From positions 1 through 64,000 of IMG/VR virus record IMGVR_UViG_3300028837_002886: a stretch of DNA of 64,000 nucleotides; one strand, written 5' to 3'. This DNA comes from a virus. The notes beneath the pieces were generated by a model, which was not told the origin of the DNA, ran no database searches, and saw nothing but the letters and a program-made list of their open reading frames with translations. Shown here piece after piece: positions 1-64,000 of the stretch. Position 1 is the stretch's first letter; each line of letters begins with the position of its first letter. The position numbers and the translations under genes are program-made.

Positions 1-2497
1 CCATAGTGTGTTTCTCTGAAATACAAACTAGGAGTCTCTGCGTCAAGAGCGAGTGCAATTATAACGGCAGCTGTGCTTCCTGTGCTTATATCACTCAGGA
101 TAGTTATCGTGTGCCCATCTGCATCTTCGCTGTAATCCGTTCCTTCTCTTTGTACGACGCCATTGATGTATAACCTCAACGAATCATCACCGAAACCGTA
201 TGTTTGAGACGTCTTGTATTCAGTAATGTTTTCATCGAGCACATAATCTTCTCTAACATATCTCTTAGAATCTGGACCTGTCGATTCTGTTGTTATGTAT
301 CTACAAAATGTTACCAACTCACCCGCGTAAGCTTGTAATACAAAGGTTACACTTCCAGAACCTTGATCGGAAGTATAATCATCGGGCTCTGTCTGCATAA
401 TGCCATTTCGAAATACATATAAATCATCACCAACATTCCAACCGCCTGGAACGATAAATACGGTTTGTCCTGCTGAAGCAGGGGTTAGATCATATCTCTC
501 ATAATAGAATGAATCTCCTGTTACGGTATAAGTTACTGTGTCATAATCGAATAATTCGGGGTCCTGATCTTCTGACATCGCTTGACCATTTCTAAATACC
601 ATTCTGAATATGGTTGATGGCTCAGGAGTATCAAACATGAATTGCTTTTGAGATATAAGCAAGTCCCATTGATCTGTTTCATATTCATACGGAGAATCAA
701 TTACACAAATAGTGACGTTCTGGCCCACCGTCAATGGTGTTCCAAAACTGATCGTGTTGTTGTCTATTTCGGCATAATCATCCAACACGGTTTGACATAT
801 ACCATTTATATATACTAATAGCTGTTTACCATCGGGGACATAGGTTACACCCGTTGGCAAGTCGAAATCTGTTTGACTTGCTATTGAAGTGTATTCGTAC
901 CTGGTGATCGATATATTGTCCCAGAATATGACCTTTATTATATTGTTTGCTGAAAGAGTGTATGCAAAATCTATTCTCCACTTGTCTATAACCAATGTCA
1001 GGGTGTAGTCCACACCTTCTTCAAGCAATTGACCATTTTGATATACGTGAAGATCATTAACGGAATCTGCTATATAATTATTTGTCAACACTTGAGTAGT
1101 TGGTGTCACTATCTCATATGTTTCTTCCAGTGCCACAGCATCGCCCGGGTTACCTGTGTCCTCAAAGTGCCTTATTTGGATTTTGTTTCCCGAACTGATA
1201 TAATCATGAAATTCAGCCTTGAATGCCGTCTCTCCTTGATCTGATGGCATCTGGCTGCATATATTAATTATATCGGAAGAGCTTGTTTGAAAATCGAATT
1301 CCAATCGGCTGTTATCGAATTCTGTATAATCTATTCCTCTTTGTAGTAATACTCCATTGTAATACACAAATAGCGCCTCTGGCTCTAACATGTCGGGCTC
1401 TGTTATGACAATCCTGTTTATATCAGAAGACACTACGTTTTTAGATGTTGCCGTGGTAACTATTTTCTGCCATATGTTATCAACATATACTATTTCTTCG
1501 GATTCCCAGCCTGCGAGATTTGTTAGTTTGTTGATAATTTCGATACGCCTGAATCCCATTGGGACTGTTGCTCTGGCGTAGAAAGATAGAGTGTAGTCTG
1601 TAGCTGCCACGATTTCGTTCGGCATATCTATTTGCACTACATTCCTTATGTTTTGTATGTCCTCGAAATATACTTTAAACGAACCGTCATCATCTATGCT
1701 TGATGTTACACTGCCACTTCCTATACTGCCCGCAGACCAAGCAGAAGTGCCAAAGAGCAGGTTGCCGTTCCAAACCATATTGGTTGTTTGTCCTGCCAAT
1801 TCGACAGCTCCACCAAATCTGCCTGCGTTTTTATCTAGCAAGTAGGTTGTAGGCGTTTGATCGTAATCTACATCATTAGCATCTTTGAATGATAAATACA
1901 GGTCGCGCATGTGAAATATCATACCAGAAGTTAAATTCTTAATCTGTACGAAAAGGCGCGCGTAAGTAGTACCAATCGGCCATTTTTCTAATTCCGATGG
2001 ATCGCCGAAGTTTTCCACACCAGGGTGTCGGACGAATCAAAAGAGACTGTGACGTCATTAATGCCCCATTTATCATAGTCGACCCCAGAAGGACGACCTG
2101 CTGTTACTTTCGTGCTTAAGTCTGTGTAATTAACGGTGCCAGCGTTGACCTTGTTTGCATCTCCAGAATCGCTAACATTCATTAATGAAATAAGCATATA
2201 GTAATTTTGGCTTGTATCTATTTCTACGTAGTCTTTACTGACGAGCGTAATGGTGCCCGTAACTCCTGTTATAACCGCTGTACCATCGTTTTTGATTTCC
2301 ATATTGCTCGCAGAACCGTCCAAGAATTCCCACTTGTCAGGATCGAACTGATATTTCAAGTTCTCATATCTATTAAGAGAGTCAGAGACATTGATATCAT
2401 AATGTAACAGGGCCTGGTTTTCCAGACCTATTGACATTACGTGTCGTTGTCTGTCTAAAATCGATTTTGAGTGAGCAATACTTATGTCTCTACTCAT
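1..2497 (-). CDS. Tail fibre/receptor-binding structural protein with tandem beta-sandwich repeats; frameshifted near 1990-2035 and truncated at the left window edge
   Basis: The 169-aa ORF 1988..2497 continues in the -1 frame (NFGDPSELEKWPIGTTYARLFVQ...GRFGGAVELAGQTTN), which appears open to base 1 (spot-checked). It carries the same L-x-V-x-x-N-G...DY repeats as 2839..5586. N-terminus (RDISIAH) resembles the paralogues (RDITAH, RVTRAH). Confidence 0.7.
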
Positions 2498-2542
2498 AGT
2501 TTTACCAAGTCCATTATAAATATTTTACTAAGTCTTTGAGTC

Positions 2543-2839
2543 TCATTTATTTTTATATTCGCCCTCAAATACTTTCTTTGTGAGTCTTTTCTTGAGCCTC
2601 TCTATGCCATATTCGCATATCAAAGGCATCTTGCGGTAAATTTTGTATCTCGATGACCAATCTTCTTTAGCTACAGCCTGGCTTTGAATACGGCAGTGGC
2701 CGCTATTGTGTAGTGTTACTTGTATTGCATCTAACTCTTTTTTGCCTTTGTATAAAACAAACACATAACCCACGAGGTTAAGTGACGGTCTATTATTCTC
2801 AAACCCCATTCCCTTTCGAATGTTTTTCCAGTCCATCAT
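2543..2839 (-). CDS. Small hypothetical protein, C-terminal K-x-x-h-h-x-x-h-F family
   Basis: 98 aa, start overlaps the upstream stop; ends KKRLTKKVF. Confidence 0.7.
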   Translation of the reverse strand: MMDWKNIRKGMGFENNRPSLNLVGYVFVLYKGKKELDAIQVTLHNSGHCRIQSQAVAKEDWSSRYKIYRKMPLICEYGIERLKKRLTKKVFEGEYKNK

Positions 2840-5586
2840 TACACAATCACCTTTCTGTAGCGCCAGTCATACGTCAGATCTGTTTCATACCACTGCTGTA
2901 TTACTTGAGAATTGACGTTTATGCCTTTTATTTCACCGATGTCGATCATTGAATAGTCTATGTCTATTGCCTGCAATACGCCGTTACTATTAATAAAATG
3001 ATATACATAATATGCGTATGGGCTGCTGAAATCCAATTGAGAAGTTGTTGACGATATGCTGAAATATTCATGCTCAACGCTAGATGGAGCGGCTATTTTA
3101 AATATCGTAACAACATCCTCGTTCTGTCTTGCTGCGTGAAAGCTTATTGTTGTTCCATTCGGTTCATAATAATCTCTCGATGGATCTCCGGAGAATCTAT
3201 CGCCTTCCATTTGCATTACGCCATTGGTAAATACCAACAAGTGCTCGCTGTCATTGGTATATGCGCCTATGACAAAATCGCTTTGAACCCCAGCGACTGT
3301 GGTGTCACTTCTGGCAAATGTCGTTGTCTCTTCGTTGACTATCGTTACTTTTATTATATCTCCAGCAACCCTATTGTCATTGAACTTTATCGTGGTTTCG
3401 CCTTCTGCGGAACTAACGGTATAATCGTCCGTCTCTTTTTGTAATAAACCATTGCAGAACACTAATAGGTGATCTTCTGTGCTTTCTGGTGCTTCAATTG
3501 AAACCATGAAATCTGTGCCCGCTTCGGAGACATTGAATATAGTTTCAAATGCGCCAGGCACATTGTCGCCTGGGTTAAGATATATGACATCTACAATATC
3601 GCCGGTCAAGCGCGAGTCAATGAATCTCACAAAGGTTTGATACATATTTATGGGGCCAGGTTCTATTCTTGTATTCTTGAGATACCCATTCAATACATCC
3701 TGAGTGCTAGTTGTATAATCATATGTTTCTGTATCTAATATTCCATTTGAAAACACAAGAACAGAATCTGTTTGTAAATAAGCTGGGTCCAGTCTGAAAT
3801 CTGCCTGGCCCTGAGTTGCTTCAAAATTCTGAATATTAAAATAATCACTGCTTCTAAAAACAAACGCGCTTATTGCATCGTTAAGCTCGCGGCCCGAGTT
3901 AAATGTAAATGTTGTATTGCCAGTTTCAGTATAGTCGTCGGCTGCGCCGAGCGTCATACATAAACCATTGCAGAACAATAACAAATGATTGCCGTCTGTT
4001 GTGTATATTCCGGCCGGTAATGTAAACACCGTCTGTGCGGCGGTTGCTGTCCAGTCATATCTGGTTACATCAGCCCCGGTTGCATCTTCTATAACGTTAA
4101 CTTGTACAGCGTCTCCTGCTGTTCTTGCGGTATTGAATACTACATCAAAAGGAGTAGGAGGCCCTGTTATGTTGAATATGGTATAGTCATCGGTAACTCC
4201 TTCTTTTTGAAGCACTCCTCCGGAGAATACCCAAATTTGATCTGTTGTATTTGTCGGCTCTCCTCTAGGAACAGAGAATACGGTTGTTGGAGCAGAAACC
4301 TGGAAATTGAAGTCCTGCATTTCGCTCGAAGGATTATCATAAAATAACCCAGACCCTGGATTAAAAGCGACAACTTTAACGCGATCTCCTATGTCTCTTG
4401 GATTGAACATAAACACCCGGGCTAACTGCGTGCCGGGTATGAGATTCGGATCAATTGCCACATACAATGCCTTCGACTTTATATCGTTTACAGTATCATC
4501 TTCATAGTATATCAAATTCGAACTGGCAGTTTCGCTATCTTTAAGAATAGCGTCCAAGTATATAGACACTCTATAATCGGAAAATATACCGCTTACCATA
4601 TGCCATTCCCCTTGCGGTAGCAACTCTTGGTCAAAAGACGCTTTCGCGAATGTTCCACCAAATAGCTGTACTGCGAACTCTATTGTGCCAGCAGGATTTT
4701 TCCATAGCTTATAGCCAGAGGTGGCGCAACCTAATATAGTTTGACTTACGTCTTCCTTGTATTTTAGTATTTTAACCCACGTAGACAAAACCACCCGATC
4801 ATCAGGAAAGAAAGCTGGATAAGTAGTATCATCGGCCAGTTTAACATAACCATCTGTTTGTGCTACTCCAGAGTTAATCCATGCAGAAGCAAAACCCAAT
4901 TGCTCAAGTTGCACTGCGCTTATATCTAAATGACCATCGAAGTCAATAATTATTCTTAGTTGTTGGCTAGGGGTTCCATTAAATTGAGATTGCGGATTAA
5001 GGAATGTGATTTTCGCGCGCGTCCATTCAAAAGACAAATCCAAATCTATTGCCAGTAACTCCTCTGCGGTTGGGATATTTTCTAGCTCTATCCTAACCTT
5101 GCCGCTTGTGTTGCCTGTGTCAGTTCTGTAATAAAACGAAAGAGTATATGTTTGATTTGGCGCCGCGTAGGCTTGAGTGTCGGTATATAAAATCACTTCT
5201 TCTGAAGTGTTAGATCCACTGTTCACCCTCAAGAAATTAAACGCCAAATATGTCGGACTATCGGTATCCATTATGGTGATAAAATCAGTGTTGACTCCTG
5301 CGGTGTCTTTTACCGTTACATTCCAACCTGTAGTGGTGGCAAAACCGGTGTCTACATTTAGATATTCTAAAATATTTGTTGAGCCCTCTTCTGCTGCCAA
5401 AACATAGCCTCCTGTTCTTGTCTCAAGAGAAACAAGATTACAGGTAGAGTCTATTACGGGATATTTGCCGTCCGATGAAACAAAATCATGCCATGGATAG
5501 AATATGGTAGTAGGATAAACCGAAAGCACTTCTGTGCTCAGGTTCATATAGCTGTCTCTGTGGGCTGTTATATCTCTTACTGGCAT
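2839..5586 (-). CDS. Tail fibre/structural protein: carbohydrate-binding-like domain, LamG domain and several tandem repeats (likely start ATG 5586)
   Basis: EEGSTN...YTLSFYYR...WTR...QLEQ (CBM-like); WHMVSG..IYLDA (LamG); repeated LLVF(C/S/T)NG.LQ....DY....TI.F....GD.V units. Confidence 0.75.
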   Translation of the reverse strand: MPVRDITAHRDSYMNLSTEVLSVYPTTIFYPWHDFVSSDGKYPVIDSTCNLVSLETRTGGYVLAAEEGSTNILEYLNVDTGFATTTGWNVTVKDTAGVNTDFITIMDTDSPTYLAFNFLRVNSGSNTSEEVILYTDTQAYAAPNQTYTLSFYYRTDTGNTSGKVRIELENIPTAEELLAIDLDLSFEWTRAKITFLNPQSQFNGTPSQQLRIIIDFDGHLDISAVQLEQLGFASAWINSGVAQTDGYVKLADDTTYPAFFPDDRVVLSTWVKILKYKEDVSQTILGCATSGYKLWKNPAGTIEFAVQLFGGTFAKASFDQELLPQGEWHMVSGIFSDYRVSIYLDAILKDSETASSNLIYYEDDTVNDIKSKALYVAIDPNLIPGTQLARVFMFNPRDIGDRVKVVAFNPGSGLFYDNPSSEMQDFNFQVSAPTTVFSVPRGEPTNTTDQIWVFSGGVLQKEGVTDDYTIFNITGPPTPFDVVFNTARTAGDAVQVNVIEDATGADVTRYDWTATAAQTVFTLPAGIYTTDGNHLLLFCNGLCMTLGAADDYTETGNTTFTFNSGRELNDAISAFVFRSSDYFNIQNFEATQGQADFRLDPAYLQTDSVLVFSNGILDTETYDYTTSTQDVLNGYLKNTRIEPGPINMYQTFVRFIDSRLTGDIVDVIYLNPGDNVPGAFETIFNVSEAGTDFMVSIEAPESTEDHLLVFCNGLLQKETDDYTVSSAEGETTIKFNDNRVAGDIIKVTIVNEETTTFARSDTTVAGVQSDFVIGAYTNDSEHLLVFTNGVMQMEGDRFSGDPSRDYYEPNGTTISFHAARQNEDVVTIFKIAAPSSVEHEYFSISSTTSQLDFSSPYAYYVYHFINSNGVLQAIDIDYSMIDIGEIKGINVNSQVIQQWYETDLTYDWRYRKVIV

Positions 5587-6836
5587 TATACCTGACCTAC
5601 GTAGTAATATGGATTGTACCATGGCATAGCGTTCGTATATGAATGTTCTATTAAGTGATCTGTAAATACTCGAGAACTTATTACAAAATCACTAGCGTGT
5701 CCATTGAGGAAATCTTGATCATACCAAGTTCCTAGATATAGTAAAGCATTTTGTTCGAACGCCAAATTACGACCATCGGTGACTTCTGTGTCCAAGGCTC
5801 CGTTAATATACGCTCTATATTTTATACTGTCATAAGTTATGATCAAATGTATCCATTCGTCTTCTGATGCATCGTGGTTCGTATCTATATCGAACAATTG
5901 ATTACTAGCGTCTGCTCCTTGAATAACCACTTTGTTACCATACGTGTTGTCAGTGAAGGCCACCAATCTGTTATAATCTCCGTGACTGCTGCATATACTG
6001 AAAAGCGCATTCCGAGTGCCATCGAAGTTTTTAACATTAAACCATCCGCCTATGCTGAACGCTCCCGGATTGAAATACGAATTGCTGTATGCCAGCACTC
6101 CATCGGCACGCGTGTTTGCTATCCAAGAAGTAGCAAAATTATATACTTCTGTTTGCGGATGAAAGATATTCATATAGGTAGCGTTGTTCGATGATTCCAG
6201 GTGAAATTGTCTTATTTCATCACCAGTTCCTACAATGTCACCTGCTTGGACCGTATACGGATTAGAGTCAACATACTGCCACCTGTCGGGGGTTACTGTG
6301 ATATACTCATCATAATGATGTCCCGTGACCGAAGAGTATACAGAGAACCTTACGGCTGTCGCGTCGGTTTTAACCCAACACTGTTGAATAACCTCTTGGC
6401 CGGCGTTAACACTGAAGATAACACCTTGAGCATATGTTATGGCTGTTGTAACGGCAAAATCATCATTATATAGAGAGTTCTCCGAACTGCCCGCGAAATC
6501 TACCGGTTTATTACCATCGCCACCGGCAATATATCCTCCAACTGGTGACGTGGCCCAATTAATAGAAAATTGATCTTCGTCTTGAAGACCTCCATCTTCT
6601 ACTTCGTTTGCTGTGCTTCTTTCTACGGTCATTACTCCTTGCTCAAAAGGGCCTTGACCGAACGTGCGAGTTATAATGGCATCGTTAGGATATAATTTGT
6701 GTCCGTTACCATCGATGCCGAGCGTACTGCTATCACAGCTGAACAAAAGTTCTTGTTCTGTAACAGCGTTTGGATAACCTTTGAGAATATTCAAGGTGTC
6801 TTTATGCGCGCGAGTTACTCTGTATTTTTCTATCAT
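5586..6836 (-). CDS. LamG-like jelly-roll structural protein (fibre paralogue)
   Basis: FSIGGWF, WIHLIITYD..YRAYING, LYLG...FLNG are LamG motifs. Confidence 0.75.
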   Translation of the reverse strand: MIEKYRVTRAHKDTLNILKGYPNAVTEQELLFSCDSSTLGIDGNGHKLYPNDAIITRTFGQGPFEQGVMTVERSTANEVEDGGLQDEDQFSINWATSPVGGYIAGGDGNKPVDFAGSSENSLYNDDFAVTTAITYAQGVIFSVNAGQEVIQQCWVKTDATAVRFSVYSSVTGHHYDEYITVTPDRWQYVDSNPYTVQAGDIVGTGDEIRQFHLESSNNATYMNIFHPQTEVYNFATSWIANTRADGVLAYSNSYFNPGAFSIGGWFNVKNFDGTRNALFSICSSHGDYNRLVAFTDNTYGNKVVIQGADASNQLFDIDTNHDASEDEWIHLIITYDSIKYRAYINGALDTEVTDGRNLAFEQNALLYLGTWYDQDFLNGHASDFVISSRVFTDHLIEHSYTNAMPWYNPYYYVGQV

Positions 6837-6839
6837 AGT

Positions 6840-9800
6840 TTAGCTCATCGTGATTCCGGAAGTAACAGGCACCTGCCCCATGATTGTCACAAATACTTTG
6901 ATATATCCGTCATCAGGATCGACCCAATCGTTTGGATTTGAACTTTCGGTTGTTGTCATTGTGTTTTCATCATCAAGCTTGACTACCAAATTGTTAGCGT
7001 TGCTGAGTGTTGGATCCCAGTAAACGTGTCTCAACGGACTGGAGACTCCAAACATCACGACTGTCTTGTCCAGAGATATATTCAAGTTATGTTGAATGTT
7101 CGCTTGCGTATCGCCTGGTGCGCCAGAGACACGACCGCTGAATGTTATTTTGTATGCCTGTAGATATCGTACGCCGTTGCTTTCGTTGCTATTGCTTAGT
7201 GCGATTTCTGAAGATACTAGCGGTGCTGCCTCGACTGCGCCGGTTCCAGATTGATCTAAGGTGACTCTCACACAATCTTGAGTGCCTAACGTATCGTTAA
7301 GATCCAACTTTACCGATTCAATAACATTATAAATCAACGGGTTAGCCGCACTAGGTTCATCTCTGTTGGTGAGCTGTGCTTGTCTGAAGTATACGTTCGC
7401 ATCAGAGTCAATCTTCATTATTTGGTATATGTCATTATCAGTTGAAAAGATTACTTCGTCGGCATCAGCACCTGGCTCAATATGGCCACTCTTGCTAATC
7501 TGGAGATTGTATTTTTGTATGTTGTCTACCTTGCCACTGAAGGTTGTAATCTCACTGTTGTTGACGATGTTTTCAATATAAGCGGGTCTAATAGCGTTGA
7601 GACTCAGATTACCGTCGGCTCCAGCGTTATTGTAAATATGAAGCTCTACGTTCAGGTTTTCATCTTCTTCAGACTTAAGTGTCATACTGTCGGTCATCAC
7701 GTTGTTGTTTATCCAAAGACCATCGACAGCCATTATTTTGATTGCGCTCTTTGCTCCTTGGTATGTAATAAAAGCTTCTTTGCCTGCGTTGTCTATAGGA
7801 GCAGCTACAATCAACTTCCTTAACCTAAGGTCCTGTGTTTCATTAGGCATTTCATAATTCGTCGAGTCGGTTGTGGTCTTTGCGAACACATCATTTTGAT
7901 GTGACAGACTGCTAGATAAACGACCTGCTGTTGATACTTCAAGGTATATTGTAACTTGTTTTATGTTGTCCGTTTCATATACGACTCGATACATTTGTTC
8001 GGAATATATTGGAGTAACTAAGAACGGATCGCTTATGTGTTCTATTTCGCTCAAATCTTGCAATTGAGCAACCGTATGAATTTTTACATACCACGAACCG
8101 CTGTCGGTGGTTTTGATTTGAGTGCTGAATGTCCAAGTACCGGCCGAGTTACCAAACATCGGTGTCGGTGTGTTATCCGAAGTGGTAACTATAGTATAGA
8201 TTGAATTGTCCTCACCAGTTCCTGTTCCGGATAGGGTACTCCACGATGCCCCTAGCAATACGTTATCGTCATACGTTATATCGAATTTGTCAAGCTCTAT
8301 TAGTTGCCACTCGTCTGCGGTTTCTTCCCATATTAGGGCCGAATCGTAGTCTTCGTCGTCTGGATGTCTAAATGATTTTATACCAGAACGAACGGGGCTT
8401 GCTAATTCAGGTATGCCGACCCAATTGCCATCATCATCGAACTCTTGTATTCTGTTGACTTCGATCATATTGTCTTCGACGATGGCGGTGGTAACGTTAG
8501 CAATAACTTCGTTACCCATGACGTACAGGTCGCCTTCGATGAACATGTCGTTGAGTCTAAGGTTAGCGTATTCTCCAGTTGTACCATTTATAATTTTGAC
8601 TTCATCCGTTAATGTAATAATGTCCTGGAGTACAGGTATATTATTAGCATCCAAGAATGGAAGCTTTTTGTTTATCCAAAGTTGAGCTTTGTCATGATCG
8701 ATGGCGCTTCTTTCTACCCTAAGCTCATTTATAAAGCCTTCTGCGAGACTCTCAGACCATGTAATCGTCTCCGTGCTTGGGTTATAAGATTGCTTGAGCC
8801 AACCACCACCAATCTGAATGCTTTCGGTTAGATTTTCAAGGACGTTCGGATCAATGATAATCAACTTACTTATAGGAGTCAAATTATCAAAATAGAATGT
8901 CATCAAAAACTGCCAATCGTTGTAACCGTCTGAGAATCTTGTTATGTCTGGATATATTTCATCCAGCCTTTGCCATGTAACCAAGAGTGTATGGAATACC
9001 TGAAAAGCTTCGTTGCTTTCGAACTTGTATCTACTTTGGTTTTCGGTATCCCACGTATCAAGAGCATAGCTTCTGTATTCATATTCTATATCGCTCTGAT
9101 CTATGTTCATTTGTTTAGTATAGAATACTATCTTGAACGAGTTCCAGTAACTGCCACCATCTAGAGGCCATCTCGAATACGGATTAGCTACAGTTCCCAG
9201 ATTGTCGAACGTAGCTTTGCTCAGTGATTCGGAAGTGTTGTAGTCTTTGGCGTCGTATATGATTTGAAAGTAATTTTCTTGATTTGCGGTTTTTCTACTA
9301 TCAAACAAAACTACACTGTCTTGATAACTTCCGGCGAGGTTGAAGTTATATTTGAAAGTAGGCTTATATTTTAGATATACCGAACCTGCGAGACCACTGA
9401 GAGGAACGTTGTATTGTATTCTCTCATCGAACCTGGCAGAGCTTTGATAGAACTTGGTATAATCCACACCAGCTCTGTAAACTCTTGGGTTAGATAGATA
9501 CAGATTCAGTTTTGCCCTATAATCGCCAGCGTCAAAATGTGTGGCTCCTACATATCGTGGATCGCCTCCGCCAAACTCATCTGACTCATCCCAACCAGAG
9601 GTAATTATTTCTATTCTCTTTGGTATGACGGCCGCCGCGGTTCTGACGCTGATGGTGTCAAGCTTGTCTTCAATTAAATCGTCTGCGCCGCCAGAGAAAG
9701 CTCTTATTGTGCTGTAGTATAAGTCTCCTGTTGCTCCCTCGTCGCTGTAATATATTCTAACTTCCAGCTTACTTGATGCACCCGCGCCGTAAGCGTTCTC

Positions 9801-12800
9801 GAGATAGTATGACAAATCAAATTGGTAGATATCCTTTGGGTATAATGGTTCGCCGGAGCCATCTAAGAAGCTTTGAGATATGGTCATATTCCTATTAAGC
9901 TGCATGGCGTTTGTGTTATCAAACGCAATACCTGTGCTTCTTGGATCTGTGATGTATAAACCTCTTGGGATACCTGGATTGTCAGGTAGGCCGTCAGCTC
10001 TCCAGCGACGGACACCATATTCATCTACGATAGATAAACCAAAATAGTCAGGTGTATAATCCCAATCTGCCTGAAATTCAGCTTCGCTATCATAGAGCCC
10101 CTGTTCATCAAATTCGCCTGGGAAATTATTAAACTGACACACATTATCGTCGTCGATTTCCTCGATGGTCGAACTCGATACAGTTGTAGCTGGAATATAT
10201 CGTCCATTCGATGATACAAAGCTTCTTGAGAACGGGAAGTAAGCTACTGTATCGGATTTGATGCCGATATAGTAATCCCATAGTTGTAGTTTTGTAATGT
10301 AATATCTTCTATCATAAATGTCGTTCAGGAAGTAATCCTGCTGACTAACATTCATGGTATAAAGTTTAATTGCCTCGTCTGTTGACACAAAGCCATACCA
10401 AACGTGCTGTCTTGTTATGGAACCTCCACCACCCGCAATTGCATCCTGCATCGTTTGCTCATCAAACGTCGATGTATTTGGTTCTTGTGGTGAGTTGTCG
10501 TGTGGTATGCCAGGGGTAATGGCTGTTACAAATCCTTCTTCGTCCCACTCTTCGTTTAGTTGTATTATATCAACGCGCGGTATGCTGAAGTCATAGCTTG
10601 CGTATATCTGGTGTTTGAATTGATCTCTGCTGTAAACCAACAGATGTAGTTTCTCGGACCACACATGCGCGGAAGTAAAGGTTGTAACATAATCATATGG
10701 CTTGAGATTTTCTTTTATTCCTGTAACAGGAGTACTAAAATCCGGGTGGGCCTCATCAATACCCTTGAATTCTTTAGTATAAACCATATCGCAGAACAAT
10801 TCATAGTTTTCAGCCAGAACTCCAGAAGGAAGATTGATTGTTACCGTTCTAGCTGTCAGATCTAGGTTTTTGTAGCCTTCGGTACTTCCAACTACCTCTT
10901 CTAGTATATTAAAATATTTGTATTCTATGTAGACCTTCTGATCTGGATCGATACGGCCATAGCCGGTCATTTCGAACAGAGGGTTCGGCTTCCTTCGAAT
11001 TTTGCCATAATTGCTATTAGTTGGATCATATTCGACTTCATAGTCGCGACCTTCAACATAAGAGACTCTGCTTGATGGAGAGTTTCTCACTATGACGGAG
11101 CCCTTGATGAGACGCATTCTGTCTTTGTTTCCCTCTTGAAGCAGGGTGCTAATCACAAAAGTGTGCCACAAAGGACTTGTTGGATCAATAAGGTCTACGT
11201 CATTATCAGATGCAGGGATGCGGATGATTGTTCTAAATTCAGTTGGATTGTTTGTATCATTAAACAGCTCCACATAGCTGCTGGCGCTTGCTTCTTTTTC
11301 GTCGTGCACCTTGAACAATCTACCCTTGGAACCGCCCCATATTGCCCCATTAGCGTCTTTGAAGAATGTAAAAAAGTCAAGGCCGTATGATGTGTTGTAG
11401 AGCATCAATTGATCTACATAATAAAGACCACCGTTGCTGCTCAAGTACTCTACTACTGCAGACCCGAGAGTATCGGTTGTGCTTCCATCAACAGTATCGA
11501 TTGCCGAATTAATACCACCATCAGGTCTGTTTGGATATTCTTCATCTGCCGGTGCGCCCGTAGGATAACTATAGCCCACCTCATCTTTATGTCCACCCCA
11601 TTCGCCTCTGGTGTCTCTAAGTCCACCCATGAGGATGTGATCGCTATAAGAGACGATATCGTTGATGAAACACGCGTGGTTATCGGATGTAAATGAAGAG
11701 GTGTTTACGCCACCAGAATTAAATGCTGTAGCCGTGGCGCTTTCTTCTAATTTTGCTGCGTCGATGCCGATTTGAACAGCGGCCGTGGATTTTATGTAAA
11801 CTCTGGCCTTTACTGTTGCCACATTGCTAAAAGTATCCGTTACTGTATATCGTGTCCAAACATCTTTGGTCGTAATATTAACCGCGGTGCTGTTACTTTC
11901 TAAAATAACCAAGCCTGTGTTGTCTAACCCCTCTATTCCTATTTCAAGGCTAGCGGCCAAATCGGTCAAATTCTGCATATATATTGAGAATGTAAATGTT
12001 TTGGGTGTGCCAGGCGTGACGCCAAGTCCGCCAGACGGCGAATACGTTTGTGACACTCTAGCCGTGTTGGCATCTATATTGACTAAACCAGCCTGGTAAA
12101 CATTAAAGTTGCCTCCATATCTTCTATCGAGAATAACTGAGCCTGGGATTCCACCAGTGAATGTCCAATCGTCTGGAGGATTGCCGTTCTCAAAGTCAGC
12201 ATTCTCGAGAAAGTTATCTATTCTCCACGTTTCGCTTTCGTAAAGGTTCAATCTTTGATAGGCAAAATGCTCATGGTCCCCTTCGTTGTTGGCATCAACC
12301 AATCTCCAAAGCTCATCGTCGCCAGGCTTATGATTGCCAAAATCATCATCCCATTCTACAGAGCTGTCTCCTATGCCAACTAGCATATAAATAGTGGCAT
12401 CTTGTTGGGTCTTGTGCTTCACAAACGCCTTGATTGTGCAGTAGTTGCTTGAAAAATCGGATGCATACTGTATGGCACCAAGACCATTTAATACGAAGTT
12501 CGTATAATTATCATCATGATGCAGCTGCCGCGTTGAGTTAAAATCGCGATCGCCATAATAATATATACCATTGTTCTCTGTGCCTATAATGAGAACTTGA
12601 ACATAGCCACTGCCATATTTAGATGTCTCTGTGAAAGCCGTCACGCTTGTAGTCGCCAGTGTCGGACTTTCTGTTCCAAGATCGGTAATTGTAACGTTCT
12701 GTGGAGCATCAGCCCCATCATGTTCTAATAATCTAAAACCCAGATCGGTACCAACAGCTAGCTGATCGGGAACAGTCCATACATACAGAGTGTTAACAGC

Positions 12801-14564
12801 TTGCAATGCGGCAGGTATGCCAGCGGCTGTCACTTGCTCTATAGTATTAGTTGCGCCAGTGCCGCCGGACTGAAATCTATAAAGATAGCCATTACTTGTG
12901 CCTATATATAGCCAACCGTCGTAAGTCGCGAGAGCTGTTATTGTTTCTGTTGCATCAAAATCGTCGGCATCGTTACCTTCTACTCTATTTGCGTTCGCAT
13001 CAGCTGTGTGGCCAAACGTCATTTCACCTTCATCTATAGAAGTCGAAATAGTATCAAGAGAATCTCCGGTTGATGCGCTAGCGTTTTTAACCAAACGATA
13101 AAGCTTGTGATGGTATGCAAAATATATCGCACTATCAAACTCAGCTATTGCTGCAACATCTTTGATGGCATACGGATCAGGTTCGTAACCAGAAATCCAT
13201 GTGTTATATAAATCATCCCAACGGCCTTCGCCCTGAATGATATGTTGGGTAAATTCGTAACTTAATTCAACTTGAGTCGACTGATCTTTAATAGGTATAT
13301 CAGGAGTAGCTACGGTGCCTATTGCGCCACTTACATCCAGCTCCGCCTCTTTGCCTTCAAACTCTCTGAATATTCTGGTGTTACTAACAGGCAGAATGCC
13401 TCTATCGTTACAATCAAAGTTCCTACCTCCCTGCCTAATGATGACATCAGGATCTGCCGATTGTGGGTAAGCGTAGCCAGAAGTAGCCGTCTTATAACGA
13501 GGATCGTATTCTCTGAATGGCAGATTTTCTCGTGTAACGTCATACTTTTGAGCAGGATGAGGAATGAGAAGCTCGCCTATGTCAAATGTCATAGCGTATA
13601 GAGCGTCGAGCTCTGGTTTATTAGCCCAGGCTATGGCCGCCAGCATTAATGGAGTATATTGACCATGATAGATAGTCGTGCTTGAAGCTATTGTTACATA
13701 AAAATCATATTCATCATGTGGATCTATGCCTGTTGGATCAAACTCGGTTATAACAAAGGTTACTTTTACTGTGCCATCCTCCGGATACGCTTCTTTGATT
13801 TCATCTTCGATGTCTTTTAGTAGAGTATCTGCGCCGGAGGTTGTATTATAATGAGTCTTACTGCTTATTACACTATAGGAGCTTTCATCATAAATAGCCT
13901 TGGCTGTTTCAACGCTGGAGTAATTACCATTTATAAATGCAACACCTGTATCTGCATGAAGTGGAGTTATATCTGCAAGACGGGCTCTGTTCTGTAATAC
14001 TTCTTTTACAAGGGCTCGGTCGCCTGAATTTGTAATGACGGAAGAACTATCTACTTCGGTGAATTCGTCCTCAATTATGGTACCATCTACCCACTCCTTC
14101 CAATACCATTTGGCTGTATCTGTTTCGTCATAATCTCCAACGACAACAGCTAGGTCCGCCGTGAGGTAGTCTTCGATATTTGCCCAGTAGTATCGGTAGC
14201 CTTTCGGCAGCTGCATATTGATGACCTTGAACCTATCCTCAGTAAAGAGGAACAGGTTATAAAGGTCGTCTCGACTCATTTCGTTGTCGACAATGCTAAC
14301 AAGGAATTTTTCACCAAGCTCCTCGAAGACACCATTACCTATTTGTAATGAGTTTAGTTCTACGTGGGTGTTTAACTTTTCATCATTGTCCGTCAGGTCT
14401 ATGAGAGGTCTGTTGTCGGTTTGCCATTCTACATAATCGGCAGGCACGTAGCCCTGCACGCCGGGTTTACCATCATCATCTATGCCTTGAATATATGTTA
14501 CCCCGTTTATTGTGATTGGACCATCACCCAGCGGTCCCAGTGACCATTTTTTAATTAAAGCCAT
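6840..14564 (-). CDS. Very large (2574 aa) tail fibre/baseplate-associated protein with propeller-like, CBM-like and LamG-like segments
   Basis: ITALATYDGWLYIGT-type blades; LENADFE...FTFSIY...WTRYTVT..IDAAKLEE (CBM-like); NVTTAIVEDNMIEVN motif typical of phage fibres; located in the tail module. Confidence 0.75.
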   Translation of the reverse strand: MALIKKWSLGPLGDGPITINGVTYIQGIDDDGKPGVQGYVPADYVEWQTDNRPLIDLTDNDEKLNTHVELNSLQIGNGVFEELGEKFLVSIVDNEMSRDDLYNLFLFTEDRFKVINMQLPKGYRYYWANIEDYLTADLAVVVGDYDETDTAKWYWKEWVDGTIIEDEFTEVDSSSVITNSGDRALVKEVLQNRARLADITPLHADTGVAFINGNYSSVETAKAIYDESSYSVISSKTHYNTTSGADTLLKDIEDEIKEAYPEDGTVKVTFVITEFDPTGIDPHDEYDFYVTIASSTTIYHGQYTPLMLAAIAWANKPELDALYAMTFDIGELLIPHPAQKYDVTRENLPFREYDPRYKTATSGYAYPQSADPDVIIRQGGRNFDCNDRGILPVSNTRIFREFEGKEAELDVSGAIGTVATPDIPIKDQSTQVELSYEFTQHIIQGEGRWDDLYNTWISGYEPDPYAIKDVAAIAEFDSAIYFAYHHKLYRLVKNASASTGDSLDTISTSIDEGEMTFGHTADANANRVEGNDADDFDATETITALATYDGWLYIGTSNGYLYRFQSGGTGATNTIEQVTAAGIPAALQAVNTLYVWTVPDQLAVGTDLGFRLLEHDGADAPQNVTITDLGTESPTLATTSVTAFTETSKYGSGYVQVLIIGTENNGIYYYGDRDFNSTRQLHHDDNYTNFVLNGLGAIQYASDFSSNYCTIKAFVKHKTQQDATIYMLVGIGDSSVEWDDDFGNHKPGDDELWRLVDANNEGDHEHFAYQRLNLYESETWRIDNFLENADFENGNPPDDWTFTGGIPGSVILDRRYGGNFNVYQAGLVNIDANTARVSQTYSPSGGLGVTPGTPKTFTFSIYMQNLTDLAASLEIGIEGLDNTGLVILESNSTAVNITTKDVWTRYTVTDTFSNVATVKARVYIKSTAAVQIGIDAAKLEESATATAFNSGGVNTSSFTSDNHACFINDIVSYSDHILMGGLRDTRGEWGGHKDEVGYSYPTGAPADEEYPNRPDGGINSAIDTVDGSTTDTLGSAVVEYLSSNGGLYYVDQLMLYNTSYGLDFFTFFKDANGAIWGGSKGRLFKVHDEKEASASSYVELFNDTNNPTEFRTIIRIPASDNDVDLIDPTSPLWHTFVISTLLQEGNKDRMRLIKGSVIVRNSPSSRVSYVEGRDYEVEYDPTNSNYGKIRRKPNPLFEMTGYGRIDPDQKVYIEYKYFNILEEVVGSTEGYKNLDLTARTVTINLPSGVLAENYELFCDMVYTKEFKGIDEAHPDFSTPVTGIKENLKPYDYVTTFTSAHVWSEKLHLLVYSRDQFKHQIYASYDFSIPRVDIIQLNEEWDEEGFVTAITPGIPHDNSPQEPNTSTFDEQTMQDAIAGGGGSITRQHVWYGFVSTDEAIKLYTMNVSQQDYFLNDIYDRRYYITKLQLWDYYIGIKSDTVAYFPFSRSFVSSNGRYIPATTVSSSTIEEIDDDNVCQFNNFPGEFDEQGLYDSEAEFQADWDYTPDYFGLSIVDEYGVRRWRADGLPDNPGIPRGLYITDPRSTGIAFDNTNAMQLNRNMTISQSFLDGSGEPLYPKDIYQFDLSYYLENAYGAGASSKLEVRIYYSDEGATGDLYYSTIRAFSGGADDLIEDKLDTISVRTAAAVIPKRIEIITSGWDESDEFGGGDPRYVGATHFDAGDYRAKLNLYLSNPRVYRAGVDYTKFYQSSARFDERIQYNVPLSGLAGSVYLKYKPTFKYNFNLAGSYQDSVVLFDSRKTANQENYFQIIYDAKDYNTSESLSKATFDNLGTVANPYSRWPLDGGSYWNSFKIVFYTKQMNIDQSDIEYEYRSYALDTWDTENQSRYKFESNEAFQVFHTLLVTWQRLDEIYPDITRFSDGYNDWQFLMTFYFDNLTPISKLIIIDPNVLENLTESIQIGGGWLKQSYNPSTETITWSESLAEGFINELRVERSAIDHDKAQLWINKKLPFLDANNIPVLQDIITLTDEVKIINGTTGEYANLRLNDMFIEGDLYVMGNEVIANVTTAIVEDNMIEVNRIQEFDDDGNWVGIPELASPVRSGIKSFRHPDDEDYDSALIWEETADEWQLIELDKFDITYDDNVLLGASWSTLSGTGTGEDNSIYTIVTTSDNTPTPMFGNSAGTWTFSTQIKTTDSGSWYVKIHTVAQLQDLSEIEHISDPFLVTPIYSEQMYRVVYETDNIKQVTIYLEVSTAGRLSSSLSHQNDVFAKTTTDSTNYEMPNETQDLRLRKLIVAAPIDNAGKEAFITYQGAKSAIKIMAVDGLWINNNVMTDSMTLKSEEDENLNVELHIYNNAGADGNLSLNAIRPAYIENIVNNSEITTFSGKVDNIQKYNLQISKSGHIEPGADADEVIFSTDNDIYQIMKIDSDANVYFRQAQLTNRDEPSAANPLIYNVIESVKLDLNDTLGTQDCVRVTLDQSGTGAVEAAPLVSSEIALSNSNESNGVRYLQAYKITFSGRVSGAPGDTQANIQHNLNISLDKTVVMFGVSSPLRHVYWDPTLSNANNLVVKLDDENTMTTTESSNPNDWVDPDDGYIKVFVTIMGQVPVTSGITMS

Positions 14565-14586
14565 TTGTATAACTCCATATTATATT

Positions 14587-14904
14587 TCATCGGTTTGCCA
14601 TCAGGTTAAACGATCCTCTGATTATTAATCGCTTGTCTTCTGTGTTGAGATCCCTCATTTTATATAAAGCAGATTTCCCTATTATTCTGCCACTGATGCC
14701 GATGTGTCGTTTGACCGTGAGGTTAGCCCACGAGCCAGATAATCTAAGATTAATCTCGGTGTCATAATATGGTTTTATGCCCATTTTTGTGTGTAGCGAC
14801 CGAACTCCTGAGATTTTATAAAATCGTCGTTCGATTTGACCACTGTACGTCGGGTGCTTAACTTCTACTGCCCAAAATGGGAAATCTCTACCAAATATTT
14901 TCAT
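14587..14904 (-). CDS. Small hypothetical protein, C-terminal motif family
   Basis: 105 aa, ends KRLIIRGSF; coupled to neighbours. Confidence 0.7.
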   Translation of the reverse strand: MKIFGRDFPFWAVEVKHPTYSGQIERRFYKISGVRSLHTKMGIKPYYDTEINLRLSGSWANLTVKRHIGISGRIIGKSALYKMRDLNTEDKRLIIRGSFNLMANR

Positions 14905-15227
14905 TAGTCAGCCTTGGTTATTGCTGTCTTTTTATATCGTCTAATATAGTTAGAAAGAAACGGAAACTGCTCTTTTATTGTTTTATACCTTTTGAGCTTT
15001 TTCTTTTTGTGATAGAACTTTACCTCTGTTTTGACCGTACTGTTAACGAGAGCTCTTATTTCATTTTTGTTGCCTTTGTAGTAATTTAAATTGTAACCCA
15101 GCACGCTATCTCCCTTGTAATTTGGATCCAGCACCAGTACATTGGGAATCGGATCATGAATTGTATAGTCTTCGCGACTTCCCGAATACTTGAATTCTCT
15201 ACCTTTAAGCTTCTCGTCAATTCTCAT
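14904..15227 (-). CDS. T4 gp2-like DNA end-protector family protein (likely start MRIDEKL at 15227)
   Basis: IHDPIPNVLVL...LGYNLNYY resembles the D..P...GLNLHYL core of gp2-like proteins; paralogue at 36534..37148. Confidence 0.5.
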   Translation of the reverse strand: MRIDEKLKGREFKYSGSREDYTIHDPIPNVLVLDPNYKGDSVLGYNLNYYKGNKNEIRALVNSTVKTEVKFYHKKKKLKRYKTIKEQFPFLSNYIRRYKKTAITKAD

Positions 15228-16174
15228 TAGAAGTAAACGCTCCATACAAATGTGAAGCTCACCGAGTTTTCTTTTGTGATACCATTGAAGTATCTTTTTG
15301 TACAAAGTATGCCAGTCTCCATATCTGCGTTCTCGCCTGGAGTGTCCGGGTCTAATACCAACCCAGCGCTGCAGTATAGTCCCACTTCGTTGATGGTAAC
15401 ACCATCATAAGGATAAGCGCTGCCGGTTCCCGTAGCGCCATATGCCAAGTCCGGTAACGTTACCTGAAAGACTACCCTGTTATTGACATCAGAACCCTGA
15501 GTCGCGCTGACGCTGATATGATACTCATGCTCTCTGTCTATCATGACAAAAGGAGCTGGATCACCATTTGTGTCAGTTGGATCCTCCAACACAGTTCTAT
15601 CGGCATCGATAGTTGAACCTGGTATACCGCCTTGGCCGAACAGGTATTTTGAAATCATGAGCGGATAAATATTATCGCCTGGTGTCATAGTGTGACTTGG
15701 GTCTGGGTTCGCGCCGCCTGTCCATGAGTCGGTATCATTGTACAATAATCGATCATATACACCATATGGTTTAGCTTGACCGTCTGCTGTGGCGTCTATG
15801 TAACCGCTTCGGTATCGCCAAGGACAACCAAATGTTTGGGTTGTGCTGCCTGCTCCCGGGTTGTCAATACCGGTTGTGGAGTTCACATAATAATCTTGTA
15901 GTTGAGTAAATGGAGCAATAGCCGCCATCTGGCCCTCGTCATCCAGATAGCCCGTATGCTCGCCGAAGCTGGAAAACACATAACCAGCCAACAAATAAGC
16001 CAATGGCATTTTCAACCACGTCATGATTTGATTAGGCCCATGGTCCTCGTAAATAACATTGCCTTTTTCTCGGACATAAATGTCCAAGTAGCCGTGCGGT
16101 GTGGTAATTTTTTCAGGATCGAATCCGAACCTTTTATAAATAAGCTCATCGCACTTGTTTTTAAAATTTATCAT
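15227..16174 (-). CDS. Baseplate/tail-collar fibre-anchor protein
   Basis: C-terminal INEVGLY...KRYFNGITKENSVSFTFVWSVYF matches the tail-collar/fibre N-terminal domain signature. Confidence 0.7.
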   Translation of the reverse strand: MINFKNKCDELIYKRFGFDPEKITTPHGYLDIYVREKGNVIYEDHGPNQIMTWLKMPLAYLLAGYVFSSFGEHTGYLDDEGQMAAIAPFTQLQDYYVNSTTGIDNPGAGSTTQTFGCPWRYRSGYIDATADGQAKPYGVYDRLLYNDTDSWTGGANPDPSHTMTPGDNIYPLMISKYLFGQGGIPGSTIDADRTVLEDPTDTNGDPAPFVMIDREHEYHISVSATQGSDVNNRVVFQVTLPDLAYGATGTGSAYPYDGVTINEVGLYCSAGLVLDPDTPGENADMETGILCTKRYFNGITKENSVSFTFVWSVYF

Positions 16175-16281
16175 TACTTCTCTCCGTTTTCTTTCTTATT
16201 TTTATCTTTCTTTTGTTTAGGTTTTTTGACTATTATTTTAAGATCATCTTTCGGCATTTCAACTCTATCATCAGGTGCCAT
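16174..16281 (-). CDS. 35-aa lysine-rich peptide (not in ORF track)
   Basis: GGAG SD then ATG at 16281; MAPDDRVEMPKDDLKIIVKKPKQKKDKNKKENGEK; stop overlaps the next start. Confidence 0.45.
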   Translation of the reverse strand: MAPDDRVEMPKDDLKIIVKKPKQKKDKNKKENGEK

Positions 16282-16290
16282 TATTTACTC

Positions 16291-16614
16291 CTATTGTAAA
16301 AATATATAACGTAAAATGTCACTTGTGACTTCTCTTTTGGAATTTTTCAGAGCCTTCTCGATATCTTTTTTTTCACCTGGCAACATATCCTTCACTTCAA
16401 GCCAAGTCGATAAGCTGTGTGATAGACTGGCTTTCATTTTATATTTACCTTCCGTGGTTTCAGCTACATATTGATTCACTGATAACAGGATCGGGTAAGA
16501 TTTCCATTCGAACCCTACCGTCGCGATATATCTTCCTGGCTCACCCCATTTTGTACGATACCACTTGAAGGCCTCAAAATCAGCAATCTTTAATCTCTTA
16601 TATTCATCACTCAT
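16291..16614 (-). CDS. Small hypothetical protein (KWY and C-terminal ILRYIF family)
   Basis: 107 aa; FKWYR near the N-terminus, ends DILRYIFLQ. Confidence 0.7.
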   Translation of the reverse strand: MSDEYKRLKIADFEAFKWYRTKWGEPGRYIATVGFEWKSYPILLSVNQYVAETTEGKYKMKASLSHSLSTWLEVKDMLPGEKKDIEKALKNSKREVTSDILRYIFLQ

Positions 16615-16837
16615 TCTTGAATAATCCGTTTATAATTTGCTGCTTGTCTTTTATGTTGGCCTCAATAACTTCAAGATAGCCGGTTTCCAAGCCATCAAGA
16701 AACTCTGTATATGTAAACAACTCGCCTGGATAAAATTCAGCTTCGGTTTCTGGATCTATGAGCACAGGACCTTCGGGAGTATACTCTTCAACTTCAGCTA
16801 CCCCTTCAAAACTCATTTCTATCACTCTAAGTGTCAC
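16607..16837 (-). CDS. Small acidic hypothetical protein, C-terminal motif family
   Basis: 76 aa, GAGG SD, ends KQQIINGLFKNE. Confidence 0.65.
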   Translation of the reverse strand: MTLRVIEMSFEGVAEVEEYTPEGPVLIDPETEAEFYPGELFTYTEFLDGLETGYLEVIEANIKDKQQIINGLFKNE

Positions 16838-16846
16838 TTACATACC

Positions 16847-18367
16847 TCACGTTGGATACGGATTAGAGTCTAACCACGTCAAGAATTCCGCACCCGTTAA
16901 TGTAAAAGACCAACCTGCGTTATCGACATAAGTTTGCAAACTGTCAATAGCTGTTTTAAATGTCAGAGTGTGTTGCAATCCTGCGATATGAGATGGATGA
17001 TCAACTCCTCTAGCGTGTACTCCGTTGTGCCGTATATAATCACCTATTACATCTTCGTCTTCGCTTAATGGATATCCTTCGGTTGTAACTACAATATCCG
17101 TCAACAGTTGCTCGTCTGTTATATTTATTACCTGCGTATCATATTCTGTATCGTTTGTATCATAATCCGACTTGAGCTGCTCCCATTCGCTTCCGCTGGA
17201 GTTGATACCTGCTATATCGTAAATCAACTTCAGCAATACGATTGTAAAATCTTCATAAATCGGTACAGGACCATCTGTATAAGGCGACAGGTTGATATTG
17301 ATTGCAGATTGAATATAACTAGGAGATAGAAAATCCATATATTTGTTGATGATCTTATCAACAACGTCAGGATCCTGCGGCATCAAATCTGTGTCGCCCT
17401 GATAGAACTGTGTCAATTCGTGACGGATATAGTTCGTCTTAAAATATGTATAAGGATCCGGGAAACCAGGCACTACACCAAGCAGCTCGTCAACATCTAT
17501 TCCTCTTGCAGCCGGGTCTGCCAAGAAATCAAACATCTCAAGGTTCTTTGTTTCAGTAAACAACGAATTTGGTATAGGAGATGATATCACCTCGTCCGTT
17601 GCTGGATCCGTTTCGAACCTTTCTCTTGGGTCTGTTTCTGTTATGTAGTTCTCTGCCTTGGTTGAGGCTTTGCCAGGATTATCCACATCCCTATCGAAAT
17701 AATTCTCGATGACCTCGTAGTCAAAACCCAAAAACTTGAAGAAAAATTTGAAACTATAATTAGTTCCTTTTATGTGATATATTTCCAGAGCGTTTTTAAC
17801 AATCTCTCTGAATGATGTATCGCCAAGCTGAAAGTCCTCTTTTTCGTATCCAACTAGTTGAGCGAGATATGCCAAATATTCATCAGGCACCGTGTCTATG
17901 TTGCCCAATTTTTCTATGTCCGTAATGACCGCTTCGATTTTGTCGTATTCAATACCGACGGCGCCGAATAGAAGTTTGAGTTTCTCTTTTTCACTTATAA
18001 TGGCGTTGTCATATCTCGGCAAGAAATTGAATATGTTGGTGTTCCAATAAGGATCGTTGGCGCCGAACTTATATACATAACACATGTAAGTATATAAATA
18101 TCGGCTTGTAATACCACGCTCGCCTGAAACATACACGGTTCCATCTGGGTTGTATAGCGGATAGCTAGCTTTATCGGCCATGCGCTGCATCAATGTTTCA
18201 TCCAGATACAGATTTTGAGTAGTTGTGTTGGTAATATATCCCTCTGCATCTTCTGTATCCAATAGCGACGCGACAGCTCGCAGATCGGGTTCTGTGATGT
18301 TAGTAAAGTCCTCGAGCAGGTATTGGATAGCTGCACTATTTATCAACGCCAGAGCTTTGTCTGCCAT
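16847..18367 (-). CDS. Baseplate wedge subunit (P2 gpI / T4 gp7-like)
   Basis: IDTVPDEYLAYLAQLVGY...YHIKGTNYSFKFFFKFLGF; directly follows the gp6-like gene. Confidence 0.8.
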   Translation of the reverse strand: MADKALALINSAAIQYLLEDFTNITEPDLRAVASLLDTEDAEGYITNTTTQNLYLDETLMQRMADKASYPLYNPDGTVYVSGERGITSRYLYTYMCYVYKFGANDPYWNTNIFNFLPRYDNAIISEKEKLKLLFGAVGIEYDKIEAVITDIEKLGNIDTVPDEYLAYLAQLVGYEKEDFQLGDTSFREIVKNALEIYHIKGTNYSFKFFFKFLGFDYEVIENYFDRDVDNPGKASTKAENYITETDPRERFETDPATDEVISSPIPNSLFTETKNLEMFDFLADPAARGIDVDELLGVVPGFPDPYTYFKTNYIRHELTQFYQGDTDLMPQDPDVVDKIINKYMDFLSPSYIQSAININLSPYTDGPVPIYEDFTIVLLKLIYDIAGINSSGSEWEQLKSDYDTNDTEYDTQVINITDEQLLTDIVVTTEGYPLSEDEDVIGDYIRHNGVHARGVDHPSHIAGLQHTLTFKTAIDSLQTYVDNAGWSFTLTGAEFLTWLDSNPYPT

Positions 18368-20613
18368 TATTCACCACCTACTTCCACATAATCAAACATT
18401 ACACCATGTATTTGAGATGCCACCAGAAGAGATGCGCCTTCAAATTCGTTATTCGAAACAACCATTATCTCGTTATATTTGGTTTCTATATTGTCTAATC
18501 CATAATTCTTCGCTGTCGCTGGTGGAGTGACTGGATCCGCTTTATAGGTTTCATAATCTTTTCCAAAGTAAGCTACCTGTAAATATCTGACACCAGCGAT
18601 TGACTGAACTAACGCTATTATTTCTGGCAGCACAATCGGTTCAGCATAGTCTCGATTTAATAGGCTATAGTTAAGAAACATCAAAGCGTTTACTTGTTCC
18701 TTAACCAGTTCTTGGTTGTAGTTCTTTTCTACGTATACTGTGCCTTTGACGTCGAAAGCGGTATATAGTGTATCTAAGTATACATTATCTATACATAGCA
18801 TCTTCTTGTTTGCCAAATAATTTTCAAATGTAGTAATATCGGAGGCGGCGTCTGTTACTTGATCCCACCACCACCAGGTTATTGTTAAGGCTTGTCCGGC
18901 CGGGATACCATAACCACCCATTTGTTCATATCTGGTCAAGAGACCTCGTGCGTAGTCGAATATGTAATCGACATTCTGCAGGTAAGGAGACAGGCCAACC
19001 GCCACATCAATAGCGGGGTATCTTTGATATACCGGAATGTACTCACTAGGAAGCTGTAGCGTGTATGAACTTATGCCATAGTTTTGATTTACGGCCGCGA
19101 AGCTTGGTGCTTCTTTCAAGTACAGCACATCATCTACACCAGTTTCGATTGACGCTACTACCCCTAGATATATCTCAGAACCTGTGCCAGTTCCTGGAAT
19201 GGAGATAACGTCATCAACAGATAGCTCAGAGCTAAACAGTGTGCCGGCTCCTGTTACTTTAGTTGGTTCCACTCCAGACGGGTCGAATGATATCGTACCG
19301 GTTAAAAGGCTCATTGCTGGAAAAGTAAACACATCACTTTTCACTTCATAAGGTTTAGTTATCTGTAATTGAGTATTGTATTCAGTTCTTGGATCCAAGG
19401 ACGACCAATTAACATAAGAAGGAACAATATAGATCCAACTCTCGAATGTCGGTATTGTATATCCATATTCGTCTGCTATTTCCGCAGGCTCGTTCACTTT
19501 ACCATAGACAACTGCCAACATTACATTTGAATGAGATATAAGTATTCGTTTATAATCCAACGGAGTAACAGTCTTGTCCGCTGTGGTCACATATAATGGA
19601 GCTCTTCGTCTCGCTTCATCGACTGTTTCAGCATTTGTGCCGTTGGCGCCAGCTTCGTTATTGGTGAATGTAATCATTACCGGATTGCCGCCAACAACAT
19701 AAGACTTGGTTTCTTTTATGGCTCCTGTGACTACATTACCAGATGTTCCGCCGCCGACTCTATAATATATTTTGATTGTATCGCCTGCGGCAAACACATT
19801 GGCGATGTCAGAGCTGGCGAATTTAATTGTCGTCGCACTGTTGGCGTCGACATCCACCACATAAGGAGGCACCAACAATGGAGAACCATCTTCTTTCAGT
19901 TGGGCTTCCTCAGATACGAAGCTGTTAACCTCGGGGAGCTTTTCTACTTCCTCACCTGTAGCGTTAAGCGTCCAAATTTGAATACTGCCATCCGCTACGG
20001 GAGATTCGGCTAAAACCAAAAGCTCGTTATCTGTGCCAGTCATAGTTTCTTCTTGAGTTTTAGTACTGCCCTCGTAAAATGTCAAAGCGTCGTCGCCTGT
20101 GAAATTAAGAGTCTGACTGGTAATGGTGCCTGTGTTTAGTGTGACAATAGCATCATCTCCGAAGTATATAAAATCTCCATCGGAATCTTTTAGAATTAAT
20201 TCGAAGTTTGCAGTATCTCCATTTCTGTCTGTACCGGTGAGCGCCAAGAGAACCGGTAAATCAAACGGCTCCACCCAGTTTGATAGAACAGCATCAGTTA
20301 TGACAGAGGCCGCGCCTGGCAGTGTCAGTCTGTAATTAATAAGCTTCAATAGCTCAATAACAGATTGCGTTTGCGTAGCGGTTGCCAGGTATGATTCGTT
20401 AGCCTTCCAATCAACTCGGAATGCCAGCAAATCCATAGTGTATGCGGATATCTCTATCAGCATTCTGCCTGCGTTAGATTCTAAAAAGTCTTCCCAGTTT
20501 TCGTTGTATTCCGGATTTTCACGAACGACACGTTTAATGTCAGTTACTATTGTTTCAAAGTCCAGAGCCGTATAAGAAAATCTGGGTAGAGCAATAAGGT
20601 CATCAGTTGCCAT
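18367..20613 (-). CDS. Baseplate wedge subunit (T4 gp6 / baseplate J-like)
   Basis: YTALDFETI..WEDFLESNAGRMLIE, NESYLATA, YRVGGGTSGNV, GTNAETVDEARRRAP..VTPLDY. Confidence 0.92.
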   Translation of the reverse strand: MATDDLIALPRFSYTALDFETIVTDIKRVVRENPEYNENWEDFLESNAGRMLIEISAYTMDLLAFRVDWKANESYLATATQTQSVIELLKLINYRLTLPGAASVITDAVLSNWVEPFDLPVLLALTGTDRNGDTANFELILKDSDGDFIYFGDDAIVTLNTGTITSQTLNFTGDDALTFYEGSTKTQEETMTGTDNELLVLAESPVADGSIQIWTLNATGEEVEKLPEVNSFVSEEAQLKEDGSPLLVPPYVVDVDANSATTIKFASSDIANVFAAGDTIKIYYRVGGGTSGNVVTGAIKETKSYVVGGNPVMITFTNNEAGANGTNAETVDEARRRAPLYVTTADKTVTPLDYKRILISHSNVMLAVVYGKVNEPAEIADEYGYTIPTFESWIYIVPSYVNWSSLDPRTEYNTQLQITKPYEVKSDVFTFPAMSLLTGTISFDPSGVEPTKVTGAGTLFSSELSVDDVISIPGTGTGSEIYLGVVASIETGVDDVLYLKEAPSFAAVNQNYGISSYTLQLPSEYIPVYQRYPAIDVAVGLSPYLQNVDYIFDYARGLLTRYEQMGGYGIPAGQALTITWWWWDQVTDAASDITTFENYLANKKMLCIDNVYLDTLYTAFDVKGTVYVEKNYNQELVKEQVNALMFLNYSLLNRDYAEPIVLPEIIALVQSIAGVRYLQVAYFGKDYETYKADPVTPPATAKNYGLDNIETKYNEIMVVSNNEFEGASLLVASQIHGVMFDYVEVGGE

Positions 20614-20617
20614 ATTA

Positions 20618-20971
20618 TTAACCTTCTAATTCGAATTCGTACTCTAAAAAGTTTTCATTCAACGGATTACCAACTTCATTGAATTGTAATTTAATAAATA
20701 AATTATTGCCTTCTGCGGTAATAATTATATCCTGTAAATTAACGCGCGGTTCATACCTGTTAAGCGCGTTTTCAATCATTCTTTTAACGTCATTGATATA
20801 TATATCGGCTTGAGATTCAAATAATAATTTTCTCAAGTTGCTTCCAAACTGAGGCCTGCCTACGCGTTCGCCGGGCGTAGTCATAAGGATGCGCGTAATA
20901 GATTCTTTTATGAGTGCCTCGTTTGCTTTTATTTTGAAAAAAGCTTCACTATAGAATCCGGGTCCTCTCAT
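20618..20971 (-). CDS. GPW/gp25 family baseplate protein
   Basis: ILMTTPGERVGRPQFGSNL..LFE...YEPRV. Confidence 0.93.
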   Translation of the reverse strand: MRGPGFYSEAFFKIKANEALIKESITRILMTTPGERVGRPQFGSNLRKLLFESQADIYINDVKRMIENALNRYEPRVNLQDIIITAEGNNLFIKLQFNEVGNPLNENFLEYEFELEG

Positions 20972-21240
20972 GCGAACTCCAACATTTGTGTTATTATTTC
21001 GGTTTTTGTATCTCTGCTATACAAAGATTTTGCCTCTATTTGTTTCTTACCTGTTTTTAAATCATCCCAGACATTCGGATCGGACGAATAACCACCTACA
21101 TTCATTTTGCCATAATCGTTCAGTTCGGCAATCATATGGCCAAACTTCTTTATGTGTATGCCGAGTGGTAAGTAGTAACACACTTCTGATCTATCTTGTG
21201 TTACTCTTTTTGCGTTATGCCACTTTCCAACCTCTGCCAT
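20968..21240 (-). CDS. Small hypothetical protein, array subfamily C
   Basis: YLPLGIHIKKFGHMIAEL, paralogous to 21257..21553. Confidence 0.7.
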   Translation of the reverse strand: MAEVGKWHNAKRVTQDRSEVCYYLPLGIHIKKFGHMIAELNDYGKMNVGGYSSDPNVWDDLKTGKKQIEAKSLYSRDTKTEIITQMLEFA

Positions 21241-21256
21241 TATCCAGGTCCTTTCA

Positions 21257-21553
21257 TTATAGCTCCAGGGCTCCTACTAATATTCCAGTTTTTATATATC
21301 TACGATATAGACCTAATTTATTGGCTTCTTCTTTGCTTAATTCTTTGTACCCCCACTTTTCAAGGAACAACGAAAGAAAATATTTTAAATCCAAAGTATT
21401 ATCGGTGACATATAGATCACCGGATTCGCCAACTTCTGCAACCAAGTATCCTGCGCCTTTTTTATGTATTCCAAGCAGCAGATACCAGCGTGTTTTTTCA
21501 TCTGTCGAATGTAGACTTTTGGCCGTACCGTACCATTTTACAAGTTCCGTCAT
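21257..21553 (-). CDS. Small hypothetical protein, array subfamily C (likely start MTELVKWY)
   Basis: YLLLGIHKKGAGYLVAEV; KWY motif. Confidence 0.7.
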   Translation of the reverse strand: MTELVKWYGTAKSLHSTDEKTRWYLLLGIHKKGAGYLVAEVGESGDLYVTDNTLDLKYFLSLFLEKWGYKELSKEEANKLGLYRRYIKTGILVGALEL

Positions 21554-21846
21554 TGTCTCGGTCCAAACAGCCAAAAGTAATTTTCTATAATTTTACCTTT
21601 GTTGCCCTTCAGATATCTCGCGACGTATTTTTTATCTGACGAAGACTCGTCGCAGACAACCATATTTTCTGGTTTTATAAGCCCGGTATTAATCCAAAGT
21701 TTTGTTAATTTATCATCACTTGTTACTAAATTGATATACGCCCACGGCATCAGTAACGAATTTTTGGGTGTTTTTATGGCAAATAAGAAAGTTCTTTCGT
21801 TTTTATATAACCGATGTTCTTGATACCACGTGTGGTATTTAATCAT
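21550..21846 (-). CDS. Small hypothetical protein, array subfamily A
   Basis: FAIKTPK..PWAYINLVTSDD..LWI..YLKGNKGKIIENYF. Confidence 0.75.
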   Translation of the reverse strand: MIKYHTWYQEHRLYKNERTFLFAIKTPKNSLLMPWAYINLVTSDDKLTKLWINTGLIKPENMVVCDESSSDKKYVARYLKGNKGKIIENYFWLFGPRQ

Positions 21847-31214: not shown

Positions 31215-34200
31215 TTACGAGCGTTTAACGAGTTCTGGCAAGTTGTTCTCAAGCACGATAACCATCCTTGATGTATCCTGTGCTATGTCCGCCATTAAGT
31301 TTGCCGCAACTCTCATCGCTTCTGTTGATTGCTCTGTTAATTTAGCATTCCTGTCCATTCTGCTGACCATCTTTTCAGCAGTTTCTTGTTCTATCTGTTT
31401 CGCCGATTCGGCGGTCATTGTTTGTTTTTCTACTTGAGCTGCATAGTCAGTAGCTTTAACTCTTGTTTCTCCAGCCTTCCAAGGACGGTCGCCTTGATCC
31501 GGCAGATCTAATCCTGGTGGCTCGTAGCCGTACCCTTCTGCTGCGGCCCCTTCTACGTCGAAGCTCCAATCGAGACCCTTTAATAAATCCGCCAAAAAGC
31601 CTTTTCTTTCTTCAGATGCTTTGGCCGCCGCTTTAGCCGCGGCTTTCTCTCTCTTAGGAAGCTTGTCTATTATGTCGCTGATCCAGCCAAATGCTCGCTC
31701 CATGACTTTTGCGATACCTTCTATGGCCGCGGAGATTATCCTCACGATTATGACAACTAGATTAAGTGCATATTTAATCAACGGCCCGAAAACGTGCATT
31801 AGCATTTCTGCCATTTTTATGCCGAGATCGAATAACGGCATCATGGCATCCAATGCTGGTATTAGAGCATCTATAAGAGCTTCTAGAATAGGACCTAGCA
31901 TTTCAAATACCATGGCTACTATATTGGCTGCCATTTCAAAAGCTGGGGCGAGTTCAAACAGCAGCTCACCGATAATATCACCAATCTTAGCGGCGATTTT
32001 CGCTATAACATCAAATATCGGTTCTAATGCTTTTATAATTCTCATTATAGCAGGTAATATGGCGTTTATGATATTCACAACAGCTTTGATAATCTTAGTC
32101 AAAGGTCCCTTAAGTTGAGCCAGCATATTGGAAATTATTTTCCCGAATGTTTTAAATATTTGCGCCAATACTTTACCAAGCGGAGCAATTACCGGGATTA
32201 GTTCGTCTATTAGGTCTGTAAACAGTTCCGCAATAGGTGTTATGATTCGGCTGACAAAACTCAATACGGCCGAAATCGCGGGGCTCAATGCTTCGATTAT
32301 TTTCATTACGGCGCTTAGTATTGGCGGTACGACAGTCATGAAGGCGTCTATAAGAGTGGTTAGTATCTGTTCTACGATTGGCATAAACCCCATGGCCATG
32401 TCTACGATTTGCTCCACTATTTTTACTATTTTAGAGAAAATAGATTCCTCGGCACCAGCAAAAAACAAATCTGTCAAGCGTTTAATCATTTCAAATATCG
32501 GAGGAATAATTTTGGAAACACTTTGCATAGCTTGGCCGATATAAACAGCCAACTCTTTTACATAAGGAGCCATGTCTTTGAGGAGTTTGTTAACATGCAC
32601 CATTATTTCGCGGATAACCTCTAATATCGGCTGAAGTGTTTCCATGAACAGTAGGGCCATTCTGTTTTTGGCCTGTTCGAACTGTTCCTTCAATTGTTTT
32701 TGTTGTCGTTCTCTTTGTTTTGCCAAAACATCTTCTTGTGCCTCGCCAGCACGACCCATTAACTTGTTGACTTCACCCGCTTGGTCTGCGGTGAGGCTCG
32801 CGAGCTGCTGGGCCATGCCGTAAGACATATTCATTGTTTTGGCGTAGGCTCTACCTGCTATTGGACCCATCGCCACAATCCGCTTGGATAGTGAAACGAA
32901 CTTGGCCGCCATATCTTCTGGTATTTCACCTGCGCCCTGCATGATAGCAGTTGCGTCTGTGACGCTCATGCCTAACTGAGAATATAACGCTATGTTTTGT
33001 TCGAGGGATTCAGGGTCAAACAGGTCTTTAACTTTGGCTGCGGCCGCATCGGCCTCCAGGCCTACTTGAATAAATGTTGCTGCCAATCTTGTTGTTTCTC
33101 TTGAATATTGTTGTATCTGACGCTGGGTAGCGCCCATTGATTTCAATCTACGTGTTGATTCTGTTATGTTCTGTGCCAGAGCCTGTGTTTCGGCTGCTGA
33201 CAATCCTAATGTTTGCTGTAAGGAGGCAAACTGATTCAACATGCCTCTGATTTCAGTTTGGCTCAAGCGACCTACGTGTTGTAGTGTTCCTACCAACTGG
33301 CTCGTTTGTTCAAAGCTCATTCCAAGGCCCTTGGCTGCTTCCCAAGATAGGTCAGCTAAACCCTTGAGATCTTCAACAGGAATGTGCATGGCGGCCAGTC
33401 CTTGATAGACAGCAGCCATATCTTGAACTGCAGCACCAGCCTCCATGGCTGAGTTCTTAATATCTGTCATTAATCTATTGCTGGTTTTTCGAAAAGCTTC
33501 GGCAGACTCAACACCACCAGTCATTGTTCGCGCAATATCGTTAACGGCGGCATCTAAGTCCATGGCTCCTTGTATGGCAGTTACGAACGAAAGTCCACCT
33601 AGTATACCTACAAACCATTTCATCAATTTGATGACTGGAGCCAGTGGTCCCATTATAGCTGTCCACATCACCTTGGCCATTTTGTGCGCGGCTTTGAATG
33701 AAGACGCCATAGTTCTTCCCATAATGACAGCAGATCGACCGGCAATCTTAAAGGCGGTTCCCAGGCCTCTTATTGCGAGGCCAAGTGTACCACCTTCTTC
33801 TCCGGCAGATTTTAATCTTTTCTGGAGGCGTTTGAATACATTTTCAGATTCGTGTTCCATATTGGTAAGAGCGGTTTGTGCCAAATCGGCGGCTCTGGCG
33901 CCCTCTTTTAGTACTTCTTGTTGAGTGCCGAATACCTTGTTGACTGTCAGCCCCACTTTATCGACCAGGTCGCCAAAGGGACCAAGAGTTTTGCGACTGT
34001 CTTCTTGCGCTTTGTTGAAATCTTCAGCTATATCTCTACGCACCTCTTCCATTTTAATTTCTTTCTGTAATACTTCGGCGCGCTCTTCTGCATCCTTCAT
34101 CTGCTGGTCGGCCATTTCCACGGTTTTTTCGCTAAGCTCATCTGTTTTGTCGATGGCCGTGGTCAGAGCGTCGGCCGTGACGCCGTGCACTTGTTGAAAT

Positions 34201-34433
34201 ATCGATACTAATTTCTTAACTTCTACAGTAAGCCCTTGTATGCCCGAAGCCAACTGAATGCTCAAAACATCACCTAAACTAACGCCCCACTTTTTGGTCG
34301 AGTCTTCGATAATACTCAATTGACTTCTGATTTGACCACCAACAGCCTGGAACATTCGGCCCAGTTCTGTAAGATTGCTTTCTACATTAAGCATGAAATC
34401 CAAGTTGGTTGTCATCGTGTCGCCTGCGGGCAT
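31215..34433 (-). CDS. Tape measure protein
   Basis: 1072 aa, Ala-rich helical, with Pro-punctuated amphipathic repeats; position in the tail module. Confidence 0.88.
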   Translation of the reverse strand: MPAGDTMTTNLDFMLNVESNLTELGRMFQAVGGQIRSQLSIIEDSTKKWGVSLGDVLSIQLASGIQGLTVEVKKLVSIFQQVHGVTADALTTAIDKTDELSEKTVEMADQQMKDAEERAEVLQKEIKMEEVRRDIAEDFNKAQEDSRKTLGPFGDLVDKVGLTVNKVFGTQQEVLKEGARAADLAQTALTNMEHESENVFKRLQKRLKSAGEEGGTLGLAIRGLGTAFKIAGRSAVIMGRTMASSFKAAHKMAKVMWTAIMGPLAPVIKLMKWFVGILGGLSFVTAIQGAMDLDAAVNDIARTMTGGVESAEAFRKTSNRLMTDIKNSAMEAGAAVQDMAAVYQGLAAMHIPVEDLKGLADLSWEAAKGLGMSFEQTSQLVGTLQHVGRLSQTEIRGMLNQFASLQQTLGLSAAETQALAQNITESTRRLKSMGATQRQIQQYSRETTRLAATFIQVGLEADAAAAKVKDLFDPESLEQNIALYSQLGMSVTDATAIMQGAGEIPEDMAAKFVSLSKRIVAMGPIAGRAYAKTMNMSYGMAQQLASLTADQAGEVNKLMGRAGEAQEDVLAKQRERQQKQLKEQFEQAKNRMALLFMETLQPILEVIREIMVHVNKLLKDMAPYVKELAVYIGQAMQSVSKIIPPIFEMIKRLTDLFFAGAEESIFSKIVKIVEQIVDMAMGFMPIVEQILTTLIDAFMTVVPPILSAVMKIIEALSPAISAVLSFVSRIITPIAELFTDLIDELIPVIAPLGKVLAQIFKTFGKIISNMLAQLKGPLTKIIKAVVNIINAILPAIMRIIKALEPIFDVIAKIAAKIGDIIGELLFELAPAFEMAANIVAMVFEMLGPILEALIDALIPALDAMMPLFDLGIKMAEMLMHVFGPLIKYALNLVVIIVRIISAAIEGIAKVMERAFGWISDIIDKLPKREKAAAKAAAKASEERKGFLADLLKGLDWSFDVEGAAAEGYGYEPPGLDLPDQGDRPWKAGETRVKATDYAAQVEKQTMTAESAKQIEQETAEKMVSRMDRNAKLTEQSTEAMRVAANLMADIAQDTSRMVIVLENNLPELVKRS

Positions 34434-34437
34434 CTAC

Positions 34438-36477
34438 TTACTCCTGTTGTTCCAGTGACGTTTTCATCGCTTCCTCTTGGGCATCCCTTGCGGTCATCAA
34501 CGTCATTGAGGTTGTATATCCGGCTCTGGTTATATTGTGCGTCACATCAGCCGGTACAAATAAATAATAGTTGGTTAGTAATGACGGTTTTCCATCCGGC
34601 CTATGCACAATAACCCTCACTCTTTCTGTGTTAAAATCTACATGTGTTCCATCAAGAAATGGATCTCCCAAAATAGTTAATCTAAGTGTAAGAACCATGT
34701 CTTCATTTATATTAATCATCAAGCGCTCAAGCAGCCATTGATCTCTCTGCGCTTTTTCATCCAAGTCTAATCCATCTGCGCTTTGGGTGTTGAGTGGAAT
34801 TGGGAGAAACTCGCTGTGATTCTTGATATATGTGTTCCATTCTTGCTCTATTTGTTTTTCTCCTTCAACTTGCCGCTGTCTAACCTCTGCGTTCTCGGAA
34901 TCTCTTTTATTGATGGACTGTTGAACCTGATTGTCTATAGCCGCATACTCTTCCCTTAAATCTCCAGTTGTCTTTGGTCTTGTTTCGCCGGTTTCAGCAT
35001 CCACAATGGTGTCGGTTTCGATTTCTCTTAATATATAATTGCCTTGATCATCCTTGACTATATGACCATTGTCGTCTTTAACGGCATATTTGTCAAGAAA
35101 TTTATTCATAGGCGCATATAAATCATCGTATCCTTTTTCATTTTGATTTATTTTAGCCTGTGCCGCCTGGAGTCTCATCACAGAATCCGGGTCCTCACCC
35201 TGTTCTGTTATGTGTCTTTCCTTTTGGTGCTGCGTTTGTACTTCAGAATTAAGAGTGCTTAATGAAACAAGGCCTTCGGATTTACTAGGATCAAATCTTA
35301 CCACATGTTCGGCAATATTACCATTGTCATCTAATGTAAAGCCCATGAAACTCAGGCTTGCATAACCCAAGAAATAACCCTCTGGTATATTGGCCTCCAA
35401 GCTCTGTATTACAGATGTTGGGGTATTGCGCCACTCGTAAATCCTGGCTACTTTTGTTCGTTTCTCGAGAGGCGGCTTTAATATCCACTTTTTGACGAGA
35501 CCATATTTCTCAAAATATTTATCCTCAGGGCGATATGTCGTTATCTCTATTGTGGTTATTTTCGCTTTACGGGTATCTGTATCCTCCAATTGGAGACTTA
35601 GTGCTTTGTTGATAAACGACATCAGTGTTGTTTCACTTTTGCGAAATTGATTAGTATATCCTTTGAAATCCGAGACAGTCATGCTTCTGTTGAACTCTTC
35701 TGGTATATAATAATGAACTTCGTTCTGAAGGCTAAATCTTTTAAGCATAGCTATAACGAATTCCTGCAAGGTGCCGTTATCTTTTTCCGCCCCAGTATTT
35801 GGATCTACAGGCTTAACGACGTCGGTTCTCGTGCCCAGTTTGGTAATATCAAAAAAATATTGGCTGTTGCCAATCATATCAAGGCTTATATCTAGCCATG
35901 TGGCTCGAATGTTATATTTGAAACCTATAAGAATCATGGTAATCCAGTCGCTGGATATGGGTTGACTAACGCCTTCCCAGCCCCATCTTATTTTAGCAAA
36001 ACCTGGAGCCACAAACGGTTCGCCCTCAGCTTGCCAGTAACCTTGTTGTCTTTTTAATATGGTCTCATTGTATAGCGCGAGAGCTGTTAAAGCAAACCTT
36101 TCGATATATGTGAATTCTTGATCCGAAATAGTCAAGCTGCATTTTGGATAAGGATATGTGCTTACTGAAAAGTTAGTAACGAAATTATATGGTATTCTAA
36201 ACAAATTCTGGCTGTATGTGAGTTCATCTGCGCTAGCGTCTGACAAAAATTTAATTTCTATAAACGGCTTAAAAGGATATGTAGGTCTTAGGTATTCCCC
36301 AGTGTTTGGGTCTTGCCAGAATTGAGCTACGCGTTTATCGTTAGGATCGAATGCGTTTTGTCGCGCGATTTGATCCTTGCTTTTCTCTTCAAGGCTCTTC
36401 AGTTTCTTTGCGGTAGATGTTTCGTATACTTTTTCCTTGGCTTTCTGGTATTGGTCTGAAGTGAACTTGATAGCCAT
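34438..36477 (-). CDS. Baseplate hub protein (gp27/gpD-like)
   Basis: IRWGW and LTILGDPFL...Y....VTHNITRAGYTTSMTL. Confidence 0.7.
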   Translation of the reverse strand: MAIKFTSDQYQKAKEKVYETSTAKKLKSLEEKSKDQIARQNAFDPNDKRVAQFWQDPNTGEYLRPTYPFKPFIEIKFLSDASADELTYSQNLFRIPYNFVTNFSVSTYPYPKCSLTISDQEFTYIERFALTALALYNETILKRQQGYWQAEGEPFVAPGFAKIRWGWEGVSQPISSDWITMILIGFKYNIRATWLDISLDMIGNSQYFFDITKLGTRTDVVKPVDPNTGAEKDNGTLQEFVIAMLKRFSLQNEVHYYIPEEFNRSMTVSDFKGYTNQFRKSETTLMSFINKALSLQLEDTDTRKAKITTIEITTYRPEDKYFEKYGLVKKWILKPPLEKRTKVARIYEWRNTPTSVIQSLEANIPEGYFLGYASLSFMGFTLDDNGNIAEHVVRFDPSKSEGLVSLSTLNSEVQTQHQKERHITEQGEDPDSVMRLQAAQAKINQNEKGYDDLYAPMNKFLDKYAVKDDNGHIVKDDQGNYILREIETDTIVDAETGETRPKTTGDLREEYAAIDNQVQQSINKRDSENAEVRQRQVEGEKQIEQEWNTYIKNHSEFLPIPLNTQSADGLDLDEKAQRDQWLLERLMININEDMVLTLRLTILGDPFLDGTHVDFNTERVRVIVHRPDGKPSLLTNYYLFVPADVTHNITRAGYTTSMTLMTARDAQEEAMKTSLEQQE

Positions 36478-36496
36478 AGTGTTATATCCTCACCTA

Positions 36497-36503
36497 TTAT
36501 CTT
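36497..36503 (-). promoter_or_regulatory. AAGATAA motif (putative late promoter) upstream of the tail operon
   Basis: Same heptamer precedes starts at 16174, 38027, 41088(+), 42389, 44584, 44999 and 63118. Confidence 0.6.
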
Positions 36504-36533
36504 CAAGCGAGAGAAAAAATCATCGTAGTTTTG

Positions 36534-37148
36534 TTATACTTCTGGCATTGGAGGAGGAGTTAATGATGGTGGCTCATACTGCGTTCTTTGTGCAAACGGA
36601 GCCCCAGGAGTGGGATTGTACTGAGTCCTTCTGGAGGTGTCGACGATATTCTGTGCCATGGCTTTGGTGTCGGCTGGCGTCTTGACTGCAGGGTTATAAA
36701 TTGTTTGATTGATTTTTCTTATCCAAGGCTCCGCGATGGACTGATTGGCATGAGGCTCTGGAACATTTGACATTCCTGAACTGACCAATCTACCCCTAAG
36801 GTTTTTGGTAAAATAACGGCGAAAGCTTAATCTTGGGATAGCTGGATAAGTTTTCTTTAGCAATTGATATATCACCAAACCGTTCAATGGAACTCCTGAA
36901 TCCCTTGCTGATATAACCCAATTGGCTAGACTGTATTGCAATGCCCCTAAGTAGTGCGTATTCAATCCGGTAGTGTACATTTGGTCAGAGCTCAATACAA
37001 ATACAGTAGGTCTTGGGTCATGTATAATATAACCTGGTACGCCAGATCTATATGTGCATTGATATATGCGGCCTGGGCTGAATGGAATTACTCCAGATCT
37101 AAAGCTGCGTCTGAAGATTAAACCCATAATGCGCTGCCAAAGTCCCAT
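36534..37148 (-). CDS. T4 gp2-like DNA end-protector family protein
   Basis: GRIYQCTY...IHDPRPTVFVL...GLNTHYL...FRRY. Confidence 0.6.
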   Translation of the reverse strand: MGLWQRIMGLIFRRSFRSGVIPFSPGRIYQCTYRSGVPGYIIHDPRPTVFVLSSDQMYTTGLNTHYLGALQYSLANWVISARDSGVPLNGLVIYQLLKKTYPAIPRLSFRRYFTKNLRGRLVSSGMSNVPEPHANQSIAEPWIRKINQTIYNPAVKTPADTKAMAQNIVDTSRRTQYNPTPGAPFAQRTQYEPPSLTPPPMPEV

Positions 37149-37504
37149 TACTTACGCTCCAACAATAACTTTTGACGCTCATTGTTAATGTATCCCCACG
37201 CGGCTTTGTATATTTGATACCTGTGAGCGCCTTCTTGTAACATCATCCATGCGACCTTTTCTACCTTGGGGTGGCACTTCCGACAAAGAGTAACTAAATT
37301 CAAATCTTCGTTGCTGTGAGATATTTTGAAAGGGATAATATGATGAACGTGAAGACCTTTTTTCTCTTCACATATTTTACACCGGCCACCGTCACGTCTT
37401 ACTATACGGGCTCTTATTTTAGGCCAATCTTTGCCGTACTTCGCTTTGCCGTGAAAGTGTATATTATACTTCTGTCTTAGACTTGGATTTTTCTTCATTT
37501 TCAA
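37148..37504 (-). CDS. HNH endonuclease
   Basis: RDGGRCKIC..LHVHHII...NLVTLCRKCH. Confidence 0.92.
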   Translation of the reverse strand: MKMKKNPSLRQKYNIHFHGKAKYGKDWPKIRARIVRRDGGRCKICEEKKGLHVHHIIPFKISHSNEDLNLVTLCRKCHPKVEKVAWMMLQEGAHRYQIYKAAWGYINNERQKLLLERK

Positions 37505-38027
37505 GTATCAACTTGTATACTTTACCCAGCAGAGCGACGGCTTGTTTCAAGACAAGATCAAGGTCATCGACGATTTTGTAGGTTTCGGGCTCTTTTAGTT
37601 TTATTTTCAACAGTTGAGAATAACCATATATCTGATCCAACAGCGCTTTGATGTTCAAGATCAAGTCAGGGAACAGCTCTGAAATCTTGTTTGGATGTTT
37701 GACGGCCTCTCGTATTTTCTCTAGGTGTTCAGCTTCTATCATCAGAAGGATAACAGACTTTTCCTCGCCTTTGATGAGATATCCTATGTGCAACACCAAT
37801 GCTGTATCGTTGACCATAACGACAACTTGTCCTGTTGCATCTTGCTTGATTATCCCATAATACTCTTTGAGAGAATCATCATCAGGGAAAAAATCAGTGG
37901 CACTATAGTCCTCAGCCGCATTTTTATTCATACCATAATAATCTCGGGCTTTTTTATTGGCCTGGATTATTTTTCCAGCTTCACTTAAAACAACTACCCC
38001 TATTGGTAATCTTCCAAAATGTAGCAT
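37464..38027 (-). CDS. PAS domain plus degenerate HisKA-like dimerisation helices, no ATPase domain
   Basis: LPIGVVVLSEAGKIIQANKKA..YG (PAS); NIKALLDQIYGYSQLL resembles the H-box (HELRTPL..I.GYSQLL) without the His. Confidence 0.65.
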   Translation of the reverse strand: MLHFGRLPIGVVVLSEAGKIIQANKKARDYYGMNKNAAEDYSATDFFPDDDSLKEYYGIIKQDATGQVVVMVNDTALVLHIGYLIKGEEKSVILLMIEAEHLEKIREAVKHPNKISELFPDLILNIKALLDQIYGYSQLLKIKLKEPETYKIVDDLDLVLKQAVALLGKVYKLILENEEKSKSKTEV

Positions 38028-38083
38028 AATTTCCTCCCTATGGTCTACAAACTTATCTTAGGTGATTATCATTCTGTATGCGC

Positions 38084-38119
38084 AAAAAAATGTTCCGTGC
38101 GCCTAAACACACGGAACAT
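38084..38119 (-). terminator. Intrinsic terminator
   Basis: ATGTTCCGTG/CACGGAACAT stem followed by a T run on the minus strand; a second GC hairpin lies at about 38136-38158. Confidence 0.8.
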
Positions 38120-38167
38120 AAGACAGGAGGAGTTTCCCCGACCTACGTACGGCCGGGCTAGGAGAAG

Positions 38168-38602
38168 CTATGTGGTTGATAGGTTAAGTATTTTATTTAG
38201 CTTATCTCTTTCTTTTCGCATTCTTTCACCGGCGGATTGCAGCTGCAATTTGAGCATGTTTTTCAACGCAGTAATTGCTTCTTGCATCGCCTTGGTAGAA
38301 CTTTCATCTATCTCACTACTTATATATGTATTGCCACGAAAGACAACCTCCGCCAACCGATCGCCTTCTTCAGAAAAAACTTCGTACACTCTTACGATGT
38401 CTCGACTGCCTTCTGGTCTGTATTGATTTCTTTGGAATCTATATTTACCCACAGCAACAGCCGATTGCGGCTCGGTTTGCTCACTTAAATCTATTAACAG
38501 ATCCACCATTTTTGTCAAACTGCTCCAGGAAACTGCCATTTCGGCGCGCATGCGGGATTCTACACTGATGAGTCTGTTTGTCTCAGCATCCATTATTTCC
38601 AT
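38168..38602 (-). CDS. Hypothetical protein (likely start MEIMDAE)
   Basis: ORF overlapping the MTase stop, with a coiled-coil C-terminus. Confidence 0.65.
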   Translation of the reverse strand: MEIMDAETNRLISVESRMRAEMAVSWSSLTKMVDLLIDLSEQTEPQSAVAVGKYRFQRNQYRPEGSRDIVRVYEVFSEEGDRLAEVVFRGNTYISSEIDESSTKAMQEAITALKNMLKLQLQSAGERMRKERDKLNKILNLSTT

Positions 38603-40184
38603 TATTTTCACCTTGAATAAATTTATTCGCCAAATCGATATATTCTTGTGAGATATCGAAACCAAGCCAACGGTATTTTCTATTATATTTATTGTTTAGC
38701 CTGACAGCAGCCTGTGCACTGGATCCCGAACCAACAAAAGGATCCACAATAAGACCATCTTCAGGCAAATACAATTCAATAAATCTCATTGGTAAGTCAA
38801 CCGAAAAGGGGGCAGGATGATTGCGGACTTTTGTGTTGGTGGGCGCGATGTCCCAGTTGTCGGTAAACTGCCGCCAAAACACGGCGAAGCTCTCCGCCAA
38901 CGCTTCTTTTGTCTCCTCTTCGCCTTTCTTAATAGCACTTATCAAAGACCTCGAAACCTGTGATGCCATTTTTGTTTTCAGCTGTGTTACGTTGTCTTCG
39001 TAAATCTGTTTAAGAGCGCGATTGATTTTAGTAGGGGTTAAATCGCTCTCTTTTTTTAGCTTCGGCCTCACCTTAAGCAAGGCTTTTTCAGCCAAATCTG
39101 AAATAGTTTCGCTATAACCCTCTAAAACTTTATTAACGTAGTTTAATGACACACTTGCTATATTATCTTTAATTATCTTTTTGTCCAAATCGCTTCCGGT
39201 CATACTTTTTTTTAACTTTTCTTTGATGTCTAATGTGGTTTTATCATACCAAACGTTATAAAGCTGATCTTTCACCTGTTTCAAATCAATACACGTGTGG
39301 TTTGTTATATCATCACCTTTGGTAAGTATCCAGATATACTCTGTAATCGGATTTGGTCTGTAAACTTGCGAGGCCTCGTCTTTGAGGGTTTGTTTTATTT
39401 CTTTTTGCTTTTTATTCTCGGATAATAATTCTAATACGCGAATGTTATTGTTAAGCTCAAGCCTGTCGTTATCCAGGTTGCGATATTCATCCGTATCCTC
39501 ATTGCCATCTTTTTTGAGTTCTCGTAGTTTCGCCAGCAAAGCTTTTTTTAGATCCTTGTATTCGCTCAGCTTTTGTGCTGGCTCAGGCAGGTCCTTGAAT
39601 TTCTTTATTGCCTTTAGCCTGTCTTGATATTTCTGGTAAGAAAGGATGTAGGAGCCAGTTCTTTGTTTGCCAGCACCGAGAGGTTTGACCCACATGATTT
39701 GCTCTTGAAATGTAAAACCGACATCTACGGCTATATTCAGCAAATCAATTCCAGTCGGACGCTTCTGTCCTTCGGCCATTATGTTTGATATGTTGAGGCC
39801 GAACACTCCGCCATCTTTGAGAGCAACATAAGCCGAGGACATCCATTCCTTCATTTGTATTAGATAATCTTCATAAGGTTGGCTGTCGTCATAGGAATAT
39901 TCTTTGCTTTTTCCATCTTCATAAGCTTTGCCTGCACAATAGGGAGGCGATGTAAATATGGCATCTACTCGATCACGAAGACGCAACAGGCCTGTGCGGC
40001 AATCTTCCAGGTGGTTCTTGTTTTCTTCCAAGCCCTCTTTTATATCTATTACTTCTCTTTTGGCTTCTTTGAATATGTTTCGTGTGAGAGCTCTTTGATT
40101 GAGGCCAGTTATTGAGTTTTCGACTTCATCGAGGTCATATAGCCATACGTCGCCATGGTGCGTTATTTTCAGGTACTTTGGCAT
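38583..40184 (-). CDS. Beta-class N4C/N6A DNA methyltransferase with two large helical insertions
   Basis: FTSPPY (motif IV) precedes HPAPF and DPFVGSGS (motif I). Confidence 0.9.
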   Translation of the reverse strand: MPKYLKITHHGDVWLYDLDEVENSITGLNQRALTRNIFKEAKREVIDIKEGLEENKNHLEDCRTGLLRLRDRVDAIFTSPPYCAGKAYEDGKSKEYSYDDSQPYEDYLIQMKEWMSSAYVALKDGGVFGLNISNIMAEGQKRPTGIDLLNIAVDVGFTFQEQIMWVKPLGAGKQRTGSYILSYQKYQDRLKAIKKFKDLPEPAQKLSEYKDLKKALLAKLRELKKDGNEDTDEYRNLDNDRLELNNNIRVLELLSENKKQKEIKQTLKDEASQVYRPNPITEYIWILTKGDDITNHTCIDLKQVKDQLYNVWYDKTTLDIKEKLKKSMTGSDLDKKIIKDNIASVSLNYVNKVLEGYSETISDLAEKALLKVRPKLKKESDLTPTKINRALKQIYEDNVTQLKTKMASQVSRSLISAIKKGEEETKEALAESFAVFWRQFTDNWDIAPTNTKVRNHPAPFSVDLPMRFIELYLPEDGLIVDPFVGSGSSAQAAVRLNNKYNRKYRWLGFDISQEYIDLANKFIQGENNGNNGC

Positions 40185-40211
40185 CTTAACTCCGGTTTGC
40201 TTGTGTATATA

Positions 40212-40436
40212 CTATATATGCTTTCTGAACTTTAGCTTATAAAACAAAAAAGCGCTGACTGGGATGATAGCAAAGTTTAGGAAAACATACAAGAGGACGT
40301 TTCGAACGGTGAATGGAACTGTGAACATCATAAGAAATACCGCGCTTATTGCACCCGTGATAGCACTACAGCAGATGCCAAACAAAATAGAGGCGACTCT
40401 TCTACATCGGTGTTTTACTTCTTTAAGTTTATACAT
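40212..40436 (-). CDS. Small two-TM membrane protein
   Basis: Two hydrophobic stretches in 74 aa. Confidence 0.55.
   Translation of the reverse strand: MYKLKEVKHRCRRVASILFGICCSAITGAISAVFLMMFTVPFTVRNVLLYVFLNFAIIPVSAFLFYKLKFRKHI
40213..40224 (-). promoter_or_regulatory. AAAGCATATATA motif (putative middle promoter)
   Basis: Repeated at 42067-42079 and 43363-43375, with a variant at 45566-45574; always just upstream of a start. Confidence 0.6.
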
Positions 40437-40597
40437 TTTCGTTTAGACTCCACATAGCACATATATTTAAAATTGGATCCCCAGCATTTACGTCTCTCTG
40501 AGCACTTGCCACAACCGCACAATATATTACCTTCGTTTACGATGGCCCTGCGTAATTGTTCCAGGTACCAATTGGTTTTCCGGAACATATCTCTCAT
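40415..40597 (-). CDS. Small Cys-rich protein
   Basis: CGCGKC..C..C pattern; overlapping arrangement. Confidence 0.5.
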   Translation of the reverse strand: MRDMFRKTNWYLEQLRRAIVNEGNILCGCGKCSERRKCWGSNFKYMCYVESKRKCINLKK

Positions 40598-40617
40598 TTC
40601 GTTGAACTGCTCTATGT

Positions 40618-41025
40618 TTATTGTTCATACTCCTTGATGTATTCCGATAGATAATTGTGTACGGTATCCCCGCCTCCCTCCCAGGGCGACTCGATCCATT
40701 TATAATCCCCGTTTATTTCTACTATTTTAATTTCACCTTCGATGTAATCCCTTTGGCCCTCCATATAGGCATACTCCATAGACATCCTTAAAGAAGCTGC
40801 CGCTCCTTCGTATTGTTCCTCTTCTTTGACTTCAGGTGCTTTTTTCACAGGGTTTTCTTGTACTGCGGTAGTGAGTCCTGGATACTTTTCAGCGTCTCGT
40901 TCGTTTCTAACAGAACTTATTATGCAAAGCAGGATGAAAAAAACAACCACAATCACGGAAATCACAAGCCAATGTTTTCGGAAAAATGTAGACAATTTCA
41001 ATCTAAACCTAAACAAACTGCTCAT
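40618..41025 (-). CDS. Membrane-anchored hypothetical protein (likely start MSSLFRF)
   Basis: GGAGG SD before ATG 41025; single TM; AYMEGQRD motif. Confidence 0.7.
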   Translation of the reverse strand: MSSLFRFRLKLSTFFRKHWLVISVIVVVFFILLCIISSVRNERDAEKYPGLTTAVQENPVKKAPEVKEEEQYEGAAASLRMSMEYAYMEGQRDYIEGEIKIVEINGDYKWIESPWEGGGDTVHNYLSEYIKEYEQ

Positions 41026-41087
41026 TTGATGTCCTCCTTTTTTTCCTCTATATCTATGTATCCGCAAAGATAAAATTGAGGTAAATT

Positions 41088-41369
41088 ATGGACTTCACAA
41101 AGGGTGATATTATAAAGTTTGGTGAGATGTTGGTGTTTATCCGCGAGCCCAAAGAAATCGGCATCATTTTCGCCAAGAGGCCCGATTGGCTTCCCGGCGA
41201 ACGTACAAACGAAATGTATATTTTTTTGAAGCCCTATGGTCTTACTCAAATGGCGCCATCAGGGACGTACGGTTGGGGATGGGAAGAGCTAACGATTGAC
41301 GATAAGGATCAAATAAACAAGAAGATTAATATAGAAGTAGCTAAACGTTTTGTTAAGTGGATGTTCTAA
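41088..41369 (+). CDS. Small hypothetical protein; the only convincing plus-strand gene
   Basis: AAGATAA at 41067-41073, GAGG SD, ATG; ends AKRFVKWMF like the C-terminal motif family. Confidence 0.75.
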   Translation: MDFTKGDIIKFGEMLVFIREPKEIGIIFAKRPDWLPGERTNEMYIFLKPYGLTQMAPSGTYGWGWEELTIDDKDQINKKINIEVAKRFVKWMF

Positions 41370-41374
41370 TGTGA

Positions 41375-42049
41375 TTATTCCCACGCAGGACAATCTTCTT
41401 TATAGGCACAAAAATCACACAATCTGTTTTTAGTAGGTGTCCAACTCCTGGTTTTATTTATCCTATTCGCAACATCTTTCAAGTATTCTAAAAAGTAGTC
41501 TATTTCATCTGATGTGTACGTGTTGGAATCTATAGAACCCAGAAAGCTGTAATATACGATAGTTTCTATTTGCTCTGGAGGGATGCTTCTTTCTTTCGAT
41601 AACACCAACGAATAAAACTTTAGTTGTAGATCGTTCATCCCCTTCCAGAATTTTTTGGAAGTTTTAAAGTCTATAATAATCAAACCCTCGTCAGTGGTGT
41701 AAATCTTGTCGCTTTTTCCCGCCAGATACAGGTTGCCGACGTTGGTTTTTATTTTTTGCTCGTTCTCACCCTTGTAGCCTTCGTATTGTTTAATATATTT
41801 GACAGTATTACCTATGGCCATTATGAGATTACTTTCCATGCGCTTGGGAATGTTAAACTCTCTCTTGAGCTGTTGTAAGATATCACTGACCTTTTTATGC
41901 TCATAGAGTTCCATGAAGCGGTGTACATAACTGCCAAAAACTAAAGCGTCGGTCTCTGGCTGCGGTTTTTCAATCCTGTCAACATAGCGCCACTTATACT
42001 GTAATTTACATATTTCGTAGGTTTTAATTAAACTTGGGGATAAGTACAT
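41375..42049 (-). CDS. PD-(D/E)XK nuclease, Cas4/RecB-like
   Basis: LSPS...C..QY, FGSYVH, GKSD..IIDFKT, QL.FY, CDFCAYKEDCP. Confidence 0.9.
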   Translation of the reverse strand: MYLSPSLIKTYEICKLQYKWRYVDRIEKPQPETDALVFGSYVHRFMELYEHKKVSDILQQLKREFNIPKRMESNLIMAIGNTVKYIKQYEGYKGENEQKIKTNVGNLYLAGKSDKIYTTDEGLIIIDFKTSKKFWKGMNDLQLKFYSLVLSKERSIPPEQIETIVYYSFLGSIDSNTYTSDEIDYFLEYLKDVANRINKTRSWTPTKNRLCDFCAYKEDCPAWE

Positions 42050-42080
42050 ATCACATCCTGATGAGATTATATATGCTTTG

Positions 42081-42389
42081 TCATTTGGTCAGATATGACA
42101 AATCCATAATAAAGAACTTAACAAGCAGATCTCTCTTTCCTTGACTGGTGCTCACAAGAAGGCTCGATTTGCTCAACCTGGTGAATTGCTTCGACACAAA
42201 ACTGCCGGTTGTGCCTCGGAATATATCACGCCAGTATATTCTTCCATCCTTGACGTCTGTTATCTGTATAAGTATATCTGAACCGAACAAACCACCAGCT
42301 GGCCGTTGGGTTTCTCCCCAATATACCTCACCAACTGTAAATGTTTTTGGGTCTTCCCATTTGTTTCCAGGTATGGTTGCTGACTTCAT
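42081..42389 (-). CDS. Small hypothetical protein, C-terminal motif family (likely start MKSATIP)
   Basis: AAGATAA at 42394-42400; ends KRDLLVKFF. Confidence 0.65.
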   Translation of the reverse strand: MKSATIPGNKWEDPKTFTVGEVYWGETQRPAGGLFGSDILIQITDVKDGRIYWRDIFRGTTGSFVSKQFTRLSKSSLLVSTSQGKRDLLVKFFIMDLSYLTK

Positions 42390-42405
42390 AACATTATCTT
42401 TGGCC

Positions 42406-42538
42406 AAAAAAATACCCGCGCGAGGGTTATCTAATACAACACCGGAAAACACTTCGCGCGGGGAGAAACTGAATTATATGTGATCGTCAAGCGCCGGCCG
42501 CAAGGTGACGCCTAACTGTCAGTCATCGTCAGCAAGGA
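42406..42538 (-). ncRNA. Candidate small structured RNA
   Basis: Interval between an AAGATAA motif (42539-42545) and a 9-bp GC stem followed by T7; internal 10-bp GU-rich stem (42486-42495/42507-42516); no convincing gene of its own. Confidence 0.4.
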
Positions 42539-42559
42539 TTATCTTAGTGATACAATAGC

Positions 42560-43052
42560 TCACGATTGCTGCTGTTTGAAGAAAGATTCGTTTGGAAATT
42601 TTAGTATATTGTCAAGCAGGCACACTAAAAAGTCTTCATACTTGACAAATCTAACGCTGGCATTATACAATATCGCTTCGTTTTCTCCGTCTATAAAGGC
42701 AAGTATTTTTCTATTATTATATTTTACTATTACAATGGGCTGTTTATTCGCTCTGTGGGCATCTTCACAAGCTTGTTTCCACCAATCAAGCCATTCTGTT
42801 TCCTTGGCGTCGCCAAGCAGACCCCAAAGACTAAACTCTTTGCGAGATTTACATTCAACTGAAAATCTGAAGTTCTTGGGGCAGATTATATCACCGGTTA
42901 AGATACCCTTGGCTTCTTCGGTGAGTATATCTTTTTGTGCTGTTCCTATTGCGCCAGACGTAGGAACACGATTAAATGGTTGATTAAATCTTTCTTTTAA
43001 TATCCCGCAAACCTGACGCTCGAAGGCGTTACCCTTGTGCTTGCTCTGAATC
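42560..43052 (-). CDS. Holliday junction resolvase (Hjc-like PD-(D/E)XK); start approximate (MIQSKHK)
   Basis: SKHKGNAFERQV..RVPTSGA..GDII..VECK..WWKQA. Confidence 0.88.
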
Positions 43053-43358
43053 ATTGTATTTTTCAATTTCCTTTTTGGTGCTATTTATTAGATCGTTTAA
43101 CATTTCGGTTCTGTCTTTTGTTCTATCATAGGTGAAATGTATATCAGAAAATTTTTCATATGAGCCGTTCTGGGTAGGATTATCAAAAACAATAAAAGGT
43201 ATTTCTATTCTCGTTCTCCCAATACTTAAGTCTATAGCCGCGTGTACTTGTTCGTATAAAAGAGCGTAAGGGCTGTGCTGCCCACGGTACAAAAGGCGAA
43301 TAAAATTATCTGCTTCTATTGCTATTTCCTTAATGTGCAGGAGGTCGATATTATTCAC
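43029..43358 (-). CDS. Hypothetical protein
   Basis: 109 aa directly after an AAAGCATATATA motif. Confidence 0.65.
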   Translation of the reverse strand: MNNIDLLHIKEIAIEADNFIRLLYRGQHSPYALLYEQVHAAIDLSIGRTRIEIPFIVFDNPTQNGSYEKFSDIHFTYDRTKDRTEMLNDLINSTKKEIEKYNDSEQAQG

Positions 43359-43373
43359 ATAGTTATATATGCT

Positions 43374-44120
43374 TTATGGTTTGAGGGCTTTTTTGACACC
43401 GAAGGCCGTGGCTAATGTGCCAAGTATTACTGTGTTTTTGAGGGTCAAAATCCACTCTAACTTGAACCAATCAACATTGTAGTGAAAGAAATCAGGATTG
43501 ACTTTATCGAGCCACTTGTAATACTTTTGAAACTTCATAGCTGACCGGTTCTTTCTGAAATAGGTATTCAGATTCCTACAGAGAAAAGTGGTGAGAAAAG
43601 CCCGGGAGTATTTCGTCATTGGCAAATCTGGTATCGGAACTGTCCACTTAATAAACACTTTGTTTGGGATATAACCGATTGTCGCCTTGGCATTTTTCAG
43701 AGTATCTTTAAACCAGGTGTTATGATCAAAAGCGAAAGTTATAGTTCTGTCGTCCAGTTTTTTTATGACTATATATTTGCTTTTTTTGTCTGAGTTGGAT
43801 AGGATCCTGTCTTTCAACCAGGATATTATGTCATTGCGAGTATATATCAACTTTTCTTTGGGAGTTATCCACAAATAATCCCACTTGAATATCATAGTGC
43901 CCATGTGGTCGCCGGAATAAACAAACGTTACTGTCAAAGGGTTGGCGCCTGGTTTTTTCTTTGGAATGGGCTTGTTGAGTTCAGCTGGAGCGAAGTCGCT
44001 TGTTCCAGCCGGTTTTATAGAGTAACCTGGAGCCGTATATCGCTTAGTGTGAAATGTTTTGATAGCGTGTGCGCCAACGATACCTATTGCCGCGGCTTTG
44101 AGTATTTTGCTTATTTTCAT
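43374..44120 (-). CDS. Basic hypothetical protein
   Basis: 248-aa ORF with hydrophobic termini. Confidence 0.7.
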   Translation of the reverse strand: MKISKILKAAAIGIVGAHAIKTFHTKRYTAPGYSIKPAGTSDFAPAELNKPIPKKKPGANPLTVTFVYSGDHMGTMIFKWDYLWITPKEKLIYTRNDIISWLKDRILSNSDKKSKYIVIKKLDDRTITFAFDHNTWFKDTLKNAKATIGYIPNKVFIKWTVPIPDLPMTKYSRAFLTTFLCRNLNTYFRKNRSAMKFQKYYKWLDKVNPDFFHYNVDWFKLEWILTLKNTVILGTLATAFGVKKALKP

Positions 44121-44137
44121 TAATGTGATCTCGGAGA

Positions 44138-44584
44138 TTATTGTTTACTATCTTTCTCGTCATCGTAGCGAGCCTGAGGATTTCTTTTGTAGTTCTCTCT
44201 GCTCCAACTTCTTTCTCTGTCAAGATCGTAAAGCCTCTTGTATTTGAAATCGCTAAATATGCCGTCCGAGTCATAGTCTTTTACACACTCAACTATGACA
44301 GGCAACTTGGACGTAAGCGCGCTGATTTCAGTTAACAGATGAGCCACATAAACTGGTAAACCCGGCAGATTGACCACAACAGGAACACCGGAGCAGAAAT
44401 AATCCTTATTTTTTTCTACGATGTCATGTACTTGTATATAAGTGCTGTGCTTCTTGAGATTGAGAGAGGCTCTAATGTGTACCTGTTCAACATTAGATAT
44501 TTCGTGGTCTTTCTTTATTGCCTTTATTATCCCATCGGACAAGAGGGCACCAAAGTTCAACAGATATGCTTTCTCCACGCTCAT
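44138..44584 (-). CDS. Csx15-like protein (type III CRISPR-associated small family)
   Basis: LLNFG.LL...VVNLPGLP....LL.EI.....P.I...YDLD.ER..SR matches the Csx15 pattern recalled from memory (LNFSHPL / INPPGY / LLAELHG..P / NLQ..R..AR). Confidence 0.6.
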   Translation of the reverse strand: MSVEKAYLLNFGALLSDGIIKAIKKDHEISNVEQVHIRASLNLKKHSTYIQVHDIVEKNKDYFCSGVPVVVNLPGLPVYVAHLLTEISALTSKLPVIVECVKDYDSDGIFSDFKYKRLYDLDRERSWSRENYKRNPQARYDDEKDSKQ

Positions 44585-44642
44585 TGTACACTCCTAATTG
44601 TCGACTTGGTGTTATTTCATTTATCTTTATTGGAAAGAAGTA

Positions 44643-44999
44643 TTAGTCTTTATAAAACTTTAAAAAAGTTACAATATAAGCGCGCTTCCACATCGCACGA
44701 CCATTTTCATACAGATACTTTATCTTGTCGCGCTTATTCTCAATATTATACTTAACAGGAGAGTAGTCTGTATCGACAGTGACACTTATTTTTTGTGCGT
44801 CAGGAAGGCCAAGCATTTGAGCAGCCAGCCCTATTGATCGCTTCATATAAGGAAGGCCCTGTGCTCCTGGTTCCGTAAGAGCGACGCGTTCCTTGTGCGA
44901 AATGATAGCAAGGACATGCTGCTCTCTTTTGTCGTCTATGGTGAGCGCTGTATCTTCTTCGTCGAAATCTTTGTAGTTTATTGGTTTTCTTTTCATCAC
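44643..44999 (-). CDS. Hypothetical protein
   Basis: 118 aa after AAGATAA at 45004-45010. Confidence 0.65.
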   Translation of the reverse strand: MMKRKPINYKDFDEEDTALTIDDKREQHVLAIISHKERVALTEPGAQGLPYMKRSIGLAAQMLGLPDAQKISVTVDTDYSPVKYNIENKRDKIKYLYENGRAMWKRAYIVTFLKFYKD

Positions 45000-45009
45000 A
45001 AGGTTATCT

Positions 45010-45561
45010 TTAGATGAGGAAGTCTTTTATTTGATTCCAGTTTTCAAATGTGTGTTCGAAGGCGTTGTAATTACGGTTGGCGGGGGTTCTAAAGAGTATC
45101 CCTGTTCCCGAAAAGCGGCGCAAACACAAAGGTCTATCATCAATCATGTAGTTTCCTTTTAATCGCCACTTGTCGGTAATGAATATCATTTGTTCATTTT
45201 TGATAAAAGGAAAGTATTTATTCAGCCACTGTATTTTCTCGGGGATACAGTTTTTGCATGGAAACGGGGCGGTACAAACATATACTTGATATTTTTCGTT
45301 GAGCAGTTTTAATACTTCCGCGGCATCTGGTTTTGGCTCGAGATTGAACCAAAAGCCCTTTTTAGAGAATATTTTAGTAAGAATCTCAAAACCCTCTTCG
45401 TCGTTATGACCGAAGCATCTATAAAATTCCCATTGATATATTTCTTCCGGGCGCCGATTAGTGCCCATTAATTCGTTGTATCCATCGACGATGCCCACGA
45501 TCATGTCTGCCAGAACATCATCCATATCTACGTATATAATCTTTTTATACATGTATCTCAT
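45010..45561 (-). CDS. 5'(3')-deoxyribonucleotidase (HAD, NT5C family)
   Basis: YVDMDDVLAD, EKIQWL..YFPF, MIDD. Confidence 0.92.
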   Translation of the reverse strand: MRYMYKKIIYVDMDDVLADMIVGIVDGYNELMGTNRRPEEIYQWEFYRCFGHNDEEGFEILTKIFSKKGFWFNLEPKPDAAEVLKLLNEKYQVYVCTAPFPCKNCIPEKIQWLNKYFPFIKNEQMIFITDKWRLKGNYMIDDRPLCLRRFSGTGILFRTPANRNYNAFEHTFENWNQIKDFLI

Positions 45562-45581
45562 GCTATTATATATGTCATGAC

Positions 45582-45613
45582 AAAAAAAAAAGACAGCTCC
45601 CTAAGGAGCTGCC
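45582..45613 (-). terminator. Intrinsic terminator after the CCA gene
   Basis: GGCAGCTCC-TTAG-GGAGCTGTC followed by T10. Confidence 0.9.
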
Positions 45614-46927
45614 TTAGTTGTCAATCTTCTCTTTGATATATCTGATAGCATCTTCCTTGCTTTTCAGAACATCTTCGAGTTGCTTGTCGGTTACATCTTC
45701 CAAAAGCTCCCGGAAGATAGGCCCTGGTTCAAGACCGAGTTCGATCAAATCATGACCGTCGATTAGTCGTGGAGGCTTAATCTCTTCGGGCTCAAAAGTG
45801 TCGAGTTTCTCGTTAATATAATCGTACCACTCAATCATCTTGGTAGAAGAAAGAGAATCGGCACGACATAGTTGCATCAACTCAACCAAATAAGGCTGAG
45901 CGAGCATTCTCTTGAGTTTAGCGGTACGCATCTTGGTTGCTTTCTTAATGCGCATATGGTCATGAATCAAATTATATACCAACTCAATGAACTTGGTTGA
46001 AAACTTAAGCTCTTTGAGCCGCTCTTTGGCCATGTCAGCCCCAACAAACTCATGAGCGCGACTTCTGACTCTGCCGTTCTCATAGACAGTCACCGGAGGC
46101 TTCCCGATGTCATGAAGCAGAGTCGCCCAAATGGTCTCGTCTTTGAGGTCCTCGTTCTCCTCGAAAAGAAGGTCCATTACAATCTTGGTATGCTCAAAAA
46201 CATCACCCTCTGGATGCCACTTGGGTTCTTGTGGACAGCCCTTCATGTTTGCGACTTCCGGAAGAACTTGTTTAAGAAGACCAGAAGACCATAGGAGATC
46301 CAACGCTCTTGTAGATTCACCAAGCCTGAACAGCTTGGACAACTCATCCTGGATCCTCTCGTTAGAAACCTCATGGATTTTATGAGAGTTGCGGACGATA
46401 GCCTGAAAAGACTCGTCTTCAATCTTCATATCAAAACGAACTGCGAACCTAACGGCCCGTAGCATTCTCAACTTATCCTCATCGATTCTTTTTTGAGAGT
46501 CGCCGACAAACCTTAAGTTTTTGTTTTCCAGGTCTTTCTTGCCGTCAACCAGATCGATGAAATGGTCTTCGATAGGATCATAAAACATGGCGTTGATAGT
46601 AAAGTCCCTGCGCTCGGCATCCTCTTGAATGGTAGCATAGGTTACTTTAGAAGGGTGACGGCCGTCCAAATACTCACCGTCGGTTCTGAAGGTGGCCACC
46701 TCAAAAGGGTCGCCGTCCATCATAACCACAACAACACCGAAAGTTTTACCGATGGGAAGGGTGAGGTCAAAAAGCTCCTCAACCTTTTCCGGAAGAGCAT
46801 TGGTGGCGATGTCATAATCATGAGGCTTGTGGCCGAGAAGCATATCGCGGACAGAACCGCCGGCATATACAGCATCATAGCCATTGTCTTGAAGTTTTTT
46901 GACGATGTTTAGTGCTTTGTCTTTCAT
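45614..46927 (-). CDS. cca: CCA-adding tRNA nucleotidyltransferase with HD domain (start MKDKALN)
   Basis: AGGSVRD..DYDIAT, EVATFR, RRDFTINA, EDKLRMLRAVRF, HPEGDV..HT, LLHDIGKP. Confidence 0.93.
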   Translation of the reverse strand: MKDKALNIVKKLQDNGYDAVYAGGSVRDMLLGHKPHDYDIATNALPEKVEELFDLTLPIGKTFGVVVVMMDGDPFEVATFRTDGEYLDGRHPSKVTYATIQEDAERRDFTINAMFYDPIEDHFIDLVDGKKDLENKNLRFVGDSQKRIDEDKLRMLRAVRFAVRFDMKIEDESFQAIVRNSHKIHEVSNERIQDELSKLFRLGESTRALDLLWSSGLLKQVLPEVANMKGCPQEPKWHPEGDVFEHTKIVMDLLFEENEDLKDETIWATLLHDIGKPPVTVYENGRVRSRAHEFVGADMAKERLKELKFSTKFIELVYNLIHDHMRIKKATKMRTAKLKRMLAQPYLVELMQLCRADSLSSTKMIEWYDYINEKLDTFEPEEIKPPRLIDGHDLIELGLEPGPIFRELLEDVTDKQLEDVLKSKEDAIRYIKEKIDN

Positions 46928-46933
46928 GTTTAT

Positions 46934-46962
46934 ATTATAACCTATATTGCTCGTCCTGTAAA
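46934..46962 (-). promoter_or_regulatory. Sigma70-like promoter TTTACA-N17-TATAAT, leaderless cca
   Basis: -35 at 46957-46962, -10 at 46934-46939, ATG 6 nt after the -10. Confidence 0.8.
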
Positions 46963-47151
46963 GGCCGATCGGCCAGAAGAAATGACGGGTTTCCACTGCG
47001 CGCAGGTGGGTATCTTTGGTGATCGATACACGTTTAAGTTAATACACTTAGAAGTGGTGCCAATTGGAATATTCACACGCCAACGACACGTCAAGCATGT
47101 TTTATTCATCAAAAGCATTTTAGCTTTTTTCTTGCGTGTCCAGTTTGCCAT
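46942..47151 (-). CDS. Small Cys-rich AKxLL-tag protein (start MANWTRK)
   Basis: KAKMLLMNKTCLTC...C...CAQW. Confidence 0.65.
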   Translation of the reverse strand: MANWTRKKKAKMLLMNKTCLTCRWRVNIPIGTTSKCINLNVYRSPKIPTCAQWKPVISSGRSAFTGRAI

Positions 47152-47452
47152 TATGTTTTTTCCGCATAAGAGATATGTATTTTTTATGCGTACGTTCCAC
47201 ATGTTGCCAGAAGTCATCACGCTTATGGGCGTCATTCACATGAGGATAGTAATCTTCACAAAACAGTTCTTTTGGGACATCACACATTCCGCTGTCGTGT
47301 AAAAATGTGTTTCTTTCTTCAAGTCGACAATACCAGTCTTTATATTCAAAAGAGCCCTTTATACAATAGAGGCAATTTATACATCCTTTATCTAATAGCA
47401 GTTTTTTGGCGACGTTCGCTTTTTTCATACTATACGTTTTGAACCTTCCCAA
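47120..47452 (-). CDS. Small Cys-rich AKxLL-tag protein
   Basis: VAKKLLLDKGCINC...C...CEDY. Confidence 0.7.
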   Translation of the reverse strand: MGRFKTYSMKKANVAKKLLLDKGCINCLYCIKGSFEYKDWYCRLEERNTFLHDSGMCDVPKELFCEDYYPHVNDAHKRDDFWQHVERTHKKYISLMRKKHNGKLDTQEKS

Positions 47453-47652
47453 AAATCACATGTTCCCATGACATTTATTTTACAAACTTTACCAATAAAG
47501 TCATGATTTTTATTGTTACTCCAAAGCGGGTGCGCGCAATAATGCCCTATATTATTGCCGTATGCATCTAAATGATAAAAATGTATGCACCTCTGACATG
47601 TTTTACCTAATAATAATTTTTTTGCGCACTCTTTTGTAAATCTATCTCTCAT
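47425..47652 (-). CDS. Small Cys-rich AKxLL-tag protein
   Basis: CAKKLLLGKTCQRC...C...CDFW. Confidence 0.7.
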   Translation of the reverse strand: MRDRFTKECAKKLLLGKTCQRCIHFYHLDAYGNNIGHYCAHPLWSNNKNHDFIGKVCKINVMGTCDFWEGSKRIV

Positions 47653-47852
47653 TTCGTTTTATAACCGCGGTAAAAGTCCCGACATGTATAATCATTGGAA
47701 ATATTTTCGTCTACACCACTCTGCCGCGAACGCAACATGCATAAGTATTGGTATTTATGTGTTTTTGGATGAAGACGTCGGTATCCGTAAAGGCACTTGC
47801 AACAGTTTTTGTCCAACAATAATTTTTTAGCTACAACGCTCTTGCTTATCAT
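47649..47852 (-). CDS. Small Cys-rich AKxLL-tag protein
   Basis: VAKKLLLDKNCCKC...C...CRDF. Confidence 0.7.
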   Translation of the reverse strand: MISKSVVAKKLLLDKNCCKCLYGYRRLHPKTHKYQYLCMLRSRQSGVDENISNDYTCRDFYRGYKTK

Positions 47853-48448
47853 GGCATAGTTTCAGGATTAGAAAGCATACTGATAAAGGACCTGTATTCG
47901 CGTATCATGTTTATGAATATGTGTCCTTGTTCAATAGCATCATCAATAGCCTTGTGAGTGTGCTTGTGTGCCGTATTCATCCACCGGCCTGGCATCCTGG
48001 CTTTTGTTACTTTTCGGTACTCGCAATTTATCAAAAACATTGCAAAAGTTTTCATGTCCAGCGCAGAAAACGAAAATGGCGAATGCTTCATGAATCTTAT
48101 GAGATACCAGTATACAAAAGTGAAATCAAAACCTGCGGGAAAAGCAACGAGCACGGGTTTGCAGTTAAACTTCAAAGCGGTTGCAGTGACCCACTTGTGA
48201 AACCGTTTCATTACTTCTTCCGGATCTCCGGGATTCTTTCGGCATTCATCCCACGCCTCTTTGTTGCGACTCCAGAACTTCATGGTATTAGGATCCTGCT
48301 CTGCATCCGGAAGTTCCTTGAGATTAGCTTCAAATGTTCCTACCATGTTTCCTTCACGGTCAAATGCCGCGGCCGCAATGCTCAACATAGAGTTAGGACC
48401 AGGTATGGGACCGTCTGCTTCTACGTCAACACTAAAGTACATTTCCAT
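47849..48448 (-). CDS. DEDD 3'-5' exonuclease
   Basis: SVDVEADGPIPG, FDFTF, HTHKAIDDA. Confidence 0.88.
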   Translation of the reverse strand: MEMYFSVDVEADGPIPGPNSMLSIAAAAFDREGNMVGTFEANLKELPDAEQDPNTMKFWSRNKEAWDECRKNPGDPEEVMKRFHKWVTATALKFNCKPVLVAFPAGFDFTFVYWYLIRFMKHSPFSFSALDMKTFAMFLINCEYRKVTKARMPGRWMNTAHKHTHKAIDDAIEQGHIFINMIREYRSFISMLSNPETMP

Positions 48449-48839
48449 CTTGTTTACCCTTTTCCATTATTTTATTCAAATCCATATTGAATGGATCAAA
48501 TCTTTTTTTGTATGCATCAGTTTTTTTATAGTTTTCTTCCTGATAATGTCTGGCCAAAACTATTTGTTCGGTGGCCTTTTTAATCTTTTTAGATATACGC
48601 ATCATTATGCGCTCTTCCCAATGTTTAGGATACCTGATGCGCCAGCTATACACTATTTTGTAAGCGTGACCGCCGACCTTCATCATACAATACATAAAAG
48701 CCGCATACAGCGCAACTTTAATATACCACGTCATGAGCTCGTGATTGTGAAACATACACAGCCCTATGGCCAACAAAGCACCTACGCCGATCCAAATAAT
48801 AATGCCGCTCCATACGCTTGCTTCTTTCTCCTTTTTCAT
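48432..48839 (-). CDS. Two-TM membrane protein (likely start MKKEKE)
   Basis: Two hydrophobic helices. Confidence 0.65.
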   Translation of the reverse strand: MKKEKEASVWSGIIIWIGVGALLAIGLCMFHNHELMTWYIKVALYAAFMYCMMKVGGHAYKIVYSWRIRYPKHWEERIMMRISKKIKKATEQIVLARHYQEENYKKTDAYKKRFDPFNMDLNKIMEKGKQDGNVL

Positions 48840-48867
48840 AAACAGCCCCTTCTCCTGTAAATTATTA

Positions 48868-49896
48868 TCATGATAAGTTCTTCCGCGAATCAAACGCATC
48901 TCTCACGCCTTCTCCAACAAAGATGAGAAGTGAAAGTAAAACCGAAAGCACCACAAATGAAGTAATTCCTAACCAAGGCGCCTGCAAATTGGCCTTTCCT
49001 TGAGCCAGTAATCTCCCTAACGAAGGAGATCCGGCTGGAAGCCCGAATCCCAGAAAATCAAGAGAAGTAAGAGCGACGATGGAACCATTTAGAATGAACG
49101 GCAAAAACGTTAACGTAGCAACCATTGCGTTAGGAAGTATATGCTTAAACATAATCTTAAAATCTTTGACACCCAAGGCTCTTGCGGCTTTAACATACTC
49201 AAAATTTCGGGTCCGTAAAAATTCTGCGCGCACTACCCCAACTAACGACAGCCATGAAAACAAAAGTAAGATTAACAACAGCAACGCAAAGTTTGGAGTA
49301 ATAATACTAGTAATAATTATTATCAAAAACAATGTTGGTATCGAGCCCCAGATTTCAATGAACCTTTGCATCAATAGATCAACTCTACCACCAAAATAAC
49401 CCTGAACCGCTCCTGCCATTATTCCGATAGCAGAACTACATGTGGTCAATACAAGTCCGAAAATTACAGATATCCTGAAACCGTAAATCACCAGCGCGAC
49501 TACATCATGACCTTGGTCATCGGTTCCCAGCCAATGTCTCAGAGAAGGTTTAGTTGGTGCTGGTTCCGTCATTATATAATCAATTGTATCAAATTTATAC
49601 TTAATCGCTGGCCAGATAATCCAGCCGTTGTTTTTTATCAACTCTTCAAGATATGGATCATGATAATCTGCCTTTATGTTTAATGTCCCGCCGAAATCCA
49701 TCTCCGTATAATTTTTGGTTATTGGAAAGTAAAACCGATCTGCGTATCTTATAAGCAGAGGACTATCGTTTGCTATGAACTCGGCAAAAAGTGAAAAAAC
49801 AAAAAGAAAAAGGAATATCCAGAGCGACCAGTACGCCCTTCTGTTTGCTATAAAATTATCTAATCTTCTTCTTGCTACCAGGCTTAGTTCTTTCAT
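48868..49896 (-). CDS. yejE: Peptide ABC transporter permease, YejE-like
   Basis: F..NRRAYWSL, AEFIAND.PL, HWLGTDDQG, EFLRTRNFEYV.AARALG, GEGVRDAFD. Confidence 0.92.
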   Translation of the reverse strand: MKELSLVARRRLDNFIANRRAYWSLWIFLFLFVFSLFAEFIANDSPLLIRYADRFYFPITKNYTEMDFGGTLNIKADYHDPYLEELIKNNGWIIWPAIKYKFDTIDYIMTEPAPTKPSLRHWLGTDDQGHDVVALVIYGFRISVIFGLVLTTCSSAIGIMAGAVQGYFGGRVDLLMQRFIEIWGSIPTLFLIIIITSIITPNFALLLLILLLFSWLSLVGVVRAEFLRTRNFEYVKAARALGVKDFKIMFKHILPNAMVATLTFLPFILNGSIVALTSLDFLGFGLPAGSPSLGRLLAQGKANLQAPWLGITSFVVLSVLLSLLIFVGEGVRDAFDSRKNLS

Positions 49897-49905
49897 CCCT
49901 AATCC

Positions 49906-50325
49906 TTATTCCAGGACTGCTTCGGTCACTCCCCAAATTTTAATTTCCACGACCTCTCGATGTTCAGTAAACACAAATACACCAAAATACTCTTCGCGCG
50001 AGTCAACACGTCTATTGCCTTGGTGATATACTTTTAGATGCTGCACTACCTGCTTGTTCTGCGTATTCATATAGACATACAAGTACTCCATCGTCCATCC
50101 TATTACCACTTCGCTTCCCTTGTTAGTCAAAACATACGAAACTGAAACCAGCGAACCAACCTGGGTCCAATCTCTTAATTCAATCTGTAAGGGAGACATA
50201 ATGCCCTGTTTCTCATAGGCCTTCTTGGATGAAAAGTGGTTCGGATATTTTGCCACACTTCCTACAATCACCGCAAAACCTATAAGAAATGAGATAAATA
50301 ATATATCACGGCCGCGTTTTGTCAT
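49906..50325 (-). CDS. Membrane-anchored hypothetical protein
   Basis: N-terminal TM followed by a beta-rich domain. Confidence 0.65.
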   Translation of the reverse strand: MTKRGRDILFISFLIGFAVIVGSVAKYPNHFSSKKAYEKQGIMSPLQIELRDWTQVGSLVSVSYVLTNKGSEVVIGWTMEYLYVYMNTQNKQVVQHLKVYHQGNRRVDSREEYFGVFVFTEHREVVEIKIWGVTEAVLE

Positions 50326-50340
50326 GTCATGACCCCTTTA

Positions 50341-50535
50341 TTAAGACGTCTCATTTATCTCAGCAAGTCGTTTCACGCTCTTTGCGTGAAACTCTGCGTG
50401 CTTAGTCAAATGAGACTTTTCCCACTCAATCATTGCTTCTAGGTTGGCAATATGTTGTGCGCCTTCTGCCAGGTACTTCTCATTCCAAGCAATCTTTGCT
50501 TCAAGCTGTTCTTTAGTCATATGATTACAACTCAT
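50341..50535 (-). CDS. Small coiled-coil protein
   Basis: Internal repeat LEAKIAWNEKYL / LEAMIEWEKSHL. Confidence 0.6.
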   Translation of the reverse strand: MSCNHMTKEQLEAKIAWNEKYLAEGAQHIANLEAMIEWEKSHLTKHAEFHAKSVKRLAEINETS

Positions 50536-50682
50536 CTCTACTTTCCTTAATTAAGTATTTACTTTTAATACCCGCCATTTATATAGGACGGCCGGCAATG
50601 CTTTCTCATTTTCCGATCCATATAACCCTTGTAGTACACATGATGGAACCGAAAAGTGTACTTAAACCATCTTCCTATGATC

Positions 50683-50931
50683 CTACTCAATCTTTTCATG
50701 ACGCATCTCCTTTAGTTTCTTTTTTTCAATCCGTATTGAAACACAATCGCTATATGTTCTCACATAGTAGGCCCAGCCCTTAATTACTTTCACCTGCCAC
50801 TCATATTTGTCACCATAAAGATCTTGAATCTCAGCCACTCGCTCACGCGCATCAATAAGATGCTTAAAAACTTCTACGGAGACATCAGTATGGGTATCTT
50901 CTGTAATAACTATGTACACTTCCATTTTCAA
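50683..50931 (-). CDS. Small hypothetical phage protein
   Basis: 82 aa with an MEVYIV..VF-type start. Confidence 0.6.
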   Translation of the reverse strand: MKMEVYIVITEDTHTDVSVEVFKHLIDARERVAEIQDLYGDKYEWQVKVIKGWAYYVRTYSDCVSIRIEKKKLKEMRHEKIE

Positions 50932-50960
50932 CCACCTTGGTTTATTTTTAATCTCACTTT

Positions 50961-51219
50961 TTACACCTCGCGCGTTTCAAAGTCAATACGAGGATCTATG
51001 AACATATACATCACAACCACAACCACCTATCTTTTTTTTCTCTACCGCATTTCTCACATCGAAAAATAGCTATGCGCAGAGTTCCTCCCCATATAGCATA
51101 ATACATGCCACGTTTCCACTGATGCTTACATTTCACCAAACGATTCCATATTTTCTTTAATCTTTCCATCAAACCTCTCTAGTTTCAAAGTCAATACGAG
51201 GATCTATGAACATATACAT
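50961..51219. repeat. Direct repeat of the yejB 3' end (38 bp identical: 50974-51011 and 51182-51219)
   Basis: gtttcaaagtcaatacgaggatctatgaacatatacat occurs twice; both copies encode MYMFIDPRIDFETREV*. Confidence 0.95.
51011..51169 (-). CDS. 52-aa zinc-ribbon-like protein between the repeats (not in ORF track)
   Basis: MERLKKIWNRLVKCKHQW...FRCEKCGREKKDRWLWL; TGATG overlaps at both ends. Confidence 0.7.
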   Translation of the reverse strand: MERLKKIWNRLVKCKHQWKRGMYYAIWGGTLRIAIFRCEKCGREKKDRWLWL

Positions 51220-52272
51220 TAGATCTCCGATTAGTTTTAGAAATAAACCCATGAGACTAAATACATATAGTGTCGCAAACATTACCGCATAATCCCTGCC
51301 CAAGGCCGACTCGAACCCCAAGAGCCCTAGCCCATCAAGAGAGAAAATTACTTCTATTAAAACAGAACCGGTGAATAGAACGCTTATAAATGCAGATGGA
51401 AACCCGGCAATAATAATCAACATGGCATTTCTAAACACGTGACCATAAAGAATTTTCTTCTGCTTGAGGCCTTTTGATTGAGCTGTGATTACATACTGCT
51501 TGCTTATTTCAGCCAAAAACGCGTTCTTTGTGAATATAGTAAGGCCTGCAAACCCGCCTATTGTCATCGCAAATATAGGTAGTACCAAATGCCAAAAGTA
51601 ATCGGCTATCTTCATGCCAAATGAAAAGGTGGCCCACCCATCTGAGACCAATCCTCTTAAAGGAAATATATTCAAAAAGCTCCCGCCAGAGAAGAGTATT
51701 ATCAACATAATGGCAAATAAGAAACTGGGTATTGCATAACCAATTGTTACAACAAATGAACTCCATAAATCGAATTTTGTTCCATCTCTTATTGCTTTCT
51801 TGATGCCTAGTGGAATTGAGATTAGATAAGTCAATAGCGTTGTCCATATACCCAACGAGATTGACACTGGCATTTTCTCTAAAACCAAATCAAGAACTTT
51901 TCTGTCTCTGTAATAGCTGGTTCCAAAATCAAACCTTATGTAATTCCACATCATAATAAAAAACCGTTTATAAAGTGGTTTATCAAAACCATACATCTCT
52001 TCAATTTCCATAATCAGTTCGGGATCCAATCCTTGAGCTCCTCGATACTTTGACTCCATCCCAACCTGCTTGTCTGTTTTTGTTTGACTAACCTCGCCAC
52101 CACCACCTTTCGTTATTCTTTCAGTAACTGCAACATCAACGCCTTTGAGCCGAGCAATCGTTTTTTCAACAGGACCACCTGGGGCCGATTGTATTATGAA
52201 AAAATTAATAATCATAATCCCAATTAGTGTAGGAATAATAAGACCCAAGCGTCTGAGGATATAGGATATCAC
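51169..52272 (-). CDS. yejB: Peptide ABC transporter permease, YejB-like
   Basis: YILRRL..IPTL.GI..INF.IIQ.APGGPVE, SKYRGAQGLDPE, KMPVSISLG, DPRIDFE.RE. Confidence 0.95.
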   Translation of the reverse strand: MISYILRRLGLIIPTLIGIMIINFFIIQSAPGGPVEKTIARLKGVDVAVTERITKGGGGEVSQTKTDKQVGMESKYRGAQGLDPELIMEIEEMYGFDKPLYKRFFIMMWNYIRFDFGTSYYRDRKVLDLVLEKMPVSISLGIWTTLLTYLISIPLGIKKAIRDGTKFDLWSSFVVTIGYAIPSFLFAIMLIILFSGGSFLNIFPLRGLVSDGWATFSFGMKIADYFWHLVLPIFAMTIGGFAGLTIFTKNAFLAEISKQYVITAQSKGLKQKKILYGHVFRNAMLIIIAGFPSAFISVLFTGSVLIEVIFSLDGLGLLGFESALGRDYAVMFATLYVFSLMGLFLKLIGDLMYMFIDPRIDFETREV

Positions 52273-52619
52273 TTCACAATCCTTGCTAAAAAGTCCCCAC
52301 CTATTATAATAACCCTATCGTCCTTAGTTCGAACAACCAGCACCCCACCATCTTCAAGCGACCAAGATTTACATGTTTCTATAACAGAGGCACTCCTGTA
52401 TGGTACATCAATATCAATCCAAGTTGTAGTCGCTACTCCGTCAATCACAACGGTGGGCTCGGTTAACATGGGCTCACTAACCTCTTGAGCCTGTGCCATT
52501 TCTGGTTGATCAAATTGAAGCCTACTTGCGATAAAGAGTACGGCGACAAAAACAAGAACCACAATAACAAAAATAATCACAAAACGTAAGGTTGTGGACA
52601 CACTTTTTAACCAACTCAT
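52269..52619 (-). CDS. Membrane-anchored hypothetical protein
   Basis: GGAGG SD; N-terminal TM. Confidence 0.7.
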   Translation of the reverse strand: MSWLKSVSTTLRFVIIFVIVVLVFVAVLFIASRLQFDQPEMAQAQEVSEPMLTEPTVVIDGVATTTWIDIDVPYRSASVIETCKSWSLEDGGVLVVRTKDDRVIIIGGDFLARIVK

Positions 52620-52632
52620 TTTTAAAAACCTC

Positions 52633-54210
52633 CTAAATTATATCAAATGCAGCCTTAACTAGAGCTTGTGTATATACGCTCTTTGGTTTCTCAAGGACCT
52701 CTCCAGCCTTGCCCTCCTCCATAACTACACCATCTTTAATAACGATAATCAAATGACTCATCGCCTTTACAACGCGAAGATCGTGACTTATAAATAAATA
52801 TGCCAGTTTATAGGTGCGCTGCAACTCTAATAAGAGATCTATCAGCTGATTTTGAATTGATCGATCCAAAGCTGATGTAGGCTCATCTAGAATTAAAAGT
52901 TTGGGTTTTAACACTAGCGCTCTAGCTATACATATGCGTTGTCTTTGACCTCCACTAAACTCGTGTGGATATCTATTTCGGATGTCTGGCTCCAAGCCTA
53001 CTTTGATTAAAGTTTGCCATACCATATCATTCCAACAACCCTTAATGTTGTGAGCGGATAATCCTTCTTCTATAATTTGGCCTACAGTTAAACGAGGGTT
53101 AAGGCTTGCGAAAGGATCTTGAAACACAATTTGAATTTCTTGTCTGTAAGGTCTCATTTCTCCACTTAGAAGATTGTTTAATTCTACGCCTTGAAACTTG
53201 ATCTGGCCTTTACTAGAAATCAATCTCAAAACCGCTAACCCAAACGAGGTTTTGCCCGATCCGCTTTCTCCAACCAAACCGACCGTCTCTCCCTCTTTGA
53301 TTTTAATCGTGATTCCATCAACAGCTTTCACATATCCTTTTACTTTCCTGAACATGCCTTTATATATAGGATAATGTACTTTAAGATCGTTGGTTTCTAA
53401 AACTAGTTTTTTCTTGGTAGTTTCTATAGGCTTTTGCTTTGGAATAGACGCAAGCAAATACTTTGTATATGAGTGTTGAGGATGTTTAAAAATACTAAGA
53501 TTATCCCCGCTTTCTACAATCTCCCCATCTTTCATTACGCCAATACGGTCAGCCATTTTTTCTACTATATAAAGATCGTGCGTGATTAACAACATTGACA
53601 TATGTAACTTGTCGCGAAGCTCTCTTATGAGCTTCAATATCTCTCGCTGTATCGTGACATCCAGAGCGGTTGTGGGTTCGTCTGCTATTAATAAATCTGG
53701 CTTGTTTGCGAGAGCTAAGGCTATCATAACTCGCTGTCTCTGACCGCCAGACAACTGGTGCGGAAATGAACTCAAGCGCTGCTCGGCATGATCTAGCTGA
53801 ACCTGATCCAACAACTCGATCGTTCTTGCCCTTCTTTCGCCCCCTGTTACATCTTGATGAAGATCGATAATCTCACCGATTTGCTTCTCGATTGTATGGA
53901 GAGGATTAAGCGATGTCATAGGCTCTTGGAATATTATAGAAACATCATTTCCTCTAATCTTTCTCAATCTCTCCTCGGAACATTCAAAAACATTGTTGTT
54001 CTTTAATATTATTGAGCCATCGTATCTCGTATAAGCAGGTAACAGTTGCATAATCGCATGAGCGGTGGCCGACTTACCTGCTCCACTTTCCCCTACGAGA
54101 GCAAAAGTTTCTCCTTTTTTAATGTCAAAAGAGACACCTCGGACAGCATCAATGCGCTGTTGAGGCATCTCAAACTTTACAAATAGATTCTTTATAGTGA
54201 GTAAGCTCAT
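52633..54210 (-). CDS. yejF: Dual-NBD ABC ATPase, YejF-like
   Basis: Two Walker A motifs (GESGAGKS, GESGSGKT), LSGGQRQR/FSGGQRQR, and DEPT motifs. Confidence 0.92.
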   Translation of the reverse strand: MSLLTIKNLFVKFEMPQQRIDAVRGVSFDIKKGETFALVGESGAGKSATAHAIMQLLPAYTRYDGSIILKNNNVFECSEERLRKIRGNDVSIIFQEPMTSLNPLHTIEKQIGEIIDLHQDVTGGERRARTIELLDQVQLDHAEQRLSSFPHQLSGGQRQRVMIALALANKPDLLIADEPTTALDVTIQREILKLIRELRDKLHMSMLLITHDLYIVEKMADRIGVMKDGEIVESGDNLSIFKHPQHSYTKYLLASIPKQKPIETTKKKLVLETNDLKVHYPIYKGMFRKVKGYVKAVDGITIKIKEGETVGLVGESGSGKTSFGLAVLRLISSKGQIKFQGVELNNLLSGEMRPYRQEIQIVFQDPFASLNPRLTVGQIIEEGLSAHNIKGCWNDMVWQTLIKVGLEPDIRNRYPHEFSGGQRQRICIARALVLKPKLLILDEPTSALDRSIQNQLIDLLLELQRTYKLAYLFISHDLRVVKAMSHLIIVIKDGVVMEEGKAGEVLEKPKSVYTQALVKAAFDII

Positions 54211-54235
54211 AATAACCTTGAGGGGTCAGTTACAT

Positions 54236-55324
54236 TTACCAGCGCTTTTTAAGTGTATGCGTGAGAACCTCGCACCCGCCCTTTGTTACAAGAATGTCAT
54301 CCTCAAGACGAACCCCATAATCACCAGGTAAATAGATACCTGGTTCTACTGTTAAAACCATGTTTTCTTCAAACACGTCAGGATATTGGCTGTCATGAAT
54401 GTCAAGCCCAATACCATGCCCAAGTCCATGAATCCAGCTGTTCTTATATCTCCCATATCCAGTTGTTATTTTCTTCGCCTCTTTTATTACATCTTCCGAC
54501 TTAATCCCAGGTTTAATCATGCTAATGGCAAGCAGCTGCGCTTCAAGAACTTTATTGTACATATGTTTTTTCCATCGATCTGGAGTTCCCATAAAATATA
54601 CCTGAGTAATATCAGACTTGTAGCCCTCGACCTCAGCACCAAAATCAATGAGTACTACATCATCTTTCATTAGGGTGGTGGTTCCAGAAGAGTGGTGAGG
54701 TACACTGGTATTCTTTTCAAAGGCCACGATGGTAGAGAACGCAGGATCATCTGAACCCATCTTCTTCATATGATACTCCACCTCGGCCGCTAAATCCATC
54801 TCGCTCATTCCCTCATGTAAAAATGTAGGTAATATTACAGTTAGTCTACTAACTATTTCGCATGCGCGTTTTATTTTATCTATCTCATCCGGAGATTTGA
54901 TACTTCTGCGCTTTGCAAAAAGATCCGTTACATCGAAAATTGAGTTACGAGCTACAAAGATTTCCTCTATTGTACGATAAGAGCTGTGTAAAAGAGAGCC
55001 AAAGCAAAGTCCTATCTTATAGAACTTTGGGAGGATTTTCTTAAGCATTTCATCTCGCTCTTGTATTTTACTCCAAACTACAAATTCGTCATAGCTTGCC
55101 TGGCGTCGATTTAGCTCTTGATCTCGACTTGGTGAAAATAATGTAATCTTCCCGCTTTTCTCCAGGAGTACTGCAGCCCCCTCGCTTTTGGAGGAAGTAA
55201 AGCCCGTTACATACGTGAGATTCTTATCTACAATCATATCGCTCCAGAGAAATATTGCGTCACAGTTGCCTGGCATTCCGTCTATGATATTCTTAATCCT
55301 CGGTTTACACTCGTCTTTAATCAC
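54236..55324 (-). CDS. Xaa-Pro peptidase (M24 family)
   Basis: PHH, IDFG..YKSDIT, HGLGHGIGLDIHD, TVEPGIY, GVRLEDD. Confidence 0.93.
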   Translation of the reverse strand: MIKDECKPRIKNIIDGMPGNCDAIFLWSDMIVDKNLTYVTGFTSSKSEGAAVLLEKSGKITLFSPSRDQELNRRQASYDEFVVWSKIQERDEMLKKILPKFYKIGLCFGSLLHSSYRTIEEIFVARNSIFDVTDLFAKRRSIKSPDEIDKIKRACEIVSRLTVILPTFLHEGMSEMDLAAEVEYHMKKMGSDDPAFSTIVAFEKNTSVPHHSSGTTTLMKDDVVLIDFGAEVEGYKSDITQVYFMGTPDRWKKHMYNKVLEAQLLAISMIKPGIKSEDVIKEAKKITTGYGRYKNSWIHGLGHGIGLDIHDSQYPDVFEENMVLTVEPGIYLPGDYGVRLEDDILVTKGGCEVLTHTLKKRW

Positions 55325-55336
55325 ATGCCGATCCTT

Positions 55337-56359
55337 TTAAACAGATTTTACTTGCTCATCAAGATAACTAAATACGTTTTCGGACTTTACAACATGATGA
55401 TTTATTTCAATCTTGTCCAAATCGTGTGCTGTTATAAAATCAAATATGAAGTCCTTTTGTCTGTTGGAAAAGTCGCCATCTAAATTATACATTCTAAAGG
55501 ATGAAATCTTAACCCAGTTCTGTCGTTCTAAATCGTTCTCCTGTGTGACGTTTTCCACAATTCCCTCTTCTGCTAATGCTTCCATAAGAACAATGTGTCC
55601 CATATAAGGACAAGGATAAAAATCTCCATCGGGGCTAAGCCATCCAGAAGAAGAATCTTTCGGTTTTCCCTTTGTTGCTCCAAGGCTATCTATTTTTGTT
55701 TCATTTTCGATAAACTCATCTGTCGTCCTGGGGCCGGCCGCTATGCTCTCGTTAAGCTTTCTTATTGATGCATCAAAAAGCGTTTTTGCGTTTTGAGCAT
55801 CTAGATCGTCTTTTATATAACTCGCATCTTTGCTGAACTCGGCATTTCTTAACGCCTCTTCGACTTTGTTTTCAAAATCCGTAATGGATCTGTTTGATAT
55901 GTTATAAAGAAACATTAAATTTCTCAAATATTCAAATGTTTTTTTCTCCATACTCAAGGCGGCGTTTTTGGCTTCTGTTTGTGTATCAAGTATTCCAACT
56001 CCCCGACCAAGACCAAGATATTTAATCATGTTGTTTCTAAGGGTGAGATCATATTTAAGTTTATCGGTCCTTAGCTCGATATATTTCTTTTCGAACCAGT
56101 CCATCATCTCATCAGTAGTGATTCCCTTGTAATTGTCGGTTTCTGAATAAAGATTTGGATCGTTGCGAGTATCTCCACCTAGTTTCATGCGGCCTTCGAA
56201 CAAACTAATAGCTTGTTCTTCATTCATTCCCAGACCCTCTTTTGCTGTTTTAAAAGCATGTATACAACTTCTTTCTTCCCAGAGATCCCTCATAATTTTA
56301 GTCAGGTGTTCTCCGGTTGTCCAGAATGTTAAGCTTTGATCCTTCATTTGTTTATCCAT
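55337..56359 (-). CDS. Hypothetical phage protein
   Basis: 340 aa with a C-terminal GWLSPDGDFYPC..GH motif. Confidence 0.75.
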   Translation of the reverse strand: MDKQMKDQSLTFWTTGEHLTKIMRDLWEERSCIHAFKTAKEGLGMNEEQAISLFEGRMKLGGDTRNDPNLYSETDNYKGITTDEMMDWFEKKYIELRTDKLKYDLTLRNNMIKYLGLGRGVGILDTQTEAKNAALSMEKKTFEYLRNLMFLYNISNRSITDFENKVEEALRNAEFSKDASYIKDDLDAQNAKTLFDASIRKLNESIAAGPRTTDEFIENETKIDSLGATKGKPKDSSSGWLSPDGDFYPCPYMGHIVLMEALAEEGIVENVTQENDLERQNWVKISSFRMYNLDGDFSNRQKDFIFDFITAHDLDKIEINHHVVKSENVFSYLDEQVKSV

Positions 56360-56631
56360 TAGATACTGAGCTCCTCGTAATCCTTAGTGTACAGTTTTTC
56401 GTTTATTTTTTCAATGGCATAATGTTTTGCGTCCCAAGAATCATGAAAATCTTTGACCTTAACCTGGAGTTTTTTATTCAGCTCTATACGCCCCCACTTG
56501 GTGATCACCTGATTGCCTTTTACCGAAACCATCCAAACCTTGTAATGGTTGTCGCTGGTACAGAAAAAAACTCTTTCATCACACTCTTTTGTGAGCATAT
56601 ATCTCGCGAGCTCAGAGTTTTTAAGTTCCAC
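56359..56631 (-). CDS. WGR-domain protein with N-terminal ARYML tag variant
   Basis: HYKVW....GNQVITKWGRI...EKL..KDY. Confidence 0.8.
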   Translation of the reverse strand: MELKNSELARYMLTKECDERVFFCTSDNHYKVWMVSVKGNQVITKWGRIELNKKLQVKVKDFHDSWDAKHYAIEKINEKLYTKDYEELSI

Positions 56632-56866
56632 TCAACTCCTCCCTCAAAGCTTTTAACTCTTTATAGTGTTCGCATGTTCTAGTCGTTGGCACATCAGACA
56701 CACGTCTCTCGAGTGTTCTCTTTCGATCTGGTTCCCGGTATTCTGGAACGCACCAAACAGGGTAGCCGGAATCCATAATACTCCCCCGAGTTCGCCATCC
56801 ACACGTCTCACAGTTTTTAAGTAAAAGCCCCTTGGCTATTTCTGCTTTGGCTGAAACCATTCGCAT
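56621..56866 (-). CDS. Small Cys-rich AKxLL-tag protein
   Basis: IAKGLLLKNCETC...C...CEHY. Confidence 0.7.
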   Translation of the reverse strand: MRMVSAKAEIAKGLLLKNCETCGWRTRGSIMDSGYPVWCVPEYREPDRKRTLERRVSDVPTTRTCEHYKELKALREELSGT

Positions 56867-57084
56867 TTCCCATCGTGGTTCAGGATTTCATCACAAGTCC
56901 CGGCATGTTCCAACTTCAAACGTTTGTATTTCTTTTTCCGCAATATTCTTTTTCTGCCAGGAAGCTTGCAAAAAGAAAATCCGTAATCCAATCCCATGGT
57001 GAAAATATAATGCCGGCATCCTTCGCATGAGTGAATATCTCTTCCCAACAGAAGATTTTTGGCTTCTGCCGACTTATAATCCAT
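56836..57084 (-). CDS. Small Cys-rich AKxLL-tag protein
   Basis: EAKNLLLG..SCEGC...C...CEWF. Confidence 0.7.
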   Translation of the reverse strand: MDYKSAEAKNLLLGRDIHSCEGCRHYIFTMGLDYGFSFCKLPGRKRILRKKKYKRLKLEHAGTCDEILNHDGKCEWFQPKQK

Positions 57085-57093
57085 TGTATATAT

Positions 57094-57279
57094 CTATGCT
57101 TCAGGGTAATCAGAGCCCATATTCATGAGTTCAGAAGGTCTTATGGCGCCCGCGACATAAAGCAAATGAGCCAAGTCTTTAGACAGACAGTCTTTACAGT
57201 TATTTGGGTAACAGTTACAGAAAGCCTTGCAGCCACTATCTACCAACATTGGTTTGTGTAGTATATAAGGATTATTCAT
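57094..57279 (-). CDS. Small Cys-rich protein
   Basis: 61 aa, overlapping the upstream stop. Confidence 0.5.
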   Translation of the reverse strand: MNNPYILHKPMLVDSGCKAFCNCYPNNCKDCLSKDLAHLLYVAGAIRPSELMNMGSDYPEA

Positions 57280-57613
57280 TGGAACTCCCTAGAAGTGATT
57301 TTGCTGTGTTTCTTTTTTCGATTTGTTTTTCGTTGGCTATGTCAGCAAGCTGTTTAGAGTATTTCACTATAAGATTACGACCTTTTTCAATATGCTCGCT
57401 GGTGAGATGTCGGCCATTTTTGAGCCATTCTGCATAATAACTGCCGCGCTTGGCATCAAAAGCACTAAAACCGACCCCATTGCTATATAGAGTGGATTCA
57501 GCAACTTGCTCGGAAACTGCTTGTTTGCCGTAAATGGCCAGTATTCCTCTTTCAACAGCCTTGTCTGATTTTGATAGTAACTCTTTGATTTCTTCTTTGG
57601 TATAAGTTTTCAT
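57272..57613 (-). CDS. Conserved phage hypothetical protein with C-terminal AKSLL tag
   Basis: SDKAVERGILAIY.KQ...NGVGF..FDA...KY.KQL; leaderless after a sigma70 promoter. Confidence 0.8.
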   Translation of the reverse strand: MKTYTKEEIKELLSKSDKAVERGILAIYGKQAVSEQVAESTLYSNGVGFSAFDAKRGSYYAEWLKNGRHLTSEHIEKGRNLIVKYSKQLADIANEKQIEKRNTAKSLLGSSNE

Positions 57614-57619
57614 GATATA

Positions 57620-57648
57620 AGTATATCACAGTTAGGGAGGTTTGTAAA
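57620..57648 (-). promoter_or_regulatory. Sigma70-like promoter TTTACA-N17-TATACT
   Basis: -35 at 57643-57648, -10 at 57620-57625, ATG 6 nt downstream. Confidence 0.8.
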
Positions 57649-57675
57649 GTTAAAAAACGGTGTGACTTTCATTTG

Positions 57676-57875
57676 TCAGAACGTAAAGCCATAGAAGTGC
57701 TTCGTTCTTCGTGTGGCCTCTTCGAGTGCCTCCTTGTGAGTCATACCGTGTTTTGATTCCAAATGAGTCGTGGTTCTGTGTATCATGCCATCAAACTCGC
57801 ATATGACGAGTCTATTTTTTCGCCTTTAAGAAGCTGCTTGGCATAATCCCGTCGGAGTTTCTTGTTGCCGCTCAC
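57676..57875 (-). pseudogene. Ros/MucR-like zinc-finger gene with AKQLL tag, frameshifted at the A6 run 57815-57820
   Basis: GTG 57875 gives MSGNKKLRRDYAKQLLKGEK; adding one A continues NRLVICEFDG..THLESKHGMTHKE; span is 200 nt (3n-1). Confidence 0.55.
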
Positions 57876-58066
57876 TCGTACCATTTATCTATCTCATCGA
57901 ACCAGTATGAGACTTCAGGTTCGTTAATATATTCCAGAAGCAGTTTGTCGGCTTTTACGTGATCTTCAACAACATGGCTGCTGTTGATTGCCACGTCTTT
58001 TAATTCAGCTATCAATCTCTTTATTCGATCGGTCAGAAGATATTTCGCGAACTGGGGCTTTGTCAT
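57872..58066 (-). CDS. Small AKxLL-tag protein
   Basis: FAKYLL; HVKADKLLL...IDKWY. Confidence 0.7.
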   Translation of the reverse strand: MTKPQFAKYLLTDRIKRLIAELKDVAINSSHVVEDHVKADKLLLEYINEPEVSYWFDEIDKWYE

Positions 58067-58332
58067 TTCTCAGCCACCTTTCTATAAAAGTTCCCATTGA
58101 GACTTTTTTTTCTTCTAAAAGAAGACGCTTGGCTACCTCTTTTCTGTACCAAACATCAAAGTCGTCGAAGTTTCTGATCTTGTTCAATTTTAGTATGCCT
58201 TTTCTCTTCGTCTATTTTGACACGCATCTGCCAGGCATCTCCAATAAGCCTAAAAAGGTACTTTGTTTTTAATGGCTTCTTGAGAAAAGCCTTGGCCCAT
58301 ACTGCTTTGCTTTTACGACTGAGTTCTTTCAT
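58005..58332 (-). CDS. Two small overlapping ORFs (58156..58332 and 58005..58187), or one frameshifted gene, each with an AKxxL tag
   Basis: MKELSRKSKAVWAKAFLKK and EVAKRLLLE. Confidence 0.45.

Positions 58333-64000: not shown

Follow-up and report, generated by a model that had tools for sequence, protein, structure and literature searches.

A rearranged Yej-type peptide importer core and an M24 peptidase gene in a large uncultured phage from marine sediment

Why a phage should carry the membrane core of a peptide importer next to a peptidase gene, and which binding protein such a core could use, are the questions raised by a locus in a large uncultured phage from marine sediment. We analysed a window of 64,000 nucleotides, positions 1 to 64,000 of the IMG/VR record IMGVR_UViG_3300028837_002886, which is 130,931 bp long, linear with open ends and about 70% complete according to CheckV. 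The yej genes and the peptidase gene are deep inside this record, between tail genes (PHROG families for baseplate, tail and tape measure, 16-34 kb) and replication genes (a helicase and a DnaE-like polymerase, 82-127 kb in record coordinates). The initial annotation had described intact yejF-, yejB- and yejE-like ORFs and an M24 peptidase gene at this locus, and their coordinates were confirmed, all on the minus strand (Table 1). In the direction of transcription the order is M24, yejF, o116, yejB, four small ORFs, o139, yejE and then o155, with six phage ORFs interleaved among the three yej genes. The M24 gene is 25 bp upstream of yejF, o139 is 9 bp upstream of yejE, and the end of o116 overlaps the start of yejB by 4 nt.

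Table 1. Positions of the importer genes, the peptidase gene and the neighbouring ORFs in the window.
Feature	Length	Coordinates	Strand	Basis
M24 metallopeptidase, Xaa-Pro dipeptidase / aminopeptidase P type (putative)	362 aa	54236-55324	minus	Pfam, solved relatives
yejF, fused double ATP-binding subunit	525 aa	52633-54210	minus	Pfam, NCBIfam
o116, single-pass membrane ORFan	116 aa	52269-52619	minus	ORF, model
yejB, permease 1	367 aa	51169-52272	minus	Pfam, NCBIfam
Variable cassette, four small ORFs		50341-51172	minus	ORF list
Cassette ORF	53 aa	51011-51172	minus	ORF list
Cassette ORF	82 aa	50683-50931	minus	ORF list
Cassette ORF (o44)	44 aa	50565-50699	minus	ORF list
Cassette ORF	64 aa	50341-50535	minus	ORF list
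o139, single-pass membrane ORFan with all-beta outer domain	139 aa	49906-50325	minus	ORF, Atlas model
yejE, permease 2	342 aa	48868-49896	minus	Pfam, NCBIfam
o155, membrane ORF	155 aa	48432-48899	minus	ORF list, hydrophobicity scan
o340	340 aa	55337-56359	minus	ORF list

The translations of the three yej genes have these Pfam matches: two ABC_tran stretches (213.2 bits) and oligo_HPY (40 bits) in YejF, BPD_transp_1 (111 bits) in YejB, and BPD_transp_1 (104.1 bits) with OppC_N (25.3 bits) in YejE. As in the proteobacterial YejABEF system, both permeases score above the respective NCBIfam cut-offs. The OppB-type permease YejB reaches 523.8 bits against NF011712 (cut-off 445) and is full length, with residues 1-365 on positions 1-364 of 364, and the OppC-type permease YejE reaches 499.4 bits against NF011596 (cut-off 439), with residues 1-339 on positions 1-339 of 341. 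The fused double ATPase has YejF as its top NCBIfam match (652.3 bits, E 5e-196), and its residues 2-519 cover positions 4-527 of the 529 in the model. It does not reach the narrow equivalog threshold of 834, and neither does a cellular YejF from the donor clade described below (locus L005, 722.6 bits). Both sets of Walker A, signature, Walker B and H-loop motifs can be read in the translation. Of the 279 alignment columns with 98% or higher conservation in cellular homologues, the phage proteins have changed none (YejB 0/89, YejE 0/79, YejF 0/111), and leave-one-out cellular controls had 0-2 changes. The dN/dS values were 0.075 and 0.11 for yejB and 0.11 for yejF against a diverged relative (L132), which in the range of 0.08-0.11 indicate purifying selection on the phage yej genes. 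Relaxed selection, raised earlier as a threat to the idea of a domesticated module, is rejected by a dN/dS of about 0.1 together with the absence of any lost conserved column, and the module is intact, as had been claimed.

In Pfam the peptidase scored 198.6 bits against Peptidase_M24 (cut-off 23) and 43 bits against Creatinase_N (cut-off 22). Its top solved relatives are the Xaa-Pro dipeptidases 1wy2 of Pyrococcus horikoshii (E 4e-52) and 1pv9 of P. furiosus (E 4e-51), with which it has the Creatinase_N plus M24 layout, a similar length and the metal-ligand columns in common. Residues D227, D238, H303, E327 and E341 are invariant across 14 aligned sequences and align with 1wy2; this Asp, Asp, His, Glu, Glu set corresponds to the metal ligands of the M24 family. 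Unlike the Pyrococcus and bacterial prolidases, the enzyme is phage-borne and lies under the PepQ cut-off; two relatives have 85% and 67% identity to it, and the cellular proteins found reach 46% at most. Because it scores below all NCBIfam equivalog cut-offs, those for PepQ, PepP and YpdF included (PepQ_Arch 185.3 versus 630, PRK09795 162.9 versus 393, PRK10879 114.5 versus 465), we infer the Xaa-Pro specificity from the relatives, and the product is probably an Xaa-Pro-type peptidase.

Where the importer genes came from can be read from their phylogeny. In the trees of YejB, YejE and YejF the phage protein is placed each time in one and the same clade of 11 rows (SH-aLRT 99, 99 and 100), which includes one Spirochaetes bacterium MAG (locus L005), and identity to the nearest cellular proteins is 68-74% for YejB and YejE and 55-62% for YejF. 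This placement indicates that the phage acquired its yej genes from a Spirochaetota-like cellular lineage, and they were re-ordered to F-B-E; the label Spirochaetota rests on one named MAG for the Yej proteins, one named YejB match and three named M24 matches. The same MAG has an M24 homologue at 45% identity, the level of the best cellular match found anywhere. The initial annotation had called the order F-B-E with small ORFs between the genes a rearrangement, and indeed the order is B-E-F in all 92 cellular loci that have the three genes, with gaps of less than 200 bp in 80 of them. Compared with YejABEF, the phage set is phage-borne, without yejA, in a different order and with six ORFs between the genes. 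The donor-clade operon, vanY-yejA-yejB-yejE-yejF (L005 and the metagenome loci L086-L152), encodes the nearest relatives of all three phage Yej proteins. A peptidase gene is paired with the transporter in both, but the donor's is an M15 VanY and the phage's an M24, standing at the head where the donors have vanY-yejA; the donor operon also has a binding protein, which the phage module lacks. The VanY-type D-Ala-D-Ala carboxypeptidase gene is directly upstream of yejA in 7 of the 8 donor-clade loci whose upstream sequence extends for 3.5 kb or more and in 0 of the other 95 such loci. GC3 is 0.36-0.37 in the phage yej genes, compared to 0.53-0.86 in 8 of 9 donor-clade loci and a phage mean of 0.414 (sd 0.052); the base composition of the yej genes has shifted to the phage's own. 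The carboxypeptidase link in the donor clade also raises cell-wall peptides as a rival substrate.

How the core would obtain its substrate depends on the binding protein. No yejA is present in the window, as had been claimed, and a search of the whole 130,931-bp record found none either: a six-frame search gave no PF00496 match for a family-5 binding protein (of 14 named control genomes, 11 yielded the family in this search), the best tblastn match to eight donor YejA sequences had an E of 0.093, and for a profile made from those sequences the best E was 0.85. The earlier suggestion of a distant phage copy of yejA therefore fails for the 131 kb searched, but at a completeness of about 70% it stands for the remaining 30% or so of the genome, where such a gene could lie. 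One report describes YejBEF of Agrobacterium as working with an unlinked binding protein, YepA, in a muropeptide recycling importer (PMC9790009), and the phage core would likewise pair with a binding protein encoded elsewhere. Since the sequenced part of the phage genome has the core genes but not yejA, the phage probably borrows the binding protein of its host; use of a host YejA-type protein is the most economical reading.

We suggest, with a probability of about 0.5, that the locus is an uptake-and-digest auxiliary set consisting of the Yej translocator and motor and the M24 peptidase, which would use a binding protein of the host. The phage YejB-YejE-YejF complex would insert into the inner membrane of the infected cell, and a host family-5 binding protein (YejA or a paralogue) already in the periplasm would hand over the substrate; we assume that it can dock on permeases that are 68-74% identical to their nearest cellular relatives. 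The capacity for oligopeptide uptake would be raised, and the cytoplasmic M24 peptidase would open proline-containing peptides that ordinary aminopeptidases handle poorly; because of this step, the imported peptides could supply the amino acids from which phage proteins are made in nutrient-poor sediment. Thus the module probably boosts peptide uptake in infected cells via the host's binding protein and may feed the infection with amino acids.

It is also possible, though we consider it rather unlikely, that the core imports cell-wall peptides or muropeptides via a YejA- or YepA-like binding protein of the host, either to maintain or exploit wall recycling during infection or to scavenge wall fragments of lysed neighbours. 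The position of vanY upstream of yejA (7/8 donor-clade loci, 0/95 others) is consistent with such a substrate, as is the import of muropeptides for recycling by YejBEF-YepA in Agrobacterium (PMC9790009). However, the phage kept neither vanY nor yejA, and no amidase or other recycling enzyme was found among the neighbours scanned. The paired peptidase, moreover, is of the Xaa-Pro type, and proline is not known to occur in the stem peptides of peptidoglycan.

There are other cases of host-derived transport genes within large phage genomes: cyanophage pstS is a phage-encoded transport gene, and PHROG families 293 and 20966 are examples of phage-encoded ABC transport genes. The present module is set apart from other phage ABC genes by its Opp/Dpp/Yej peptide class and its pairing with a peptidase, and our literature search brought up no description of a Yej system in a phage. 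A preprint reports that in huge phages 15 PspA genes have full ABC systems with a binding protein beside them (bioRxiv 10.64898/2026.10.24.761521), whereas the phage Yej set has the translocator and motor only. This precedent, with the open ends and the CheckV completeness of about 70%, leaves room for a complete phage-encoded importer that has yejA or another binding protein in the unsequenced 30% or so and does not depend on the host. We regard this as quite unlikely: the 130,931 bp hold no trace of such a gene, and because the three core genes are clustered, a distant fourth one would be odd.

Very unlikely, in our opinion, is a role outside nutrition, in which toxic peptides are imported and degraded so that sensitivity to antimicrobial peptides is altered, or a peptide signal is imported. 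A peptidase adjoining the importer fits an import-and-degrade scheme, and published work ties YejABEF to antimicrobial-peptide resistance and to the uptake of microcin C and phazolicin (PMC10128002). However, the locus gives no hint of a particular peptide, neither a regulator nor a receptor gene was observed, and the translations of the small ORFs between the genes all lack a signal-peptide-like N-terminus.

The junctions are spanned with 0 other letters by contigs of another sample (X3) at o155/yejE/o139 (48176-50069; the o155/yejE junction is its record 10), yejB/o116 (52202-52605) and yejF/M24 (53249-54460), and the o116/yejF junction by a contig of a further sample (X4) at 52393-53081; with bridging contigs from two other samples, chimeric assembly is rejected. 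One diverged relative (L132) keeps yejF (95%), o116 and yejB (94%) and another (L085) keeps yejB (96%), o44 and o139, both being short contigs that may share the sampling campaign of the window. Although YejB and YejE are 68-74% and YejF 55-62% identical to cellular proteins, and the other two yejB-bearing IMG/VR contigs have a canonical yejA-B-E-F at a host-flank-like contig edge, a chimeric assembly, or host DNA that decays as a passenger of the phage, is hardly credible given the bridged junctions, the phage-like composition, the interleaved phage ORFs, the layout common to two diverged relatives, the dN/dS of about 0.1 and the intact conserved columns. As for a viral auxiliary gene, viral genes lie on both sides, which is reproducible, and the genes are nested in a cellular clade and under purifying selection in the virus. 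The claim that the module is phage-borne is therefore upheld by viral flanks, bridged junctions and phage-like GC3.

Besides host YejA and a distant phage copy, the initial annotation had proposed the membrane-anchored o116 and o139 as the binding subunit. This is unlikely because neither shows a relation to YejA (hhalign probability <1% for each) and the Atlas model of o139 resembles small membrane-anchored beta-sandwich proteins rather than a two-lobed binding protein. For o116, a confident model was obtained for the N-terminal helix only, and one true homologue was found among 1.84 billion representatives; it is retained between yejF and yejB in L132, with a dN/dS of 0.52. For o139 there are four homologues (56-59% identity) among 5.8 billion proteins; it is retained after yejB in L085, with a dN/dS of 0.35. 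Its AlphaFold2 model is poor (pLDDT 42.6), and the Atlas model (pTM 0.58) is like beta-sandwich proteins with a membrane anchor, DUF2393 and DUF3426 for example. Both ORFs were also considered as remnants of YejA, which was rejected; they are lineage-restricted single-pass membrane proteins. Their position adjoining the permease genes is conserved in these relatives, which is unlikely by chance.

The cassette between yejB and o139 is variable. In L085 only the 44-aa ORF is retained (82% identity): there is no 64-aa ORF, and a different 114-aa ORF stands in place of those of 53 and 82 aa. Contigs of the source sample break at 51003-51190. Those of the small cassette ORFs that were tested had no Pfam or PHROG match. 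Upstream of the peptidase gene by 12 bp, o340 may possibly belong to the module; it had no Pfam or NCBIfam match and a weak PHROG match only, and Atlas yielded no usable match and a model with a pTM of 0.16. Directly downstream of yejE, the longest frame of o155 overlaps it by 32 nt; o155 had no match in Pfam or PHROG, and a 19-residue scan gave one hydrophobic segment, with a second read by eye. We consider the three small membrane proteins encoded beside the permease genes to be probable accessory or assembly partners that are specific to the phage.

We believe with high confidence that the yej genes and the M24 peptidase gene of this stretch form a genuine phage module maintained by selection. 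The initial annotation had described intact yejF-, yejB- and yejE-like ORFs in the order F-B-E, downstream of an M24 peptidase and separated by small ORFs, and this description was borne out by the ORF coordinates and by the Pfam and NCBIfam matches, from which the four large proteins can be identified without ambiguity. The equivalog cut-off for YejF (834) was missed by the phage protein of 525 aa (652.3) and also by the cellular YejF at L005 (722.6), the yej locus of a Spirochaetes bacterium MAG. The best solved relatives of the M24 protein were the Pyrococcus prolidases 1wy2 and 1pv9, and five invariant columns, which we take to be metal ligands, are all kept in the phage copy. All ORFs of the module region lie on the minus strand (ORFs without names are called here by their length in aa). 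Their spacing is tight: the M24 gene is separated from yejF by 25 bp, yejF from o116 by 13 bp and o139 from yejE by 9 bp, and yejB overlaps by 4 nt both o116 and the ORF that follows it. Ribosome-binding sequences resembling AAGG or GGAGG precede all of the larger genes. Neither predicted promoters (38 vs 30.1 in shuffles, sd 4.4) nor terminators (10 vs 7.2, sd 2.8) exceeded shuffled sequence, and the AAGATAA motif occurred at chance level (20 vs 18.7), so that these scans define no transcription units. An Atlas structure search with o340 returned nothing usable.

Features of the module, of its surroundings and of the compared loci (window coordinates unless marked otherwise)
Feature	Coordinates	Strand	Remarks
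MoxR-like AAA ATPase	60578-61672		
DUF2201 metallopeptidase-like/VWA protein	59274-60578		follows the ATPase
ORFs starting A-K-x-L-L	47120-47852, 56621-57084, 57872-58187, 58765-58977	-	areas read by eye in translations
WGR-domain protein, 90 aa	56359-56631		just upstream of o340; Pfam 29.9 bits
o340, ORF without assigned function	55337-56359	-	first in transcription direction
M24 peptidase	54236-55324	-	Pfam Peptidase_M24 198.6 bits, Creatinase_N 43 bits
yejF, 525 aa	52633-54210	-	top NCBIfam match YejF, 652.3 bits
o116	52269-52619	-	between yejF and yejB
yejB	51169-52272	-	NCBIfam YejB 523.8 bits, cut-off 445
Four small ORFs	51011-51172, 50683-50931, 50565-50699, 50341-50535	-	3' of yejB
o139	49906-50325	-	between the small ORFs and yejE
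yejE	48868-49896	-	NCBIfam YejE 499.4 bits, cut-off 439
o155	48432-48899	-	directly 3' of yejE
DnaE-like polymerase, two ORFs	record 118672-120780 (L003), 125662-126882 (L004)		
vanY-headed yej operons	L005 1997-8896		also L086, L091, L092, L144, L145, L152

A chimeric assembly with host DNA had been named as the first objection to this module. Runs with the label marine sediment metagenome contained the stretch. Contigs of 47500-51003 and 51190-57400, joined by a 230-nt piece, covered the module region in what is probably the source sample. The junctions were bridged with 0 other letters in two further samples, namely by separate contigs of X3 across o155/yejE/o139 (48176-50069), yejB/o116 (52202-52605) and yejF/M24 (53249-54460), and by a contig of X4 across o116/yejF (52393-53081). 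These samples and the source sample belong to one study, and thus the assemblies are independent and the habitats are not. In X6, a run of another study, exact fits were limited to short pieces of 157-331 nt (records 25, 31 and 32), too little for naming a second habitat; runs X5 and X7-X9 contain small shares of the stretch. The layout was partly kept in two diverged relatives on short metagenome contigs: L132 had yejF (95% aa identity), o116 (53-60%) and yejB (94%), and L085 had yejB (96%), a different ORF of 114 aa, o44 (82%) and o139 (68%). The composition of the phage yej genes (GC 0.38-0.40, GC3 0.36-0.37) was close to the means of 136 phage ORFs (GC 0.404, sd 0.027; GC3 0.414, sd 0.052), and the GC3 of the nearest cellular copies was 0.53-0.86 in eight of nine loci, the exception being L089. 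The junction-spanning contigs, the diverged relatives and the phage-like GC3 all argue against an assembly artefact.

Relaxed selection, the second objection, does not agree with the substitution rates. By Nei-Gojobori counts against L085 and L132, dN/dS was 0.075 and 0.11 for yejB (dS 0.25-0.26) and 0.11 for yejF (dS 0.18); it was 0.07 for o44, which has 44 codons only, 0.35 for o139 and 0.52 for o116. We also compared the phage proteins with 143 YejB, 116 YejE and 95 YejF cellular sequences having at least 90% query coverage and less than 90% identity to the phage. None of the columns conserved in at least 98% of them was altered in the phage (0/89, 0/79 and 0/111, respectively), and leave-one-out cellular controls altered 0-2 such columns.

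Thousands of homologues were found for YejB, the nearest being P0001 (96% identity, on a 3.2-kb contig), followed by proteins of 72-75%. Quick maximum-likelihood trees (LG+G4, SH-aLRT only) were built from 41 of the 92 three-gene loci, namely the 28 best by summed score and every fifth of the remainder. The phage YejB, YejE and YejF fell in the same clade of 11 rows (SH-aLRT 99, 99 and 100), which consisted of nine metagenome contigs, the Spirochaetes bacterium HyVt-370 MAG (L005) and the phage. The terminal branches of the phage were about twice the median (0.43 vs 0.22, 0.30 vs 0.18 and 0.62 vs 0.27 in the three trees). The trees do not place the phage within the clade, so a single capture and several captures from the same lineage are both compatible with them. 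Two relatives of the M24 protein had identities of 85% (P0122) and 67% (P0123), and no other exceeded 46%, those with a name in this last group being from Spirochaetota MAGs and archaea; the L005 genome has an M24 homologue (45% identity) on a contig other than that of its yej locus. The Yej clade and the M24 matches, with few named records among them, point to a Spirochaetota-like donor, perhaps the host. Near cellular yej genes, an M24 match at E 1e-10 or better was found in none of 80 genome loci, and among 75 metagenome loci there was one weak match of 25%. For P0022 (YejB, 70% identity) as well as for P0124 (M24, 46%), the longest contig has 23,603 bases; if they are on one contig, an M24-yej linkage might exist elsewhere too.

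The cellular order was B-E-F in all 92 three-gene loci, with gaps of less than 200 bp in 80 of them and insertions of up to 3.2 kb in the other 12. In the donor clade, an ORF of 607-742 aa lies just upstream of yejB in all eight loci with room upstream, and the L005 ORF encodes a family-5 binding protein (SBP_bac_5, 222.2 bits). In seven of these eight loci a gene for a VanY-type D-Ala-D-Ala carboxypeptidase precedes yejA, whereas vanY was found within 4.5 kb in none of 95 other loci whose upstream sequence was 3.5 kb or longer. Compared with this operon, the phage has moved yejF to the front, lost yejA and vanY, received insertions of phage ORFs and placed the M24 peptidase gene at the head.

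What the phage demonstrably carries is a YejB-YejE-YejF set of host origin that is intact and under selection, together with an M24 peptidase that is likewise intact. We suggest that the phage would make additional translocator complexes, that these would be fed by a periplasmic binding protein of the host, and that the peptidase would help to convert the imported peptides to amino acids; we give this specific mechanism a probability of about 0.5. Binding proteins of ABC importers usually far outnumber their membrane complexes. That a Yej core works with an unlinked binding protein is reported in one study (PMC9790009). The main rival concerns the substrate, which could be cell-wall peptides; this idea is raised by the vanY link of the donor clade, and we consider it a minority possibility. 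The vanY-yej operon itself is a separate lead, because it may mark a use of Yej for cell-wall peptide uptake outside Alphaproteobacteria. Somewhat less probable still is that the phage has its own yejA, in a part of its genome that the record lacks. The window comprises the first 64 kb of an IMG/VR virus record of 130,931 bp, which is linear and has a CheckV completeness of about 70%, leaving room for such a gene. However, the absence of yejA that had been noticed in the window held when the search was extended to the whole record, and the distant phage copy proposed earlier was not found within these 131 kb.

It had also been proposed that o116 or o139 acts as the binding subunit. Both are predicted to cross the membrane once and to have a small outer domain, the modelled helices being at residues 2-36 of o116 and 3-25 of o139; their AlphaFold2 models were poor (pLDDT 54.2 and 42.6, respectively). 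Neither protein is related to YejA, even as a remnant, nor are they paralogues of each other (hhalign probability <1% in each case). The Atlas model of o139 (pTM 0.58) resembled small membrane-anchored beta-sandwich proteins, which, as a lead only, suggests a fold other than that of a binding protein. With four homologues of o139 in 5.8 billion proteins and one true homologue of o116 in 1.84 billion representatives, they are confined to this phage lineage. The likeness of o116 to giant repeat proteins was set aside, since the matches cover merely a linker of about 20-35 residues.

A hydrophobic segment of 19 residues was found in 17 of the 211 minus-strand ORFs, including YejB and YejE, and thus in 15 of the 209 others. 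The two permease genes have four flanking ORFs, and three of them (o116, o139 and o155) belong to these 15, a placement with a probability of about 0.001 (hand binomial) and unlikely to be due to chance. A permease gene directly follows each of o116 and o139, o155 comes directly after yejE, and two of the three were kept in place in the diverged relatives. From this placement one may imagine that the phage has rebuilt the translocator, with the three proteins as phage-specific subunits that replace or gate the binding protein, and uptake would then be independent of a binding protein or controlled by the phage, e.g. for a peptide signal or wall fragments from lysed neighbours; we find this quite improbable. 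The stretch between yejB and o139 (50341-51172; 1030-1513 in L085) is a variable cassette, in which L085 has its 114-aa ORF in place of two window ORFs and lacks a third, and inside which the contigs of the source sample break (51003-51190). It is a hot spot at which closely related phages exchange small ORFs.

ABC transport genes on phages have precedents, such as PHROG families 293 and 20966, which match module proteins. According to a preprint (bioRxiv 10.64898/2026.10.24.761521, 2026), 15 PspA genes of huge phages adjoin ABC systems that are complete and include a binding protein, and 'oligopeptide transport' genes on prophages are mentioned in passing in PMC12013270. We found no description of a phage Yej system in the literature on yejABEF, microcin C transport and phage-encoded or auxiliary transporters. 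Scans of IMG/VR with single proteins (YejB, polymerase and YejF) and with an M24 alignment gave no match, and with a YejB alignment two contigs were recovered, each carrying cellular-type yejA-B-E-F at its edge; these scans may not have covered the records closest to that of the window. The best tblastn matches in GenBank phages (YejB 57.7%, YejF 47.7%) were not used, being on short unannotated 'Bacteriophage sp.' records or on records with canonical yej annotation. The module is a peptide importer core that lacks a binding protein, has a changed gene order with membrane ORFans of the phage between its genes, and is accompanied by a prolidase-like enzyme. The usual auxiliary gene of a phage encodes one enzyme or one binding protein, but here an entire membrane machine and a peptidase are under selection and the binding protein is omitted. 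If the proposed mechanism is true, phages of energy-starved sediments invest in the nitrogen and amino acid supply of the host, and a virus can swap in an ABC translocator and reuse the periplasmic binding proteins of the host. The module is, in addition, a natural experiment on how much translocator divergence (about 30%) a binding protein still tolerates, and on a possible modification of ABC importers by small membrane proteins of phages.

At 16-34 kb the record has families of baseplate, tail and tape-measure proteins, and at 82-127 kb a helicase and a DnaE-like polymerase. The phage lineage is new, because the polymerase is at most 30-32% identical to GenBank phage proteins and a megablast of 48-57 kb against GenBank phages gave no match. 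The polymerase is split: of two ORFs lying about 5 kb from each other, one covers positions 42-440 of phrog_405 and the other 441-1053, and the genes between them include one for a 668-aa phrog_5982 protein. Around the module lie accessory genes typical of phages, for an exonuclease, a tRNA nucleotidyltransferase, NT5C, NUDIX, a WGR protein and a MoxR-type ATPase with its VWA partner. The MoxR-like ATPase and the DUF2201/VWA protein are a pair familiar from bacteria and here borne by a phage, and the WGR domain makes up a stand-alone protein. Many of the small ORFs around the module have a similar start, A-K-x-L-L, often followed by Cys pairs, and differ in the remainder.
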